This document shows positions 1 to 64,000 of a stretch of 64,000 bases of DNA, in pieces. Where the stretch lies: contig CAWJKZ010000004.1 in the NCBI GenBank assembly GCA_963843575.1, forward strand, positions 64,001 to 128,000. Direction: 5' to 3'. A program made the position numbers and the translations under genes. Within the stretch, counting starts at the first letter, position 1, and each line of letters begins with the position of its first letter. This DNA is from an uncultured Acidobacteriota bacterium (lineage in GTDB: Bacteria; Acidobacteriota; UBA6911). The notes below the pieces were generated by a model that saw only the letters and a program-made list of their open reading frames with translations, had not been told where the DNA came from and made no database searches.

Positions 1-2605
1 GCATGACCTCGGACGACGTGATCGCGGCGGTCCGGGCCTACAACGTGCAGGTGTCTGCCGGCCAGTTCGGCGGGATGCCTGCGGTGCCGGGCCAGCGGCT
101 CAATGCTTCCATCATCGTCCAGACGCTCCTGAAGACGCCGGAGGAGTTCGGCGCCATCCCGCTGCGCAACAATCCGGACGGATCCATCGTGCGGGTACGG
201 GACGTGGCGCGCACGGAACTGGGGACCGAGTTTGACAACGTCAGGGTCAAATATAACGGACACCCCACATCCGGTCTCGCGATCCGGCAGGAGGCCGGGG
301 CCAACGCTCTGGACACCGCCGCCGGCGTAAAAGCCAAGATGGAGGAGTTGTCCCGCTACTTTCCCGCCCGGCATGCAGGTTGTTTACCCCTTCGACACGA
401 CTCCCTTCGTACGGGTAGCCATCAACGAAGTCGTCAAGACCCTCATCGAGGCGATCATCCTCGTCTTCCTGGTCATGTTTCTCTTCCTGGGGAACATGCG
501 CGCCACGCTCATCCCCACGATTGCCGTGCCGGTGGTGATTCTGGGGACTTTCGGCGTTCTCGGACTGTTCGGTTATTCCATCAACATGCTGACGATGTTT
601 GCCATGGTCCTGGCGATCGGCCTCCTTGTGGATGATGCCATCGTCGTGGTGGAAAACGTGGAGCGTGTGATGTCCGAAGAGGGCCTCTCCGCCGCTGGAA
701 GCCACCCGGAAATCCATGGACCAGATTACCAGCGCGCTGGTCGGCATCGGGCTTGTTCTTTCGGCGGTCTTCGGCCCCATGATGTTCTTCGGCGGATCCA
801 CCGGCGTCATCTACCGCCAGTTCTCTATCACGATCATCTCCTCCATGCTTCTCTCGGTCCTGGTGGCTTTGATCCTGACGCCGGTGCTCTGCGCCTCTCT
901 TCTCAAGCCGGTGGGCAAGGGACACGAAGCCGCGGAAACCGGCTTCCGTCTCCTCCGGCCGTTTTTCCTGTGGTTCGACCACATGTTTCTCCGTCTTCGC
1001 GGGACACTACCAGTCCGCGGTGGGGCACATGCTCGGCGCCAGGCTCCGCTACCTCGCCGTTTTTGTCCTGATCGTGGCGGCGATGGGTTTTCTCTTCGTG
1101 AGGATGCCTACGGCCTACCTGCCGGACGAGGACCAGGGCGTGCTCATGGCCATGGTGCAACTGCCCCCCGGTTCGACCCTGGAGCAGACTGAAGCGGTCA
1201 TGGAAAAGGTGCGGAACCATTTCCTGGTGGATCAGAAGGAGGCGGTGGAATCCTGCATGACCATCTCCGGATTTGGCTTGGCCGGCCAGGCACAGAACCA
1301 GGGTATGGCCTATATCAAGCTTCGAGACTGGGACCTGCGCAACAGGCCGGACCTTCGGGTAAAGGGCATCTTGGGAAAGGCGATGCCGTTTCTCTCCCGT
1401 ATTCGGGAAGCGACCGTCTTCGTCTTTCCGCCTCCTGCCGTCACGGAACTCGGCACGGCGAAGGGATTTGACTTCATGCTGCAGGACCGCGGCGGACTCG
1501 GCCACGAGAAGCTGATGGATGCCCGGCTCCAGCTCCTTGGCCAGGCTATGCGCGACCCGCGGCTGACCGCCGTCCGGCCAAATGGGATGCCGGACCAGGC
1601 CGAGTACAAGGTGGATATCGACTGGGAGAAGGCCGGCACCCTCGGCGTGTCGGTGCCGGCGATTCAACGTTCGATCTCGGCGGCCTTCGGCAGCGCTTAT
1701 GTCAACGACTTCATACAGGGGGGGCGGGTCCAGCGCGTCTATGTGCAGGCGGACGCCCCCTACCGGATGCTCCCGGACGATCTGAACCATCTTTATGTCC
1801 GGAATACCGTGGGCGGCATGGTTCCCGTCTCCGCCCTCGCGTCGGGGCGCTGGACGTACGACTCCCCTCGGCTCGAGCGGTACAACGGTTTTCCGGCTCT
1901 GAATTTCCAGGGGGAAGCTGCCCCCGGAAGGAGCACCGGCGACGCCATGAAGGCCATGGAAGAGATCACCAAAAACTGCCCCGGGGCATCGGCTATGAGT
2001 GGACCGGCCTCTCCTACCAGGAGCGGCTGAGCCAATCCCAGACGGGGCTCCTGTATGCCTTCTCCATTCTCGCGATCTTCCTGGTCCTGGCAGCCCTGTA
2101 CGAGAGCTGGTCGATTCCGATCTCGATTCTGCTCGCCTTGCCGCTCGGAGTGATCGGCGGCGTGCTGGCCATCCTCCTCGCGGGGATTGCCCAATGACGT
2201 CTACTTCCAGATCGGACTGCTGACCGTCCTGGGACTGACGACCAAGAACGCGATCCTGATCGTGCAGTTCGCCAAGATCCGCGTGGAACAGGGTAAGGGC
2301 TTGATCGAGGCCACGCTCGAAGGGGCGAAGCTCAGGCTTCGTCCCATCGTGATGACGTCGCTGGCGTTCGGCTTCGGCGTTTTGCCGCTGGCGATCGCCA
2401 CCGGCGCCGGAGCCGGGGCACAGAAGGCCATCGGCACCAGCGTCCTGGGCGGAATGGTAACTGCAACATTTCTGGCCATCTTCTTCATTCCTCTGTTTTT
2501 CGTGGTGGTAAGCAAATGTTCGGCGGAACAAAGCCGGGAGCCGGAACAGCGACGGTCGGCTCGGATGCCAGAAGCATCCATACGGAGGGACCACAACATG
2601 CGTAA
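1..2605 (+). CDS. AcrB/MexB-family RND efflux permease, 5' end outside window, multiple frameshifts
   Basis: Consecutive ORF pieces (3..635, 373..1071, 716..1192, 1020..2030, 2187..2669) carry ordered AcrB motifs: [62 protein letters not shown]. Probable true stop is TAA 2603-2605, overlapping the next ATG. Confidence 0.92.
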
Positions 2606-3997
2606 ACTCCTACCACTTATTGGCAATCTCTATTTTCCTGTGCGGGTGCCCGCGCCCAGCGCAGTATAGCCGTCCCGCGTTGCCGGTTCCCGCAGCCTGG
2701 CCGGAGAAGTCTGCCAGTCAGCCGGCCGCGCCGGGCGCGCCCGCGGCGGCCGACGTGAAGTGGCAGGAGTTCTTCACCGACCAGCGGCTTCAATCGGTGA
2801 TCGAACTGGCGCTGGCGAACAATCGCGACCTCCGGATGGCCACGTCTCAACATCGACAAGGTCCAGGCGTTGTATCGGATTCAGCGCGCCGAACAGTATC
2901 CCACCGTCGTCGCCTCAGCGAGTGCCGATGGCTATCGGGTGCCCAGAACCTGTCCGGCGCCGACAATAACGAAACGGTGTCGCAATACACCGTCGGGCTG
3001 GGCGTCGCCTCCTGGGAACTGGATCTTTTCGGGCGCATCCGCAGCCTGAAGAGCCGGGCATTGGAGCAGTACCTGGCGACGGAGCAGGCCCGTTCCGCCA
3101 CGCAGATTTCGCTGGTGGCCGCTGTCGCCAACAGCTACCTGGCGCTGGCCGCCGACCGGGAGAATCTGAGGCTGGCCCAGGTGACCCTCGATGCCCAGCA
3201 GGCTTCTTACGACCTGATCCCGCACACCAGGGATCTCGGCATCGCCTCTGATCTGGATGTCCGTCAGGCGCAAAGCCAGGTGGAGGCGGCACGGGTGGAT
3301 ATCGCCAGATACTCCGGCCAGGTGGCCCTGGACGAAAATGCGCTCAACCTGCTGGTCGGCGCTCCGGTCGCGGCCGGACTGCTGTCCGACGACCTGGACA
3401 AAGTCGGGACGTTGAAGGACGTCTCGGCCGGCCTGCCCTCCGAGGTGCTGCTCCGCCGGCCCGACATCCTCATGGCCGAGCACCAGTTGAAAGCCGCCAG
3501 CGCCAACATCGGTGCTGCGCGCGCGGCGTTCTTCCCCCGCATCTCGCTGACCGCCGCCGCCGGCATCACCAGCAACGATCTGACGAACCTCTTCAAGCCC
3601 GCGGCCGGAACCTGGAACTTCGCCCCGCAGGCGGTGCTGCCGATTTTCGACTCCGGCGCCCGCCAGGCCAACTACAAGGTGGCCGAGGTGGATCGGGATA
3701 TCGCGATCGCCGAGTACGAGAAAGCGATCCAGGCCGCCTTCAGGGAAGTGAGCGACGCCTTGAGCCTGCGGACGACTCTGGTGGCCCAACAGGACGCCCT
3801 GCAGTCCCTGGTGAATTCGCTCGGAGGAAACCTATCGCCTTTCCGAGGCCCGATACAAGGGCGGGATCGACAGCTACCTGAGCGTTCTCGTCGCCCAGCG
3901 GTCGCTCTATGGCGCTCAACAGCAAATGGTCGGCGTCCGCCTGGCACGTCTGAGCAATCTCGTGACCCTGTACAAGGTGCTCGGCGGCGGCGCATAG
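2598..3997 (+). CDS. OprM/NodT-family outer membrane efflux lipoprotein (frameshifted)
   Basis: GGAGG RBS then ATG 2598; lipobox-like LCGC; [48 protein letters not shown]. The C-terminal LYKVLGGGA* (TAG 3995-3997) is in another frame. Confidence 0.9.
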
Positions 3998-4194
3998 CCC
4001 CCTCTTCGGGATTCTCTGAGCGCTTCGGGCCTTGGAGGTCACATGCCGAATGTTCTCCCTCTCCGGGATGGTAACGCCTGATTGCAGGGCTGATGAATCC
4101 TGCAAGGGAGTTTTCCAATTCTGCACGTCACCCATACAGATGGTCGGCGAATGACCATCATAAAGATCGCAGGGCGTCTCGCCGGAGCACACGT

Positions 4195-4494
4195 GGCCGG
4201 TACGACTGGCCCGGGAACATACGAGAACTTCAGAACGTGATCGAACGCTCCGTGGTTCTGACCCGGGGGCAAGTCCTCGAGCTGGCCATGCCCGAGACCA
4301 GTGCCGGCACTCCCGTCGTCAGGCTGAGAACGGACGTCACCTCGGACGCGGACCGGAAGAAGATCCTGCAGGCCTTGAAGGATAGTAGAGGCGTGGTCGG
4401 CGGTCCTGACGGCGCAGCGGCGCTGTTGGGCCTGAAGCGGACGACGCTCCAGGCCCGGATGAAGAAGCTGGGAATCACCCGCAACTACAACTAG
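4195..4494 (+). pseudogene. C-terminal fragment of an FhlA/NtrC-type sigma54 enhancer-binding protein
   Basis: YDWPGNIRELQNVIERSV and a Fis-type HTH (GAAALLGLKRTTLQARMKKLGI); the Walker A/GAFTGA core is absent upstream. Confidence 0.8.
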
Positions 4495-4501
4495 CCCGTC
4501 A

Positions 4502-4639
4502 CCCTCCGCTCTTTTTCCGTGTCAAGTTTTTGCTCCTGTGCCCCTCGAGGAAAAAACTGCAACTACCCGCCACGGAATTCAAATCTCCTTTTTCCGTGCC
4601 CCTCCGCTCTTCTTCCGTGTCCTCCGTGTCAAGTTTTTG
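4502..4639. repeat. Imperfect direct repeat with 9-bp periodicity between convergent genes
   Basis: ccctccgctctttttccgtgtcaagtttttg (4502-4532) and ccctccgctcttcttccgtgtcctccgtgtcaagtttttg (~4599-4639). Confidence 0.75.
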
Positions 4640-4641
4640 GT

Positions 4642-6153
4642 CTACTTCGCGGCTGAGCACGCGAAACTGGCCGCGTCGTTGATGCTGCCGGTACCCTGGT
4701 AGCGCGCGACCTGCGGGTAAGGGCACAGGGGGCGTGTGCGATCGACGTCGTTCCCGGCGGGGTGGTCGGCCACGATCCGCTCCGGGGCCTTGCCTTGCTC
4801 CACCCACTGCTCCAGGTGCGTGATCCAGTCGGCGCGCCAGGGGCCGTCGCCGCCGGTGCAGTGGTTCATGCCGGGCGCCATGAACAGGCGGAATGAACCG
4901 TCGATTCTGGCGGCGCCGCCCATGCGGCGCCGTACGCTCTCGTAGTAATTGACGGAGTTGAGTGTGGCGATCAGCTGGTCGTTCCAGCCGTGGTACATGA
5001 TCAGCTTGCCGCCGCGGGCGAAGAACGCCTTCAGGTTCGGATCGGTGGCGTTCAGCAGGCCCCTGTCGAGCTTGTCCGCCCGTGCGACGTCCTTGTCGAA
5101 GTCGAACTTCTGATAGTCCCAGTTGGGATCGTTGAAGACCACGTGCTGGAAGTGCGACACGGGGATGCCGAAGGGCTTGGGCCCGGCCAGCGCGGTCCAG
5201 ACGAGTTCGCTGCCCGGAGACATGCCCGGGAAGACCGGCTTGCCTGTCCTGGGGTTCTTCGCTCCCTCGTAGATCTTGCGGGCGACTTCCACCTGGGGCG
5301 GGGTCAGGCAGGCTTCGCCGGCCTCCCCTTTGCACTGCACGGTGGCTGGATCGAAGCGGCAGAGCACGGGATTGTCGATGAGCCCGTCCTCGATGCCGTC
5401 GAGCTGGTCGCAGGCCTGCAGCGCGGCCTTGTGAAGGGCTTGCAGCTGCAGTGGCCCGAGCGCGGCAGCGGGGTTCCTGTTTGCCACAACGGCAGGCCAC
5501 AGGTCGCCCGCCATCAGGTGGGTCCAGTAGTTGGCGGGCGCGCCGGCGATGATGCCGTCGTAGTCGCGGGGAAACTTCTGCGCTTCTTTCAACCCCTGCT
5601 TGCCGCCCGAGGAACAGCCAACCCAGTAGGAGAGTGCCGGCGCCCTACCGTAGAAGGCTTCCGTCACGGCCTTGGCCTTGAGCGTCATCTCGTGGACGGC
5701 GCGATGACCGAAGTCGACCAGTTTCTCGGGATGACCGGGGACGAACGAGGCGTCGCCGCCGTCGTGGCCGGTGTTGGTGGATGCGGCGGCGTACCCGCGG
5801 CCGAGGGCCGTGGCGAGCGCCGGGAACGAGATGGCGCCGGACCATCCCCCGTTCCCCACCCCCATGAACTTGCCGTTCCAGCCGTCGAGCGGCATCCACA
5901 CCTCGATCTTGATCTCCGAATCCGGCGTCGGCTTCACCGTGGCTGCGACGCGGCAGAATGCGGGTAGCCCTTTGTAGACTGCAGGCTGGGGCTGGCTGGC
6001 GCCGGGCGGAGCGAACCCGCCGGCATCCACGGTTAGTACCGTGGTGATGATGGTGTGCGGCAGCGACAGTTTCGCCAGCCCGGGGCAATCCCCGGCCCAC
6101 GCGACAGGCGCCGCAAGGGTGGCGAGCAACAAGAGCGCTCGGATGGTGGTCAC
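4642..6153 (-). CDS. Secreted tannase/feruloyl esterase family alpha/beta hydrolase
   Basis: Signal peptide after GTG 6153 with an AGGGGAGG RBS; WNGKFMGVGNGG, GCSSGG nucleophile, GGKLIMYHGWND, PGMNHC (CS-D-HC signature). Confidence 0.93.
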   Translation of the reverse strand: MTTIRALLLLATLAAPVAWAGDCPGLAKLSLPHTIITTVLTVDAGGFAPPGASQPQPAVYKGLPAFCRVAATVKPTPDSEIKIEVWMPLDGWNGKFMGVGNGGWSGAISFPALATALGRGYAAASTNTGHDGGDASFVPGHPEKLVDFGHRAVHEMTLKAKAVTEAFYGRAPALSYWVGCSSGGKQGLKEAQKFPRDYDGIIAGAPANYWTHLMAGDLWPAVVANRNPAAALGPLQLQALHKAALQACDQLDGIEDGLIDNPVLCRFDPATVQCKGEAGEACLTPPQVEVARKIYEGAKNPRTGKPVFPGMSPGSELVWTALAGPKPFGIPVSHFQHVVFNDPNWDYQKFDFDKDVARADKLDRGLLNATDPNLKAFFARGGKLIMYHGWNDQLIATLNSVNYYESVRRRMGGAARIDGSFRLFMAPGMNHCTGGDGPWRADWITHLEQWVEQGKAPERIVADHPAGNDVDRTRPLCPYPQVARYQGTGSINDAASFACSAAK

Positions 6154-6571
6154 AATCCCTCCCCTAAGGGCTCGCGCAAGAATAATTTCACGTTTTGCTG
6201 ACGGCTCTCGAGCTGACAGATCATACAACTACCAACGAGTGGAGATTGCTGTTAACGGAGCCGTCAGCCCTCCGGGGCGCGGCGGCGCGCGGGCATCTGC
6301 GGCGTTGCCGCTCCTCGACGATGTCACCACATCGCCTGCGTCGCGGCGCCTTGCATCTGCCCGCCCGGCGCTCGCGCCAAAATGTGAACTTGTTCTTGCG
6401 CGAACCCTGAGTGGTGTCTGTTCGGGCCTGCTCCGACGGCGATAATTCCAGATTCTACATTGGAACGGTGTCGGACCCGAAAATCGCTGAGGGCACCACA
6501 AAGGCCTGAAGCATCATTTTGGGCGCTTCGATAAGTGAAGGGGGTCCGGGGCTTTCGTTGAAGAGCATCAG

Positions 6572-7669
6572 TTGGGCGAGGCAGTGTTATCCTCAATCGC
6601 CATCGGCTGCTGCAGGCGAGGCCACGGAGCCGAAACTATGAAGCCTTCCGGAGGGAAAACTTTTCGAGTTACGGGTTCTGTGTTTGGCGGCGGCGGGTCC
6701 GGCTTGGAGCTGCATGAGGCTAACCGTGCAAGGACAGGGCTCATCCCTGTCGGCATGGTGGGCGCGGGGAGAAGCCGCAACGGCCTTGGTCCGTTTCTGG
6801 CGGAGTTCCTCGAGACGGCGGGCTTCCTGGTGGCGGGAGTCTCCGGACGGACACCCGAGCGGGCGGTCGCGAATGCGGAGGGAATCGGACGGCGCCTGGG
6901 ACACGAGGTGAGAGCGTTCGCCTCCCCGGCAGCCCTGTGCGCCAGCGGGGTCGCCGCGCTGGTGATCTCCTCGCCCGCAGAATGTCATCTCGAGGCGCTG
7001 CAAGGCGCCGCGGAAGCCGGGTTGCCGACCCTGTGCGAGAAACCGCTGGTCCACGAAGGTGACTGTGCGACAGGGGCGGCGGTCATAGAGACCTTTGCGC
7101 GCGAGCGCCTCCCACTCCTGGAGAACTGCCAGTGGCCCTATGTGCTGCCCGCGTTCGTTCGGCTTCACGGAGCAATGGAGGCCGGGAGCGAACTCAGGGT
7201 CGAGATGGGCCTATGCCCGCCGCGGCCCGGGCGGGAAATGGTGCAGAGCACCCTCTCGCACCTGTTGAGCGTTATCCAGGCCATCGTGACTTTCGATCCG
7301 GGAACCGTCGTCGGAGACGTGCGCCTCGATGAATCGGTCCGGGCAACGAGCCGTGTGCTTCGATTCGACCTGGCCGGTCACGGGAGAACTGTCGAAGGCG
7401 TGCTCCACCTGGAGATCTGTGTGGCCCCGCCCCGTCCAGCCTGGTTGGCGATTGGCGGTCTCCGGATGGACCGGATTGTCCGCGAAGGTCACTCGATCGC
7501 CTTTTCGGCGAACGGCAGGGAGGCTGCCATCGGCGATCCGGTGCGGGAGTTGGTGAGGCGTTTCGGATCCCTGGTGCGAAGCCGCGATCCCGTTCTGATG
7601 GATTTCGAACGTGGCCTTGTGCGTCAACGACTCGAGTGGTATCGGCAGATTCTGGGCAAATTGAAATGA
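6572..7669 (+). CDS. Gfo/Idh/MocA-like NAD(P)-dependent oxidoreductase (start uncertain, perhaps ~6700)
   Basis: Rossmann-like VGMVGAG, ISSPAECH, LCEKPL; ATGA overlap with the next gene. Confidence 0.7.
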   Translation: MGEAVLSSIAIGCCRRGHGAETMKPSGGKTFRVTGSVFGGGGSGLELHEANRARTGLIPVGMVGAGRSRNGLGPFLAEFLETAGFLVAGVSGRTPERAVANAEGIGRRLGHEVRAFASPAALCASGVAALVISSPAECHLEALQGAAEAGLPTLCEKPLVHEGDCATGAAVIETFARERLPLLENCQWPYVLPAFVRLHGAMEAGSELRVEMGLCPPRPGREMVQSTLSHLLSVIQAIVTFDPGTVVGDVRLDESVRATSRVLRFDLAGHGRTVEGVLHLEICVAPPRPAWLAIGGLRMDRIVREGHSIAFSANGREAAIGDPVRELVRRFGSLVRSRDPVLMDFERGLVRQRLEWYRQILGKLK

Positions 7670-8871
7670 CTCCACGCATGGATATGGCGAAGGTACTCGT
7701 GCGCTATAGCGGTGGGCCGGATGGCCTCGAGGGCGACGTTCTGCGCATGCTCGAGGGGTCATTTGGGCCGGTCCTGTCCCGCTTGCGGGGTGGCGATGAG
7801 GCGTCGGGCGCCGGCGGAAATGCTTCCGATGCTGAAAGGGTCGCGCACGGGGTGGCCCAGGTCGTCGCGAGCTTCTCGCGAAGTGCAACGATGCCGGCGG
7901 TCCGTGAGAAAGCCATCGAAGGGATTTACACCCGGGTCCTCGAGTTCGTCCGAAGGAGCATCCCAGTGGAAGCCCAGATGCTCTGGTCCCCCAAAAAACA
8001 CTGGATAGTTGGAGACGAAAGCGCGGTCGATCTTGCCGAACTGGCAGCGCTCCAGACGCTGCTCTCCATTGACTCTACCGTGCGGGATGTCTATCCGAGG
8101 GGGGTGTCGTTTCTGCTCGAAGTGGAGGACATCGAATTCGAGTTCATGGAGGGGCAAGACAAGGAAGTCGTCGTTGCGCGGGAGACATACATTTCCAGCC
8201 TGAGGCGCTTGATCGGGGCACTGCAGCTGGGTGACGTCTTTACCCTCCGCAGGGTGAGCGAGCACGCGCAGAGCAAAGAAGAGCTTTTGCGGTGGCGACA
8301 GCAGATGGCAGCGAACTACCGGGCGCTCGAAACCTATTGGTACGAATCCGAGGAACGGACCCTCTCGTCGCAGGAGGATTTGCCGAGTTTCAAAGAGCTT
8401 CGCAGACTGGGCTGGACGGGCACGATCCCAGCCGATATGCGCCGGTACTACCTGAATCGCCTTGGAAAACTCGCCGACGCGCCCGAAAGGGAGAGGGTGG
8501 ACATGGTGCTGCGGAACCTTGCAGGCATCCTGTTTCATCACCAGATGGGCTTGCTTCGAGGTTCCGGCGTCGCCGACCCCGTCAGGTTCTCGTTCGTGCG
8601 CTCGGCCGATGCCGCTCCTCCGGAATTGCTGGTCGGGCGAGTGGATCTTCGCTTTGCGCCGAGAAGACTCTGCAGCCGCGTGAGCGCAGCGGCGCCTTGG
8701 GCGACGAAGGGTTTCGTGTGCGGTCGGAAGGATCGCCTGGCGGTATCGTTCCGAGGCTGGCACGAACTGGATGGGGCACAATATCGGTTCGCAGAGGGTT
8801 GGCTCACTGTGGCCGGGTGCGAGGGCATCGCCAAGGTGCGGGCTGATTTCCGGCGCAACGAGGTTGAGTAA
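7666..8871 (+). CDS. Hypothetical protein with divergent PvcA/Dit1 (isonitrile synthase)-like N-terminal half
   Basis: ATG 7666 overlaps upstream TGA. Segment IPVEAQMLWSPKKHW..DLAELAALQTL...VYPRGVSFLLEVED echoes the PvcA/Dit1 pattern LPAFPxKS..PDxxExLAL..L...YPPGA.I.I.SD. Confidence 0.5.
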   Translation: MTPRMDMAKVLVRYSGGPDGLEGDVLRMLEGSFGPVLSRLRGGDEASGAGGNASDAERVAHGVAQVVASFSRSATMPAVREKAIEGIYTRVLEFVRRSIPVEAQMLWSPKKHWIVGDESAVDLAELAALQTLLSIDSTVRDVYPRGVSFLLEVEDIEFEFMEGQDKEVVVARETYISSLRRLIGALQLGDVFTLRRVSEHAQSKEELLRWRQQMAANYRALETYWYESEERTLSSQEDLPSFKELRRLGWTGTIPADMRRYYLNRLGKLADAPERERVDMVLRNLAGILFHHQMGLLRGSGVADPVRFSFVRSADAAPPELLVGRVDLRFAPRRLCSRVSAAAPWATKGFVCGRKDRLAVSFRGWHELDGAQYRFAEGWLTVAGCEGIAKVRADFRRNEVE

Positions 8872-8883
8872 AGCGCAAGCCCG

Positions 8884-10113
8884 TCAGCGCCCGCTCTTCT
8901 GAGATCCTTCGGGACCTCGAGGCGGTCTCGGAGGTATGTCTTGCAGCTCACCCCCAGCGGTGCAAACACCCGCGGAATCCACGAATCCGACGACATCCAG
9001 GAAGCGGCCGACGGTGGCCCCCCAGGTTTCTCCTCGAACGGATTCGCGCGCATATCCTGCCATCCGACGCCACCGTTCCCGGTCTGCCACCAGGACCCTC
9101 ATCCAGTGGGCGAACTCCTCGGGATCGGCCCTGGCCGCCAGTATGCCGTTTTCCCCATTCTGGACGCGCTCCGAGGCATTCGGCACATCCGTCAGAATCA
9201 CGGGAGTGCACATCCAGAAGGCTTCGCGCAGAACTCCAGGTATCGGGCCGAAACGCATGGGAAAAACAAACAGTCGGGCCGACGCCAGCAGCTCGATGTA
9301 CTGCCGGTAATCGCCTGGATCATCCTTGCGCAAGTACCCGTGGCAGACGACATGGGCCTGGTCCCCGGGCAACTCGCCCTTCGCGACGCCCACAAGATGC
9401 AGAGTGAACGGGTCCTGTGATCTGGAATTAAAGCGCTGAAACGCGCTCAGAAGTACGTCCACGCCTCGATGATGAAAACCGCGGCCGATGAACAGAAGGT
9501 CCCGGGAGGCCTCCTTTCGGGCGATCAGTGCGCTCGAATCCGGAGAGTCCTGTTCACCTAGATTGATGCCCGCCGTTAGCAGTGCCGGATTTGCGACGCG
9601 ATAGCGGTCCCGTACGAACTCCATGCAAGCCCGATTAAAGCTGAAAACGTACTGCGCGTTTTGCAGGTTCAGCCTCTCCCTCCGGATGAGCCAGCGATCG
9701 ACCTGGCTCGGGCGCACGCCCCGTTCCGCCAGATAGTGCTCGTACGTGCGATCGCAATAGTGGGCTACCGGCACATCCGAGTAACGATAGGAAGAGAATG
9801 AAAAAGTCAGAAACAGGTTCAGATCGGCGTCGCCGAAGGCTCGGCACGTTTTTGACAGCCGGGAATTCACCAGCCGGTGGAAAGCAGGAATCCTGAGGAG
9901 CGGACGTGGCTGCACCCCGCGCCTGGAGGCTGCGCGGTTGAAGATGTCGTTCAGCACGGACAGCGCCCGTTGGCTCGATCCCCCTTCCGGAACAAGGTTG
10001 ACCCGTCTTACCTCGACCTTGCGGGAGATGAGCGCGCGCGCGAAAAAGTAGGGCACATTCGACCAGGTGTTTATGTCGTTCGAATCACCCCAGGAAAACA
10101 GATTGATCTTCAC
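8884..10113 (-). CDS. Glycosyltransferase family 4 (GT-B)
   Basis: LLFIGR, RGVDVLLSAF, LFVFP, LREAFWMCTPVILTD, VQNGENGIL; GTG start at 10113 inferred. Confidence 0.85.
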   Translation of the reverse strand: MKINLFSWGDSNDINTWSNVPYFFARALISRKVEVRRVNLVPEGGSSQRALSVLNDIFNRAASRRGVQPRPLLRIPAFHRLVNSRLSKTCRAFGDADLNLFLTFSFSSYRYSDVPVAHYCDRTYEHYLAERGVRPSQVDRWLIRRERLNLQNAQYVFSFNRACMEFVRDRYRVANPALLTAGINLGEQDSPDSSALIARKEASRDLLFIGRGFHHRGVDVLLSAFQRFNSRSQDPFTLHLVGVAKGELPGDQAHVVCHGYLRKDDPGDYRQYIELLASARLFVFPMRFGPIPGVLREAFWMCTPVILTDVPNASERVQNGENGILAARADPEEFAHWMRVLVADRERWRRMAGYARESVRGETWGATVGRFLDVVGFVDSAGVCTAGGELQDIPPRPPRGPEGSQKSGR

Positions 10114-10249
10114 AGGATTCTCGGTGGAACAGAGCGAACCCCCGCCTGTCGCCACGCGGCCCTGGGCCGTTCGAGCCGACAGGTCCGCAGGTTGCGGGCG
10201 GGTTTGTGACCGGCCGCGTTTTATTCATCGGCCGACTGCGTTGCCCGCT

Positions 10250-12517
10250 TCAGCGGGTTGCGTAATCCCACTCGGCCGCACCGCGCTCCAGAACCGCCGG
10301 CAGGTCTTCGGGCAGGAGGAATCGCTGCTCGATCAGCCGTTCCGCGGCCTTCCGGTACAGCTGCAGATACTCTTCCCTGCCCGAATAGCGCTCTTGGATC
10401 GAGAGACGCGGATCCCCGCTGGACGCCCGCTCCTCCCTGGTTTTTGCCAGGGGCAGGTAGGAGCCAACGAAGCTCACCCGCTGGGTTGGAGCTCCGATTT
10501 GCGGCGCGCGCAGGTTCCACCCGGTATACGTCGCGAGGGGAACGGCGAGTTCGGGAAGCCGAATGCCGCCCATATCCTGACCATCCGGGTCCGGGTTGGG
10601 GACGAATATCGGGAACGGCTTGCCGACGACCGGGGGTTCCTTGGCTATGACGCCCTTCCTCTTGAACTCGGGGCCGTAGTCCACGTGGTAGCCCTGGTTT
10701 GCGTCGCGCGGCAGATTGGTGGATACGACGTACGGAAAACGCATCCGGTCGAGCGGAACCAGGGATCCGTCCGACAGTTTCGGATACACGCTTGGGGGCG
10801 GCTCTACACCGCGCGTGGCCCATGCGTCGAGGTTGGTGATCATCGCGCGCCACAGCCAGCGCACGGGATTGGGATTGTTTGCGTTTTGTATGTCCTGCCC
10901 GGGGCTGGGTGGGAAGGGGGGGCTTCCGTGCTGCAAGCCTGCCTCGAAGTAGATGCGGACGTTTGCGCCGGGCGCGAGATCCCTTTTCCCGTCGGGGCTG
11001 GTGTGAATGAGCGACGCCGCCCGACCCCAGTACTCGTACGATGTGTTGGTCAGGAACATCTTGGGGAGGGTGCGCGACTTCGTCGCCGCCGCCAGCAACC
11101 CGTCCTGCTCCCCGGTCTCGGGGTCGGTCTGGACCGAGTCCGCAAACGGGAAGATGTCGGTCGGGTAGAAGAGTGCGTTCATGGGCTGCGCATCGCGCGA
11201 GGGCTGGGCGAAGCGGTGATTGAAGCTGCCTCGGCCGGCGCCCGCGACGTGCGGGATCATGCCGTCGAAAACCTGGCGCCCCCGCTCGTCCGCATTGAAG
11301 TCCTGGTAGAGCATGTGGCGCAGGAAGCGGCCGCTCTGTGAAATGCCCACCCCGTAGGCGCGCCTGATCGGTGCGACGGCCGTGGGGTCGTGTTTCAGGT
11401 ACGAGACGAAGTCACGAACCGAGGCAAACCCGAGGCCGGCGACCGCCGGGTCCTGCGCGACGTAAACCAGCTCGTAAATCCTGCCCTTCCTGAACCCGCC
11501 GCTCAGCCGGAAGGAATCGCCGCCGGGACCGAACTGCCACTGGTCCCGCGGAATTACCATGCGCGGCGCGCACGGCAGTTCGCGTACGGTCAGGACGTTC
11601 CGGTCGCTCTGTGGATCGGCAACGGGATAGCCCGTACCGCCCAGGCGGTTCTGGATGAGGTGGCCGAGCGGCATTTCGTCGCGGTCCGCGTCGAGTGTGA
11701 AATCGGTGCGCACCAACCCCCGGATACGCGTGACGCTCGGGCCGCGCGCGATCGGAGCATAGAGGCGCAGGACGTTGGGGCCGGGGACCGCATCGTGCTG
11801 CCAGCCAATCCACGCAACCGTGTAGCCTCGATTGAGAAGAAAACCGTCTCCAAAATCCTCGACGGTGGCCGGATTGAGCGAGCCGCGGCCGCCGTTGACG
11901 ATGCCGAGGATGGCCTTGCCGCCACGATTGGAGATTTCCAGCAGCAGCGCGCCGTTTCCCCTGGCAGGATCCTTGGGCCGGAGGACATAGAAGTCCGCGC
12001 TGAACTCGACCTCGCCCGCGACGTTGCGGTCGGCCATGCCGAGGTCCACGATGGAGCGGTTGTGCGGATTGTCGGGCCGCACCCTGAAATGCACCCGCCC
12101 GGAGAGCTTTTCATAGGCTCCCGCCTTGCCCCATTCCCTTCCCCCGAGCACCTCCTCGCGGAGTTGCACGTCGACCCGCGCTACCCGGGCGGGAAGCGGG
12201 TTGGCGGCGAGGGCCGCCAACAGGAGAGTTGCGGACAGGACGACAAGGTACGGAGCTCTCCCCGACGGCCGCCGCTGCACAAACCGGTCCGGCTCGGCAA
12301 GGTGCGCGGCGGCAACCGGCGAGAATGCCTCGGGGTTCGACGGATTCACGCCTTCAGGATGCCGCATTGGCTGTTGCAAGCCTCGATCGAGCTTATCCCC
12401 GACTGCCTGCCCGCACACGCAGACGCCGGTTTTCTGAAATACAGCGCGATTCCTTATCCGCCCTCGGCCGGGAGAAGTATACTTCGTGTACCAGGACCTT
12501 GACAGGCTTGCTGTCAC
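10250..12517 (-). CDS. Secreted alpha/beta hydrolase domain protein (start uncertain, probably downstream of 12517)
   Basis: GAYEKLSG, NRGGK, GISQSGRFLR nucleophile elbow, SYEYWGRAASL, GGIRLPELAVPLATYTGWN, GDPRLSIQERY; signal-like hydrophobic stretch near the N-terminus. Confidence 0.85.
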   Translation of the reverse strand: MTASLSRSWYTKYTSPGRGRIRNRAVFQKTGVCVCGQAVGDKLDRGLQQPMRHPEGVNPSNPEAFSPVAAAHLAEPDRFVQRRPSGRAPYLVVLSATLLLAALAANPLPARVARVDVQLREEVLGGREWGKAGAYEKLSGRVHFRVRPDNPHNRSIVDLGMADRNVAGEVEFSADFYVLRPKDPARGNGALLLEISNRGGKAILGIVNGGRGSLNPATVEDFGDGFLLNRGYTVAWIGWQHDAVPGPNVLRLYAPIARGPSVTRIRGLVRTDFTLDADRDEMPLGHLIQNRLGGTGYPVADPQSDRNVLTVRELPCAPRMVIPRDQWQFGPGGDSFRLSGGFRKGRIYELVYVAQDPAVAGLGFASVRDFVSYLKHDPTAVAPIRRAYGVGISQSGRFLRHMLYQDFNADERGRQVFDGMIPHVAGAGRGSFNHRFAQPSRDAQPMNALFYPTDIFPFADSVQTDPETGEQDGLLAAATKSRTLPKMFLTNTSYEYWGRAASLIHTSPDGKRDLAPGANVRIYFEAGLQHGSPPFPPSPGQDIQNANNPNPVRWLWRAMITNLDAWATRGVEPPPSVYPKLSDGSLVPLDRMRFPYVVSTNLPRDANQGYHVDYGPEFKRKGVIAKEPPVVGKPFPIFVPNPDPDGQDMGGIRLPELAVPLATYTGWNLRAPQIGAPTQRVSFVGSYLPLAKTREERASSGDPRLSIQERYSGREEYLQLYRKAAERLIEQRFLLPEDLPAVLERGAAEWDYATR

Positions 12518-12546
12518 TCACATCAACCACCCGAGAGGAGAATGTC

Positions 12547-12840
12547 ATGGCAATCAACATCGTGCTCTGGAAACTCACGGAGCAGGGGATGAGGAACATC
12601 AAGGACTCCCCGAACCGCCTGCAAGCCGGAATCAAAGCCTTCGAGGCGGCCGGCGGCAAAATGCTGGGGGCCTATTACACGGTGGGCGAATACGACCTCG
12701 TCACCATCGGCGAGATTGCCGACGAGAAGGCGGGACTGGCCCACACGCTCACCATGAACATGTCGGGCAACGTGAAGTCCGTCACGATGCGGGCCTTCAC
12801 ACCGGCGGAGTTCGCGGAGATAATCGCCAAGACGCGCTAA
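12547..12840 (+). CDS. GYD domain protein
   Basis: GAGGAG RBS; TEQGMRNIKDSPNR...YYTVGEYDLV...GNVKSVTMRAF. Confidence 0.9.
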   Translation: MAINIVLWKLTEQGMRNIKDSPNRLQAGIKAFEAAGGKMLGAYYTVGEYDLVTIGEIADEKAGLAHTLTMNMSGNVKSVTMRAFTPAEFAEIIAKTR

Positions 12841-12849
12841 CCTGAACAT

Positions 12850-14709
12850 TTGATCCGCGTGGATTCGCGCCAATGGGCGTCCGACAAAATCCTGCAGGAA
12901 GGAGTGGAGGATCCCTCGCAGGTGCTGAAGTTCGCGATCAGGTTCGTGAAACCATACTGGAGGTTGGTCGCCTTCGTCCTCGTCGCGATGCTCGTCGAGG
13001 CGGCGGCGAGCCTTGCCTCGCCGTGGCCGTTGAAGATCGTGCTCGACTCGGTGCTGGGGTCGCGCCCGCTGCCTGAGTGGCTTGGCTGGCTGTCCGGGCC
13101 GGCCCGGGACAAGCTCACGATCCTCAACGCGGCCGTGTGCGCCACGATCGCGTTTGCGCTGCTGCAAGCCGCCGCCGCCTATGTCAACGGCTACTACTCG
13201 ACCAGCCTGGGTCAGTGGATTGCCCACGACCTGCGCCAGACGGTCTACGGGCACCTCCAGCGGCTGTCGCTCTCGTATTACGACCGCCAGCAGACCGGTC
13301 CCCTCGTCAGCACGATCACCGACGACATCAACGCCGTCCAGGAATTCGTCTCCTCGACGCTCCTTACGATCCTGATCGACCTGCTCACCATCACCGGCAT
13401 GCTCGTCGTGATGTTCTCGCTCAACTGGAACTTCACGCTGGTGGCGCTCTCCGTGACGCCGCTGTTGGCGCTCTTCGTGTATCGGCTGCGCTACGTGCTG
13501 AAGCGAGCCACGCACGACATGCGTCGCAAGCAAAGCGAGATCGTCTCGATCGTGCAGGAAGGGTTGGGATCCATCCGCGTCGTAAAGGCGTTTGCACAGG
13601 GCGCGTTCGAGCGCCGCCGGCTCGACACCAAGAGCCTCGAGAGCGTCGACGCGGCGCTCCGTGCGCGCCGGGTGCGCTCGATGCTGGGCCCCGTCGTTAC
13701 TGTGCTCGTGGCCGTCGGCACCGGGGCCGTGCTCTGGTTCGGCTCGCGACTGGTCATCGAGGGCACCATGACGGCCGGCGCACTCATCGTGTTCCTGACG
13801 TACCTCGGCAAGCTGTTCAAGCCGATCCAGGACCTCGCGCGGGCGAGCACGAACGTCGCGCAGGCTGCCGTGGGCCTCGAGCGAGTCATGGCCGTGCTCG
13901 ACACCGACGAGCGGCTACCCCGCTCGCCGCACGCGCGCACACTCGACCACGTGAAGGGCAAGGTCGAGTTCCGCAACGTGACTTTTGGCTACGATCGCCA
14001 CCGCCCGGTCCTGAAAGAGGTCTCGTTCGCGATTCAGCCGGGCCAGATGGTCGGCCTGGTCGGGCCGAGCGGCAGCGGCAAGTCGACGCTTGTCGGGCTC
14101 ATTCCACGCTTCTACGATCCGACTTCGGGCACGGTAGCCATCGATGGCCACGATGTCCGCAACTTCACGATCAGGTCGCTGCGCCGGCAGATCGGGTTCG
14201 TCCTCCAGGACACCCAGCTGTTTCACGCGCCCCTCTGGCAGAACATCGCCTACGGCAGACCGGACGCCACACGCGACGAGATCGTCGCCGCCGCGAGGCT
14301 GGCCCACGCGCACGAGTTCATTGAGGCTCTGCCCGAGGGGTACGAGACTGTCGTCGGGCAGGGCGGCCAGACGCTCTCCGGGGGGCAACGCCAAAGGCTC
14401 GGCATCGCAAGGGCTATGGTGCGGGAGGCGTCCATCGTGATCCTCGACGAGCCGAGTTCTGGCCTCGATGCGGAGTCGGAGCGGCTCGTCTTCGACGGGC
14501 TGGGCCGGCTGCTCGAAGGCAAGACCGCGTTCATCATCGCCCACCGCCTCGCCACGGTCAGGAAAGCCGACGTCATCCTCGTCCTGGACGAGGGCCGCAT
14601 CGTCGAATGCGGCGCACACGACGAGCTTCTCGCGCAGGGCGGAATGTACTCGGTCCTGCACCGGGCCCAGGATGCGGATCACCAGGCAGCCGGGGGACCT
14701 CGCGGGTAG
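12850..14709 (+). CDS. ABC exporter, fused permease/ATPase (MsbA-like)
   Basis: N-terminal TM domain; Walker A GPSGSGKS, signature LSGGQRQR, Walker B ILDEP, IIAHRL. Confidence 0.95.
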   Translation: MIRVDSRQWASDKILQEGVEDPSQVLKFAIRFVKPYWRLVAFVLVAMLVEAAASLASPWPLKIVLDSVLGSRPLPEWLGWLSGPARDKLTILNAAVCATIAFALLQAAAAYVNGYYSTSLGQWIAHDLRQTVYGHLQRLSLSYYDRQQTGPLVSTITDDINAVQEFVSSTLLTILIDLLTITGMLVVMFSLNWNFTLVALSVTPLLALFVYRLRYVLKRATHDMRRKQSEIVSIVQEGLGSIRVVKAFAQGAFERRRLDTKSLESVDAALRARRVRSMLGPVVTVLVAVGTGAVLWFGSRLVIEGTMTAGALIVFLTYLGKLFKPIQDLARASTNVAQAAVGLERVMAVLDTDERLPRSPHARTLDHVKGKVEFRNVTFGYDRHRPVLKEVSFAIQPGQMVGLVGPSGSGKSTLVGLIPRFYDPTSGTVAIDGHDVRNFTIRSLRRQIGFVLQDTQLFHAPLWQNIAYGRPDATRDEIVAAARLAHAHEFIEALPEGYETVVGQGGQTLSGGQRQRLGIARAMVREASIVILDEPSSGLDAESERLVFDGLGRLLEGKTAFIIAHRLATVRKADVILVLDEGRIVECGAHDELLAQGGMYSVLHRAQDADHQAAGGPRG

Positions 14710-14777
14710 ACGCGAAAGGGCAAACGCGCGGAGCTTCCCGGCACGGCGGATCGGCGGCGCACGTCCCGTCACCACGT

Positions 14778-14815
14778 CAAAATCCGCGTGCATCCGAGGA
14801 AATCCGCGTCCTGAA
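14778..14815. repeat. Intergenic ATCCGCG-type 9-10 bp periodic repeat
   Basis: atccgcgtgcatccgaggaaatccgcgtcctg; its reverse complement is nearly identical to 42661-42692. Confidence 0.7.
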
Positions 14816-14829
14816 TATGACCGGATACG

Positions 14830-15990
14830 ATGTGGCACCCGATGCCGAAGCTCGAAGTGATTCTATTCCCGGGCGAAGGGCCCGCCGATCTGTTTAAGAG
14901 TGCCGGGACAGAGGCTGCATCGGGGGGAAATCCAGTGAAGGGTGAGCGCCGGATGTGGACGGGGTTCGCTACCGATTCAAACGTCGCCAGGCTGGCGCTC
15001 ATCGGCGCGCTCGCGTTGGTGCCGGCTGCTCAGCGGGCTTACGGAGCGGAGTTTTACAGCGGCAAGGTGATCCACCTCGTCGTGAGCCAGCCACCCGGCG
15101 GCGCGTACGATGCCTACGCGAGGCTCATCGCCAGGCACATGGGGAAACACATCCCGGGATCGCCGACCATCTTCGTCGACAATATGCCCGGAGCGGGTGG
15201 TCTGGTCGCCGCAAAGCACGTTTCAACCCGGGCCAAGCCGGATGGTTTGACGCTCGGCATGCTGAATCCGACCCCGTTCCTCGGCCACCTGCTGAAAAGC
15301 GACAACAGCATCGCGGGCCTTCAGCACCTGCAGTTCGTTGGCTCCCCGAGTCGGGACACACCCGTGTGCATCTTCACCCGCGCAAGCGGCATACGGGATC
15401 TTCGGAGCTGGCGGGCGGCCAAGTCCGCGCCCCGGTTGGGCATGAGCGGCGAGGGGGCGGGGAGTCGCATCTATGCGCTCCTCCTCGCGGCTGCATTGGA
15501 TCTGCCGAGCCGTCCGATCCGCGGGTACCGCGGGAGCGCGGACATCCGGCTGGCGATGGCCAACGGTGAGATCGACGGAACCTGCATAGGATTCAGCGCA
15601 GTCAAGTTGCTTTGGAATCCCGGGACTGACTTCTCGACCGTTCTCGCGGCAGCCGCAGCGCCGGAACCCGGACTCGAAAGCGTCCCATCGGCTGCGACTC
15701 TCGCCGGAAACAATGAAGCTAGGGCCCTGATCGAGAAGGGCATCTATGCCTTCGCCGCTCTCCTGAGGTACGTGGTTCTCCCGCCGGCCACGGCGCAGGC
15801 TCAGGTTCTGGTCATGCGCCGGGCTTTCTCGGAGACCATGAAGGACGCGGAATTCCTCGCCGGTGCGGCGAGATCACAATTGCCCATCCAGCCGATAAGT
15901 GGGGAGGAGCTTGAGGCCCTGGTCCGCTCGATCTCCACACTGCCGCCCGCGTTAGCGGCCCGGATCAGGGATATCCTCCGAAGCGATTGA
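14830..15990 (+). CDS. tctC: Bug/TctC tripartite tricarboxylate transporter substrate-binding protein (start probably ~14953)
   Basis: FYSGKVIHLVV, PGGAYDAYARLIARH, NMPGAGG, KPDGLT, GYRGSADIRLAMANGEIDG. Confidence 0.85.
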   Translation: MWHPMPKLEVILFPGEGPADLFKSAGTEAASGGNPVKGERRMWTGFATDSNVARLALIGALALVPAAQRAYGAEFYSGKVIHLVVSQPPGGAYDAYARLIARHMGKHIPGSPTIFVDNMPGAGGLVAAKHVSTRAKPDGLTLGMLNPTPFLGHLLKSDNSIAGLQHLQFVGSPSRDTPVCIFTRASGIRDLRSWRAAKSAPRLGMSGEGAGSRIYALLLAAALDLPSRPIRGYRGSADIRLAMANGEIDGTCIGFSAVKLLWNPGTDFSTVLAAAAAPEPGLESVPSAATLAGNNEARALIEKGIYAFAALLRYVVLPPATAQAQVLVMRRAFSETMKDAEFLAGAARSQLPIQPISGEELEALVRSISTLPPALAARIRDILRSD

Positions 15991-16047
15991 ACCCTGCCAC
16001 GGCCGCAATCCGAAGCGGTCGGCTGGGCGCGGGAGTCGAGACCGGAA

Positions 16048-18060
16048 ATGGGGGAGTTTTTGGAGGCGTTCGCCGCCGGGCTTCTTGGTCTGTTTCATTG
16101 GCCGGAATTTGGGCTGATGCTGATCGGTACGTGCCTGGGGGGAGTAGTCGGGCTCCTCCCCGGCATTGGAGGAGCCGCGACGCTGGTAATCCTCCTCCCG
16201 TTTGCATACGCCATGAAGCCCGAGCACGGCCTTGCGCTCCTGGTTTCGATGATCGCGGTCGTGACGACGACGGGGGACATCACCTCGATTTTGTTTGGCA
16301 TCCCGGGCGAGGGAACGACCGCAAGCACCGTCGTGGATGGCTACCCCATGACACGGCAGGGGGAATCCCGCCGAGCGCTTGGGGCCGCCATCACCGCTTC
16401 CGCAGTCGGTGCGGCCTTCGGTGCTCTCACTCTTGCGGCTGCCATCCCGTTCGTCCGCCCCCTGGTGCTTTCGATCGGCTCCCCCGAGTTCTTCATGCTC
16501 GCGCTGCTGGGCATCAGCTTCCTGTCCTTGATCTCCCGGGGGAGCGCTCTCAAGGGACTCATCGCGGGAGGCATCGGTCTCCTGCTGGCGACGGTCGGAA
16601 TCGACACCATCGATGGCGTTCCCAGATACAGCTTCGACATCCTGTTTCTTTGGGACGGCATCGGAGTGCTGCCCGCGGCCATGGGGCTGTTCGCGGTTCC
16701 GGAAGTCCTCGCGCTCGTGACGACGGCGAAAGACCCGATGTTCCAGCGGCCGATTGAGGATTCGGGAAGCGTTTTGGCGGGCATCCGGGATGCCGTTCGC
16801 CACCGTTGGCTTGTCTTGAGGTGCAGCGCCCTCGGCACATACATCGGCCTTTTGCCGGGCATGGGAGCTTCGATCTCCCAGTGGGTGGCGTACGCCCACT
16901 CGGTACAGAGCTCGAAAGATCAGGAGCGGTTCGGAAAGGGAGCCGTCGAAGGGGTTCTGGGCCCGGCAGCCGCGAACAACTCCACGCTCGGAGGTGCACT
17001 GATTCCCACTCTCGGCTTCGGCATTCCCGGGAGTCTCGGCACCACCATACTTCTGGGTGCTATGCTCGCGCAGGGTATCGTTCCCGGCCCCAAAATGCTC
17101 ATCCCGGAGACGCAGGGCGGACACCTCACCCTGACCTTCACGATTGTCTGGATTGTCATCGTCTCGAATCTGATCGCCTCGGGGATATCCCTGGCGGCTC
17201 TCAGGCAGCTGGCGAAGATCACCAACATCCGCGGCAGGGTCCTGTTTCCTTTGCTCCTGTCCTTCATATGCCTCGGCTCGTTCGCGGAAAAAAACGCCAT
17301 TGAAGACCTGCTGGTGGTGGCGGCGGTGGGGGTGTTGGGCTGTGTGATGAAGCGCCTGGACTGGCCGCGGCCACCGTTGCTCCTCGGCCTCATCCTGGGG
17401 CCGATCGCGGAGAACAAGCTTTTCATCTCGCAGAACCTGTACGGCTGGTCCTGGGTACTGCGGCCGGGAGTCCTCGTAATCCTGGCAATCATTCTGGCCG
17501 GATTTTGCCAACCCCTCATCCGGTTGCTCGTGCGCAGACTTGCCGGGAGGGGCGGTGCCACGTCCCCGCCGTCAGTCGCGCGGCAAGCCGATTCCGAATC
17601 ATCCCCCCCGCTTCCCTCGTTTCTTTTCAGCCTGTTTACCCTGGGGGTGTCTCTCATGGGGCTCTTCATGGCGCGAGACCTGAGTTTCCGATCGGGTCTC
17701 TTCCCCCGAGGTGCGTGTCTCCTCGTACTCGTCTTGTCGCTGATCGAGGTTGTTGGAGGGATTCTCCAACAGCGTCGGCAGACGCCGGGGAGGGCAGCGA
17801 TGGTCTCGAGGCGGGAGCCGGATTCTGGCCGGCGTGGGATCATCTGGTGGTGCCTGGGCTACCTGGCGGCTATCTGGCTTGTCGGATTCATAATCGCAAT
17901 TCCAGTTTTTACCTTTCTCTTCCTGAGGTTCGGTGCACGGGAGAGAGGGTGGCTCAGCTTTGCCATGGCGGCGGGGTGTTTCATCTTCCTCTATGGTTTG
18001 ATGTCGATGGCCCTTCATACGCCGTTCCCGGAAGGAATCATTTTTCAGGCAATTGCCTGA
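16048..18060 (+). CDS. tctA: TctA permease with C-terminal TctB-like fusion
   Basis: GLLPGIGG, ILFGIPGE, DGYPM, AAANNS, LGFGIPG, PPLLLGLILGP; about 150 extra residues with 4 TM helices ending in PFPEG (TctB-like). Confidence 0.9.
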   Translation: MGEFLEAFAAGLLGLFHWPEFGLMLIGTCLGGVVGLLPGIGGAATLVILLPFAYAMKPEHGLALLVSMIAVVTTTGDITSILFGIPGEGTTASTVVDGYPMTRQGESRRALGAAITASAVGAAFGALTLAAAIPFVRPLVLSIGSPEFFMLALLGISFLSLISRGSALKGLIAGGIGLLLATVGIDTIDGVPRYSFDILFLWDGIGVLPAAMGLFAVPEVLALVTTAKDPMFQRPIEDSGSVLAGIRDAVRHRWLVLRCSALGTYIGLLPGMGASISQWVAYAHSVQSSKDQERFGKGAVEGVLGPAAANNSTLGGALIPTLGFGIPGSLGTTILLGAMLAQGIVPGPKMLIPETQGGHLTLTFTIVWIVIVSNLIASGISLAALRQLAKITNIRGRVLFPLLLSFICLGSFAEKNAIEDLLVVAAVGVLGCVMKRLDWPRPPLLLGLILGPIAENKLFISQNLYGWSWVLRPGVLVILAIILAGFCQPLIRLLVRRLAGRGGATSPPSVARQADSESSPPLPSFLFSLFTLGVSLMGLFMARDLSFRSGLFPRGACLLVLVLSLIEVVGGILQQRRQTPGRAAMVSRREPDSGRRGIIWWCLGYLAAIWLVGFIIAIPVFTFLFLRFGARERGWLSFAMAAGCFIFLYGLMSMALHTPFPEGIIFQAIA

Positions 18061-18076
18061 GGTGGAGGACAGGCCA

Positions 18077-21000
18077 GTGGACTTGACCGGCAACTCACCG
18101 TTCAAACCAGAAGAAGGCCCGGCTCACTGCCAGCCATCGGCCAGGCACGTCACGTTTCCCAAGGACGCCTTGGAGGCCTCGATCCCGAACCGATTCGAAG
18201 ATCAGGTCGTCATCCACGCGCATCGGATGGCAGCCAAGACGCGCCTTCGCGAGTGGACCTACGCCGGGCTCAACAGGTTCTCGAACCGGCTCGCGCACGC
18301 CTTGCTCCTGGAGGGGGCACAGCCTGAACAGCGCATCGCCCTGCTGCTGGAACACGACGCTCTCCCCATCGCGTCGTTTCTCGCAGTACTGAAAGCGGGA
18401 GGGATTTGCGTTCCCCTGGAACCGCATCTCCCGGAGGGACGAATCCAGTACATCCTGCAGGATGCCGAGGCGGATTTGCTCGTCACGAATAACCGGAATC
18501 TCCCGCTTGCCCGGCGCATGACCGATTCGGTGCGGCGCATCCTGAATGTGGACGACCTTTCCCAGCGGCTTCCGGAGGGAAACCCCTCGCTTTCGATTCG
18601 GCCGAAGGCGCCGGCCTACCTCATCTACACTTCGGGTTCCACGGGGATGCCCAAGGGTGTCATCCAGAATCATCGGAACGTGCTTCACGACGTCTGGGCC
18701 TACACCCACGGCTTCTCCATAGATTCCTCAGATCGCCTCTGTCAACTGGCCTCCTGCAGCGTGGGTCAGGGAATCAAGGTGTGCTTCAACGCCTTGCTCA
18801 ACGGGGCCACACTGTTGCCGTTCAACGTGCGCGAGGAGGGGACGGCCGGCCTGGCGGCGTGGCTGAACGAGCAGGGGATCACTGTCTACCTTTCTGCCGC
18901 CACGGTCTTCCGGCACCTGACCGGCGTCCTCACCGGGAAGGAACGGTTTCCCTCCGTCCGGCTCCTCCGCCTCGCCAGCGAGCCGATCCGCCGGTCCGAT
19001 TATGAGCAGTTCAAGCGGTTTTTCCCTCCCGAGTGCATGTTCGCCAACGGGTTGTCGTCGAGCGAGACCGGCAATTACACCCAATGCTTGGTGAGGAGCG
19101 CCGACGACATTCCCGGCAATCTCGTGCCTGTCGGATATCCCGTGGAGGACAAGGAGGTCCTGCTCCTGGACGACGACGGGCGCGTGGTCCGCGAGGGGGA
19201 GGTGGGGGAAATCGCCGTCAAGAGCGCCTTCCTGTCGCCGGGCTACTGGCGGCGCCCGGAGTTGACCCGGAAGGTGTTCCTGCAGGTGGCTGAGGATCCC
19301 GAGAAGATGATTTACCTGACCGGGGATCTGGGGTTTCGCCACCCCGACGGCCGGCTCGAGCACCGGGGCCGGAAGGGATTCCAGATCAAGATTCGCGGCT
19401 ATCGGGTCGAGTTGGACGAGGTTGAAACGGTTCTGAAAAATCATCCCTCGGTCCGGGATGCGGTGGTGAAAGCCTCTGAATCCAAGTCCGGGGAGATGCG
19501 CCTGATCGCGTACGTCGTCCCTGAACGAGAGCCTCCCAGGATCGCCCACCTCCGCGATCATCTCCGGAGCTCGCTGCCTGATCCCATGCTGCCGGCTGCC
19601 TTCGTATTCCTGGATGCAATTCCCCTGGCACCCTCGGGGAAGCCCGACCGCCAGGCGCTGCGCGTGCCCGAGACCTTGTCGAACGCGTCGGAGGACGATT
19701 TCCTGGCTCCACGCGACGCGGTGGAAGAGCAGCTTGTCGCTATCTGGGCCGACGTGCTCAAGGTGAACCGAGTGGGTGTGCTCGACAACTTTTTCGAACT
19801 CGGGGGTCATTCACTGACTGCCACGCAGGTTACCTCCCGCGTGCGCAGTCTCTTCCAGGTGGAGATGCCGCTCCGCGAGTTTCTGGAGAACCCGACCATC
19901 GCGGATCTTGCGCGGTCCATCGCCCGGCAAAGGAGTCGGGGTCCGGTGTGCGGCGAACCGGCCGTCAGGCCCGTGTCCCGGGACCGGGAGCTCCCTCTCT
20001 CCTTCGCCCAGCAGAGGCTTTGGTTCCTGAATCAGCTGATCCCCGACGATCCCGTCTACAACATGTCCCGTGTCATCCGCATCGAGGGATCCCTGAACCT
20101 GGCCGCACTGGAGAGGTGCCTTACCGAAATCGTCAGGCGGCATGAACCGCTACGGACCATCTTCCCGTCCCGCGACGGCCGGCCTTACCAGAGGATCCTG
20201 GATCCCGGGCCGATCGTCCCGGAGATCGTTGATCTGTCCGGGCGGCCGCGTGCGGAAGCCGAAGCGGAAGCAAGGGCACGGATCGACTGGGAAGTGCACC
20301 GTCCCTACAACCTGCAGGAAGACCTGCCGCTCCGGACGCTACTCGTCCGCCTGGAACCCGAAGAGCACCTTCTGGTCCTGACGCTTCACCACATCGTTTC
20401 CGACCGGTGGTCACGCTGGATCCTGACCCGCGAGCTGACCGCTCTGTACCAGGCGTTTTCCGAGGACAAGGCCTCGCCGCTCCCGGACTTGCCCATACAA
20501 TACGCGGATTTCGCGTGCTGGCAGCGGGATTGGCTGAGTGGGGAGGTGCTGTCGCAGCAGGTGTCTTACTGGAAAACCCAGTTGAGCGGCGTCCCCGTCC
20601 TGGAACTTCCAGCCGATCGTCCCCGGCCGGCAATCCAGAGTTCACGCGGCGCCTCGATTTCTTTCGCGGTCAACTCGGCCGTGTCGGAGGCGCTTCGCCA
20701 GCTGGCTCAGAGCGAGGGGAGCACGCCCTACATCATGTTTCTGGCCGCATTCCAGTGTCTGCTGCACCGTTACACCGGCCAGGAGGACTTCGCCGTCGGC
20801 ACCCCGATCGCCAATCGCAACCGCGTCGAAATCGAGGGCCTCATCGGGTTCTTCGTAAACACGCTTGTGCTGCGGGCAAACATGGCGGGGAATCCCACCT
20901 TCCGCGAGATCCTGCGGAGGACCCGCGAGGCGGCACTGGGGGCGTTCGCCCATCAGGACCTGCCTTTCGAGAAGATCGTGGAAGAGCTCAACCCCGAACG

Positions 21001-23125
21001 CCACACGAATCGCACGCCCCTCTTCCAGGTGATGTTTGCACTCCAGAACGTGCCCTCGTCCGAACTTCAGCTTGCGGGTCAGCGGATCAGCACCGTCGAG
21101 TTCGATCACGGTACGGCGATGTTCGACCTCACACTCTCGATTTTCGAGGCTCCGGGGAACTACAGGGGCGTTATTGAATTCAACACGGATCTGTTCGATC
21201 GGGACCGGATCGCCCGCATGCAGGGGCATTTCTGCACCATGCTCGAGGCGATCGCCGCCGATCCGGACCTCCGTGTCGGCACACTGCCGCTCCTGACCGG
21301 ATCCGAACGCAGGCAGATTGTGGACGAGTGGAACGAGGCTCGGCTTGCCCATGCGGGGGGTCCGTGCGTTCATCAGCTGTTTGCAGCGCAGGCGGAGCGG
21401 ACACCCCACGCCGTCGCGGTGATCGGCCGGGAAGGAGAAATGTCGTACGCCGAGCTCGACCGGCGCGCCAACCAGGTCGCGCATTACCTCCGGTCGCTGG
21501 GGGTCGGCCCCGAGGTCTGCGTCGGCATCCACCAGGTGAATTCGTTGGACCTCGTGGTTTCAATCCTCGGTACGCTCAAGGCGGGAGGAGCCTACGTCCC
21601 GCTCGATCCCGGCTATCCCAGGTCGCGCCTCGAGTTCATGATAGAGGACGCGAATATCGCAGTCCTGCTGTGCGATCCTGCACTGGCTGGTTCGTTGCCC
21701 GGGACGACGGCGCGCGTGAGCTGTCTCGACTCCGTGCGGGGGGTGATCCGCCAACAGCCCGAGAACTGTCCGAATTCCGTCGTCGGCCCGGAAAATCTCG
21801 CGTACGTGATCTATACGTCCGGCTCGACGGGCAGGCCCAAGGGCGTCATGATCTCCCATCGGGCGATCGGCCATCACACGCTGTGGATACGATCGGCCTT
21901 CTCCTGGAACGGAACCGATCGATTTGCTTTTCACACGCCCATCAGCTTCGACACCTTCGCTTGCGACCTCTACGCGCCCCTCTCGGTCGGCGCCCGAGTG
22001 GTGCTGCTTCCTCCTGAAGAGCGTCGGGACATGGCGGCTCTCGCACGACTCATCGAGGAACACGAGATTACGTCGCTGCAGGTCGTGCCTTCGATGTTGC
22101 CGCCGCTGCTGAACCAGCCGGAGTTCGGGAGGAAACGCGCGCTCAGGCTTGTCCTGTGCGGCGGCGAGGCACTGTTGCGCGAACAGGCCACCAGGTTCCA
22201 CGCGCGTCTCGAAGCCCGGCTGTTCAACCTTTACGGGCCTACGGAAACCACCGTTGACGCCACCTGCCATCAAGTGCGCGCGGGCGATACGTCCGCCAAT
22301 GTCCCGATTGGGAAACCGATCTCCATTACCAGGGTCTACATCCTCGACCGGTACATGAACCCCGTCCCCGTAGGCGTGCCCGGCGAAATCCACATCGGGG
22401 GCGTGAGTCTCGCGCGAGGATATCTGAGGCGTCCGGATCTGACGGCCGGCGTGTTTCTCCCCAACCCGTTCGGTAACGAGCCCGGGGAGAGGCTATACAG
22501 GAGCGGCGACCTTGCGCGCTATCGGGCTGACGGGGAAATCGAATTCCTCGGTCGAGTGGACGACCAGGTCAAGCTGAGAGGTTTCCGGATCGAACTTGGG
22601 GAGATCGAATCGTGCCTGACACAACATCAGGAAGTGGAGGCGGCAGCAGTGATCTGCCGCGAGGATCCCACCGGGGAGAAACGACTGGCTGCCTACATCG
22701 TCCCCCGGGGAGCAGCCGCGCCGGGGAAAAAGGAGCTTCGGGAATTCCTCAACCGCATGTTACCCGAGCATATGGTGCCGGCCGACTTTGTATTCATGGC
22801 TGGTTTCCCATGCCTGCCCAACGGCAAAATCGATCGCAAGTCTCTCCCGCTGCCTGAAGTTGATCGACTGTCCGAGACCGGGCAGTATGTCGCCCCCCGC
22901 ACTCCGGATGAGGAGCGGGTGGCGAGGGTTTGGGCACAGGTGCTCGGCCTGGAACAGGTTGGAGTGTTCGATGATTTCTTCGAACTGGGAGGGCACTCTC
23001 TCCTTGCGACACGGGTGATTTTGCGGCTGAGAGAGGAATTCCAGACAGACCTGCCGCTGCGTGTGCTGTTCGACAACCCGACGGTGGCCGACCTGGTGGC
23101 CCAGATTGTCCAACAGGTCCAGTGA
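18077..23125 (+). CDS. Non-ribosomal peptide synthetase, A-T-C-A-T, no TE/R domain
   Basis: Two YTSGSTG.PKGV motifs; two FFELGGHSL carrier motifs; C domain LSFAQQRLWFL...HHIVSDRWS; A2 NLYGPTETT, YRSGDL, GRVDDQVKLRGFRIELGEIE. Confidence 0.96.
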   Translation: MDLTGNSPFKPEEGPAHCQPSARHVTFPKDALEASIPNRFEDQVVIHAHRMAAKTRLREWTYAGLNRFSNRLAHALLLEGAQPEQRIALLLEHDALPIASFLAVLKAGGICVPLEPHLPEGRIQYILQDAEADLLVTNNRNLPLARRMTDSVRRILNVDDLSQRLPEGNPSLSIRPKAPAYLIYTSGSTGMPKGVIQNHRNVLHDVWAYTHGFSIDSSDRLCQLASCSVGQGIKVCFNALLNGATLLPFNVREEGTAGLAAWLNEQGITVYLSAATVFRHLTGVLTGKERFPSVRLLRLASEPIRRSDYEQFKRFFPPECMFANGLSSSETGNYTQCLVRSADDIPGNLVPVGYPVEDKEVLLLDDDGRVVREGEVGEIAVKSAFLSPGYWRRPELTRKVFLQVAEDPEKMIYLTGDLGFRHPDGRLEHRGRKGFQIKIRGYRVELDEVETVLKNHPSVRDAVVKASESKSGEMRLIAYVVPEREPPRIAHLRDHLRSSLPDPMLPAAFVFLDAIPLAPSGKPDRQALRVPETLSNASEDDFLAPRDAVEEQLVAIWADVLKVNRVGVLDNFFELGGHSLTATQVTSRVRSLFQVEMPLREFLENPTIADLARSIARQRSRGPVCGEPAVRPVSRDRELPLSFAQQRLWFLNQLIPDDPVYNMSRVIRIEGSLNLAALERCLTEIVRRHEPLRTIFPSRDGRPYQRILDPGPIVPEIVDLSGRPRAEAEAEARARIDWEVHRPYNLQEDLPLRTLLVRLEPEEHLLVLTLHHIVSDRWSRWILTRELTALYQAFSEDKASPLPDLPIQYADFACWQRDWLSGEVLSQQVSYWKTQLSGVPVLELPADRPRPAIQSSRGASISFAVNSAVSEALRQLAQSEGSTPYIMFLAAFQCLLHRYTGQEDFAVGTPIANRNRVEIEGLIGFFVNTLVLRANMAGNPTFREILRRTREAALGAFAHQDLPFEKIVEELNPERHTNRTPLFQVMFALQNVPSSELQLAGQRISTVEFDHGTAMFDLTLSIFEAPGNYRGVIEFNTDLFDRDRIARMQGHFCTMLEAIAADPDLRVGTLPLLTGSERRQIVDEWNEARLAHAGGPCVHQLFAAQAERTPHAVAVIGREGEMSYAELDRRANQVAHYLRSLGVGPEVCVGIHQVNSLDLVVSILGTLKAGGAYVPLDPGYPRSRLEFMIEDANIAVLLCDPALAGSLPGTTARVSCLDSVRGVIRQQPENCPNSVVGPENLAYVIYTSGSTGRPKGVMISHRAIGHHTLWIRSAFSWNGTDRFAFHTPISFDTFACDLYAPLSVGARVVLLPPEERRDMAALARLIEEHEITSLQVVPSMLPPLLNQPEFGRKRALRLVLCGGEALLREQATRFHARLEARLFNLYGPTETTVDATCHQVRAGDTSANVPIGKPISITRVYILDRYMNPVPVGVPGEIHIGGVSLARGYLRRPDLTAGVFLPNPFGNEPGERLYRSGDLARYRADGEIEFLGRVDDQVKLRGFRIELGEIESCLTQHQEVEAAAVICREDPTGEKRLAAYIVPRGAAAPGKKELREFLNRMLPEHMVPADFVFMAGFPCLPNGKIDRKSLPLPEVDRLSETGQYVAPRTPDEERVARVWAQVLGLEQVGVFDDFFELGGHSLLATRVILRLREEFQTDLPLRVLFDNPTVADLVAQIVQQVQ

Positions 23126-23153
23126 ATTGGGGCACGGGTGGGAGGAGGAGCAA

Positions 23154-24128
23154 ATGGCGACGCGACGCAGGCTGGGCAAGACGGACATCGAAGTGAGTCC
23201 GGTGGGGCTGGGCTGCTGGCAGTTTTCTGCCGGTCAGGGGCTGGTCGGGAAATTCTGGGAGGCGATACCGCAGTCGGCGGTGGACCGGGTGGTGGAAGCC
23301 TCGCTGGCGGGCGGCATCAATTGGTTCGATACCGCCGAGATGTACGGCAACGGCGCTTCGGAGCGCGCCCTGGCCGCGGCGCTCACCCACGCAGGCAAGA
23401 AAGACGGCGAGGTGGTGGTGACCACCAAGTGGTCGCCGCTGTTCCGCACCGCAGAGTCCATCAAGTCGACCATCCATCAGCGCCTGAGCTGCCTCGCCCC
23501 CTTCGGCGTCGATTTGCACCAGGTGCACAACCCGCTGGGATTCTCGTCGATCGAGGCCGAGATGCGCGCCATGGCGGAGCTGGTCGCGGACAAAAGGATC
23601 CGCGCGGTCGGCGTGAGCAATTTCAACGTTGCGCGCATGCGCCGGGCGCACGCGGCGCTGGCGAAGTACGGCGTTGCGCTGGCCTCGAACCAGGTGAAGT
23701 ACAGCCTGCTCGACCGGCGCGTGGAGTTCGACGGCACCCTGGCGGCGGCCCGGGAACTGGGCGTCACCATCATCGCCTACTCGCCGCTGGAGCAGGGGCT
23801 GCTCACCGGCAAATACCACCAGGATCCGGATTACGTCAGAACGAGGCCCGGTCCGCGCAAGTGGATGGGCCGCTTCCGCGCCCAAGGCCTCCGGCGCAGC
23901 CGGCCCCTCGTCGAGGAGCTCGGCGTGATCGCGCGGGCGCATGGCGCAACCGCCGCGCAAGTCGCCCTCGCCTGGCTTTGCCAGTTCCACCAAGACTTGG
24001 TGGTCGCGATTCCAGGCGCCAGCCGAGTCGAGCAGGCCGTGGAAAACCGGGGTGCGCTAAGCCTGACCCTGTCTCCAGCCGCACTCGAAAAGCTAGATCA
24101 ACTCTCGCGTGGGGACGCACCAATGTAA
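23154..24128 (+). CDS. Aldo/keto reductase
   Basis: GGAGGAG RBS; GLGCWQ, WFDTAEMYGNG.SE, TKW, AVGVSNF, SNQVKYSLL, IAYSPL, AQVALAW, IPGA. Confidence 0.95.
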   Translation: MATRRRLGKTDIEVSPVGLGCWQFSAGQGLVGKFWEAIPQSAVDRVVEASLAGGINWFDTAEMYGNGASERALAAALTHAGKKDGEVVVTTKWSPLFRTAESIKSTIHQRLSCLAPFGVDLHQVHNPLGFSSIEAEMRAMAELVADKRIRAVGVSNFNVARMRRAHAALAKYGVALASNQVKYSLLDRRVEFDGTLAAARELGVTIIAYSPLEQGLLTGKYHQDPDYVRTRPGPRKWMGRFRAQGLRRSRPLVEELGVIARAHGATAAQVALAWLCQFHQDLVVAIPGASRVEQAVENRGALSLTLSPAALEKLDQLSRGDAPM

Positions 24129-24339
24129 CTCATATGTTATCAGTGCTTTGCCTGATTTTTGTCCTCGAAAAGTGGCCTTAAATTCGATTTTTGCCGCTCT
24201 TTTTTGCATTTAAGCAATCTCCTCCCGCAGCAAGCCCGTTGGGATGGCCGTTATTCCAGGGGAATGGCCCAAAAAATCGCAAATAAGGCCGCTTTTGGGG
24301 CACGAAATAGCGTTAAGTCACTCATCAATAAAGCACTTA
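24126..24339. mobile_element. AT-rich non-coding element with imperfect terminal inverted repeats (MITE-like), copy 1
   Basis: Left arm tttgtcctcgaaaagtggccttaaattcgattttt (24158-24192) vs right arm aaaaaatcgcaaataaggccgcttttggggcacgaaa (24271-24307); outer TAAGT-N16-ACTTA palindrome at 24314-24339. Confidence 0.55.
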
Positions 24340-24382
24340 CTCGGGTCCGTCCCCGGTAGTAGAATTGACGAGGGGGGGAATC

Positions 24383-25690
24383 ATGCAGAACTCAGAGGGT
24401 TCGAAGTTGGGTCGCCGTTCGTTTCTGATTTCAGCGATCGGCTCGAGTGCACTGTCCTATGCCCGCATCCCCGGAGCCAACGACCGGATCGCGCTTGGGC
24501 ACATCGGGGTGGGAAGCCGCGGCACTGAGCTGCATATGATGGTGTCGCGCGTGAAGGACAAGCACAACGTGGAGACCGTCGCCGTCTGCGACCTCTGGAA
24601 AAACAACCGGGAGCGTGCGGCGGCAAGCACCGAGCGTTACTACGGACGCGCCCCGCGCGCCTTCCAGCACATGGAGGAACTGCTCGCATTGAAGGAGGTG
24701 GACGCCGTCATGATCGCCACCCCCGAGCATTCCCATTCACCCGTCCTGAAAGCGACGGCTGAAGCGGGAAAGGACGCCTACTGCGAGAAACCGATGGGGA
24801 ACGTGCTCGCCGAAGTCAAAGCGGCCCGCGACGCGGTCAAGGAGCGCAAGCTCGTCGTGCAGGTCGGGACGCAGCACCGCAGCGAGCCCTACCAGCTCGC
24901 CGCGCGCGAAGTCGTGCGCAGCGGCGCTCTCGGAGACATAAGCAAGTATGAGATCGTCTGGAATTACAACGGCCCGCGTTGGCGCGGCCGCCCCGAGGTA
25001 AAGCAGATCCGCGAGCAGGATACCGACTGGAGGAAGTGGCTGATGACCAAGCCGCCGCGCCCCTTCGACCCGCAGCTGTATTTCGAGTTCCGCCTCTACC
25101 GCGATTTCTCCAGCGGCATCCCCGACCAGTGGATGAGCCACGGCATCGATCTCGTCCACTTCTTCCTGAACGAAGTGCCGCCCCGCTCGGTTGTCGCCCA
25201 GGGCGGCGTGTTCGCATGGCACGACGGCCGCGAGAACCCCGACACGTTTCAGGCCCTCGTCGAATACCCTTCCTTCCTGGCCAGCTTTTCGACCAGTTTC
25301 GGCAACGATTGCGACAGCTTCTCGCGGATCATGGGGAAGAAGGCGACGCTCGTCAACATCGGCGGCGAGGGGAGCCCCCGCTGGAAGGTGGTCGAGGAAA
25401 AGGGAAATCACGAAAGCAACCCCTACATCCAGCGTACCGAGAAATGGGTCACGCTTCCCGGCGACGACAAGCCCGGCCCGATCAACATCGGCGACGAGGA
25501 CCTGTCCCATCTGACCAACTGGTTCGACTGCCTGCGCAGCCGGAACGCGAAGACCAACGCGACCGTCGACACCGGCTTCATGCATTCGGTCGCCTGCATC
25601 ATGGCCACCCAATCCTACTGGCAGGGCAAGCGCCTGTATTACGATCCCAGGACCGAGCAGATAAAGGACAGTGCACCCGCGACGGCATAA
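24383..25690 (+). CDS. Tat-exported Gfo/Idh/MocA oxidoreductase
   Basis: GRRSFL Tat motif; GANDRI..GHIGVGSRG, IATPEHSH, YCEKP, QVGTQHRS. Confidence 0.92.
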   Translation: MQNSEGSKLGRRSFLISAIGSSALSYARIPGANDRIALGHIGVGSRGTELHMMVSRVKDKHNVETVAVCDLWKNNRERAAASTERYYGRAPRAFQHMEELLALKEVDAVMIATPEHSHSPVLKATAEAGKDAYCEKPMGNVLAEVKAARDAVKERKLVVQVGTQHRSEPYQLAAREVVRSGALGDISKYEIVWNYNGPRWRGRPEVKQIREQDTDWRKWLMTKPPRPFDPQLYFEFRLYRDFSSGIPDQWMSHGIDLVHFFLNEVPPRSVVAQGGVFAWHDGRENPDTFQALVEYPSFLASFSTSFGNDCDSFSRIMGKKATLVNIGGEGSPRWKVVEEKGNHESNPYIQRTEKWVTLPGDDKPGPINIGDEDLSHLTNWFDCLRSRNAKTNATVDTGFMHSVACIMATQSYWQGKRLYYDPRTEQIKDSAPATA

Positions 25691-25756
25691 CCCGCGCGGG
25701 GCGGCGGCCGGGCCCGAAGCCGGGCGGGCGCTTCAACTCCTTGGACGCGCGGATCG

Positions 25757-28657
25757 TTATTGATTGAGTGCGGCAATGTGGTGCGCCAGAATGGCGCGCC
25801 ACTCGTCGAGCGTGTGGCCGGCCACGGCGCGACGGCGGCGCAGCGGGTCCCCGTAATCCTCCCGGGAGATATACGGAAGCGCCGCCCCGAGCAGGGATGC
25901 CAGATCCGCCTGTGCCGCCGCGACCTCAGGTCCTGTGCGCCCGGTCCGCGTCGCCGTCTCGATCCGTTCCCTGAGGGTTGCGACGTACAGGTAATCCCCG
26001 ATTCCCGCGGTCAGCCTCTCGAAGGCGGGCGTTTCGATCGGCCCGTCCGGGCCGGGCAGCGTCACGCCTGACCGGTTGTACGGATGAAACCGCTGAAACG
26101 GGAGCAGGTCCCAGCCGAAGTGCCACTGCCAGAAGCCGTACGAGCTCGACGCCGCGATCTGGATCCCGAAATCGTACCGGTCGGGGATGCCGTTGAAGTA
26201 CCACAGCCGCGGCTTCCCCCTCTTGCGGGCGGCCTCGATAATCCCCGCCGATTGATCCCAAGGATGGGTGGCGACGCAGTCGAAATGATCGAGCAACGGC
26301 AGGTAGTCTACGCCGTCCTCCTTGTCCCGCATCGGGTCGATGAAGATCTTCGCGCCCGGCACGCCTTCGCGCACCAGCCGCGCATAGCGGATCGTGTCCT
26401 GCAGGTTCCGGTTCCACTGGTTGATGTTGCGCTCCCGCGGCTCATCCGCAAGGTACAGCAGCACTGGCAGGCCGCGCTTCCGAAAGAAATCGTGGATCTT
26501 CCCGGCCGCGTCGACATACCTCCTGATGAACAGCGGCGAGAATTCCCCGGTCAAGTCGCCGTCGGGCAGAGGCGCGGAGATTTCTTCGGGCTCGTGAAAG
26601 TCGCCGTAACGTGTTTCCCTCATCAGCCGCCGTGCCACCTCCAGCAGCAGAAGGATGATTCCAGGCCTCCGGGCATCGCAGAGACCCGCTTCCTTTGCCG
26701 CGCGGGCTTCTTCCTCCAGCAGGCTGAAGTCCAGGATCGTGCGTCCACCTTCGACGCCCTTCACGATCGGTGCGGTGAACATGTAGGACGTCAGCCCGTG
26801 CGCCTTCATCACGCGGGCCTCCGCACGCAGCACGCGGCGGAGATCCTCAATCTTGCCGGGCAGGAAGTATCGAAGCGAATAGCCGAGGTTATACGGGCTG
26901 GACCGGAAGAAACCATACGAGACCGGGTGCTCGGCAGTGAGGGAGAACGGATGAATCGTGATCTCCACGGGCAGCTCGGCCGACCCCCCCGTGCCGGTTG
27001 CGACCTGCAGGCGGCCCCTATACAGGCCCGGAACCGCGTCGGGAGCCGGCGCAAGGGTGATCCAATGGGTCACATTCACGCCGCCGGGCGACGGTATCTT
27101 TTGCGCCGGGAGCAGGCATCCTTCCCTGAGTTCCGCCGGCCAGTCCGTCCACATGTATTTAAGGACTCGCAGCATCAAGGCGCTGCGCGGAAGAACGGCG
27201 CCGCCGTCGGTCCTGAATTCCGAGAGGGCCGCCTCCACGGATGCCAGGGGCCCGATCGGCGTAACCGTGACCGCGGCATGCCCGAAATCGCCTCGGGCCG
27301 CGGCCAACCGGAGCACGCCGGGATCGAGTTCGGCGGCCCGGGGCAGGTCGTACGGGCCGATTTCCTCGTTGAAGTCCCTGTTCCACAGGAGAAACCCGCG
27401 GAGCCGAGCCGTTTCCGACGCTGAAGGCGCAGCGTTCCGAGGTTGCGGCGGGCGCAGGTGGGAGAGGAAATCGCTCTCCCGGACCTTATCGACCGCGGCC
27501 GCAGCGGATTCGAAATCCCTCCCTTCGGGGGCGATGAGGAGACCGAAGACGCAGAGGACACCTCCCCACGTGAACTCGGCGTGGCCGGCACTCACCTCGA
27601 AGGAGAAGTCGTACGACTGCCACGCTTCCGCGACCGACTTGCGGTAGGTATCCTCTCCGGGCGCATACCAGTCGTTCATGCCGCGGAAATACTCCGCTTC
27701 GGTGTAGTACGCGGCCTGGTCGACCTTTCTCGACGCGACCTGCCGGCCGTCGACTGCCAGCGTAAAGGAAAGGACGGCCAGGAGCTTGCTGCTGTAGTTT
27801 CCGCCATAGAACCGCGCCCTGTACCGCCCAGCCGGCAGGTCAACCCGGAAGCTCGCCTTGCCGCCGCCGAGGTCGGACCAGATCCAGTCGGAGGTCAGAC
27901 GCTCCGGCCTCTGGAGAGCCCAAGCCTGCGTCCTTGCCGGTATCGTGGTCCATCCATAGCCGCGGAAGCCGGCGTAGGCCGCCTTATCGGTCGCAGGCTT
28001 TGCGCCCGGTATCAGGGCCGAACCGACAGGGCCGAAGTCGAACAGCACGGTCCCTTTGCCCGCCCCGACTGCGGATCTTTCATCCCCCGCGAGCACGAAG
28101 TTGTAGAGCCAGACGTCGCGTTCGAATTTCTCGGCACTGCGGATCTGCATCAAAACCGAGCGGATGCGGACCAGATCGACGGAGCGCCCCGCGCCCGTCC
28201 TCAACTCGTCCAGCGGGATCTCAAAGACGTTCCGGGCGCGGGAGAGCCAGATTTCAGGGGATGTGTAGCTTATCCCAGTTTCGTCCTTGATCGTGAGCAC
28301 TACCGGGATCATGAATTCCGCCCCGTTGACCACCGTGAACAGGAGCCGTCGAAACCCGGTCCAGTTCGTCGGCATCCCTGCCTGCGGCGTGAACTCGAGG
28401 GAGCTGTAGCCCTCGCCGGGGAGGAGGACAAGGTGGAGCGCACCGGCCGGGACGGCGGGAAGTTCGACCTCGGGTCGCTCGATCGCGGCCCCATCGGCCG
28501 AGGTCCTCGACCATGCGGCCCGGCACCCGGTCACGCCTATCGACCCGACGACCCCCGCATCCTGAAACGTGCACACAAACCTTCCGGGCGGCCTTTCCGC
28601 GCCTGCGGGCATTGCCGACACCAGCATCAAGCTCAACAGCGCGACGACGCGGATCAT
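25757..28657 (-). CDS. Large secreted carbohydrate-active-like protein (CBM-like N-terminus, GH123/DUF4091-like C-terminus)
   Basis: Signal peptide MIRVVALL...; FDFGP..GYGW module; PGLYRG; YLADEP; terminal ERLTAGIGDYLY resembling the DUF4091 E..REGI.DY motif. Confidence 0.6.
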   Translation of the reverse strand: MIRVVALLSLMLVSAMPAGAERPPGRFVCTFQDAGVVGSIGVTGCRAAWSRTSADGAAIERPEVELPAVPAGALHLVLLPGEGYSSLEFTPQAGMPTNWTGFRRLLFTVVNGAEFMIPVVLTIKDETGISYTSPEIWLSRARNVFEIPLDELRTGAGRSVDLVRIRSVLMQIRSAEKFERDVWLYNFVLAGDERSAVGAGKGTVLFDFGPVGSALIPGAKPATDKAAYAGFRGYGWTTIPARTQAWALQRPERLTSDWIWSDLGGGKASFRVDLPAGRYRARFYGGNYSSKLLAVLSFTLAVDGRQVASRKVDQAAYYTEAEYFRGMNDWYAPGEDTYRKSVAEAWQSYDFSFEVSAGHAEFTWGGVLCVFGLLIAPEGRDFESAAAAVDKVRESDFLSHLRPPQPRNAAPSASETARLRGFLLWNRDFNEEIGPYDLPRAAELDPGVLRLAAARGDFGHAAVTVTPIGPLASVEAALSEFRTDGGAVLPRSALMLRVLKYMWTDWPAELREGCLLPAQKIPSPGGVNVTHWITLAPAPDAVPGLYRGRLQVATGTGGSAELPVEITIHPFSLTAEHPVSYGFFRSSPYNLGYSLRYFLPGKIEDLRRVLRAEARVMKAHGLTSYMFTAPIVKGVEGGRTILDFSLLEEEARAAKEAGLCDARRPGIILLLLEVARRLMRETRYGDFHEPEEISAPLPDGDLTGEFSPLFIRRYVDAAGKIHDFFRKRGLPVLLYLADEPRERNINQWNRNLQDTIRYARLVREGVPGAKIFIDPMRDKEDGVDYLPLLDHFDCVATHPWDQSAGIIEAARKRGKPRLWYFNGIPDRYDFGIQIAASSSYGFWQWHFGWDLLPFQRFHPYNRSGVTLPGPDGPIETPAFERLTAGIGDYLYVATLRERIETATRTGRTGPEVAAAQADLASLLGAALPYISREDYGDPLRRRRAVAGHTLDEWRAILAHHIAALNQ

Positions 28658-28740
28658 AGGGACTCCGTCTCTTTTCCGCCCGCTTGAGACTTTCCGGGTC
28701 TTTTCCGGCGAATTGCGGGGGCCAGGCAGGATTTCACGGG

Positions 28741-28935
28741 TTACCTGCAGCGGGCCCACAGAAACAGGCGCACCCGGTCCTCGGTCAATTGCAGGCCCAG
28801 GCCAGGCCGGTCTGTAACTGGGATGAAGCCGTTCCTGAGCTCGAGCTCAGGTGCGTGATCGACGATCTGGAAATGCTCCGGCACCCGGTACGGATACAGT
28901 TCCTGGATGATGAAGTTCGAGATGCCGGCATGTTG
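28741..28935 (-). pseudogene. C-terminal remnant of a mandelate racemase/galactonate dehydratase-family enzyme
   Basis: Manual reverse-strand translation AGISNFIIQELYPYRVPEHFQIVDHAPELELRNGFIPVTDRPGLGLQL...ARCR* (TAA 28743-28741); NF.IQE and PGLG.. are typical; 5' part cut at the repeat element. Confidence 0.65.
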
Positions 28936-28941
28936 TCTCGC

Positions 28942-29062
28942 TTTCGTCCTCGAAAAGTGGCCTTAAATCCAATTTTTGCCCCTGTTTTTTCGGTTTAAGG
29001 TCGCCGGGAAACGCATTTGAGATCGCGGCTATTTCAATAAAATAGCACCAAAAATCGCAAAA
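28942..29062. mobile_element. Second, right-truncated copy of the MITE-like element
   Basis: gtcctcgaaaagtggccttaaat is identical to 24161-24183; the right arm matches only to ccaaaaatcgcaaa and then runs into coding sequence. Confidence 0.6.
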
Positions 29063-30393
29063 GGCGCCCGCGTTGTTTCCGGACGCCCTGTTCACGGAGT
29101 TCCCGATCACGGTGCAACAAAACCAAACGCGGTCGGTATGGGTGACGATCCATGTGCCGACGGGCCAAGAACCGGGCGAGTACAGGGGCGAACTGAGGCT
29201 GCGGCAGGGCACGGAGACGTTGGCGACCGTCCCGTACACCCTGGTGGTTCACAAAGCCACGGTTTCGAGGCCGATCCCGCTGGCGATCAATAACTACTTG
29301 AATCTCGGCGATCGTCACCTCGAGCAGTTTCACAGCTGCACGCGCGGATCAGGGCCGTGGTGGGACCTGATCGCGAGTTACGCGCGCTTCTGGGCCGACT
29401 ACTACCAGACTTCCATCAGCGCAAATGCGGTCTCGCTCACAAAGCCAGCAGCTATCGGGCGGGGGATTGAGTTACAGCTTCAGCGACTTTGAACGGTACG
29501 TCGAAACGTGGGAGGCCGCTGGAGTGAAGGGCCAGATCGACGGCGGGAACCTCATGGAACGGCAGCGGCGGCGGGACGCCACCATCATGACCGAGGCCTG
29601 GCTGGTCGAGGGCGGCAAACCGGTCCGGCGCAGCATCCCGTGGAACGACCCGCGGGCTCAGCAGTTCCTGAACACCTTCCTGCCCGCGCTCTCCGCGCGG
29701 CTCCAGGAACTCGGCTGGACGAACAAGTACATCCAGGGAATCATGGACGAGCCGAACCAGTGGGAGATCCCGGCGTTCCTCGACACTGCCGCCAAGGTCC
29801 GGAAGCTCCTGCCGGGCGTCCGGACAATCGAACCGGTCGGGCTGCGCCAGGACGTCGGCTTCATGAAGAAAACGGTGGACATATGGGTGCCTCTGCTCGG
29901 CACGTTCGACGAGAAGCTTGACCTCCTTCAACGACACATCAACGAGGACAAGGGCGAGATCTGGTTTTACACATGCCTGTCGCCGCGGGGGAAATATCCC
30001 AACCGCTTCGTCGATACCTCACTGACGAAGGTGCGGCTGCTGCATTGGATCAACTACAAGTGGAACTTCACCGGCTTCCTGCACTGGGGCGGTAACTTCT
30101 GGGGGCCGGAGCCGCTCAAGGACACACAACCCGTCATCAACGAGGGGCGGACGTACCTGCCTCCGGGTGACGCGTTCATCACCTACCCTGCCCGCATGGG
30201 CCTCTACAGTTCAATCCGGCTGGAGCAGATGCGGGAGGGCATCGAGGACTACGCGCTGCTCAAGGAACTCGACAGGAAGGACAGAGCACTGGCCCAGAAG
30301 ATCGCGGGTGAAGCGGTAAGGACGTTCGTCGATTACGTGCGCGGGGCCAAGGAGTTCCGGGCAATCCAGCAGAAGCTGCTGGAGGCGCCGTAG
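29060..30393 (+). pseudogene. GH123/DUF4091-like glycoside hydrolase, 5'-truncated and frameshifted (~29460)
   Basis: FPDAL, SVWVTIHVP..PGEYRG in 29073..29492; IMDEP, IWFYTC, PNRF, GFLHWG.N.W, PPGDAFITYP, SSIRLEQMREGIEDY in 29425..30393. Confidence 0.75.
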
Positions 30394-30434
30394 CGGGTTG
30401 GGCAGATCGTAAAGAAGACAGTGCCCCCTCCATC

Positions 30435-30791
30435 TCATTCCCCCGACTGAGTGTCTCTGATGAAGTGTGGGATGGATTCGGGTATGGGGAGAGCCAGCTC
30501 GATGAAGCCGGAATACCTGCCATCCTTGTACCAGGGCGACTGGTAAATCAGCTTCCTGCTGCCTGCTTTTTCGATCGAATAGATGTTTGGAACCCCCGAT
30601 GCCAGCAAGGCCGCCAACTTCGTCCGGGCCGGTTCGGGGTGGCAATCGAGCACGTTGGTGCCGATCAGGGCGGATCCGCCATCTTTGGCAAAAGTGTCAC
30701 ATGCCTTCTCGTTCATCCCCAGTAGTATCCCCTCCGGATCACACACCGTGATCGCGGCCGGGAATTCGCCAATCCAGGCTGCATCGTTCAT
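30435..30791 (-). CDS. Stand-alone PAS-domain protein
   Basis: AITVCD..G.LL.MN, LIGTNVLDCHPEP, NIYSIEK.G.RKLIYQSPWY. Confidence 0.85.
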   Translation of the reverse strand: MNDAAWIGEFPAAITVCDPEGILLGMNEKACDTFAKDGGSALIGTNVLDCHPEPARTKLAALLASGVPNIYSIEKAGSRKLIYQSPWYKDGRYSGFIELALPIPESIPHFIRDTQSGE

Positions 30792-30845
30792 CGATCCCTT
30801 TCTCACGCTGCCTTGAGTAGTCAATTACATAAATACGATAGCGTC

Positions 30846-31104
30846 TTTTCGGACGCAGATCCACGCGGATCAAAGACAGAGGCGTTGACTGGGGAAGCCC
30901 GTGTCCTGCTTTTGTCTTTCGTGGCCGGACCAGACGCCGATAGATCGAAGCTCCCCGCGCTTTCTTGAGTACTTGGCAGAAGCCAGAACGCGGATTTCCG
31001 CGGATTTGAAGGGTTCACGCGGATCGGCCGCGCCGGGCGCGGCCTGTCACCAATGTCTCTGTTGTTAATTTGCGTGGATCCTCGTCCATCCGCGTCCGAA
31101 AAAT
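30846..31104. repeat. Palindromic element of ACGCGGAT periodic repeats with inverted ends
   Basis: ttttcggacgcagat... at the left end vs ...atccgcgtccgaaaa at the right end; internal aacgcggatttccgcggat...cacgcggat. Confidence 0.75.
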
Positions 31105-31116
31105 TCGGGCGGAGTG

Positions 31117-33831
31117 CTATCGCGATGCTTCGCTTCTGACGTGTTGGTTGCGGGGAGTTACCGACGTCGAAAGCGCCAGGACCCGTTCCAGGCTGCCGAA
31201 GCGCAGAAACAAACGGTCGAACACGTGCAGGTGAAGTCGTGCAAGAAGCCACCCGGCGGAGCTCATCCCGATGCCCACGAGCACGGACTGCAGCGTCTTG
31301 CGGTACCGGATGGCTTTGACCAGCGGACCCCACCCCGCAGCGCCGGCCGCCGCACACACCAGCATCGTCAAGAGCGCTCCCACCGTCAGCGAAAACGCAG
31401 TCGCAGCCCGAAGCCGATAGGCATAGAAGAGGCCGATCGTCAGCAGACCCACGATGGCGGCGCCACCGACAAGCTGTAGTGACCTCGACAGCGCCCAGAT
31501 TTTGAAGGCGAGCTTATCTGCAACCTCGAGCTGCCGCTGCAGCGCCGTATCGGCCCGTGGCTGAACCATCAGTGGTTCAATCTGCAGAAACTTCCACGGC
31601 ACACGATCGGCAGGCTGCAACCGGAAGCCGAGGATTGGCTCGCGGAGCGAGTACTCGGTCATCAGGTACCCGCTCGTCATGAGTGCATACGCCTCCACCT
31701 CGGAAAAGGAGTCCAGGTCGGTTCGAATAGCCGCGAGCCGGCGTTGCACATCCCTGTGGATCCCGTAAGGGCAAACCGGATCGTGGCGTGGCGGGTCGGA
31801 ACGATCCTGGCACTCGATCCAGTCGACCGCCTCCGCTCCGAGGTCCTGTTTCAGGTGCACGAACATCAGGCCCCTCAATAGCCCGGCGCGACGGCGTGCC
31901 TCCAGTTCGCGGAACTGCGTGCTTCTCAGGCGCGCCTGCAAAATGCTGTTGGATCGAAGCGGCACGCCCAGCAGGCCCGTACTCGGGGCGTCCTGCGAGT
32001 CCATCTGACCGCTGGCGTCACTCAGCAGGAGCACGTTACAGCCCTGTTCGAGAAGGGCCGCGACACCCTGGTTGTCGTGCACGCCGCCATCCACGAGGCG
32101 GACGATCAAAGATCGGCCATCACGTTCGTAAAGGCCATTCAGGGACAGGGGTTCAAAGATACCCGGCACACAGGCTGATGCCGCGACGGCATATCCCAGC
32201 CGGATGCCTTGCCGGCCCGGTGGCATCTGATCGTAATACATGCGTCGCAGGCGATAGTTGGAGTCGATTTTGGCATCCGCCCCCCCGGGCGGCTCGCCCA
32301 TCCAGGAGGCCGTGAACTGCCAGTTGTGCCCGGTGTTTAGGGAGGTCGCATTCAGCACCAGGATGGGCACCTTCGCCGACCGCTTCCAGTTATTGTCCTT
32401 GGGCACGAAGTTCTCGTCCCCTTTTGGCCTGATGAACAACCGGTCAAGCCACCTCTTGCCGGTCTCGCCGTCCTGAACCCGTGAGTAGATCTCGGACTCG
32501 TAAAGCTCGCCGGCCCGCAGGGTGCGGGAGTAACCCGGCAGGAAGACCATTTTGACGTTGGTCAGCCACTCGGCGGCGATCCGAGTACGGACATTCCGCT
32601 GTACGCCGGCCAGAAAGTCTTGCGCTACCCGGCCCACCATATCGATGTAGTCCTCCCTCGTGATCTCCGGGTCTGTCTTGGTCTGCAGGAGATGGCGGAC
32701 CTCGAGATAATAGTGAGCGCCAACGATGGATCCTCCCGACACGCACGAAAGGTACTCGACGGTCCGCAAGAGGTCGAGTTCCGCCAACTTGGCGAGGACT
32801 CCTATGTGATAGAGCGAGGCGCGGAACCCGCCGCCACTCAAAGCCAGGCCGACCTTGCCCTGCATGACCGATGTGACCGCGGCGTAGTTGCCGCCCAGGA
32901 ACTCACGCAGCACACGTTCACCTTCAAGACTCGTCTGCTGGTTCCTGGTTTCGCGGGCCTTCCGCTGCAATCGAAGCAGTGTGGCGATCTGACGTGCGGT
33001 GGTTTCCCACTCCCAGTCGCACACCTCGGGGAGCCGGGCGGCCTGCTGGAGCCACAGGCCTGATTGCGCGAAGTTCTCCAGCCCGAAATACGCCTCCCCG
33101 AGCGTCGCCAGAAACCACCATTCCTGCGCAAGCCAGTCCCTGCCCGGCTGCTCGGGCAGAGGGGGCAGGACCTTGACGATCTCTTCGCGGATGGCGCGCG
33201 ACTGCTGGCGGCGCTCCTGGGCCAGAGTACTGGAGGATGCGGCAGCGCGAGCCCCCGATTCGGCTGAATCGGCGAGGAGGTCGAGCACGAAGGCGGCGTT
33301 GATTGCAGTGTACCCGTAATCGCCGACCACACCCTGTCTGTAACCGCGCATGTAGTAGGCCAATGACGTCTCGAGATGGTCATCCAGCCCGGTCAGCTCC
33401 CACTTGCGCTTGTAGATCGCGCCTGCCTGGCCGAGCGTCTCCTGGTTCGTGGACGTCCCGAGTGGATCTGCGGCGTTGAGGATGCCCAGTGCGCGGTCAA
33501 AGCGGTCGTCCGTGGCTCGCGCAGGGCCGTAGGGAGTGCGGCTCAGACCCGGGTCGGCGGGCAGGTCGGGATCCTTGTAGGTACAGAGTGCGCGCTGCTG
33601 CGCGAACTTGAGACGCTGCTCCCGGTCGGGATGCTGTTGGATTTCGGGGGAATTGGCATGACGGTCCAGGATCTTACGCGCCAGGCCGAACTTGCGTTCC
33701 TTCTTGAGCGCAAAAACAAGTTCGAGCAACGCGCCCGGCTGAATGCTCCTGCCGGCGAGTATGGACTCTGCTTCTCGAACCGCCTCGCTCGTGCCGAGTG
33801 TGCGGGACTGTTGGATCGGACCTGATGTCAT
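31117..33831 (-). CDS. TPR (TPR-S/DUF4071-like) - patatin phospholipase - C-terminal TM helices
   Basis: N-terminal ETLGQAGAIYKRKW, YTAINAAF, WWFLATLGEA; patatin GLALSGGGFRA, CVSGGS, LNATSL, ASACVPG, DGG; hydrophobic C-terminal helices. Confidence 0.9.
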   Translation of the reverse strand: MTSGPIQQSRTLGTSEAVREAESILAGRSIQPGALLELVFALKKERKFGLARKILDRHANSPEIQQHPDREQRLKFAQQRALCTYKDPDLPADPGLSRTPYGPARATDDRFDRALGILNAADPLGTSTNQETLGQAGAIYKRKWELTGLDDHLETSLAYYMRGYRQGVVGDYGYTAINAAFVLDLLADSAESGARAAASSSTLAQERRQQSRAIREEIVKVLPPLPEQPGRDWLAQEWWFLATLGEAYFGLENFAQSGLWLQQAARLPEVCDWEWETTARQIATLLRLQRKARETRNQQTSLEGERVLREFLGGNYAAVTSVMQGKVGLALSGGGFRASLYHIGVLAKLAELDLLRTVEYLSCVSGGSIVGAHYYLEVRHLLQTKTDPEITREDYIDMVGRVAQDFLAGVQRNVRTRIAAEWLTNVKMVFLPGYSRTLRAGELYESEIYSRVQDGETGKRWLDRLFIRPKGDENFVPKDNNWKRSAKVPILVLNATSLNTGHNWQFTASWMGEPPGGADAKIDSNYRLRRMYYDQMPPGRQGIRLGYAVAASACVPGIFEPLSLNGLYERDGRSLIVRLVDGGVHDNQGVAALLEQGCNVLLLSDASGQMDSQDAPSTGLLGVPLRSNSILQARLRSTQFRELEARRRAGLLRGLMFVHLKQDLGAEAVDWIECQDRSDPPRHDPVCPYGIHRDVQRRLAAIRTDLDSFSEVEAYALMTSGYLMTEYSLREPILGFRLQPADRVPWKFLQIEPLMVQPRADTALQRQLEVADKLAFKIWALSRSLQLVGGAAIVGLLTIGLFYAYRLRAATAFSLTVGALLTMLVCAAAGAAGWGPLVKAIRYRKTLQSVLVGIGMSSAGWLLARLHLHVFDRLFLRFGSLERVLALSTSVTPRNQHVRSEASR

Positions 33832-33875
33832 GGCATGCATCCTCCAGCGCCACTCGGTTTGAAGCAGAACGTTCC

Positions 33876-35201
33876 TCAACGACCCGAGCTGGCGCGCAGG
33901 GAGCGCTCCACGTCCAGTGCCCACCCGACTGATTGTCCGCGTCGTTCGCGGGTTTCTGTGATGAGGTGCAGGTTACGGGCTGTGGTCTCGGGTTCCCAAA
34001 CTTCCCGCACCGCGGCAAGAGCATTGGCCAGCGCATCGTCGGCGGTTGCCTGGTCGTTCGCCAGCACCGCCAGTTCCAGCCGCGTCGCGTGGTCCCAGTA
34101 ATCCGGCTTGCCCGCAGCGATCCGGCGTTCGACCGCGTATGAAACGACGGGGATGATCCGCAGCCGTCGTTCATCGGGCGGATCGCGCAGTTCCATGAGC
34201 GTTACGGCGTTGATGCCGGGATAGGCGTCGCGCCAGTCGGCCTCGAATCCCTTCAGATAGGCGTCAATCGCCTTGTTCAACAATCCGCGTGCAAGGGCGT
34301 TTTCACCGGCCTTGGCTGCTTCCTCCCAACGGTCTTTGTAGACCCGCCCGAGGATGCCATAGGTTTCGCTGCTCGGTCCACGTTGACCGAGCAGGTCCAA
34401 CAGCACCCGTTCTGCCTCGTCCCCGCGATTGGCCCGATTCAACGCCAATCCCAGTTGTTCGCGCACCATGACCGTCGCCGCCAGCGGAGGAGTCATTTTC
34501 GGCACCAGCTCGATCATGTCGGACCACGCCTTCACAGCCCGATAGGACAGGAAGAGATCGATGACAACACCGGCCTCGGCATCAGCGAGGTCGGTGATTT
34601 CCTCCTCGATCTCATGGAGGGCGTCGCGCCCCCGCTTCCTTGCCCCGGCCAGCTTTGCTCGAAGCTGCTCCGCATAGGTGACGCGTTCCCGAAAAACATC
34701 CGTCTTCAGCCGCTGAATGTCGGGGAATCCATCCAACAGCTGGTAGACGGGGCTGTCGATTGGGTAGTGCCGTGCCCCTTCCAGCCGTTTGACTATCCTG
34801 AATCGGTCGTCGTCGACATTCGCGGGCTTGCCATTCGCTCCCAGCCTGTAGGGAACCGCACGGAGCGGACCCACATCGAAAGGGAGTTGGCCCGAACCCT
34901 CGGCGAAGATCAGGACCGTGCTGGCCGGCCGAACGGCGTGTCGGAGCCCGAGCTCGTAGAACACGTTCGCGTTCGCGGTGGTGAGATCCGCCACGGCATA
35001 TTCGCAGAGGATGAGCCGCTCGAACATCGGCTTGTGGATCATCCCGCCGGCCTGCTCCTCGTCGGCACGCAGCGGTTCCAGCGAGGCTTCCCGGATCGCG
35101 GGAGCGATCAACTCGTTGAAGACGGCGTCGAACTGGATCGGCATCCCGCCACTACCCGGTTTAGTGCCAAACGGCATTAAAACGAAGCAGAGAGGCTTCA
35201 T
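33876..35201 (-). CDS. Nucleoside deoxyribosyltransferase-like (NDT) domain + DUF4071/TPR-S domain protein
   Basis: CFVLMPFG, RADE, ADLTTANANVFYELGLRHA, LPFD; then LSYRAV..W, ETYGILGRVYKD, YPGINAVTL, DYWDHAT, WEPETTARNL. Confidence 0.88.
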   Translation of the reverse strand: MKPLCFVLMPFGTKPGSGGMPIQFDAVFNELIAPAIREASLEPLRADEEQAGGMIHKPMFERLILCEYAVADLTTANANVFYELGLRHAVRPASTVLIFAEGSGQLPFDVGPLRAVPYRLGANGKPANVDDDRFRIVKRLEGARHYPIDSPVYQLLDGFPDIQRLKTDVFRERVTYAEQLRAKLAGARKRGRDALHEIEEEITDLADAEAGVVIDLFLSYRAVKAWSDMIELVPKMTPPLAATVMVREQLGLALNRANRGDEAERVLLDLLGQRGPSSETYGILGRVYKDRWEEAAKAGENALARGLLNKAIDAYLKGFEADWRDAYPGINAVTLMELRDPPDERRLRIIPVVSYAVERRIAAGKPDYWDHATRLELAVLANDQATADDALANALAAVREVWEPETTARNLHLITETRERRGQSVGWALDVERSLRASSGR

Positions 35202-35451
35202 GGTTTGGTTTCTCCCGCAAACTGAGCTTCGGCCCACCAGAGGTCGGGCCACAGTTCTTCGCAAGAAAGGAAATAGAGCTGCGTCGACAGGCGGCCTTTC
35301 ATTGAGGCCCGGTTTCGTTCGTCCGGCCCGTGAGAGCCACCGCCGGTAAGATCAAGTCTGAACGTACTCTAGGTCCAGATTGGTGGTCACCGTCAAGCGA
35401 AATTAGCGTGTGGCGGGCACATTCCTGGGTGGTGCTGGTCACCGGCTAACA

Positions 35452-35510
35452 CGGCGGAACGCGGATTTCATCGAATCTCACGGATTCACGGATCCGAATC
35501 CGCGTCCTTA
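35452..35510. repeat. ACGCGGAT/CACGGAT periodic repeat in the divergent intergenic region of the island
   Basis: aacgcggatttcatcgaatctcacggattcacggatccgaatccgcgtcc. Confidence 0.65.
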
Positions 35511-35715
35511 TCATATTTCTGAACTTCCTCGAGCGTCGTTTTGAGCTATGATTCTCGTCATATAGCCGGGGAGAGTGACCCCGAATCGGGAAGCAGCGAA
35601 TCCTGTCCCAGACGGTGGTTTACTTGTCCCCCCCTTTCCTCTCCGCTGGCGCCATGTTGCGGATGGCCGGTCCAGGCCACCCGGTGTCGAGCTTTGCAGA
35701 CGCGGGGCCCTCACG

Positions 35716-38700
35716 ATGCTGATCAAGAAGATATTCCTGGCCTCCTCCTCGGAGCTCAAGGAGGACCGCACGCAGTTCGAGCTCCTCATCAATCGCAAGA
35801 ACAAGGAGTGGGTCGGTAAGGGCGTTTTCCTGGAGCTTCTGGTCTGGGAAGACTTCCTCGACGCCGTCTCGAAAACCCGCCTGCAGGATGAATACAACAA
35901 GGCCATCCGGGACTGCGACCTTTTCGTGATGCTGTTCTTTACCAAGGTCGGGAAATACACCGAGGAGGAGTTCGAGGCTGCGTTTGGCCAGTTCAAGGCC
36001 ACCAACAGGCCCTTCATCTTCACCTATTTCAAGGACGCGGAGGTCAGCCTTGGCAGTGCGAACAAAAAGGACATGCTCAGCCTGTTCGCCTTCCAGGAGA
36101 AGCTGGACGCCCTGGGACACTTCTACACTCGATACGAGAACATCGACGCGCTGAAGCTTCACTTCACCCAGCAGCTGGACAAGCTCGCCGCGAGCGGGTT
36201 TATCGAGTTCGGGGCTGACAAGGCGGGAGGCAAAGCGCCTGGCGCGCCCTACCAGGCACCTCCCCCCGCGGCCGACCATGTCGCACGACCCGCGGAACTG
36301 GCGGATCTCAAGCGGCATCTCCTCGGCAAGAATGGGGAACTGCTCCCGAGCACGATCGGGTTGCACGGCTTCGGCGGGGCCGGCAAGACTACGCTGGCGC
36401 GTCTTCTTTGCGCCGATGCCGCGGTTCGGCAGGCATGTCGGGACGGCATTCTGTGGGTGCCGCTGGGAAAGAACCCTCCGGAGCCGCGTGCGCAGATGGC
36501 AGATCTCGTCTCGGCCTTAACCGGTGATTGCAGCGGGTGTACCACGCTTCCGGGTGCGCGGGCACGATTGCAGGCCGCACTGTCTAATAAAAACATCCTC
36601 CTCGTCCTGGATGACGTCTGGGATGAGGCCCAGGTCCGTGACGTCGTCGAAGCCAGCACCGGCTGCGCCCGGCTCATCACCACCCGCAACACGTTCACGC
36701 TGCCTTTCGAAGCGATCCTGATCGACGTGGGAACGATGCAGGACGAGGAGGCGGGACGCCTGCTTGCAGCCGGACTGCCGCAAGGTCAGGACGCGCGGCT
36801 CTCGGATCTCGCTCGCAAACTCGGATGCTGGCCGGTGCTGCTGCGTCTGGCCAACCGCACCCTGCGCCAGCGCATTTTGGGCCAGCGGACGTCGCTCCCC
36901 AAGGCGCTGGATGCGGTCGAGAGCGACCTGGCGCGCAAGGGCATTCTCGCTTTCGATCCCACACGCGACGCGGCCGAGCGGGACCAGGCGGTCGCGGCAA
37001 CCGTCGAAGCGAGTCTGGAACTTCTGGACCCCGCAGAGCGCCGACGCTATCTCGAGTTGGCACTCTTTCCGCAGGACATCCCCATCCCGCTGCGACGTGT
37101 CGCGGAGCTTTGGGAGCTCTCGGGTGGGATCACTTTTGAACAGGCCGAAGACCTCGTAACCACGCGACTCGATCCCCTGTCGCTGGTCGAATATAACGGG
37201 GAGGCCGGTACGATTCAGCTGCACGACGTTCTGCGTCGGTACGTCTCGGCCAAGCTGCCGGACAAGGCAACTCTGCACCTGCGTCTGGTCGAGCGGTGGG
37301 GCGACCGTCCCGCGCATGACGACCTCTATGGGTGGCGCTGGATCGCATTTCACCGCGCGCAGGCCGCCCTGGCGAGCGATCAACCTGCGCGCCACGCCCT
37401 GACCGAGCGGTTGGTGGGGCTTGTGACGGATGAGCAGTGGCAGAAAGTGCACGAAGACACGCTCACGGATCCTCCCGCCCTGAGGGATGCGCTCGCGGTC
37501 GCGCTCGAGGCGGCCATCGCAGACGACGTGCCGCTGGGAGTCCCGCTGGTGGTCCGGGTGGCGGACGCCCTCGTCGGTTTCCAGCGCGATCATTCCCGCC
37601 CGGAACCCGTGTTCGACCTCGCGCGGCGGGGTGATCTTGGCGGTGCCCGTCGCCGCAGCGCGCTGTTCTCCATCGACGAGCACTGGCGCCAACTGCTGAT
37701 GCTCGCCGCGGCGTGGCTCGCGCCGCTCGATTGCCGCGACAGCGCGCGCAAGCTGGTGGACGAGATCCAGGCCGAGCTCGCACCGCACCAGGCCCTGCGC
37801 GACCTGTGCCGCTGGATTCGCGCCGATCTTTGGGGCGAGCCCGCGCCGGCTTTCCCCTTCCTGGTTCCCCCCGACAAAGCCGACGAGGCGCTGATCGAGG
37901 AGTTGCTCAAACGCGTCGGCGGAGGTCAATACAGCCGGGAGCTCATCGTAAGCCGGGGACTCGATCCGAACGTCGCGGACCCGGACACGCCTCCGCCGGC
38001 GGAGGGGCTCTACCGCCAGCCGGTGCTGGGCGGAACCAGCGCCAACGAGAAGGAAGAGCGGACCACCACGCGCTATCTTGCCGAGCTGGACGGTCCCTAC
38101 CTGGTAGCCTACGCGGCGCGCGATCCGGCGAACGGAAGGGAGGCTCTCGAACGGTACCTCAGTGTCTACACGAACTACAGCTATCCCGAGTACCGATTCA
38201 GTACCCTGTGGCTGCTCCTGGGCTACATTGTCCAGCTGCCGCGGACCGACGGCGGCCAGTGGGTCCGGGAGTGCGTCCTGCGGATTCTCACCTCGGCCTT
38301 GAGTGGCGGAAGCGTCGAATTCGAGAAGGGGTTGCCCATTGCCGCTACCGCCCTGCGCGCCCGCGCCGGGGACCAGGGCGCGTGGAAAACGCTCACCGAA
38401 CAGGCTCGTCGGCTGATGGACGAGGCCGCTCGACTGAAGCCGGGACGCGACCGCGGGGGCAGCGACATCTGGGCACACCAGAAGCGGCTGATGCTCGCAA
38501 CCGCTCAGGCGCTCGGGTGGCTGGTGGGCGAAAAAACTCTGGCGGGCCAAGTCCTGCACGACGCGTTCGGTCTGGCCGATTCGGGTTTTGCCGGGTACCA
38601 GGCGCCGGCCTGCCTCGCACTGGCGGAGGCCGTTCTGGTGTGCCGGCGAAACGACCCCGAAGGGGCGGGAGAGATCGAGCAGGCACTGGAGTGGGCACAG

Positions 38701-39351
38701 CGGGCCGCGCACAACGTGCAGGACCCGACCTTTTGCGCGCGAATGACGGCCCGCGTCAACGCGATGCGGCGAGGCTGGTCGCAAGGCTTCGACCCGGTCG
38801 CGGGGGCGCGGCGCCTGGCAGAAGCCGCCCACGCACCGGAGTTCGCCGCGCTGCACCGCGTCGGCCATCAATACACCGGTCGCAGGCCGGATGCACTGCC
38901 CCTTCCACCGTGGGCATTCGATGACGGGACCTTCGACGGGTTGCAGCGGCTCTATCAGCGTCCGAAAGCTGATTTCCTGCGTCTCAACATCGGCGCGAAC
39001 GAGCCGTTCAAGAAGGACAGCAAACTGATCGTGCGTGAGGTGGCGGTGCCCGATCCGGGCTTCGTGCCGCATCTGGCCGCGAGACTTGCGGCCGAGGTGC
39101 TCGCTCAGGCAATCGACGTGCCCCTGTCGGCCGAGCGTCTGCAATTGCTGCGCTTGCTCGTGCCCTATGCCATACCGAGCCCAACGGCGCTCGATGCCGT
39201 GCTGACGCGGCTGGTGCTTGCGCAGGGCCGCCGCGCGGCGCCCGCAGGTCCCGCCGAGGTGGAAGCACTCGATGCCGTCATCGCGCGGCGCACGGCGACC
39301 AAGTCCGACGCGCCGGCAAGCGAGCTTCTTGCCGGGCGCTTGCCCGCCTGA
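35716..39351 (+). CDS. STAND NTPase: DUF4062/TIR-like N-terminus, NB-ARC, wHTH, long helical C-terminus with LysM-like motif
   Basis: KIFLASSSEL...DLFVMLF..GKYTEEEF; Walker A GFGGAGKTT, Walker B LLVLDDVWD, LITTR, GCWPVLL (GxP), LHDVLR (MHD). Confidence 0.9.
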   Translation: MLIKKIFLASSSELKEDRTQFELLINRKNKEWVGKGVFLELLVWEDFLDAVSKTRLQDEYNKAIRDCDLFVMLFFTKVGKYTEEEFEAAFGQFKATNRPFIFTYFKDAEVSLGSANKKDMLSLFAFQEKLDALGHFYTRYENIDALKLHFTQQLDKLAASGFIEFGADKAGGKAPGAPYQAPPPAADHVARPAELADLKRHLLGKNGELLPSTIGLHGFGGAGKTTLARLLCADAAVRQACRDGILWVPLGKNPPEPRAQMADLVSALTGDCSGCTTLPGARARLQAALSNKNILLVLDDVWDEAQVRDVVEASTGCARLITTRNTFTLPFEAILIDVGTMQDEEAGRLLAAGLPQGQDARLSDLARKLGCWPVLLRLANRTLRQRILGQRTSLPKALDAVESDLARKGILAFDPTRDAAERDQAVAATVEASLELLDPAERRRYLELALFPQDIPIPLRRVAELWELSGGITFEQAEDLVTTRLDPLSLVEYNGEAGTIQLHDVLRRYVSAKLPDKATLHLRLVERWGDRPAHDDLYGWRWIAFHRAQAALASDQPARHALTERLVGLVTDEQWQKVHEDTLTDPPALRDALAVALEAAIADDVPLGVPLVVRVADALVGFQRDHSRPEPVFDLARRGDLGGARRRSALFSIDEHWRQLLMLAAAWLAPLDCRDSARKLVDEIQAELAPHQALRDLCRWIRADLWGEPAPAFPFLVPPDKADEALIEELLKRVGGGQYSRELIVSRGLDPNVADPDTPPPAEGLYRQPVLGGTSANEKEERTTTRYLAELDGPYLVAYAARDPANGREALERYLSVYTNYSYPEYRFSTLWLLLGYIVQLPRTDGGQWVRECVLRILTSALSGGSVEFEKGLPIAATALRARAGDQGAWKTLTEQARRLMDEAARLKPGRDRGGSDIWAHQKRLMLATAQALGWLVGEKTLAGQVLHDAFGLADSGFAGYQAPACLALAEAVLVCRRNDPEGAGEIEQALEWAQRAAHNVQDPTFCARMTARVNAMRRGWSQGFDPVAGARRLAEAAHAPEFAALHRVGHQYTGRRPDALPLPPWAFDDGTFDGLQRLYQRPKADFLRLNIGANEPFKKDSKLIVREVAVPDPGFVPHLAARLAAEVLAQAIDVPLSAERLQLLRLLVPYAIPSPTALDAVLTRLVLAQGRRAAPAGPAEVEALDAVIARRTATKSDAPASELLAGRLPA

Positions 39352-39393
39352 TGCCTCTGCATTTGGGGACGCGGATCGTCTTTTCGGCAGAAT

Positions 39394-39475
39394 GACTTCG
39401 AGGTTCTTTGAGGTCTTGGAGGTAAGTTCCTTAGCCCACCTCCAAGACTCCAAGACCTCAAAGAATCTCCAAGTG
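39394..39475. repeat. Long inverted repeat/hairpin with 9-bp periodicity
   Basis: acttcgaggttctttgaggtcttggag ... ctccaagacctcaaagaatctccaagt. Confidence 0.75.
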
Positions 39476-39581
39476 CGTTTGCGGCTCTGCCGCGCCGTGT
39501 TGTTCTGCGGTCGTTACCGTTTGCCGCGGGTACTTTTATGTGCAATGAGCATGAAAAACAGCAGGCCGGGTGTCCCAACCC

Positions 39582-41138
39582 ATGAGTGACATCTTTCTGA
39601 GCTATGCTTCCGCGGACCGTGACAGGGTTCGCCCTCTGGTCGCCTGGCTCCAAGGCAGAGGCTGGTCGGTGTGGTGGGACCGCACTATCGTTCCAGGCCA
39701 GACATGGGATGAGGTTCTTGCCGTGGCGCTGGCAGACTCCCGTTGCGTACTCGCGGTCTGGAGCCGGGCTTCTGTTAATTCCGACTGGGTGCGCATCGAA
39801 GCCTCCGACGGCAAGGAGCGGGAAATCCTGGTGCCCATCCTCATCGACGACATCGCCCTCCCGCTTGCCTTCCGACTTGTCCAGGCAGCCTCGCTGGTCG
39901 GCTGGAACGGCGAAGAGAATCACCCTGCCCTGACCCAGGTCGCTCTCGGCATCAGCGCGATCCTGAACGACACGCGTCCAAAGGAGAGCGCCCTGATTCG
40001 ACCTGCGCCAGCCGCTCACATCGAACCGCGTGTTCTGGACGCCGCCATCTGCCGCCACCTTCCAGTCCATGAGCCGGCCGACTTGATCGCCATGGTTCGC
40101 CGCGAGGCCTCGGGGGGGCTTCGAGCAATCCTCGAATTCGATGAGGAATATGCCATGTCGCCTTCCGACGTGGCCTCCAAGCCCTTCGAGCTCGAATTCC
40201 CGCTCGATCCGGCGGGCAAGCCGTTGGGCGCAGAGCTCCTGCTCCGCATCAAGGCCCCGGATTTCGAGCCTCCGTCCCAGGAGAAGAAACTTCGGGTTCC
40301 GCCGGGCCGCGACTCCGTCGTGTGCGCCTTCCTTCTGACCCCACAGGTTCAGGGGAACCTGCTCGTTCAGCTGGAGGTCCTCCAGGGCGAATCGTCTGTA
40401 GCCTCGCGCCTGCTTCGCCCAACCGGGATTCCTTCGGACCGTCCCGTCGCCCGGCGCGCCGGGATGGTCGTGTCGATGCCATTGCCGGTCTCCGTCCACG
40501 ATCTGGACCGCACGGCCGTGCCCTACGGACCTCCGCCGGCCGGCAGCCGTCCCATCGAGAGGGAGAAACCCGTGGGAAGCGCGCCGGAACAGCGCCGTCC
40601 CGCTGCGCCGGCACCTCGTCACCCGGAATCAGGGGAATCTGATGATACGGTTTCGTTCCCGAGGCGTCGTCCCCGCTCACATTCTTACATGAGACTGGGC
40701 ACCATTGCCGCCGCACTGTTCGTTTGTGTGACGGCCACTTACCTGTTCTATCTGCCGAGGGCAGCCCCGCCTGGGATGGTGCGGCCGACTCCGCCCGACG
40801 CCGCGCCAGTTATTCCGCCCGTGACGACTCCGCCGTCCACGCCGGCGAAGCCAATGCGCGTCGAAGCAGACGTGCAGGCATCCAAGCTGGTCAGGAGAGT
40901 CGCCCCGGCCTATCCCGAGGCGGCGAGGCGGAGTCGCGCGCACGGCGAGGTTGTGCTGTCGATACACGTGGACCAGGCGGGAAACGTCTCCGAAGTGAGT
41001 GTGCTGAGCGGGCACCCGCTGCTGCGTGATGCCGCAGTCGAGGCAGTGCGTCGATGGAAGTACTCACCAACTCTGTTGAAGGGAGAGCCGGTTCCTGTTA
41101 CAACCACAGTAACGGTGACACTCGAACCTCACGACTGA
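39582..41138 (+). CDS. TIR domain - unknown domain - TM - TonB C-terminal domain fusion
   Basis: MSDIFLSYA..D, VWWD..I.PG, WS.ASV.SDWVRIEA (TIR_2); TM LGTIAAALFVCVTATYLFYL; Pro-rich linker; PAYPEAAR...GEVVLSIHVD..GNV...GHPLLRDAAVEAVRRWKYSP (TonB_C). Confidence 0.9.
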   Translation: MSDIFLSYASADRDRVRPLVAWLQGRGWSVWWDRTIVPGQTWDEVLAVALADSRCVLAVWSRASVNSDWVRIEASDGKEREILVPILIDDIALPLAFRLVQAASLVGWNGEENHPALTQVALGISAILNDTRPKESALIRPAPAAHIEPRVLDAAICRHLPVHEPADLIAMVRREASGGLRAILEFDEEYAMSPSDVASKPFELEFPLDPAGKPLGAELLLRIKAPDFEPPSQEKKLRVPPGRDSVVCAFLLTPQVQGNLLVQLEVLQGESSVASRLLRPTGIPSDRPVARRAGMVVSMPLPVSVHDLDRTAVPYGPPPAGSRPIEREKPVGSAPEQRRPAAPAPRHPESGESDDTVSFPRRRPRSHSYMRLGTIAAALFVCVTATYLFYLPRAAPPGMVRPTPPDAAPVIPPVTTPPSTPAKPMRVEADVQASKLVRRVAPAYPEAARRSRAHGEVVLSIHVDQAGNVSEVSVLSGHPLLRDAAVEAVRRWKYSPTLLKGEPVPVTTTVTVTLEPHD

Positions 41139-41199
41139 ATGTCAGCGGCTCGGGGCTCCGCAATACCTCGGCTCTGCCAGACTTTTCCAGGACAAGACT

Positions 41200-42639
41200 A
41201 TGGCGTTTCACATCCGCTGTTCCGCCCTTTTGTTTCTGCTTTGTGCTTTCCCGCTTTTTGCCCAGGACGCAGCGGTCTCATGTGCTCCCGCAGTTGTCGG
41301 GAACCGTGACGGCAACTACATCCTGCCGGGATCGCTGGGCGACGTAGCCTACGCCGAAGGCGTGACCCTGGACGCTTACGCCCCGGCGGGTGGACCGCGC
41401 CCTGCGGCATTGGTGATCCACGGCAGCCGGGGAAACAAGCGAGGCTTCGTCACGCGCCTGTACGAGCATCTGGACAAGGCAGGGTATGCCTGGTTTGCGC
41501 CAAACTTCCGCAACGAGGCAGATGTGGCATCGGCTCTGCGTTATGTCAGCTGCCCGGGAAGGTTCAACATCAGTAAACGGATTATTCTGGTGGGCGAAGA
41601 CACGGGAGCGCTGACGGCGCTCAAGCTCGCTTCCGACGGGGGAGTTGCAGGTGTGGTGACCGTGGGGGCCAGGCTTGACGATGACTCGGCGCGGCCTGAG
41701 GTGCCGGTGCTGATGATCCAGGGCTCGGAAGACAAGGAGTGGTCGTTGGCGCAGGCGGAGGGGTACTGCGGGCGGCTCAAAAACTGTAGGTTGTACGTGC
41801 AGAAAGGAGCGCAGCACACGTTTGAGAACTGGCTGCCGGCCCAGTGGGATTACCGCGAGGAACTGGACGGATGGCTGCGAAACGACCGGCGGGGACTGTG
41901 GAAGGACATCGTTTTCGCTCGGCCGGGCGGCCTGGAGCTGCGCATGGACGCATGGCTTCCGGAAGGTCCGGGACCGTTTCCGGCCGTTATCATCGCCCAC
42001 GGTGGCGGTTGGGAAGGCGGCGACAAGGTGACCTACGTCGCTCCCCTGTTCGAGCCTTTGGCCAAGGCGGGCATTGCCTGGTTCTCGATCGACTACCGAT
42101 TGGCGCCGTACGTACGCAATCACGAGCAGATTGAAGATGTGCGGACGGCCATCCGGTTTGTGAAGCAGAATGCCTCGCGGTACCACGTCGATTCGAACCG
42201 GCTCGCGTTGATGGGCGAGTCGGCTAGCGGCCAGATAGTCACGCTCCTGGCTTCGGTGCCGTGTCCCGGTTGTGAAGTCCAGGCAGTCCTGTGCTTCTAC
42301 GGCGTTTATGATTTCTTGTCGTGGGCCAAAGAGGGCCGGGGCGCCCGGCTTGAGTCGATGTTCGGAACTCTGGACGAGAACGTGCTGCGCCAGTACTCGC
42401 CGCTGTTTCAGGCTCACGCCAAGATGCCGCCGGTGCTGATCCTGCAGGGAGCAGGAGACCGGCTGATAGGCGGCTCGAAATTGTATGCGGCGCGGCTCAA
42501 AGAGTTAGGGGTCCGCCACGACCTCGTGATCCTCGAAGGCGCGCCCCACGGGATCGAAAACTGGGAAGATCACCCCGAATGGGCCTTCTGGAAAAAGCGC
42601 GTCACCGATTGGCTCCAAGACGTCTGGGGACAACGCTGA
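41200..42639 (+). CDS. Secreted tandem alpha/beta hydrolase (esterase/lipase, two domains)
   Basis: Signal peptide; domain 1 IHG, GEDTG, GAQH; domain 2 HGGGW, SIDYRLAP, GESASG, GAPHG. Confidence 0.85.
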   Translation: MAFHIRCSALLFLLCAFPLFAQDAAVSCAPAVVGNRDGNYILPGSLGDVAYAEGVTLDAYAPAGGPRPAALVIHGSRGNKRGFVTRLYEHLDKAGYAWFAPNFRNEADVASALRYVSCPGRFNISKRIILVGEDTGALTALKLASDGGVAGVVTVGARLDDDSARPEVPVLMIQGSEDKEWSLAQAEGYCGRLKNCRLYVQKGAQHTFENWLPAQWDYREELDGWLRNDRRGLWKDIVFARPGGLELRMDAWLPEGPGPFPAVIIAHGGGWEGGDKVTYVAPLFEPLAKAGIAWFSIDYRLAPYVRNHEQIEDVRTAIRFVKQNASRYHVDSNRLALMGESASGQIVTLLASVPCPGCEVQAVLCFYGVYDFLSWAKEGRGARLESMFGTLDENVLRQYSPLFQAHAKMPPVLILQGAGDRLIGGSKLYAARLKELGVRHDLVILEGAPHGIENWEDHPEWAFWKKRVTDWLQDVWGQR

Positions 42640-42660
42640 TGTGGCGCAGCCGCGCGTTTA

Positions 42661-42695
42661 CAGGACGCGGATTTTCGCTGATTCACGCGGATGTT
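42661..42695. repeat. ACGCGGAT periodic repeat
   Basis: caggacgcggattttcgctgattcacgcggat, the near reverse complement of 14782-14813. Confidence 0.7.
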
Positions 42696-42756
42696 GACTT
42701 GGTGACAGGCCGCGTTCTGCTGTGTTAACCGGTGGTCAGCTCCGTGAAAACGGGTA

Positions 42757-44045
42757 TTACGCATTCTGCAACGCAAATGACGGTTTCTGCGCGCGCCACT
42801 TGCCGCGCGTAAAGTCAGGGCATGCCACCGGCGCGCTCCCTTTGGCGATGGACTCTTGCGAAAGCGGGATGATGGAGGTCATGAGCACCGAATCGTAAAC
42901 GTCGATCGGGGGAGGCGTGTGATTCTTGGCCGACTTGACGAATTCCCTCATGACCAGGTAGTCGGCGCCGCCGTGCCCCCCGTCGGGTGAGTCCGCCGGG
43001 ATGCTCTTCCACAGGCTGTGCTCAAACTTCGTTTGATAGGGTTCAAACGCCTCCCACTGGTCGCCCTTCGTCCTTCCCTCCAGGTAGACGGCGTTGTGCT
43101 CATGCGAGTACAGACCCAAGGTGCCCTGGATGAGCCACCGATTGTCGTAAGGCCGGGGCAGCTGCATGTCGTTGTTGACCACTATGGTGTTGCCTTTGTG
43201 CGTCTTGATCACCGTGGTCACGATGTCGCCCTGCAGATATTTCTGTTTCGCGGATGGGTGATCGGCGCCGAATCTCCGGTGTGAGCTCGCGATAGATGCC
43301 GAGCGGCCGGCTTGCCGTCGAGGTTGCGTACTCGAAGTAGTCGCCGCAGTTGAGGTTCATCCAGCTCATGGCCGGGCCGATGGCGTGGGTGGGTTCCGGG
43401 TTGGCGTTGCGCCTCGTCAAAAACTCGCCGCTCCACTTGGGATTTCCCTTGTCGTCGAAGTACCAGTACACGCAATCGTGCGAGTAGGCGCAGTGGCAGT
43501 GGACGATCTCTCCGAGGAGGCCCTGCCGGATCATGTTGAGGACGGCGAGGTTGTCTTCACGGTAGCACCAGTTCTCGAGCATCATGTAGGGAACCCCGGT
43601 TTGCTCGTGGGTATTGACCAGGCTCCAGCACTCCTCGAATGTCAGTGCCGCCGGCACCTCGCACGCGGTGTACTTGCCGGCCTTCATGCAGTAGACCGAC
43701 ATGGGGGTGTGCCAGCTCCACGGAGTCGCGATGACCACGGCGTCGAGGTCGTCCCGCGACATGAGCCGTTCGAAGTCGTGCTCGTTCCGGGAATAGCCTT
43801 CCGGCCGGGGCCGTCCCGATTCCTGCACCTTCTGCTGAGCCGACGTCAGGCGCGGCACATCGATGTCGCAAAGCGCGGGGACAGCCACGTCCTTCATCGA
43901 GAGCAACAAGCCGCAACAGGCTGCTGCCGCGACTACCGACCCCGACCACGCCGATTCTGACCGTGTCTTCCGCCGCCGCACCCGCGGGTATCAGGGCTGC
44001 TGCCGCAACTTCGAGGAAACTGCGTCGATCCATTCTGTTGTCCAC
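42757..44045 (-). CDS. Tat-exported GH109-like Gfo/Idh/MocA protein (two frameshifts)
   Basis: MDRRSFL, RIGVVGVGSRG (43557..44045); IATPWSWH, ACEVPAA, MMLENWCY, PTHAIGP (43100..43981); PRPY, GGHGGADY, PDFTRGKW (42757..43221). Confidence 0.85.
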
Positions 44046-44500
44046 CGATTGCCTCCGTGGGATGAACGGGCCATGTTGGCGTCAGCCGAACCGAGCCGTG
44101 CCAACCGAGTTCCCGGCTGATTGGCCTGTTCCCGGCTCCGACCGACCGGGGTTCCGGTTCTTCCGGAGCCATGATCTCACAATTGCCCTGCCGTGTGGGG
44201 CACAGAGCATCTGACTCCAGTAAGTTCTTATATCTGGCGCAGGAAAGGAGGGGAGCAAGACAGGAACCTGGGCGTTCACGGTTGGCTGAGAGCCTTGGCA
44301 CCGGCACCGATCCCCTCGCCTGGCCAGGCCTGGTCACATTTCACTGGCTTGGTATGAAAGACCTTTCGCCCGCTCAGAAATGCGTGCCGACGATGAACTT
44401 AGTTGGTTCCGGCCTTGGGCTGTCGCACCCGGCGATGTGGCGTCTAGCCCGTGAGCCCGCAGGCTGTTCATGAAGAGGAAAGTAGGCAGCAGAAAAGCGT

Positions 44501-44643
44501 AGTGGGACGCGGATACACGCTGGCAGAGCTTTTGCCACGCCGAAGGGCCTGCGAGGCGGGTCATCCTTGGCGGCAAAAGCTCTGCACACAGACCGAATCG
44601 TCAGTTCTGATACGCGTTTCTCCGCGCTCATCCGCGTCCCACT
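44501..44643. repeat. Nested palindromic element
   Basis: Outer agtgggacgcggat / atccgcgtcccact; inner gcagagcttttgcc / ggcaaaagctctgc. Confidence 0.8.
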
Positions 44644-44936
44644 TCCCTGCCGCTCGGTTGTTCATGAATTATCCAAACCCTCAGCAGGGCTGCTTGTAGA
44701 ACGCTCGGTTTTGCGAATTTCACCTGCTCAAAATTTCTCCGGGTATGGCAGGATACGGCAAATGGAGGTCTGTGATTCAGCCGAAGAGAGTTCCTCGCAT
44801 CAGTCGCAGCCGCTGCTGGAACCTCCGGCAAGCACGACCTGGTTCGGTGGCTCCGGTAACCCGCGTCCAAGGGTCGTTTTTCTCTACGACCGGCGTCTCC
44901 GCGGTGAAGTTTGAAGGTCTATCCCCAGGGGGAACC

Positions 44937-46742
44937 ATGAGAATAGCGCTTGCGATCGGAATCCTGACTCTATGCCTGGTCGACACGGCCCGCACCGCGC
45001 AGGTGGAAAATGCCCGGCGCACGACCCGTCCCGTCATACGAGGGGTGGAGTACGCCATCTCGTCCATGAAGCCCCAGGCGACGCAGGCGGCCGAGCGCAT
45101 CCTGCGAGCCGGCGGCAATGCCTTTGATGCCGCAGTGGCGGGGCAGGCCGTGCTGGGAATAGTGGATGCGGCAAACAACGGCGTCGGCAGCGACGCCGTG
45201 TTGCTGATCTACGATGCACGCTCCAACACCGCGCATTCCCTCAATGCGGAAGGCACCGCGCCGCGGCTGGCAACCATCGACTGGTACATGAAAAACCAGG
45301 GCGGCAAAATACCCGTGGACGACGGCCTGCTCTCCGCCACGGTCCCGGGAGTGGTGGACGCGTGGTTCACGCTGCTGGACCGCTGGGGCAGCAAGAGTTT
45401 CGCCGAGGTGCTGCAGCCGGCGATCGAATTGGCCGAAAACGGTTTCCCCCTCTCGGACGGGTTGGCACGCCTCTATGCGGAATCCAAGAAGCTGCGAAAA
45501 TACCAGTCCAGCGTGAATCTCCTCAAGCTGGACACGGCCGTCTACCACCCGGGGGACGTCATCAGAAATCCCGACCTGGCGCGTACCCTGAGGAAACTGG
45601 TCGAAGCCGAAAACGAGAATACCCCCAAGGGCCGGCACGCAGCGCTTAAGGCGGCTCGGGACCGTTTCTATAAAGGCGATATCGCGCGAGCCATGGCCCG
45701 CTTCAGCGAGGAAAACGGCGGCCTCTTCCGCTACGATGATTTTGCCTCATACTCCGCAGAGGTCGAGCAGCCGGTCTCAGTCAATTATCGTGGTTACGAG
45801 GTTTTCAAAAATCCCTCCGCAAGCCAGGGCCCGGCAGAACTGTTCACGCTCAACCTGCTCGCGGGTTATGACCTGAAATCCATGGGGCACAACAGCCCCG
45901 ATTACATCCACACCTGCATTGAGGCCGTAAAGCTCGCTTTTGCCGACCGCGACCAGTTTCTCGGCGATATGGACTTTATCAAGATTCCATTTGAAGGCCT
46001 CCTCTCCGCGGATTACGCCCGGGAGAGGCGCAAGCTGATCGATCCCCGCGCGGCATCGCTGGAATTCCGCCCAGGCAACCCCGAAAAATTCACCAGGGGG
46101 TTTGAGCCCGTCGTCCGTCCGCTCGACATTCGGTACGACGGCAATGCCCAACATGACGGCGATACGAGCTACATCGCGGTGATCGACGGCAGCCGCAACA
46201 TGGTGAGCTTCACGCCGAGCCTGCACAGCGCCTTCGGCACCGGAGTCGTCATCGGCGACCTGGGTTTTATCCTGAATTGCCGGGGCGATTATTATTCACT
46301 TGTTCCCGGACATGCGAACGCCCTGGAACCGGGCAAACGGCCGCGCAGCACACTGCAGAGCTCCCTGGTCATGAAGGACGGCAAACCACTCATGATCCTG
46401 GGCAGCCCCGGCGGAGACGAACAGTGCATGCGCACAATGCAGACCTTCTTGAACATGGTGGAATTCGGCATGAATATCCAGCAGGCGATCGAAGCGCCGC
46501 GATGGGCCTCGCAGAGCTTCCCCGCCTCGCCATTCCCACACACAATGTATCCGGGTGCCATGTCGATAGAGGACAGGGTGCCTGAAGCCGTCCGGGATGA
46601 GTTGCAGAAAAGGGGGCACAGGTTGAAGGTCGGCGGCGCGTGGACCATGGGTTCGAACGCCGGGATTGTCATCGATCCGAAGACCGGCACTCTCAGTGCG
46701 GGTGCGGACCCGCGCGTGGACGCCTACGCCCTAGCCTGGTGA
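44937..46742 (+). CDS. ggt: Gamma-glutamyltransferase family protein (signal peptide)
   Basis: GGNAFDAAVA, ATVPG, LQPAIELAENGF, AFADRD, catalytic DTSY, PGKRPRSTL, GSPGG, GADPR. Confidence 0.93.
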   Translation: MRIALAIGILTLCLVDTARTAQVENARRTTRPVIRGVEYAISSMKPQATQAAERILRAGGNAFDAAVAGQAVLGIVDAANNGVGSDAVLLIYDARSNTAHSLNAEGTAPRLATIDWYMKNQGGKIPVDDGLLSATVPGVVDAWFTLLDRWGSKSFAEVLQPAIELAENGFPLSDGLARLYAESKKLRKYQSSVNLLKLDTAVYHPGDVIRNPDLARTLRKLVEAENENTPKGRHAALKAARDRFYKGDIARAMARFSEENGGLFRYDDFASYSAEVEQPVSVNYRGYEVFKNPSASQGPAELFTLNLLAGYDLKSMGHNSPDYIHTCIEAVKLAFADRDQFLGDMDFIKIPFEGLLSADYARERRKLIDPRAASLEFRPGNPEKFTRGFEPVVRPLDIRYDGNAQHDGDTSYIAVIDGSRNMVSFTPSLHSAFGTGVVIGDLGFILNCRGDYYSLVPGHANALEPGKRPRSTLQSSLVMKDGKPLMILGSPGGDEQCMRTMQTFLNMVEFGMNIQQAIEAPRWASQSFPASPFPHTMYPGAMSIEDRVPEAVRDELQKRGHRLKVGGAWTMGSNAGIVIDPKTGTLSAGADPRVDAYALAW

Positions 46743-46784
46743 CCCCGGGGACCCCGCACCCGGCCCCGATGAAGCAACTGAAGC

Positions 46785-47030
46785 CAGTGGCCGGGCTCGG
46801 GCGGACGGGCGTGACCGAACGAATCGGCACCTGGCTGCTTCGGATCTCTGGAGGGAGCGAAAGTTGGCTCATCGTGGCCCTCATGGCGGCAGGCGCGATC
46901 CTTTCGCTGGTCATGAACAACATCGCCGCCGCATCGGTGCTGCTCCCGGGCCGCTTCCACGGCCGCCCACAGATCGAACGTCACGCTCTCCCGCTTGCCG
47001 AATGGTGCTCGGCTTCAGCACGCTGCTTCG
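46785..47030 (+). pseudogene. Internal fragment of an SLC13/TrkA-C-type permease
   Basis: GLGRTGV..RIG.WLLR..GGSE..LIV.LM.AGA.LSL.MNNIAAASVLLP, then loss of frame. Confidence 0.65.
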
Positions 47031-47630
47031 CGGCACTCACGACGGACACCCTTGCCGTCGGCTTGCAGTTCCCCTGACCGGGCCTGCAGAACACCTCCCA
47101 TCCGTGGGTCTCTCCCGAGGGGTACGATCGGGCGCACCAACCAAGGGGCGCCCTCCGGCGCCTGGCCCTTTGCTTCTCTTCGCCTGGAGGGCCTCGGATC
47201 CGCCGACCTCTCAGAGCATCGGCCCCTTTTGGGGCGCACAGCTAACCGACCGCAAGGTTATCAGTCACGGCGAACGAGCAGCTTCCCTTTTCCATATCCC
47301 TTAAACATGTTCCACCTCCCGGTTTCCCTTTCACCGGGCTCTTGTGTAAACCCACATGATCAGATCATCGAATAGTTGCAGAGGGCATTCTAATCACGAA
47401 CGCCGTTCGGCGGGATAGCGCACAGATTTTCACGAGGTTCGGCGAGTGGCAGGGAATGCACACCCGCAACATAAGCGACACACACAGCGCAAAACCGCGT
47501 CTTTGCTGGGCTTGAGCCTCCGTTTCATCGGGCGGCCGGCTAAACCGCTACACCGCAGGACCTTCGCAACTCCTTTATGCAACGACTCCAGGTGACTGAA
47601 AAAGCTCACCTTGCACATGCCGTGCAAGTC

Positions 47631-47646
47631 TGGCACGGCACGTGCA
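47631..47646 (+). promoter_or_regulatory. Putative sigma54 (-24/-12) promoter of the DegQ gene
   Basis: TGGCAC-GGCAC-GTGCA fits GG-N10-GC, about 50 bp upstream of ATG 47698. Confidence 0.55.
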
Positions 47647-47697
47647 AACCTTGGTTCGGCCGCCCGCACTGAAGGGGTCGGCAAAGGGAGATCGAAA

Positions 47698-49191
47698 ATG
47701 TTCAAATCAACATCGCTTGGAAGCACGTTGCATCGCCCTGGCTTCCGGCCGGGTTTTGCGCTGGGCCTGGCCACGCTGATTCTTCTGGTTGGCGGAGTTC
47801 TGGGATTCCACGCCGCGTTTGGCACGTCAAGTACAGCGATCACGGGAAATGCAGCCGGAATCCCCTCCGCAGCCCTGGATCTGAGCAAAGCTTTTGAAAC
47901 CGTCGCCCGGCAGGTCGAACCTGCCGTGGTAAATATCAACACCGAACAGGTTATCCACAACACGGCTGTGGAGAGCCCGTTCCGAGACTTTTTCGGCAAC
48001 GACAATCCATTAGGATCGTTCTTCGGCCAGATGCCGCACGACTTCAAACAGAGGAGTCTCGGTTCCGGATTCGTGGTGGATCCCAACGGCTACATCCTGA
48101 CCAACAATCATGTCGTTGAAAATGCCTCGAAAATACGCGTCAAATTGAACGACGGCCGCGAAATGGGGGCCAGCGTGGTGGGCACGGACCCGCAGACGGA
48201 CCTGGCCATCCTGAAAGTGAAGGCCGCGCACCTGTCCACGTTGCCGCTGGCCAGATCCGACCAGATTCAGGTCGGCGACTGGGTGCTGGCATTCGGGAGT
48301 CCTTTCGGCCTCGAGAAGACGATGACGGCCGGCATCATCAGTGCCAAGGGCCGGGTGATCGGGGCGGGCCCCTACGACAATTTCCTGCAGACGGACGCGG
48401 CCATCAACCCTGGCAACAGCGGAGGCCCGCTCGTGAACCTGCGGGGTGAAGTTGTCGGTATCAACACGATGATTGCCTCCCAGAACGGGGGATTCCAGGG
48501 GGTGGGTTTTGCCATCCCGTCTCCGATGGCCTTTGATGTATACCAGGAAATCGCCAAGTCCGGCAAGGTGACGCGCGGCTGGTTGGGCGTGCATATCCAG
48601 GACTTGACCGCAGAGCTCGCGAAGGGTTTCAATCTCAGCGGGCGCAAGGGGGTCCTGGTTTCCGACGTGGACTCTGACAGCCCGGCGGCAAAAGCCGGCC
48701 TCAAGCCGGGCGACGTCATAGTCTCGTACGCGGGCAAACAGATTGAGTCCGCGCGCGACCTTTCGCTCTCCGTCGCCGCGACCAGCGTGGGCGCACCTTC
48801 GCGGTTGACGGTTCTGCGGGACGGCAACCAGCTAGACCTTACGGTCGCGGTCGGGGAACGGCTGAACGATGTTGCCGAGAACTTCAAATCTTCCCGGCAG
48901 GAAGAGCACGGACGCCTCGGCATCACTGTGGAAAACGTCACCGCCGACGCGCAGCACGAACTGAAACTCTCGACCGGCAGGGGAGCGCTCGTCACCGAAG
49001 TGAAACCGGGGAGCCCCGCGGACACAGGCGGCGTCGAGCCGGGAGACGTGATACACGAGATCAATCAAAACCCGGTGGACCATGCCGCGGACCTTCAGGG
49101 GTTCGCGCGCAATCTGAAGCCCGGCCAGACCGTTCTGCTCCAGGTCGAACGACAAGGGCACAACCTCTTCCTGGCGTTCGACGTGTCCTAG
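47698..49191 (+). CDS. HtrA/DegQ family serine protease with two PDZ domains
   Basis: [41 protein letters not shown]; two PDZ repeats. Confidence 0.96.
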
Positions 49192-49689
49192 CCCGCCTTT
49201 GGGAGGGCAGCCTCCATTCCCTGGTGCACGTGGCATCAGGGGGCCGGGCTCTCGGAGGACTGCCCTCGCCCAAATCCATAAAGGTATCCTTCACGCCCTC
49301 GCGGGCGTGCGCGGCATCGGCGACACGCGTGTTCTCGGGCGTTTCCTGCGCGATGTGACGACGCTGAACGCTGAATTTTCCGGTTTTAGCCCTGACGAGA
49401 CGCTCTCCAACAACCTGGAAGCCGTCTTTGAAGTGACCAATCGCTCATGGGACGCCGCGGCCGTGTCGAACGACGAACTTCTCGTACCCAGGTGGGGTGA
49501 TGGAAATGCTCTGCGAGCACAAGTGCGAGGGTTGGCTCGCCGACAGCACAATGGCCTATCATTTAGGCCCTGAGCGAGAATCTTGCCAAGCACCGCCCGC
49601 TGCGCGCCGAAATTCGGGGTACGTTCGGCGCTGTGTAGAGGACTTGCGTGAATGCGCACTCACTCATAGGATGGTTGTTACTATGCGAA

Positions 49690-49761
49690 CGATGCCTTGT
49701 CGTGAACGACGCCCTGAAGGTCGCGATGATCAGGTGGCGCGCACCTCTGGCGGTGGCCTAG
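49690..49761 (+). pseudogene. Possible C-terminal remnant of a P-type (H+-efflux) ATPase
   Basis: CLVVNDALKVAMIRWRAPLAVA* resembles the C-termini of bacterial proton-efflux P-type ATPases (recalled similarity, short). Confidence 0.35.
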
Positions 49762-49838
49762 AAGCCGCTCAATACTGCTTGCTCGAGGACACAGCCGGCC
49801 GCTATCAACCGAACTGGTAAGAAAAAAGGAAAGAGCTC

Positions 49839-50957
49839 GTGACTCGACAAAAGGTTCCATTGGGCAGGATCCTGGGCATTCCCATTGGCTTGGACTATTC
49901 CTGGTTTTTGATCTTCGCGCTGCTCACCTGGATGCTGGGGGGCAGTTACTATCCCGCCGAGTTCAAGAACTGGCCGCCGCTGCTCTATTGGTTCATGGGC
50001 GCGGTAACAGCCATCATGCTCTTTGCCAGCGTGCTGCTGCATGAATTGGGGCACTCGGTGGTGGCGATACGGTACAAAATTCCGGTGCGCAGCATCACGC
50101 TTTTTATTTTTGGTGGGGTTGCCCAGATCGGGGCGGAACCACCTAGCGCCATTGCTGAATTCTGGATCGCAATCGCCGGGCCGATTGTCAGTCTCTCCCT
50201 CGCGGTGCTCTTTTCCGTGCTGAAATCTGTGACTACAGGAATCGAGCCCTTGTTGGGTCTGGTGAAATACCTGGCCTACATTAACTTTGCACTCGTGCTC
50301 TTCAATCTTATTCCCGGCTATCCGCTTGACGGTGGTCGCGTGTTCCGCGCCATCGTTTGGGCCGTCACGAAAAACATGCGCCGCGCCACGCTCATGGCTG
50401 CGAACGTGGGACGCCTTTTTGGTTTTCTGTTCATCTTCGCAGGAGTGTGGCGGATGTTCTCGGGCGACTTTGGTGGCGGGGTGTGGATTGCATTCATCGG
50501 CTGGTTTCTCGACAACGCCGCTTCTGCGCAGATACAGCAAGTGATATTTCAAGGCTTGTTGGCCGGGCACAAGGTTGCGCAGGCCATGAGCGGTCATTGC
50601 GTTACTATTCCTGCAGAATTGACACTGCAACAATTGGTGGACGAGCACATTCTCAGCGGCGGGCAGCGTTGTTTCCTTGTCCATAGCGGATCAAACACTG
50701 TTGGCCTTATGACCCTGCACCGGATAAGAATAGTGCCGCGGGGCGAGTGGCAGACGACGAGCGCCGGCCAAGCCATGCTCCCGCTGGACAAATTGATGCG
50801 CATAAGCCCGGATAAGGAGCTGTGGACCGCCCTGCAGCAGATGGACCGCGACGGAGTGAACCAACTTCCCGTGATGACCGACAACCAAGTGGTCGGCATG
50901 CTGAGCCGTGAGGACGTCATCACCTTTCTACGCACAGTGCAGGAACTGGGGGGCTAG
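49839..50957 (+). CDS. Site-2 protease (M50) with tandem CBS domains
   Basis: HELGH, FIFGGVA, IAGP, FNLIPGYPLDGGR; C-terminal CBS pair. Confidence 0.95.
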   Translation: MTRQKVPLGRILGIPIGLDYSWFLIFALLTWMLGGSYYPAEFKNWPPLLYWFMGAVTAIMLFASVLLHELGHSVVAIRYKIPVRSITLFIFGGVAQIGAEPPSAIAEFWIAIAGPIVSLSLAVLFSVLKSVTTGIEPLLGLVKYLAYINFALVLFNLIPGYPLDGGRVFRAIVWAVTKNMRRATLMAANVGRLFGFLFIFAGVWRMFSGDFGGGVWIAFIGWFLDNAASAQIQQVIFQGLLAGHKVAQAMSGHCVTIPAELTLQQLVDEHILSGGQRCFLVHSGSNTVGLMTLHRIRIVPRGEWQTTSAGQAMLPLDKLMRISPDKELWTALQQMDRDGVNQLPVMTDNQVVGMLSREDVITFLRTVQELGG

Positions 50958-50965
50958 CAGGCCTG

Positions 50966-51043
50966 CGGCGGAGGGCATGGCGCGGATGGAACGCGAGCCC
51001 GGCGAGATCCATCGCGAGCTCACGCCCGAGTTCGGTGCGCCGT
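50966..51043 (+). pseudogene. Possible phosphoglucomutase remnant
   Basis: AEGMARMEREPGEIHRELTPEFGAP* resembles the Pgm segment AEITARMGRDPGE.Y.ELT.EFG.P (short, recalled). Confidence 0.35.
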
Positions 51044-51119
51044 AGGGATATCCGCACTCTTTGGCAGCGCTCCTGGTGCTCTACCTGCAGGGCCCTCGTA
51101 GGTATGCTATTTGTTTGCC

Positions 51120-52103
51120 ATGGCAAACGTAGAGAGTAAAACCGACGGGAAAAAGAAGGTCGGAGGACGCTGGATCTCCTGGCTCTTCGGGCTGGGGATC
51201 CTGGTAGCCGTCGCCTTGTTCGCAGCACATCGGAGCGAGGAACAGGAGTTCGCGCGGCTCGTGGCTCACGCTCAGCCCGCCTGGCTGTTCCTTGGCCTCC
51301 TGCTCCAGATGAGTACCTATATAGCGGACGCCCGGATCTGGCAACGAATCATTGTGCGCGCGGGCATATCCAGGCCGCTCTGGTCCTATATGGGCCTTGG
51401 CCTTGCGAAACTCTTCATGGATCAAGCGGTTCCGAGCGGCGGCATGAGCGGAACCTTGCTCGTCGTCCGCGCGCTGGATCGCCGCGGCATTCCGCGGGGT
51501 ACCAGCATGGCTGCCGTCGTCGTCAACCTCGTGAGCTACTATGCCGCATATGTTGCGGCGTTGGCCGCCGCACTCGGCGTCGTTTGGGTACACGGGGGTC
51601 TCACGCTGTTTGTCATCCTGCCGGCGGTCATCTTTGCTCCCGTGGCGGCGGGCATTCCGTCGGTTCTCGTTTTGGTGAGCCGTGGCCGGAGGTTGCCGCA
51701 CTGGATTCGGCGGCTGCCGATCGTCGGGTCGGGACTTCGGGCGCTTGCAGAGGCGACACCGGCTATTGCTCATGACGGCTCGCTCATCGCCCGGTGCCTG
51801 GGCCTTCAGGTTGCGATCTTCCTGCTCGACGCCGGGACTCTCTGGATCATGCTCCGTGCCCTCGGTCTCTCGGTTCACCCGGCACAGGTCTTCGCGAGCT
51901 TTATGCTGTCGACGCTGGCGCGCACGCTGGGACCCGTGCCCGGAGGGCTCGGCATCTTTGAGGCAGCGTCTGTGGCGACGCTGAAGTTGATGGGAGTACC
52001 GATCGCCGCCGGCCTCGCTGCCACGCTCCTATTTCGGGGTTTGAGCTACTGGCTGCCTATGGCGCCGGGCATCCTCCTCGCGCGTCGGGAAACGGGGACC
52101 TGA
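51120..52103 (+). CDS. Lysylphosphatidylglycerol synthase TM-domain (flippase-like) protein
   Basis: Multi-TM; PSGGMSG, PGGLGIFEA, AATLLFRGLSYWLP. Confidence 0.85.
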   Translation: MANVESKTDGKKKVGGRWISWLFGLGILVAVALFAAHRSEEQEFARLVAHAQPAWLFLGLLLQMSTYIADARIWQRIIVRAGISRPLWSYMGLGLAKLFMDQAVPSGGMSGTLLVVRALDRRGIPRGTSMAAVVVNLVSYYAAYVAALAAALGVVWVHGGLTLFVILPAVIFAPVAAGIPSVLVLVSRGRRLPHWIRRLPIVGSGLRALAEATPAIAHDGSLIARCLGLQVAIFLLDAGTLWIMLRALGLSVHPAQVFASFMLSTLARTLGPVPGGLGIFEAASVATLKLMGVPIAAGLAATLLFRGLSYWLPMAPGILLARRETGT

Positions 52104-52159
52104 TGGCCGGTTTCCCCTTCCCCGTCAGCCACGCTTTCTGCAGGCACAGTCTTCGACGA

Positions 52160-52400
52160 ATTTGCTCTGTTTGACGGCTCGGCGCTGTTGTAGACCAACG
52201 CGGTCGTGGGTGTGACCGACGGGAGCCGCTTCATTTACCCGATGACCAGGAAAATCGGCCACGACAGCTCGGCCCTGAACACCTGGCCGTTCATCGACCG
52301 CGTCAACAGGAGCTGGAGCAAAACCAACAAGAACATGCTCGGCGTCTTCGGCGAACGCCTCGATGCGACGCTGAGGGCCTTTGCGCACGTGCCTGTCCTT
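52160..52400 (+). pseudogene. Degraded internal gene fragment (DUF5107-like)
   Basis: LL*TNAVV..TD..RFIYPMT...H......WP with a TAG where Trp would be expected; no start or flanks. Confidence 0.35.
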
Positions 52401-52523
52401 ATCGCCTGGCCCGCGCATCTTCCGGATTGCTTCGGACATCCGTGAAATCCGTGGCGGAATGGAAAAGGTGTATCATCACCGCGTGCCGCATGGAGCGGCA
52501 GACTCACCAACCAGGAGCGCTCT

Positions 52524-53237
52524 ATGTCGAACAATGCAAGTCTCGCCGTCAACCGCAGGCAGTTTCTCTTCATGTCAAGCCTGGCCGGCATCACGCTGGC
52601 GGCGCCGCCCGGAGACGAACCGGCTCGGGTCCAGTCCGGTGTCGCCCCAATAGCGCTGCCGCCGCTGCCGTATGCCCAAGATGCGCTGGCGCCGGTCATC
52701 TCTGAACAGACCCTTTCCTTCCACTACGGAAAACACCACCTCGCTTACGTCAACAATACGATCAAGCTGATCGCGGGCACCGGGCTGGAAAAGCAGCCGC
52801 TCGACGAGATCATCCGAAAGACGTCGGGCAAACCTGAGCAGGCGGGGATCTTCAACAATGCCGCCCAGGTGTTCAACCACACTTTCTATTGGCACAGCAT
52901 GAAGCCGGGCGGCGGGGGCGAACCGAAAGGCGTGATCGCCGACAGGATCGGCAAGTCGTTTGGCTCGTACCAGAAGTTCGTCGAAGCCTTCTCGGGCGCG
53001 GCGGCACAGCAGTTCGGCAGCGGTTGGGCTTGGCTTGTGGATGACGGCGGCAAGCTCGGGGTAATCAGGACTCCGAATGCCGAAACCCCACTGACCATGT
53101 CGCTCCGGCCGCTGGTGACCATCGATGTCTGGGAACACGCCTATTACCTCGACTTCCAGAATCGCCGTCCGGACTACATCAAGGCGTTCGTGGAAAAACT
53201 TCTGAACTGGGATTTCGCGGAGAAGAACCTTTCCTGA
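52524..53237 (+). CDS. sodB: Fe-type superoxide dismutase with Tat signal
   Basis: NRRQFL Tat motif; LPPLPY, HYGKHH..YV, NNAAQVFNHTFYW, QFGSGWAWL, DVWEHAYY. Confidence 0.92.
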   Translation: MSNNASLAVNRRQFLFMSSLAGITLAAPPGDEPARVQSGVAPIALPPLPYAQDALAPVISEQTLSFHYGKHHLAYVNNTIKLIAGTGLEKQPLDEIIRKTSGKPEQAGIFNNAAQVFNHTFYWHSMKPGGGGEPKGVIADRIGKSFGSYQKFVEAFSGAAAQQFGSGWAWLVDDGGKLGVIRTPNAETPLTMSLRPLVTIDVWEHAYYLDFQNRRPDYIKAFVEKLLNWDFAEKNLS

Positions 53238-53484
53238 GGTGTTCGCGCAATAAACTCCATTTCGGCGCAGGCACGTAACCGTGGTCGTGGTGACGAAGCC
53301 GACACCATGGGGCTCCTCCGGGCCCAGTGGCTGGATTGGACGCTGCTCCCAGACGCCGGCCGCCGGATGGCACCCGGATAATACAGCAGCCCAAAACCGC
53401 GCTTTGGTCAACCGGCGCTTGGCCGCAGGATAACGCCGTAGATTCTCACCGCGATGCTGGATTATTGTAGGTGTTTGTGCCAAT

Positions 53485-53503
53485 TAGATGTAAGTTGCAT
53501 CTA
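53485..53503. promoter_or_regulatory. 19-bp palindromic operator, copy 1
   Basis: TAGATGTAAGTTGCATCTA, 65 bp upstream of ATG 53568; matches 58509-58527. Confidence 0.75.
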
Positions 53504-53567
53504 CTAGAGACTTCTGTTAGATTATTCTATGGTGCTGGAAAGCGGAAGGTACGAAGGGAGGGTTCTT

Positions 53568-54083
53568 ATGAAGCGAGCATGCCTGGCATGGGCGGCCGTC
53601 CTACTGGTGGCAGCCGCATCACGCGCACAAGGGCAATCCGAACCCCAGCAGAATCAGGATCAGTCCCAGCTGCAGGGCCGTGGCAGGGGCGGCGCACCGT
53701 TTGCCTGGAACGACAGCAACAAGGACGGCATCTGCGACGTCACCGGGCAGCCCGTCGGCCAGCGGCAGACCGGTTTCGGGCGGGGGCGGCGCATGTGGGC
53801 CGCTGTCGGACAAGCTGCGGGTCAGGCCGCGCCAGTGTATGGCCGTGGCAGCGGCGGCGCGCCGTTTGCCTGGAACGACAGCAACAAAGACGGCATCTGC
53901 GACGTCACCGGGCAGCCCGTCGGGCAAGCCAGAGCGATCCGCAACGGCGGCAGCCGGGGCCGCGCCGGCGGCTTTGCCTGGGGTGACACTGACGGGGACG
54001 GTGTCTGCGATTTCACCGGCAGGCCCGTGCGCACCGGCCGACGCGGCCCCGGGCGAAACCCGGCGGTCCAACCGAAGCCTTAA
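53568..54083 (+). CDS. Small secreted protein with three F-A-W-x-D-x-N/D-x-D-G-I/V-C-D repeats
   Basis: GGGAGG RBS, signal peptide; two near-identical repeats GGAPFAWNDSNKDGICDVTGQPVG and a third FAWGDTDGDGVCDFTG; Gly/Arg-rich linkers. Confidence 0.8.
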   Translation: MKRACLAWAAVLLVAAASRAQGQSEPQQNQDQSQLQGRGRGGAPFAWNDSNKDGICDVTGQPVGQRQTGFGRGRRMWAAVGQAAGQAAPVYGRGSGGAPFAWNDSNKDGICDVTGQPVGQARAIRNGGSRGRAGGFAWGDTDGDGVCDFTGRPVRTGRRGPGRNPAVQPKP

Positions 54084-54200
54084 AGTCACGCCACACGGGA
54101 ACACGCCACTTGTTTCCGCGAAGCTATACTCTGCGAAACAGCAAGACGCCAGCACCGTCTTCCGACGCCAGAAGCCCCGGGCGATCGCAGGCTGAATTCG

Positions 54201-55208
54201 ATGATCGAACTGGTTAAGACGGCGTTGATGATCACCGGTTTTGTACTGGGGATGATGCTGCTTATCGAGTATCTGAATGTCCTCAGTGCCGGATTGTGTC
54301 AAAAGCGCCTGGCGCACCACTCGTGGGGGCAGTACCTGTTGGGAGCATTTCTCGGGGTCACACCCGGATGCCTCGGAGCGTTCGCCGCAGTCGCAATGTA
54401 CTCGCACGGGGTTCTGACCCGCGGGGCGTTGGTCACCACGATGATAGCCGCGAGTGGTGATGAGGCTTTCGTGATGCTCGCAATGGTCCCCTCCCAGGCT
54501 CTGGTCGTCATCGGCATCCTGTTTGTGTTCGGGATAACGGTAGGTGTCATCATTGATCTCGTCAGCCACAATCGGCGTGCGCCGGACGGCTGCCTCGAAA
54601 TACACCGGCAGGACCGTTCCGAATGTTACGCCCGGGGACGGATCTTCGATCAATGGAGAGAGTGCTCTGCAGCTCGAGGCACGCTCGCCGTGGCATTGAT
54701 CCTGTTCCTCGGTGCCGTCATCCTCGGCCAGCTGGGTCCTTCGGAATGGGATTGGATACGCGTCACCCTGGTTTCAATATCGGGTATCGCACTGTTTATC
54801 ATAGCCACAGTCTCCGACCATTTTCTTGAGGAGCACCTCTGGCGGCACGTGTTTCGAAAGCACGCCATGCGCATCCTTCTGTGGACGCTTGGCGCACTCT
54901 TCGCCATGCACCTCCTGATGGATGTTCTTCAACTGGAAACCACGATACGGAAAGGGAAATGGGTGGTTCTGCTGGTTGCGTGCCTGGTCGGCCTGATCCC
55001 TGAATCCGGCCCTCACCTGATTTTCGTCACGCTTTTCGCCCAGGGGGTGATACCCATAAGCATCCTCCTGGCAAGTTCAGTCGTTCAGGACGGCCATGGG
55101 ATGCTCCCGATGTTGGCCCACTCGCGCCGCGAGTTCCTGATTGTCAAGGCAATCAACTTCTGCGCGGGTATCGTTCTTGGTGCGGTCGCGCTGGCACTCG
55201 GTTTCTGA
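54201..55208 (+). CDS. Putative metal transporter (DUF2899/ArsP-like, often called 'putative manganese transporter')
   Basis: Multi-TM; PGCLGAF, SGDEAF, HFLEEHLW.H, IPESGPHLIF, QDGHG. Confidence 0.8.
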   Translation: MIELVKTALMITGFVLGMMLLIEYLNVLSAGLCQKRLAHHSWGQYLLGAFLGVTPGCLGAFAAVAMYSHGVLTRGALVTTMIAASGDEAFVMLAMVPSQALVVIGILFVFGITVGVIIDLVSHNRRAPDGCLEIHRQDRSECYARGRIFDQWRECSAARGTLAVALILFLGAVILGQLGPSEWDWIRVTLVSISGIALFIIATVSDHFLEEHLWRHVFRKHAMRILLWTLGALFAMHLLMDVLQLETTIRKGKWVVLLVACLVGLIPESGPHLIFVTLFAQGVIPISILLASSVVQDGHGMLPMLAHSRREFLIVKAINFCAGIVLGAVALALGF

Positions 55209-55348
55209 GTGCTCCATTATCGGCATGCAATGGCATACACGGAGGTAGTCGGGTCGACGTCACCCCCTTTTTGCGGCCCGTGCAAAGCTCGCTTTCGATG
55301 GCGGTTTCTATGGACATATGCGCAAGCAGCTTCTTCAACCTGGCATGT

Positions 55349-56134
55349 TCATCCCCCCCGAGAGCCTTCAAAACAATCCGAACTACCAACGCGCCGGGGA
55401 ACCGCTTTCCGCCTTCGACCCGCGGCAGATCCAGTTCGGAGTCTGCCTTCGATTCTGATCCGCTTTGCGGCCACGGCCCGGGCAGGTGGCGGTGTCTTTA
55501 ATTTCTTATAATAGGAGTGGCTTGTGTACAGGGCCGCCACCGGGTTGTGCCCCAGAACACGGTCCTTTGCAACCAAAACGGTCGCTGGTGCGCGCGAGTG
55601 CATGAAGAAAAGGCTGTCGTGGCCCACACACAGCCCGATGACCACGTTGAGCTGCGTGCCGGCGGCGGCCAGGAGAGATGCCTGGGCGATCGGGTTACAC
55701 AGAGCCTCGAAATGGCCGGGATGCACTTTCTCTATATCCTTCAATCCTATTTTCCCCTTTTCGATCGACCCTACCTTGCAGCAGATTGTGTGCACCTGAA
55801 AACCGTTGCTGAGGAAGATATCACGTGCGATTTTTGCTTCCTCGATCAGGCCCATGCAGTGCGCAATGCCCAGATTAGTCGCGCCAATACGGCGCGCGAA
55901 GTCCATAATCTCCTCGACGCGTGTGCTCCGACCATAGCCGGCTGCCTCCGTACGCGCCGACTCACGTGCCAGCTTCTGCAATGCCTGGTCCTCCAGATAG
56001 CTCCTCTCGACGCTTGCCAGACGCTCGCACTCGACAGGCATGGGGCAGAATGACGGGGTTTTCTTTGCGCCGGGTTCATCGGAGCAGGCTTTGATGCTAC
56101 AGAGAGCGCATCTCAGTTCGCCATGATCCTCCAT
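55349..56134 (-). CDS. DUF1847 Cys-rich putative metal-binding protein
   Basis: CALC...C..FCP, TRVEE, AHCMGL, CCKVG, CNPIAQA, GLCVGHD, KDRVLGHNP. Confidence 0.88.
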   Translation of the reverse strand: MEDHGELRCALCSIKACSDEPGAKKTPSFCPMPVECERLASVERSYLEDQALQKLARESARTEAAGYGRSTRVEEIMDFARRIGATNLGIAHCMGLIEEAKIARDIFLSNGFQVHTICCKVGSIEKGKIGLKDIEKVHPGHFEALCNPIAQASLLAAAGTQLNVVIGLCVGHDSLFFMHSRAPATVLVAKDRVLGHNPVAALYTSHSYYKKLKTPPPARAVAAKRIRIEGRLRTGSAAGRRRKAVPRRVGSSDCFEGSRGG

Positions 56135-56315
56135 GATAGCGGTATCCTCCGTTGGGCAGTCGAACGGCAGTTCAGATGGAGACTTCGGTTACGTAAAGAA
56201 CCGATACGAGCTGATGTCCGCACCGCGTTCCTGGGCTTCATTGTCCATTTGCGGACAGCTGCCGAGGTACCGGTGACGCCCTGCGCGCGACGCTCACGCG
56301 GCGCAAGCGTCTTTG

Positions 56316-57155
56316 CTATTGCTCCAGCGCGATACGATCCCCCGTCGAGTTCGAGACAAAGGCCGGGCCGAACTTCTCCCACAACGCGAACTGTCCTCGC
56401 AGGCCGGTACAGTGGCATGGAGCGATCCTCGAGATCTCAAACTCCTGCAGATACTCGAGAGTCCTCCCGATCCTGGTCTCGTCGGCATCGATGAGATGCG
56501 TTCCCCCGATCACCAGAGAGAAGCGCGTCGTGTTCGTCAGTTCGGCCGCGTAAAGCAACGTGTTCACGATGCCCGAGTGGCCGCAGCCCAGCACCAGGAC
56601 AGGGCCACCACGCTGATCAAGTATCAGCGCCTGATCGTCCTCCAGGGAGTCCTGAATGGGGACCGTTCCTTCCGGCGCCGCCGTGAGGAAATGCGCCGGA
56701 ACCTGCTCGAATTCCGTCACACGGGGGATGGGCCCGGTTACGAGGATTCCAGGCCCAACCGCCACGGGCCTCGTGCAGCTGAGCAACTGCATACCGGCGT
56801 GTTCGAGCGCTTCCCGACTCTCCGCCACGCCGATCGATCGGAGTTCTCCCTGTTTGTTAGAGTATTTGGGGGAGAGGGCGGAGGGATGGGCAAACACGGG
56901 TCGGGGACCAATCTCGGCTAATAGCCGCGGCAAGCCTCCGGTGTGATCACGGTGCCCGTGACTGAGTACGATTCCTGAGATCCTCCTCAGATCGATTTCC
57001 ATTCGACTCGCATTGGGATTCAGTGCGAAACCCTGGCCCGTGTCGAATAGAATGTCTCCATCCGGCATGGTGATCAGGAACGACAGGCCGTGTTCGGCGA
57101 TCAATCCCAGCTTGCGAACGGTATTCTCTACCAGCGTCAAAATCGTCATGCCCAT
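56316..57155 (-). CDS. MBL-fold metallo-hydrolase (COG1237-like)
   Basis: AEHGLSF, LFDTG, LSHGHRDHTGG, DDQAL, GCGHSGIVN, GGTHL, PCHCTG. Confidence 0.92.
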   Translation of the reverse strand: MGMTILTLVENTVRKLGLIAEHGLSFLITMPDGDILFDTGQGFALNPNASRMEIDLRRISGIVLSHGHRDHTGGLPRLLAEIGPRPVFAHPSALSPKYSNKQGELRSIGVAESREALEHAGMQLLSCTRPVAVGPGILVTGPIPRVTEFEQVPAHFLTAAPEGTVPIQDSLEDDQALILDQRGGPVLVLGCGHSGIVNTLLYAAELTNTTRFSLVIGGTHLIDADETRIGRTLEYLQEFEISRIAPCHCTGLRGQFALWEKFGPAFVSNSTGDRIALEQ

Positions 57156-57176
57156 GCGGAGTTCCTCGGGGACGGT

Positions 57177-57881
57177 CTATTGACCTTGCTCGAGTGCATA
57201 TTCGAGCGCCTTTCTGGCGTGCAGGAGGGTCGTGTTGAACAGGGGCAGCGGTGAATCTCCTGGACCCAGGAGCAGCGGGATCTCGGTGCAGCCCAGGACG
57301 ATCCCCTCAGCCCCTTCTTCGGCCAGCGCTTTAACTATCTGGACGAAAGTGTCGCGCGAAGCGGCACGGATCTCCCCGCGGCAGAGTTCATCGTAAATAA
57401 CCCGGTTGATTCTCTCCTGGGCGCTGTCCGGCGGCACGAGAACATCGATTCCGTGACGGGCGAGGCCATCGCGATAGAAGGCCTCCCGCATCGTGAAAAC
57501 GGTGCCGAGCAGCCCGATCTTCTTGAGACGGGAGTCCACGACAGCGGAGGCGGTCGCGTCGACGATGCTCAGCAACGGCATGTCGACGGCAGCCTGAACC
57601 TCCGAAAAAACGATGTGCATCGTGTTGGTCGCGATCAGACCGAAATCTGCACCCGCCTGTTTGAGACACTGCATGCCACGAGCCATTTCGCGCGCGGCGC
57701 AATGCCACTCAGCCCGGCGTTGCCACTCCACGAACTTCTGGAAGTTCACGCTGTAGATTATGATCTCCGGATAGCCGTAGTCCCCGTGGGTTTTGGTATA
57801 AGTTCGGGTAATCTCTTCGTAATAGGTAACCGTGGATTCCGGACTCATGCCGCCGAGAATTCCGATGTTGCGATACACCAT
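57177..57881 (-). CDS. Aspartate/glutamate racemase family protein (YgeA/RacX-like)
   Basis: IGILGGMSPEST, ATNTMH, GLLGT.FTM, ILGCTEIPLL-like motif (IVLGCTEIPLL). Confidence 0.92.
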   Translation of the reverse strand: MVYRNIGILGGMSPESTVTYYEEITRTYTKTHGDYGYPEIIIYSVNFQKFVEWQRRAEWHCAAREMARGMQCLKQAGADFGLIATNTMHIVFSEVQAAVDMPLLSIVDATASAVVDSRLKKIGLLGTVFTMREAFYRDGLARHGIDVLVPPDSAQERINRVIYDELCRGEIRAASRDTFVQIVKALAEEGAEGIVLGCTEIPLLLGPGDSPLPLFNTTLLHARKALEYALEQGQ

Positions 57882-57968
57882 GCCTCCTCATGCGATTTGA
57901 AAGGGGAACGATTGCTGCTCGAATCCGATAATGGCCACCACTGCGCGCCGCTCGGAGACACCCGGAGA

Positions 57969-58400
57969 TCAGGGCCGTGCCCGGCGCCGACTGGGACGCC
58001 GCGCGGGTGTGGTGCGCTGCATTCTCCGCGCAGTCCGGACAAACCGAGCCATCGATTTGGACACGTGCTCCAGGACTGTTGCCCATTCGTCGAGGTGCGC
58101 CTCCCCCTTTGCGGTCAGCTTGTACACGTGCCGCGCCGGACCGGCCTCTTCGATATCCCATTCCGAAGTGACGTTGCCGTTCGCCTCCAGCTGGTGCAGG
58201 ACGCGATAAAGAGCAGCGCGCTCGATTTCAGCGTCAGTCAGGGCATATGCCTGCAGGTCGGCAGACAAGTCGTAGCCGTAGGACTTCCCTTTCTGCTTCA
58301 AGAGGAGAAGGACCACCGGTTCGACGAAACGATACAGATTCCCCATGGCGCAGGTGCATGGATGGTTCCGTCCGTGCCGTGTGCAAGTACGTTTTGGCAT
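57969..58400 (-). CDS. PadR-family transcriptional regulator with N-terminal Cys/His motif
   Basis: LLLL...SYGYDL, ALYRVLHQLE..G.V.SEW, GPARHVYKLT.KG; N-terminus CTRHGRNHPCTC. Confidence 0.9.
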   Translation of the reverse strand: MPKRTCTRHGRNHPCTCAMGNLYRFVEPVVLLLLKQKGKSYGYDLSADLQAYALTDAEIERAALYRVLHQLEANGNVTSEWDIEEAGPARHVYKLTAKGEAHLDEWATVLEHVSKSMARFVRTARRMQRTTPARRPSRRRARP

Positions 58401-58508
58401 CTAGCCTCCTGGTGCAGCGTGCTTGTGATCTTTCGCCACCATGCTTTGAATTTGAATCACGCGCTCAAAGTGGAAACCGCGGTCGCTCAACAACGTGATT
58501 ATAGGCGA

Positions 58509-58527
58509 TAGATGTACCATGCATCTA
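58509..58527. promoter_or_regulatory. 19-bp palindromic operator, copy 2 (upstream of padR)
   Basis: TAGATGTACCATGCATCTA; 16/19 identical to copy 1, differing only in the 3-bp centre. Confidence 0.75.
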
Positions 58528-58852
58528 CATGGATCCTCAGTAGGAGTATATCCTGTGAGTTCGGCTGCACTGGCGACAGGGAGTTCCCGGAATGGCTCCG
58601 ATCACCGCCTGGATGGCGAGCGATTGGCGGGCGGCCTTGACGCCTGGAACGGCTTACGCGCCGCCGTGCTAAACGTTGACGTTTCCTCTCTCGTAACCTG
58701 CCCGTTCAGGCGAGGGAGACCGTCGCACCTTCTACGCCGGAATGGCAGAGCCTGTTCGGGTCGCGCCTCCAGAGACGGTCACCCCACCGGCAAGAACGAG
58801 GGGCGGCTGCTGGGCCGCCCCATGGTGGATAACTTCGGCTTCGACCTCTTAA

Positions 58853-59620
58853 TCAGTCCTCTATCACTATCGGGATCTGGGCCATCACGAGGCCGCGCAG
58901 GTGAAGCGCAAGCGCGCACACGGGCTCGCTGCAGGTAATGCGGACAAACCCCACCTCGTCCGTGAGATCAGGGAACAGCTCAAAGAGAAATCGTGCCGTC
59001 TGGGAGTGAGGTCCCAAGTTGATCTGAGTGGTCCCGAGCACGGTCACCCCATCTGAACCGATGACTTCCAGGGTGCAGATCGCGGTCTGATTCGTTGAGG
59101 CATTCGTGAGCGCCAGCCCTATGCCGGCCCCGTCGGCCTGGTCGGCGTAAAAGGCGGCCCGGCGGAACTGCTGGCCCGGGACCACGATGGCTTCCGACAC
59201 AATGTTGCCAACGCCGTCGAGCAGCTGGAGCCGGGACTGGACCTGGATCCGGTTCTGCGATTGGATCATCGCGTATCCGGCCTGCATCGCACCCCCGCCG
59301 CCGGACTGATAGCCGACCGCAGCACGGGCGCGAATGGGTTCCGGATCGAACTGCCCGCCGGGCCCCGCATGCGCAGGGGAACCGGAACCGCCGCGGCGCC
59401 TCATTTCAAGCTGAATAGGTGTGCCGTTGTTGTCGTAGAAATTCAACCGCACCTGTGCCTGGGTCTGATCCTGATTCTGCAGTATCAGTGTCGTGCGCCA
59501 TTGGAACGGGCCGGCGCTGCCGTCGAGAAACTGAGGGACACAAACCTGCGTTTGCGCCAAAGCGCTCGCGCCCTGCAGCCAGAGTGCCGCAATGCCAAAT
59601 GTGAGTAAGTTGCGAATCAT
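58853..59620 (-). CDS. Secreted hypothetical protein (beta-rich)
   Basis: GAGGAG RBS, signal peptide; VPQFLDG..W.TTLILQN, GIGLALTN, ARFLFELFP. Confidence 0.7.
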   Translation of the reverse strand: MIRNLLTFGIAALWLQGASALAQTQVCVPQFLDGSAGPFQWRTTLILQNQDQTQAQVRLNFYDNNGTPIQLEMRRRGGSGSPAHAGPGGQFDPEPIRARAAVGYQSGGGGAMQAGYAMIQSQNRIQVQSRLQLLDGVGNIVSEAIVVPGQQFRRAAFYADQADGAGIGLALTNASTNQTAICTLEVIGSDGVTVLGTTQINLGPHSQTARFLFELFPDLTDEVGFVRITCSEPVCALALHLRGLVMAQIPIVIED

Positions 59621-60109
59621 GATCGTACTCCTCGATAACCGATTGGGTTGCTCATGGGCTCACCAGAGAGCCCGACTTTTTCTCAGATCTTCCCTGTTGA
59701 GGTCTGCATTTCATGTTCCAGGGGTCGCGAGAAAACGAGGGAGGGTTCTTTCGGCCAGCGAAACCTTGTAGTAACAGCCGCATACGTTCCATGCCCATTC
59801 CGGCCTGAACTGCGCGCCCGAAGCGCGGGCCGCAGTATTTGCATGGCGGAAGTTGTCGCGTGCAGACTTTGCACTCGACTCCTCGACGACGATCAAGGTG
59901 ATTGCGATGCCAGGCGCACCTGCCGGCCAGCCAAGGCAAGGTTGCCTGGAACCGTAATGGCAGGTATATTCCGATCGAAAAATAGGCAACGGCACTCACG
60001 GGAGCGGCTGGGCGGCTGAGGGAGCCATGTTGCGTGTCCGTCTGTAGCGTTGCCCTGTGGGGAGGCACGAATGGAGAAGCGCAGGACAGCCTGGTTCAGG
60101 GTGCTGCTT

Positions 60110-60239
60110 GGCATGCCGTCGCGTGCTCATCGAAATGAGATCCTTCGCCGGCACAGAGCCGCTGAGAGACGATTTGACTCTGCTGGTCGTCCGCCTCGTG
60201 CCGCCCCCGGACACAGGAGGCGCGCAACCAAACGCATGA
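60110..60239 (+). pseudogene. C-terminal remnant of a PP2C/SpoIIE phosphatase
   Basis: EMRSFAGTEPLRDDLTLLVVR is a typical SpoIIE terminal DD.T motif; the rest of the gene is absent. Confidence 0.55.
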
Positions 60240-60772
60240 AGACGGGATAGCGACATCTCAGATGGGCTTTCGAGCAACATGGAGTCCCTCCCGGCCAACC
60301 TGAGAGTCTGTCACAGAATAACAGGCCCACTTTGGCGCGAGCGCCGGGCGGGAGATTCAGTTTCATCAACCGCGCGCCGCTGGACATGCGCCCGCAGCCG
60401 AAGTTCGAGTCGCGCGCCGTGGTCACCGACGCCTCGCGCAAGATGTACCGCCCCAAGGCGGAGCCCATCGTCGCGCCGATCGCCGACAAGGTCCTGGACC
60501 TCGGGCAAATCGAGGTGAAGAGGGGCGGCATCCTGGTCAAGCCCATCACGGCGCGCCTGTTCAGAGCGGTTGCGTTGATGCCCTCCGAGGTGAGGGACAC
60601 CGCGGTCTATGAGCAGTTGGGCTACTGCCAGATGAGGAAGCGCCGCTACCGGGAGGCGCTGGGCCCGTTCGAAGCCGCATGCAAGATCAATCCGCGTTCG
60701 CCGGGGGCGGCATATCTCCTGCGGTCCTGCTGCAGCAGGACCGGACGGTCGGGAGCGACAGGAAGGTTGAAC

Positions 60773-61225
60773 GTGCTCGACATATTCATCGATGCCGACG
60801 GCTGCCCCGTAAAGCAGGAAGTGTATCGCGTCGCGCAGCGATACAGCTTGCACGTTACTGTTGTCGCCAATTCACGGATCACCATACCGTCCGGGGATTG
60901 GGTAGATCTCGTCGTTGTTGAAGGGCAGTTCGACGCCGTCGATGACTGGATCGTGGAGCATGTCGCGGCGAACGACATCGTGATCTCGGCGGACATCCCC
61001 CTGGCGGCGCGCTGTCTCGATAAAGGAACTCTGGTTCTCGGTCACCGCGGGGATACGTTCACGCAGGATTCCATCGGCGAAGCCCTTGCGAGCCGCGCGT
61101 TGCTGGCGCATGTTCGGGAACTCGGAACAATAACGAGGGGCCCCGCTCCGTTCGACAAGCGTGATAGATCCCGTTTCCTTCAGCGCCTGGACGAGACCAT
61201 TCAGGCAGCTCGGAGGAGAGGGTGA
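60773..61225 (+). CDS. YaiI/YqxD (UPF0178) family protein
   Basis: IFIDADGCPVK, VVAN, DAVDDWI, ADIPLAARCL, GPAPF...DRSRFLQ.LD; GTG start after AGGAAGG. Confidence 0.92.
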   Translation: MLDIFIDADGCPVKQEVYRVAQRYSLHVTVVANSRITIPSGDWVDLVVVEGQFDAVDDWIVEHVAANDIVISADIPLAARCLDKGTLVLGHRGDTFTQDSIGEALASRALLAHVRELGTITRGPAPFDKRDRSRFLQRLDETIQAARRRG

Positions 61226-61453
61226 GCCGCACTCCACCACGGCTCCTCGCCGGCAACCGAACGGTTGGTGCTTCAATTCTCCTGCTCGGATTCCATCTGC
61301 TGTGGATTGCTTGATCCTGAACACAAAAACGGCTCAGAAGCTCCGCGATCCGGGAGCGATCTCGCCGCCGGGCCCACGGCCCGCGGATGCCGAGGACAGG
61401 ACAGGGCCAGACCCCTGCGCCGATGGAGCCACCTCTCAGTCCGCCCTTTACGC

Positions 61454-61483
61454 TTGCCACCTCAGAAACTGAATTGATAGCAT
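61454..61483 (+). promoter_or_regulatory. Putative sigma70 promoter of the riboswitch leader
   Basis: TTGCCA-N18-TAGCAT with an extended -10 TG; predicted +1 falls at about 61490, the riboswitch 5' end. Confidence 0.6.
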
Positions 61484-61489
61484 GGCGGC

Positions 61490-61537
61490 GGTGATGAGGT
61501 TCGCCATAACCGGCACCTGTACCTGATGGCTCCTACC
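61490..61537 (+). ncRNA. Fluoride riboswitch (crcB motif)-like aptamer
   Basis: GGUGAUGAGGUUCGCCAUAACCG...CUGAUGGCUCCUACC vs the known pattern GGCGAUGGAGUUCGCCAUAAACGC...CUAAUGACUCCUAC; P1 GGUGA/UCGCC is intact, the pseudoknot has one mismatch. Confidence 0.75.
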
Positions 61538-61564
61538 TTGAGGCAATCCTCGGGAGGGGACTGC

Positions 61565-61616
61565 AAAAACAGGAGACCCTGCCTGAGCTGAAGTTCGGGG
61601 AGGGTTTTTCTGTTTT
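61565..61616 (+). terminator. Hairpin with U-rich 3' side in the efflux operon leader (candidate expression platform)
   Basis: AAAACAGGAGACCCT-GCCTGAGCT-GA-AGTTCGGGG-AGGGTTTTTCTGTTTT. Confidence 0.55.
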
Positions 61617-61740
61617 GAGCGGTCTCATCCGGGGATGTGCCGGGGTGATCCAGCCCCACGTTCGCACGCGGCGGAACGAACCGCCCTCGGTTTGAAATCG
61701 ATTCAGTGTTTGCGCTCAATCACGATGAGGGAATTAATCC

Positions 61741-63021
61741 GTGCGCAATCTCTTTTTGATCGTAGGTTTTCTTGTAGCATCCGTTATGTGCGCACCCGCG
61801 CAGCAAGCCTCTCAAGTCCTCACATTGCAGGATTGCATCCGGCTGGCAGAGGCGGCGCCGTCGACGGTGAGCATTGCCGAACGGGAGCAGGAGATCGCGG
61901 CGCGCGATATTTCACAGGCTCGCGCCGGCTACCTCCCGCAATCTCATCTGGCGAACGGCTTCACCTACAACAGCCCCTTGCTCTACAACCGCGAGGTCTT
62001 CAGTCACCTGCCGCTGAACGGGATTCGTGAATATGCGATGCTTCTCAGCGTGAACCAGGAAGTCGACACATCCGGCCGACTGCGCGCCCAAATGTCCAGG
62101 GCGCGCATTTCACGGGAAATAGCATCCACGGGCATTACGCTGGCCCGGCGCGACCTCAAGCGGGCGGTAACGGCTTCTTATTACCAGGCTCTCCTGACAC
62201 GGCGCATCGTCCGGATTGCGCAAGAGGCGCTCCTGGAGGGCCAGGGCTTCGAGAAGCGCACCAGCCTGCTGTTCGACGGGGGAGAGGTGGCACAAGCCGA
62301 TCTCGTGAAAGCTTCGGCGCAAGCAGCCTTCCTTCAGCAGGCGGTGAATGCCGCGCAACTCGACCAGAAGCTCGCCGAGCAGGAACTGGCCTCTTTCTGG
62401 ACCGCCGACGTGGCCCGGCCACTTGCGCTGGCCGACGTTCTCGACGATGCTCCTCCCGCCCCCGACGGCGCAGCCACGCAATCCGCCCCCTTCCTCAAGC
62501 GCCCTGAATTCAGCCTTTTCGATGCGCAGCAGAGGGGCTTTCAGGCCGACGCGAGGCGCGCGCGGGCCGACCTGCTTCCGCAGTTGGGCGTAGCCTTTCA
62601 GTACGGCATCGATTCCACTGCCGTCGTGATACGTGATCGTGGCTACGCCGCCTTTCTCAACCTCACGATCCCGATCTTCGACTGGAACAGGGCGCGCTCA
62701 GCGATGCAGCAGGCACGGCTGAAAGAACAGCAAACAGAACAGACGCGCGCTATGTCCGAGCGCGCGTTTTCGAAAGAGTATCAAAACGCGCTCGCGCGGG
62801 TTAGGCAGCTCTTCGAGCAGATCCCATTGACCCAACGCCAGGCGAAACTCGCAGAGGATGATCTGCGGTTGAGCCGAATCCGCTATGAGGGCGGCGAGGG
62901 ATCGGCCCTGGACGTCGTGACCGCGCAAAATCAAGTGGCGCAGGCAAGGACGAATCAGTACGCCACGATCGCGAATTATCTCAATGCCAAGGCAGACCTG
63001 GAGGTTGCAGCCGGACGATGA
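61741..63021 (+). CDS. TolC-family outer membrane efflux protein
   Basis: Signal peptide, LTLQDCIRLA, ARAGYLPQ, LTIPIFDW, RYEGGEGSALDVVTAQ. Confidence 0.9.
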   Translation: MRNLFLIVGFLVASVMCAPAQQASQVLTLQDCIRLAEAAPSTVSIAEREQEIAARDISQARAGYLPQSHLANGFTYNSPLLYNREVFSHLPLNGIREYAMLLSVNQEVDTSGRLRAQMSRARISREIASTGITLARRDLKRAVTASYYQALLTRRIVRIAQEALLEGQGFEKRTSLLFDGGEVAQADLVKASAQAAFLQQAVNAAQLDQKLAEQELASFWTADVARPLALADVLDDAPPAPDGAATQSAPFLKRPEFSLFDAQQRGFQADARRARADLLPQLGVAFQYGIDSTAVVIRDRGYAAFLNLTIPIFDWNRARSAMQQARLKEQQTEQTRAMSERAFSKEYQNALARVRQLFEQIPLTQRQAKLAEDDLRLSRIRYEGGEGSALDVVTAQNQVAQARTNQYATIANYLNAKADLEVAAGR

Positions 63022-64000
63022 GAAAACGTAGCCTGATATTCCTCTTCCTTGTCGCACTAGCGGGCTGTTCCTCACCCGAGGAGACCCCTCCCAGTCCCGT
63101 CGTGGACGTGAAGGTCGCCAAAGCCGGGACCGCCGATGTCAAGATCACCGTGCGTGCCCCCGCCACTGTCTTTGCCCGCGAGCAAGCCAACATCAGCAGC
63201 CGTGTTACGGCGCCCATTCACAAGCTGCTCGTCCGGAAGGGAGACAACGTTGCGGCGGGCCAGGTGCTGGCGCAACTCGACAACCGGGACCTGCTTGCCC
63301 AGCAGAGAGAAGCACTGGCGGCGGTCACGGACGCCGAAGCCAACCTGCAACGCATGACCACTGGGACGCTGCCGACGGACGTCGAGCGGGCGCGCGGGCA
63401 AGTGGTCAGCGCGGAGGCGGCGCTGAACCAAGCCCAGAAGATTCACGACCGGCGGCGCCAGCTGTTCGACCAGGGAGCCATCCCCCAGCGCGAGCTGCTG
63501 GTGAGCCAGACCGAACTGGCACAGGCGAGGGCTTCCTACGAGGTGGCGAAAAATACTCTCGATCTGCTCCAGAACCAATCGCGCGACAAGGACATCCTCA
63601 TCGCCAGAAGCAAGGTGGAGCAGGCCCAGGCGCGGCTCGCTCTCGTCAGGGCGCAACTCGAGTTCACCGAGATTCGGAGCGCAACGGCGGGGACGATCAC
63701 CGAGCAGTTCATGTTTCCCGGCGACATGGCGAAACCTGACGCACCGCTTTTCACCGTCATGGATTTGAGCGTTGCAGTCGCTCGCGCCCAGATGCCGGAG
63801 AGCGCAGCCGTTGCGGTCAGAGTGGGGGAGCCGTGCACATTCGTGCCTTCCGACAACAGGGGGGCTTCATTCGGCGGCCGCGTCTCGATGGTCAACCAGG
63901 CGGTCGATCCTGCCCGCCAAACCGTCGAGGCCTGGTGCGAAATCCCGAACCCGAGGCGCCTCCTTCGGGGCGGAGTGTTTGGACAGGCAATGATCGTCAC
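63018..64000 (+). CDS. Efflux periplasmic adaptor (membrane fusion protein), 3' end outside window
   Basis: ATGA overlap with tolC; lipobox LAGC; ISSRVTAPIHKLLVRKGDNVAAGQVLAQLD, coiled coil, TEIRSATAGTI, VDPARQTVE. Absent from the ORF track because there is no stop in the window. Confidence 0.9.
   Translation, partial: MRKRSLIFLFLVALAGCSSPEETPPSPVVDVKVAKAGTADVKITVRAPATVFAREQANISSRVTAPIHKLLVRKGDNVAAGQVLAQLDNRDLLAQQREALAAVTDAEANLQRMTTGTLPTDVERARGQVVSAEAALNQAQKIHDRRRQLFDQGAIPQRELLVSQTELAQARASYEVAKNTLDLLQNQSRDKDILIARSKVEQAQARLALVRAQLEFTEIRSATAGTITEQFMFPGDMAKPDAPLFTVMDLSVAVARAQMPESAAVAVRVGEPCTFVPSDNRGASFGGRVSMVNQAVDPARQTVEAWCEIPNPRRLLRGGVFGQAMIV

Follow-up and report, generated by a model that had tools for sequence, protein, structure and literature searches.

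A fluoride-riboswitch leader at the head of a three-part RND efflux operon in an uncultured Acidobacteriota bacterium

Near the end of a 64,000-nucleotide stretch of DNA from an uncultured soil bacterium of the Acidobacteriota (hereafter, the window), a leader with the features of a fluoride riboswitch precedes genes for a three-part efflux pump. The leader carries a promoter-like site, an aptamer of the crcB motif and a terminator-like hairpin; behind it lie genes for an outer-membrane factor (OMF) and a periplasmic adaptor and, beyond the window's edge, an RND permease (Table 1). RF01734, the fluoride riboswitch family, is the only Rfam family above threshold in the 64 kb window, and a whole-genome search gave the same result for the window aptamer.

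Table 1. Features of the leader and the operon (window numbering unless marked L002)
Feature	Position	Strand	Detail
Sigma-70-like promoter candidate	61454..61483	+	TTGCCA, 18 nt spacer, TAGCAT with upstream TG
Fluoride riboswitch aptamer (crcB motif, RF01734)	61481..61542	+	39.1 bits, E 2.6e-7
P1	61490-61493 with 61502-61505	+	4/4 pairs, one U-G
Pseudoknot (P1 loop / 3' tail)	61496-61500 with 61529-61533	+	4/5 positions pairable
P2	61512-61515 with 61520-61523	+	3/4 pairs; C-A mismatch 61514 x 61521, flagged by cmscan
Predicted ligand-free hairpin	61524..61565	+	in minimum-free-energy fold
Candidate antiterminator	61549-61559 with 61577-61587	+	11 positions, one A-G mismatch
Intrinsic-terminator-like hairpin	61577-61604	+	12 positions, one G-G mismatch; terminator scan
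U tract	61605-61616	+	TTTTTCTGTTTT
OMF gene, TolC-like, 426 aa	61741..63021	+	GTG start; PF02321, 136.8 bits
Periplasmic adaptor (membrane fusion protein) gene, 409 aa	63018..64000, on to window-equivalent 64247	+	HlyD_D23, 88.3 bits
RND permease gene, 1023 aa	window-equivalent 64250-67321 (L002:4250-7321), beyond window	+	ACR_tran PF00873
DUF386 gene, convergent	L002:7436-7888	-	closes operon

The leader and the genes behind it

A sequence-only reading of this DNA had described, in order, a sigma70-like promoter, a crcB-motif aptamer starting at the predicted +1, a U-rich hairpin, and tolC-like and adaptor genes coupled by ATGA, and we find each of these elements in place. The promoter candidate matches at 9 of 12 positions (1 site versus 0.1 expected in shuffles), as a consensus match in a phylum whose promoters are poorly defined. 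It predicts a transcription start at about 61489-61491, the first base of helix P1, which begins at 61490, 7 nt past the -10-like hexamer.

The aptamer match spans the full RF01734 model (1-64) and exceeds the gathering score of 34, the check that the sequence-only reading had proposed. Our own covariance model R2, built from 13 sequences and replacing a narrow model R1 (2 sequences; true switches scored 14-24 bits), gives it 53.2 bits. In the Rfam alignment, the letters of the conserved single-stranded core are those of the family consensus. Across the local switches, helices P1 and P2 covary: 87.7% of cells are paired versus 74.7% when shuffled, and double-change cells number 53 versus 18.6, in an alignment fitted to our own model's structure and hence biased towards it. 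By its covariance score, the leader is thus a fluoride riboswitch above the Rfam threshold, which would be expected to respond to fluoride.

The aptamer is nonetheless weaker than its nearest homologue, that of locus L008 (39.1 versus 48.7 bits). P1, P2 and the pseudoknot each contain one weakened pair (U-G, C-A and A-C, respectively). The A-C mismatch, already claimed by the sequence-only reading, is confirmed by the alignment as A61497 x C61532. The remaining pseudoknot positions pair as G61496-C61533, G61498-U61531, G61499-C61530 and U61500-G61529, giving two G-C pairs, two G-U pairs and one mismatch versus 5/5 pairs in the L008 homologue. These changes may mean poor binding or decay. They could also be read as marking a variant aptamer with a changed ligand, one that senses a non-fluoride substrate of the pump, as the sequence-only reading had allowed: besides the P2 mismatch, the pseudoknot has GAGG on its 5' side, found in no other row, where 20 of 36 credible local switches have GGAG. 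We regard a changed ligand as very improbable. The score is above threshold, the core letters match the consensus, and the changes weaken pairs and create no new conserved core. Moreover, no second sequence with this variant occurs among 77 loci or 80 metagenome loci, which gives no hint that the variant forms a conserved class.

The genes are tightly packed. GAGGGA lies 8 nt 5' of the OMF start; the OMF and adaptor genes overlap by 4 nt (ATGA at 63018-63021, where the adaptor's ATG lies over the OMF's TGA), and a 2-nt gap separates the adaptor from the permease gene. The OMF scores 106 bits against a TolC-family subfamily model, under its cut-off of 225, and the adaptor scores 195.9 bits against RND_mfp (cut-off 94.9). 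The permease matches ACR_tran over residues 14-1018 with 802.4 bits. As judged from these matches, the three-part RND efflux operon is complete, with OMF, adaptor and permease encoded together. The sequence-only reading had suggested that a fluc or clcF gene might follow further downstream; this is excluded here, because the RND gene ends at L002:7321 and the convergent DUF386 gene then terminates the operon.

No NCBIfam subfamily model reaches its curated cut-off on the permease. The HAE1 (drug/amphiphile) models TIGR00915 and RND_permease_2 give 465 bits (cut-off 940) and 611 bits (cut-off 1250), and the HME model TIGR00914 gives 559 bits, under its cut-off of 701. The TIGR00914 score and a helix-4 acidic pattern that differs from that of ZneA place the permease outside the HME (heavy-metal) group (CzcA/CusA/ZneA). 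Among solved RND pumps, ZneA (4k0e) is the best match at 366 bits, followed by CusA at ~329 and AcrB/MexB/MdtB at ~290-330, so that the permease is nearly equidistant from metal and drug pumps; like the solved pumps, it has by sequence a full-length RND fold, with adaptor and OMF genes in its operon. Its helix 4 has two adjacent aspartates at the position of Asp-Gly in the aligned ZneA; the Asp that ZneA carries upstream is missing, with a two-residue difference at that point. Alignment with ZneA locates D401, D402 and K930, and we take the helix-4 acidic pair and the helix-10 lysine to be the proton relay, with roles as in AcrB. Given these three residues, the relay looks HAE1-like.

Homology to relatives spans L002:1704-7321 alone, and there is no synteny in the flanks; the neighbours in the source genome are therefore uninformative on function.

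A candidate expression platform

The fold of 61481-61625 is unusually stable (-66.9 kcal/mol, z -4.4; 0 of 200 shuffles as stable). Folding recovers the ligand-free hairpin and the antiterminator and terminator alternatives, as for a terminator that competes with a ligand-bound fold. The hairpin, a homologue of the one that sequesters the tail in the L008 switch, occupies the pseudoknot's 3' strand as well as the G-rich strand at 61549-61559. When the aptamer through 61536 is kept unpaired, the antiterminator is the minimum-energy fold of a transcript ending at 61590 (-18.0 kcal/mol). In the full-length transcript, the terminator prevails both with a freely folding aptamer and with an aptamer kept unpaired, and for this reason the switch would have to be kinetic, with the antiterminator helix presumably acting during transcription.

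We propose the following order of switching events. In the absence of fluoride, the hairpin at 61524-65 would trap the pseudoknot's 3' strand, the terminator with its U tract would form, and transcription would halt ahead of the pump genes. In this riboswitch class, fluoride is bound as a Mg-fluoride cluster. With the cluster bound, the pseudoknot would retain its 3' strand, and the G-rich strand at 61549-59 would be free to bind the terminator's 5' half, allowing RNA polymerase to continue into the operon.

Classical fluoride riboswitch operons are reportedly the crcB/Fluc and eriC-F/CLC-F units of Baker et al. (2012). Their leaders belong to the same RF01734 family as the window leader and are ON switches in which an intrinsic terminator competes with a pseudoknot strand. 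The platforms differ in that the classical ones rely on a direct overlap of tail and terminator, whereas the window's is a three-hairpin relay; the plainest likeness to the classical design is in the switch subtype found at orthologous operons.

Recurrence of the switch-pump pairing

The sequence-only reading had asked whether orthologous operons carry the motif. In Bryobacterales, 13 of 66 evaluable orthologous operons do, and their switch belongs to another subtype of the fluoride riboswitch, whose classical terminator is built from the aptamer tail and shows a compensatory A-U to G-C change; it stands about 50 nt ahead of the first gene. Two switch types thus head the same operon family. 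A further switched operon on a short flank (L043) brings the count to 14, with switches 42-62 nt ahead of the OMF start. Of these 14 leaders, 12 score above the Rfam threshold, in a scan of 21 of the 77 loci that were picked by hits to our own models and include all 14 switched loci. Among 23 evaluable metagenome switches of the ortholog subtype, all confirmed by the model, 9 stand ahead of the pump (8 before an OMF ortholog, 1 directly before the RND gene). The pairing of switch and pump thus is recurrent, as a comparative-genomic association.

In relatives, the operon is often flanked by other fluoride-switched genes, namely those for enolase, a Na+/H+ exchanger, pyrophosphatase, DUF190 and CLC, as well as a MutS-like protein, dynamin-like GTPases and cyclopropane fatty-acid synthase. 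Roughly four fifths of the orthologous operons lack a switch. Seven such operons (L008, L009, L012, L014, L019, L020, L051), the two closest to the window among them, show no remnant of the ortholog-type switch 5' of the OMF gene even with filters off (best score 7.1 bits, E 2.9, at L008), and no such remnant occurs at 61617-61740 of the window. A FastTree phylogeny of the RND proteins places L008 and L009, neither of which has a direct switch, as sister to the window within a 15-row clade in which 8 rows have one. None of 26 scanned genes downstream of switches in the window's GTDB family (drawn from 30 of 53 switch matches) is a pump gene, and a genome of the same genus (G001) has neither switch nor operon. 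At most 0.15 of the sampled words were found in any public sequencing run; in four runs, three contigs (151-215 nt) covered the OMF gene alone, and none covered the leader.

The window switch could instead be a decaying relic: a rearrangement would have moved a copy of the switch that in relatives serves a dynamin-like GTPase gene to a place before the pump cassette, where it is now unresponsive or without control over the pump. Over 87 nt, the window's aptamer and first hairpin share 76% identity with the switch of L008. That switch precedes a dynamin-family gene and sits inverted, 1.3 kb away from the OMF gene; it has none of the three weakened pairs. The regulon also appears eroded in the source genome, which holds an orphan fluoride switch with no gene behind it and an apparently frameshifted enolase, and in which orthologs of the dynamin, MutS-like, pyrophosphatase and DUF190 genes were not found. 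However, a well-formed new terminator, a matching antiterminator strand and a promoter-like site at the right distance are features that one would hardly expect a relic to retain or acquire. The score is still above the Rfam threshold, and the independent placement of another subtype at orthologous operons shows selection for the linkage of switch and pump. On balance, we consider a relic unlikely.

Role of the pump

The reading we favor is that a transcriptional fluoride ON switch heads the RND operon, whose product is an accessory pump of a large fluoride stress regulon in Bryobacterales; we regard this as probable. Since a riboswitch names the signal of its genes, the pairing gives the pump a physiological context, fluoride stress. 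An accessory role is argued from genomes with the pairing, 9 of 13 of which keep CrcB (in one, a few kb away). The pump is most likely a fluoride-induced accessory pump with a substrate that sequence does not assign, and it more likely removes something that becomes more toxic under fluoride than free fluoride itself. Candidate substrates would be metal-fluoride complexes, or metabolites that accumulate when fluoride blocks enzymes.

A stronger claim, close to the export route for fluoride, metal-fluoride or organofluorine that the sequence-only reading had suggested, would be that the pump itself exports fluoride, HF or metal-fluoride and replaces the missing Fluc and CLC-F. CrcB (PF02537) and CLC (PF00654) have no match in the source assembly, a tblastn search of it with CrcB of the window's GTDB family reached no better than E 0.65, and the sole other switched gene in the genome encodes a CPA2-type cation/proton exchanger. 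Among 27 genomes of the family with an above-threshold switch, 9 lack CrcB and CLC over cut-off, and the RND protein stands outside all curated subfamilies. Yet the assembly is 88% complete, so that the absence of exporters applies to the assembly and 12% of the genome is unassembled; an RND ortholog (at least 71% identity) occurs in only 4 of the 9 exporter-less genomes; most genomes with the pairing have CrcB; and the residues of the proton relay are like those in pumps for drugs and amphiphiles and unlike those in the aligned metal pump ZneA. A three-part pump would also gain little for fluoride, because a small anion passes the outer membrane freely, and we know of no RND pump for an inorganic anion. 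We therefore hold this replacement to be quite unlikely. A specific form of the idea, to which we give a distinctly low probability, is that this deep-branching RND family is an unrecognised component of fluoride resistance in those Bryobacterales with switches and without Fluc or CLC-F (9 of 27), clearing fluoride or aluminium-fluoride from the envelope, alone or together with the switched cation/proton exchanger. If true, it would be the first RND pump for inorganic fluoride species.

In the literature searched, the fluoride regulon consists of channels, antiporters and a few enzymes, and we found no link between a fluoride switch and an RND pump; the gene lists of Baker et al. 2012 and a 2021 Annual Review on fluoride exporters may mention RND. 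The portion of one article available to us names, as genes under fluoride switches, the channel/antiporter, Na+/H+ antiporter, pyrophosphatase, enolase, HAD phosphatase and formate hydrogen lyase (PMC11139923). A three-part RND pump lies outside the gene classes named in that portion, in which the terms RND, tripartite and outer membrane do not occur. A 2025 preprint, in the part accessible to us, still recognizes no mechanism of resistance other than export by CrcB (10.1101/2025.10.13.682028).

One experimental case of RND genes beside a fluoride island was found, in the available part of a study of Enterobacter cloacae FRM, and it counts against the main reading. There, an RND adaptor and permease adjoin the fluoride-riboswitch island GI3 (crcB, enolase, uspA), and the pair is not fluoride-induced (0.9- and 1.4-fold; PMC5533749). 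The arrangements differ: in the available account of FRM the RND genes neighbour a switched unit, whereas in the window the switch directly heads the pump operon (PMC5533749).

Our favored reading, an accessory pump under fluoride control, suggests that the fluoride defence of bacteria has a branch which we did not find described in the literature searched. It may be relevant to engineering fluoride-tolerant strains for organofluorine degradation. The recurrence of a fluoride-switched envelope pump among Acidobacteriota of soil and peat suggests that, in acid soils rich in aluminium, fluoride stress also concerns the periplasm or the envelope.

The leader and its operon

The sequence-only reading had described a fluoride-riboswitch-like leader before a TolC-MFP efflux operon, and this observation is confirmed. 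The Rfam fluoride riboswitch family (crcB motif), RF01734, matches the plus strand at 61481-61542 over its full model with 39.1 bits against a gathering score of 34 (E 2.6e-7), and is the sole Rfam family above threshold in the whole 64-kb window. The transcript start predicted from the promoter candidate is the first base of helix P1. The segment 61481-61625 folds much more strongly than shuffled versions of it (z -4.4; none of 200 as good), and a terminator scan of 61200-61800 found no second site besides the terminator-like hairpin. The outer-membrane factor (OMF) and periplasmic adaptor genes are coupled, as had been described, by an ATGA overlap at 63018-63021, and an RND permease gene follows them, then a convergent DUF386 gene and unrelated glycosidase-like genes. 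A fluc/clcF gene further along had been offered as one explanation; the genes beyond 64000 complete a three-gene operon without a fluoride channel. The window occupies C4:64001-128000 of the source assembly, G000, which comprises 6.68 Mb in 27 contigs (88% complete); related records carry the names Bryobacterales, Bryobacteraceae or Solibacteraceae (Acidobacteriota).

Locations of the features discussed. Plain numbers are window positions; L numbers are stored loci (L002, the window locus, includes DNA past the window end; L002 coordinate = window coordinate - 60000) and C numbers are contigs.
Feature	Location	Strand	Details
Sigma-70-like promoter candidate	61454-61483	+	TTGCCA, 18 nt, TG-TAGCAT; 1 site vs 0.1 expected
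Terminator-like hairpin	61577-61604	+	12 positions, one G-G mismatch, then TTTTTCTGTTTT
OMF gene	start 61741	+	GTG start after GAGGGA; 426 aa; PF02321
Adaptor gene	63018 onward	+	409 aa; HlyD_D23; RND_mfp 195.9 bits
RND permease gene	2 nt past adaptor gene, outside window	+	1023 aa; PF00873 802 bits, residues 14-1018
Third G000 switch	G000:C12, L007:1763-1841		36.1 bits; 16-nt insertion after P1
CPA2-type cation/proton exchanger	L007:1866-3032		388 aa; PF00999; sole other switched gene of G000
nhaA-I RNA	G000:C10, L006:1524-1578		RF03057, 50.4 bits
Fluoride riboswitch, best-scoring in G000	L006:2167-2231		45.6 bits; 590 nt after nhaA-I RNA
Flanking dynamin-family GTPase genes	L008:294-2072; L058:1485-3245; L023:973-2742; L015:3-1895	all -	four ortholog loci
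Switch-linked dynamin-like genes	L091, L093, L095, L102, L104-L107, L110, L111, L117		genomes of the window's GTDB family
Cyclopropane fatty-acid synthase or MutS-domain-V genes (switch + gene)	L053:9316-9380 + 9562-10842; L033:12932-13000 + 13001-14293; L042:9114-9182 + 9201-10808		

In the cmscan alignment, the aptamer's single-stranded core letters are those of the family consensus. P1 (GGUG/CGCC) includes one U-G pair, P2 (GGCA/UACC) a C-A mismatch, and the pseudoknot (61496-61500 with 61529-61533) two G-C and two G-U pairs plus the A-C mismatch that the sequence-only reading had pointed out. The closest relative is a switch at L008 (76% identity over 87 nt, the platform's first hairpin included), from a genome whose RND protein is 92% identical to the window's; it scores 48.7 bits and has none of the three pairing defects. 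Inverted relative to the pump operon and 1.3 kb away from it, this switch heads a dynamin-family GTPase gene. The window's own copy is somewhat degraded.

In the unconstrained fold, the terminator is formed and a hairpin at 61524-61565 sequesters both the 3' tail of the aptamer, with its pseudoknot strand, and the G-rich run at 61549-61559. Since 61552-61559 is a near copy of the terminator 3' strand, it can pair with residues 61577-61587, the terminator 5' strand. Barring the aptamer (up to 61536) from pairing, so as to mimic the docked, fluoride-bound state, left the antiterminator as the minimum-energy fold for a transcript that ends at 61590 (-18.0 kcal/mol). With the complete leader, the terminator wins whether or not the aptamer is held out, so the choice between antiterminator and terminator would need to be made kinetically, as it is in other transcriptional riboswitches. 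In the proposed mechanism, the pseudoknot strand would be sequestered in the 61524-61565 hairpin without fluoride and the terminator would form; with fluoride, the docked aptamer would free the G-rich run to act as antiterminator against the terminator 5' strand.

Recurrence of the switch and mobility of the operon

A search with the RND protein retrieved 77 loci from species-representative genomes (56-92% identity), nearly all of them Bryobacterales MAGs, with the order OMF-adaptor-RND kept. From 13 switches (12 above the Rfam threshold, and L022 at 39.7 bits) we derived a covariance model, R2. It detects a coding-strand switch 42-62 nt upstream of the OMF start in 13 of the 66 loci with enough upstream DNA, eight loci lacking an OMF match and three truncated loci being left out; L043, which has a short flank, is a fourteenth. 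An Rfam scan covered 21 of the 77 loci, selected for hits to our own models and including all 14 pump-linked ones, and here 12 of the 14 switches exceeded the gathering score, L043 and L064 falling below it. The earlier interpretation is partly supported: a fluoride switch above threshold heads a complete pump operon, and orthologous operons share the association, but the operon has no fluoride channel gene downstream.

The pump-linked ortholog switches form a subtype distinct from the window's switch. Their platform is of the textbook type, in which a downstream complement base-pairs with the tail and a U-rich tract follows; L011 differs from L015/L016 by a compensatory A-U to G-C change in this platform. 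A 17-letter motif from this subtype matched 103 metagenome stretches, and in the 80 retrieved R2 found 25 switches above 54 bits, in 24 loci. The 23 switches with at least 250 nt downstream, a sample biased by a motif chosen from pump-linked copies, precede an OMF ortholog (8; 43-74% identity), enolase (6), a dynamin-like gene (3), CrcB (3), an RND gene directly (1) or no nameable gene (2). The subtype is not private to the pump, which is its commonest partner in this 23-switch sample. At the metagenome locus L144, OMF and adaptor genes are missing between a switch of this subtype (1452-1522, plus strand) and the RND permease gene that follows it at a distance of 64 nt; the RND protein shows 75% identity across residues 3-461.

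A FastTree phylogeny included 65 full-length RND proteins and omitted 12 of the 77 loci for want of a full-length match. In it, the window's protein groups with those of L008 and L009 (support 97 and 99), neither of which has a direct switch before its pump operon. All three lie inside a fully supported clade of 15 rows, eight with a direct switch, and switch presence requires at least eight changes on the tree. With all search filters off, seven switchless operons (five of this clade, and L008 and L009) gave no switch. Two different switch lineages have thus come to stand before the pump operon, placing it under predicted fluoride control; the window's copy appears to have been acquired anew.

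DNA homology between the window and L008, L009, L011, L013 and L015 spans L002:1704-7321, from about 35 nt 5' of the OMF start to the RND stop codon, and the flanks are unrelated in all five relatives. Because homology is limited to the three genes and those ~35 nt, the operon appears to behave like a cassette with a locally acquired leader. A same-genus genome, G001, is without the operon, and genomes of two other genera have it with 91-92% identical RND proteins; it looks like a transferable cassette.

Fluoride islands and other switched genes

The relatives' pump operon is often inside a fluoride island: 20 of the 77 loci carry one or more switches within their stored flanks, by our own listing of R2 hits of at least 29.5 bits rather than the tool's tally. 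Behind these flanking switches lie genes for enolase, Na+/H+ exchanger, CLC with CBS domains, MutS-domain protein, pyrophosphatase, DUF190, dynamin-family GTPase (four loci), an NADH-dehydrogenase-like subunit, an MFS transporter and cyclopropane fatty-acid synthase (two). The switched genes of L053 and L042 adjoin the pump operon directly downstream, and the L033 switch lies ~3.9 kb past the RND gene; these three loci hold the synthase twice and a MutS-domain-V protein once, which hints that membrane remodelling may be part of the response.

Across the window's GTDB family, we scanned 26 switch-downstream genes, drawn from 30 stored loci among 53 matches. Dynamin-like GTPases are the commonest type (11), followed by Na+/H+ exchangers (8), CrcB (2), enolase (1), a serine dehydratase subunit (1) and three unnamed genes; of 29 tabulated switch places three could not be oriented, two of which precede CrcB by coordinates. 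One contig of G013 (C71:3689-19493) holds six above-threshold fluoride riboswitches within 16 kb, a dense fluoride island with an enolase among its annotated genes; this genome is 97% complete and has neither CrcB nor CLC.

The role of the pump

Our full-text literature search found no report of a fluoride riboswitch linked to an RND or three-part pump; the supplement of Baker et al. 2012, outside its scope, may list such genes. In the text available to us, a 2024 review (PMC11139923) names exporters, Na+/H+ antiporters, pyrophosphatase, HAD-fold enzymes, enolase and formate hydrogen lyase, with the term RND absent; the consulted parts of PMC7266159 describe a fluoride super-regulon that does not include pumps, and those of PMC5533749 RND genes that adjoin a fluoride island and are not induced. 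A 2025 preprint (10.1101/2025.10.13.682028) calls CrcB export the sole known mechanism; it also describes a benzoate transporter with a moonlighting role. In the window, a known riboswitch class appears to control a gene class that we have not found reported for it, and the association of switch and pump is conserved enough to be meaningful.

The best solved match to the window's RND protein is the zinc pump ZneA (366 bits), with CusA and several drug pumps close behind (290-334 bits), and the protein scores below every curated NCBIfam subfamily cut-off (611 of 1250, 559 of 701 and 465 of 940 bits). In the alignment it has adjacent aspartates in membrane helix 4 (D401, D402), where ZneA has Asp-Gly, and a lysine in helix 10 (K930), where ZneA has none, a pattern that we take to be an AcrB-type relay. 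The family is a deep branch whose substrate is not readable from sequence.

Direct export of fluoride by the pump would suit a genome such as G000, where we found three fluoride switches but neither CrcB nor any type of CLC; its other two switches head the CPA2-type exchanger and an apparently geneless stretch. Known exporters are sparse in the family as well. CrcB occurs in only 10 of 51 genomes (7 of 28 high-quality ones), and neither CrcB nor an above-cut-off CLC occurs in 9 of the 27 with an above-threshold switch (G000, G010, G013, G014, G018, G035, G041, G043 and G050; 78-98% complete, three of them 97-98%). However, CrcB is present in 9 of the 13 genomes with the switch-pump pairing, an RND ortholog in only four of the nine exporter-less genomes, and none of the 26 switch-downstream genes scanned in the family is a pump gene. 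Small anions are also expected to leave the periplasm through porins, with no need of a pump.

Elsewhere in G000, the stretch with the nhaA-I RNA and the best-scoring switch has no plus-strand ORF of at least 90 aa for ~850 nt, and the other strand presumably carries, by eye, a universal-stress-protein-like fragment; the stretch resembles an ion-stress locus that has decayed. Compared with the riboswitch-controlled L009 enolase (~80-86% identity), an enolase gene at G000:C24:93891-95148 gives matches in two frames with an overlap at residues 134-136, which suggests a frameshift or assembly error; C25 carries a second enolase (61%).

Given the points against it, we consider direct fluoride export by the pump unlikely, and an accessory role would be the best reading of its place under fluoride control.
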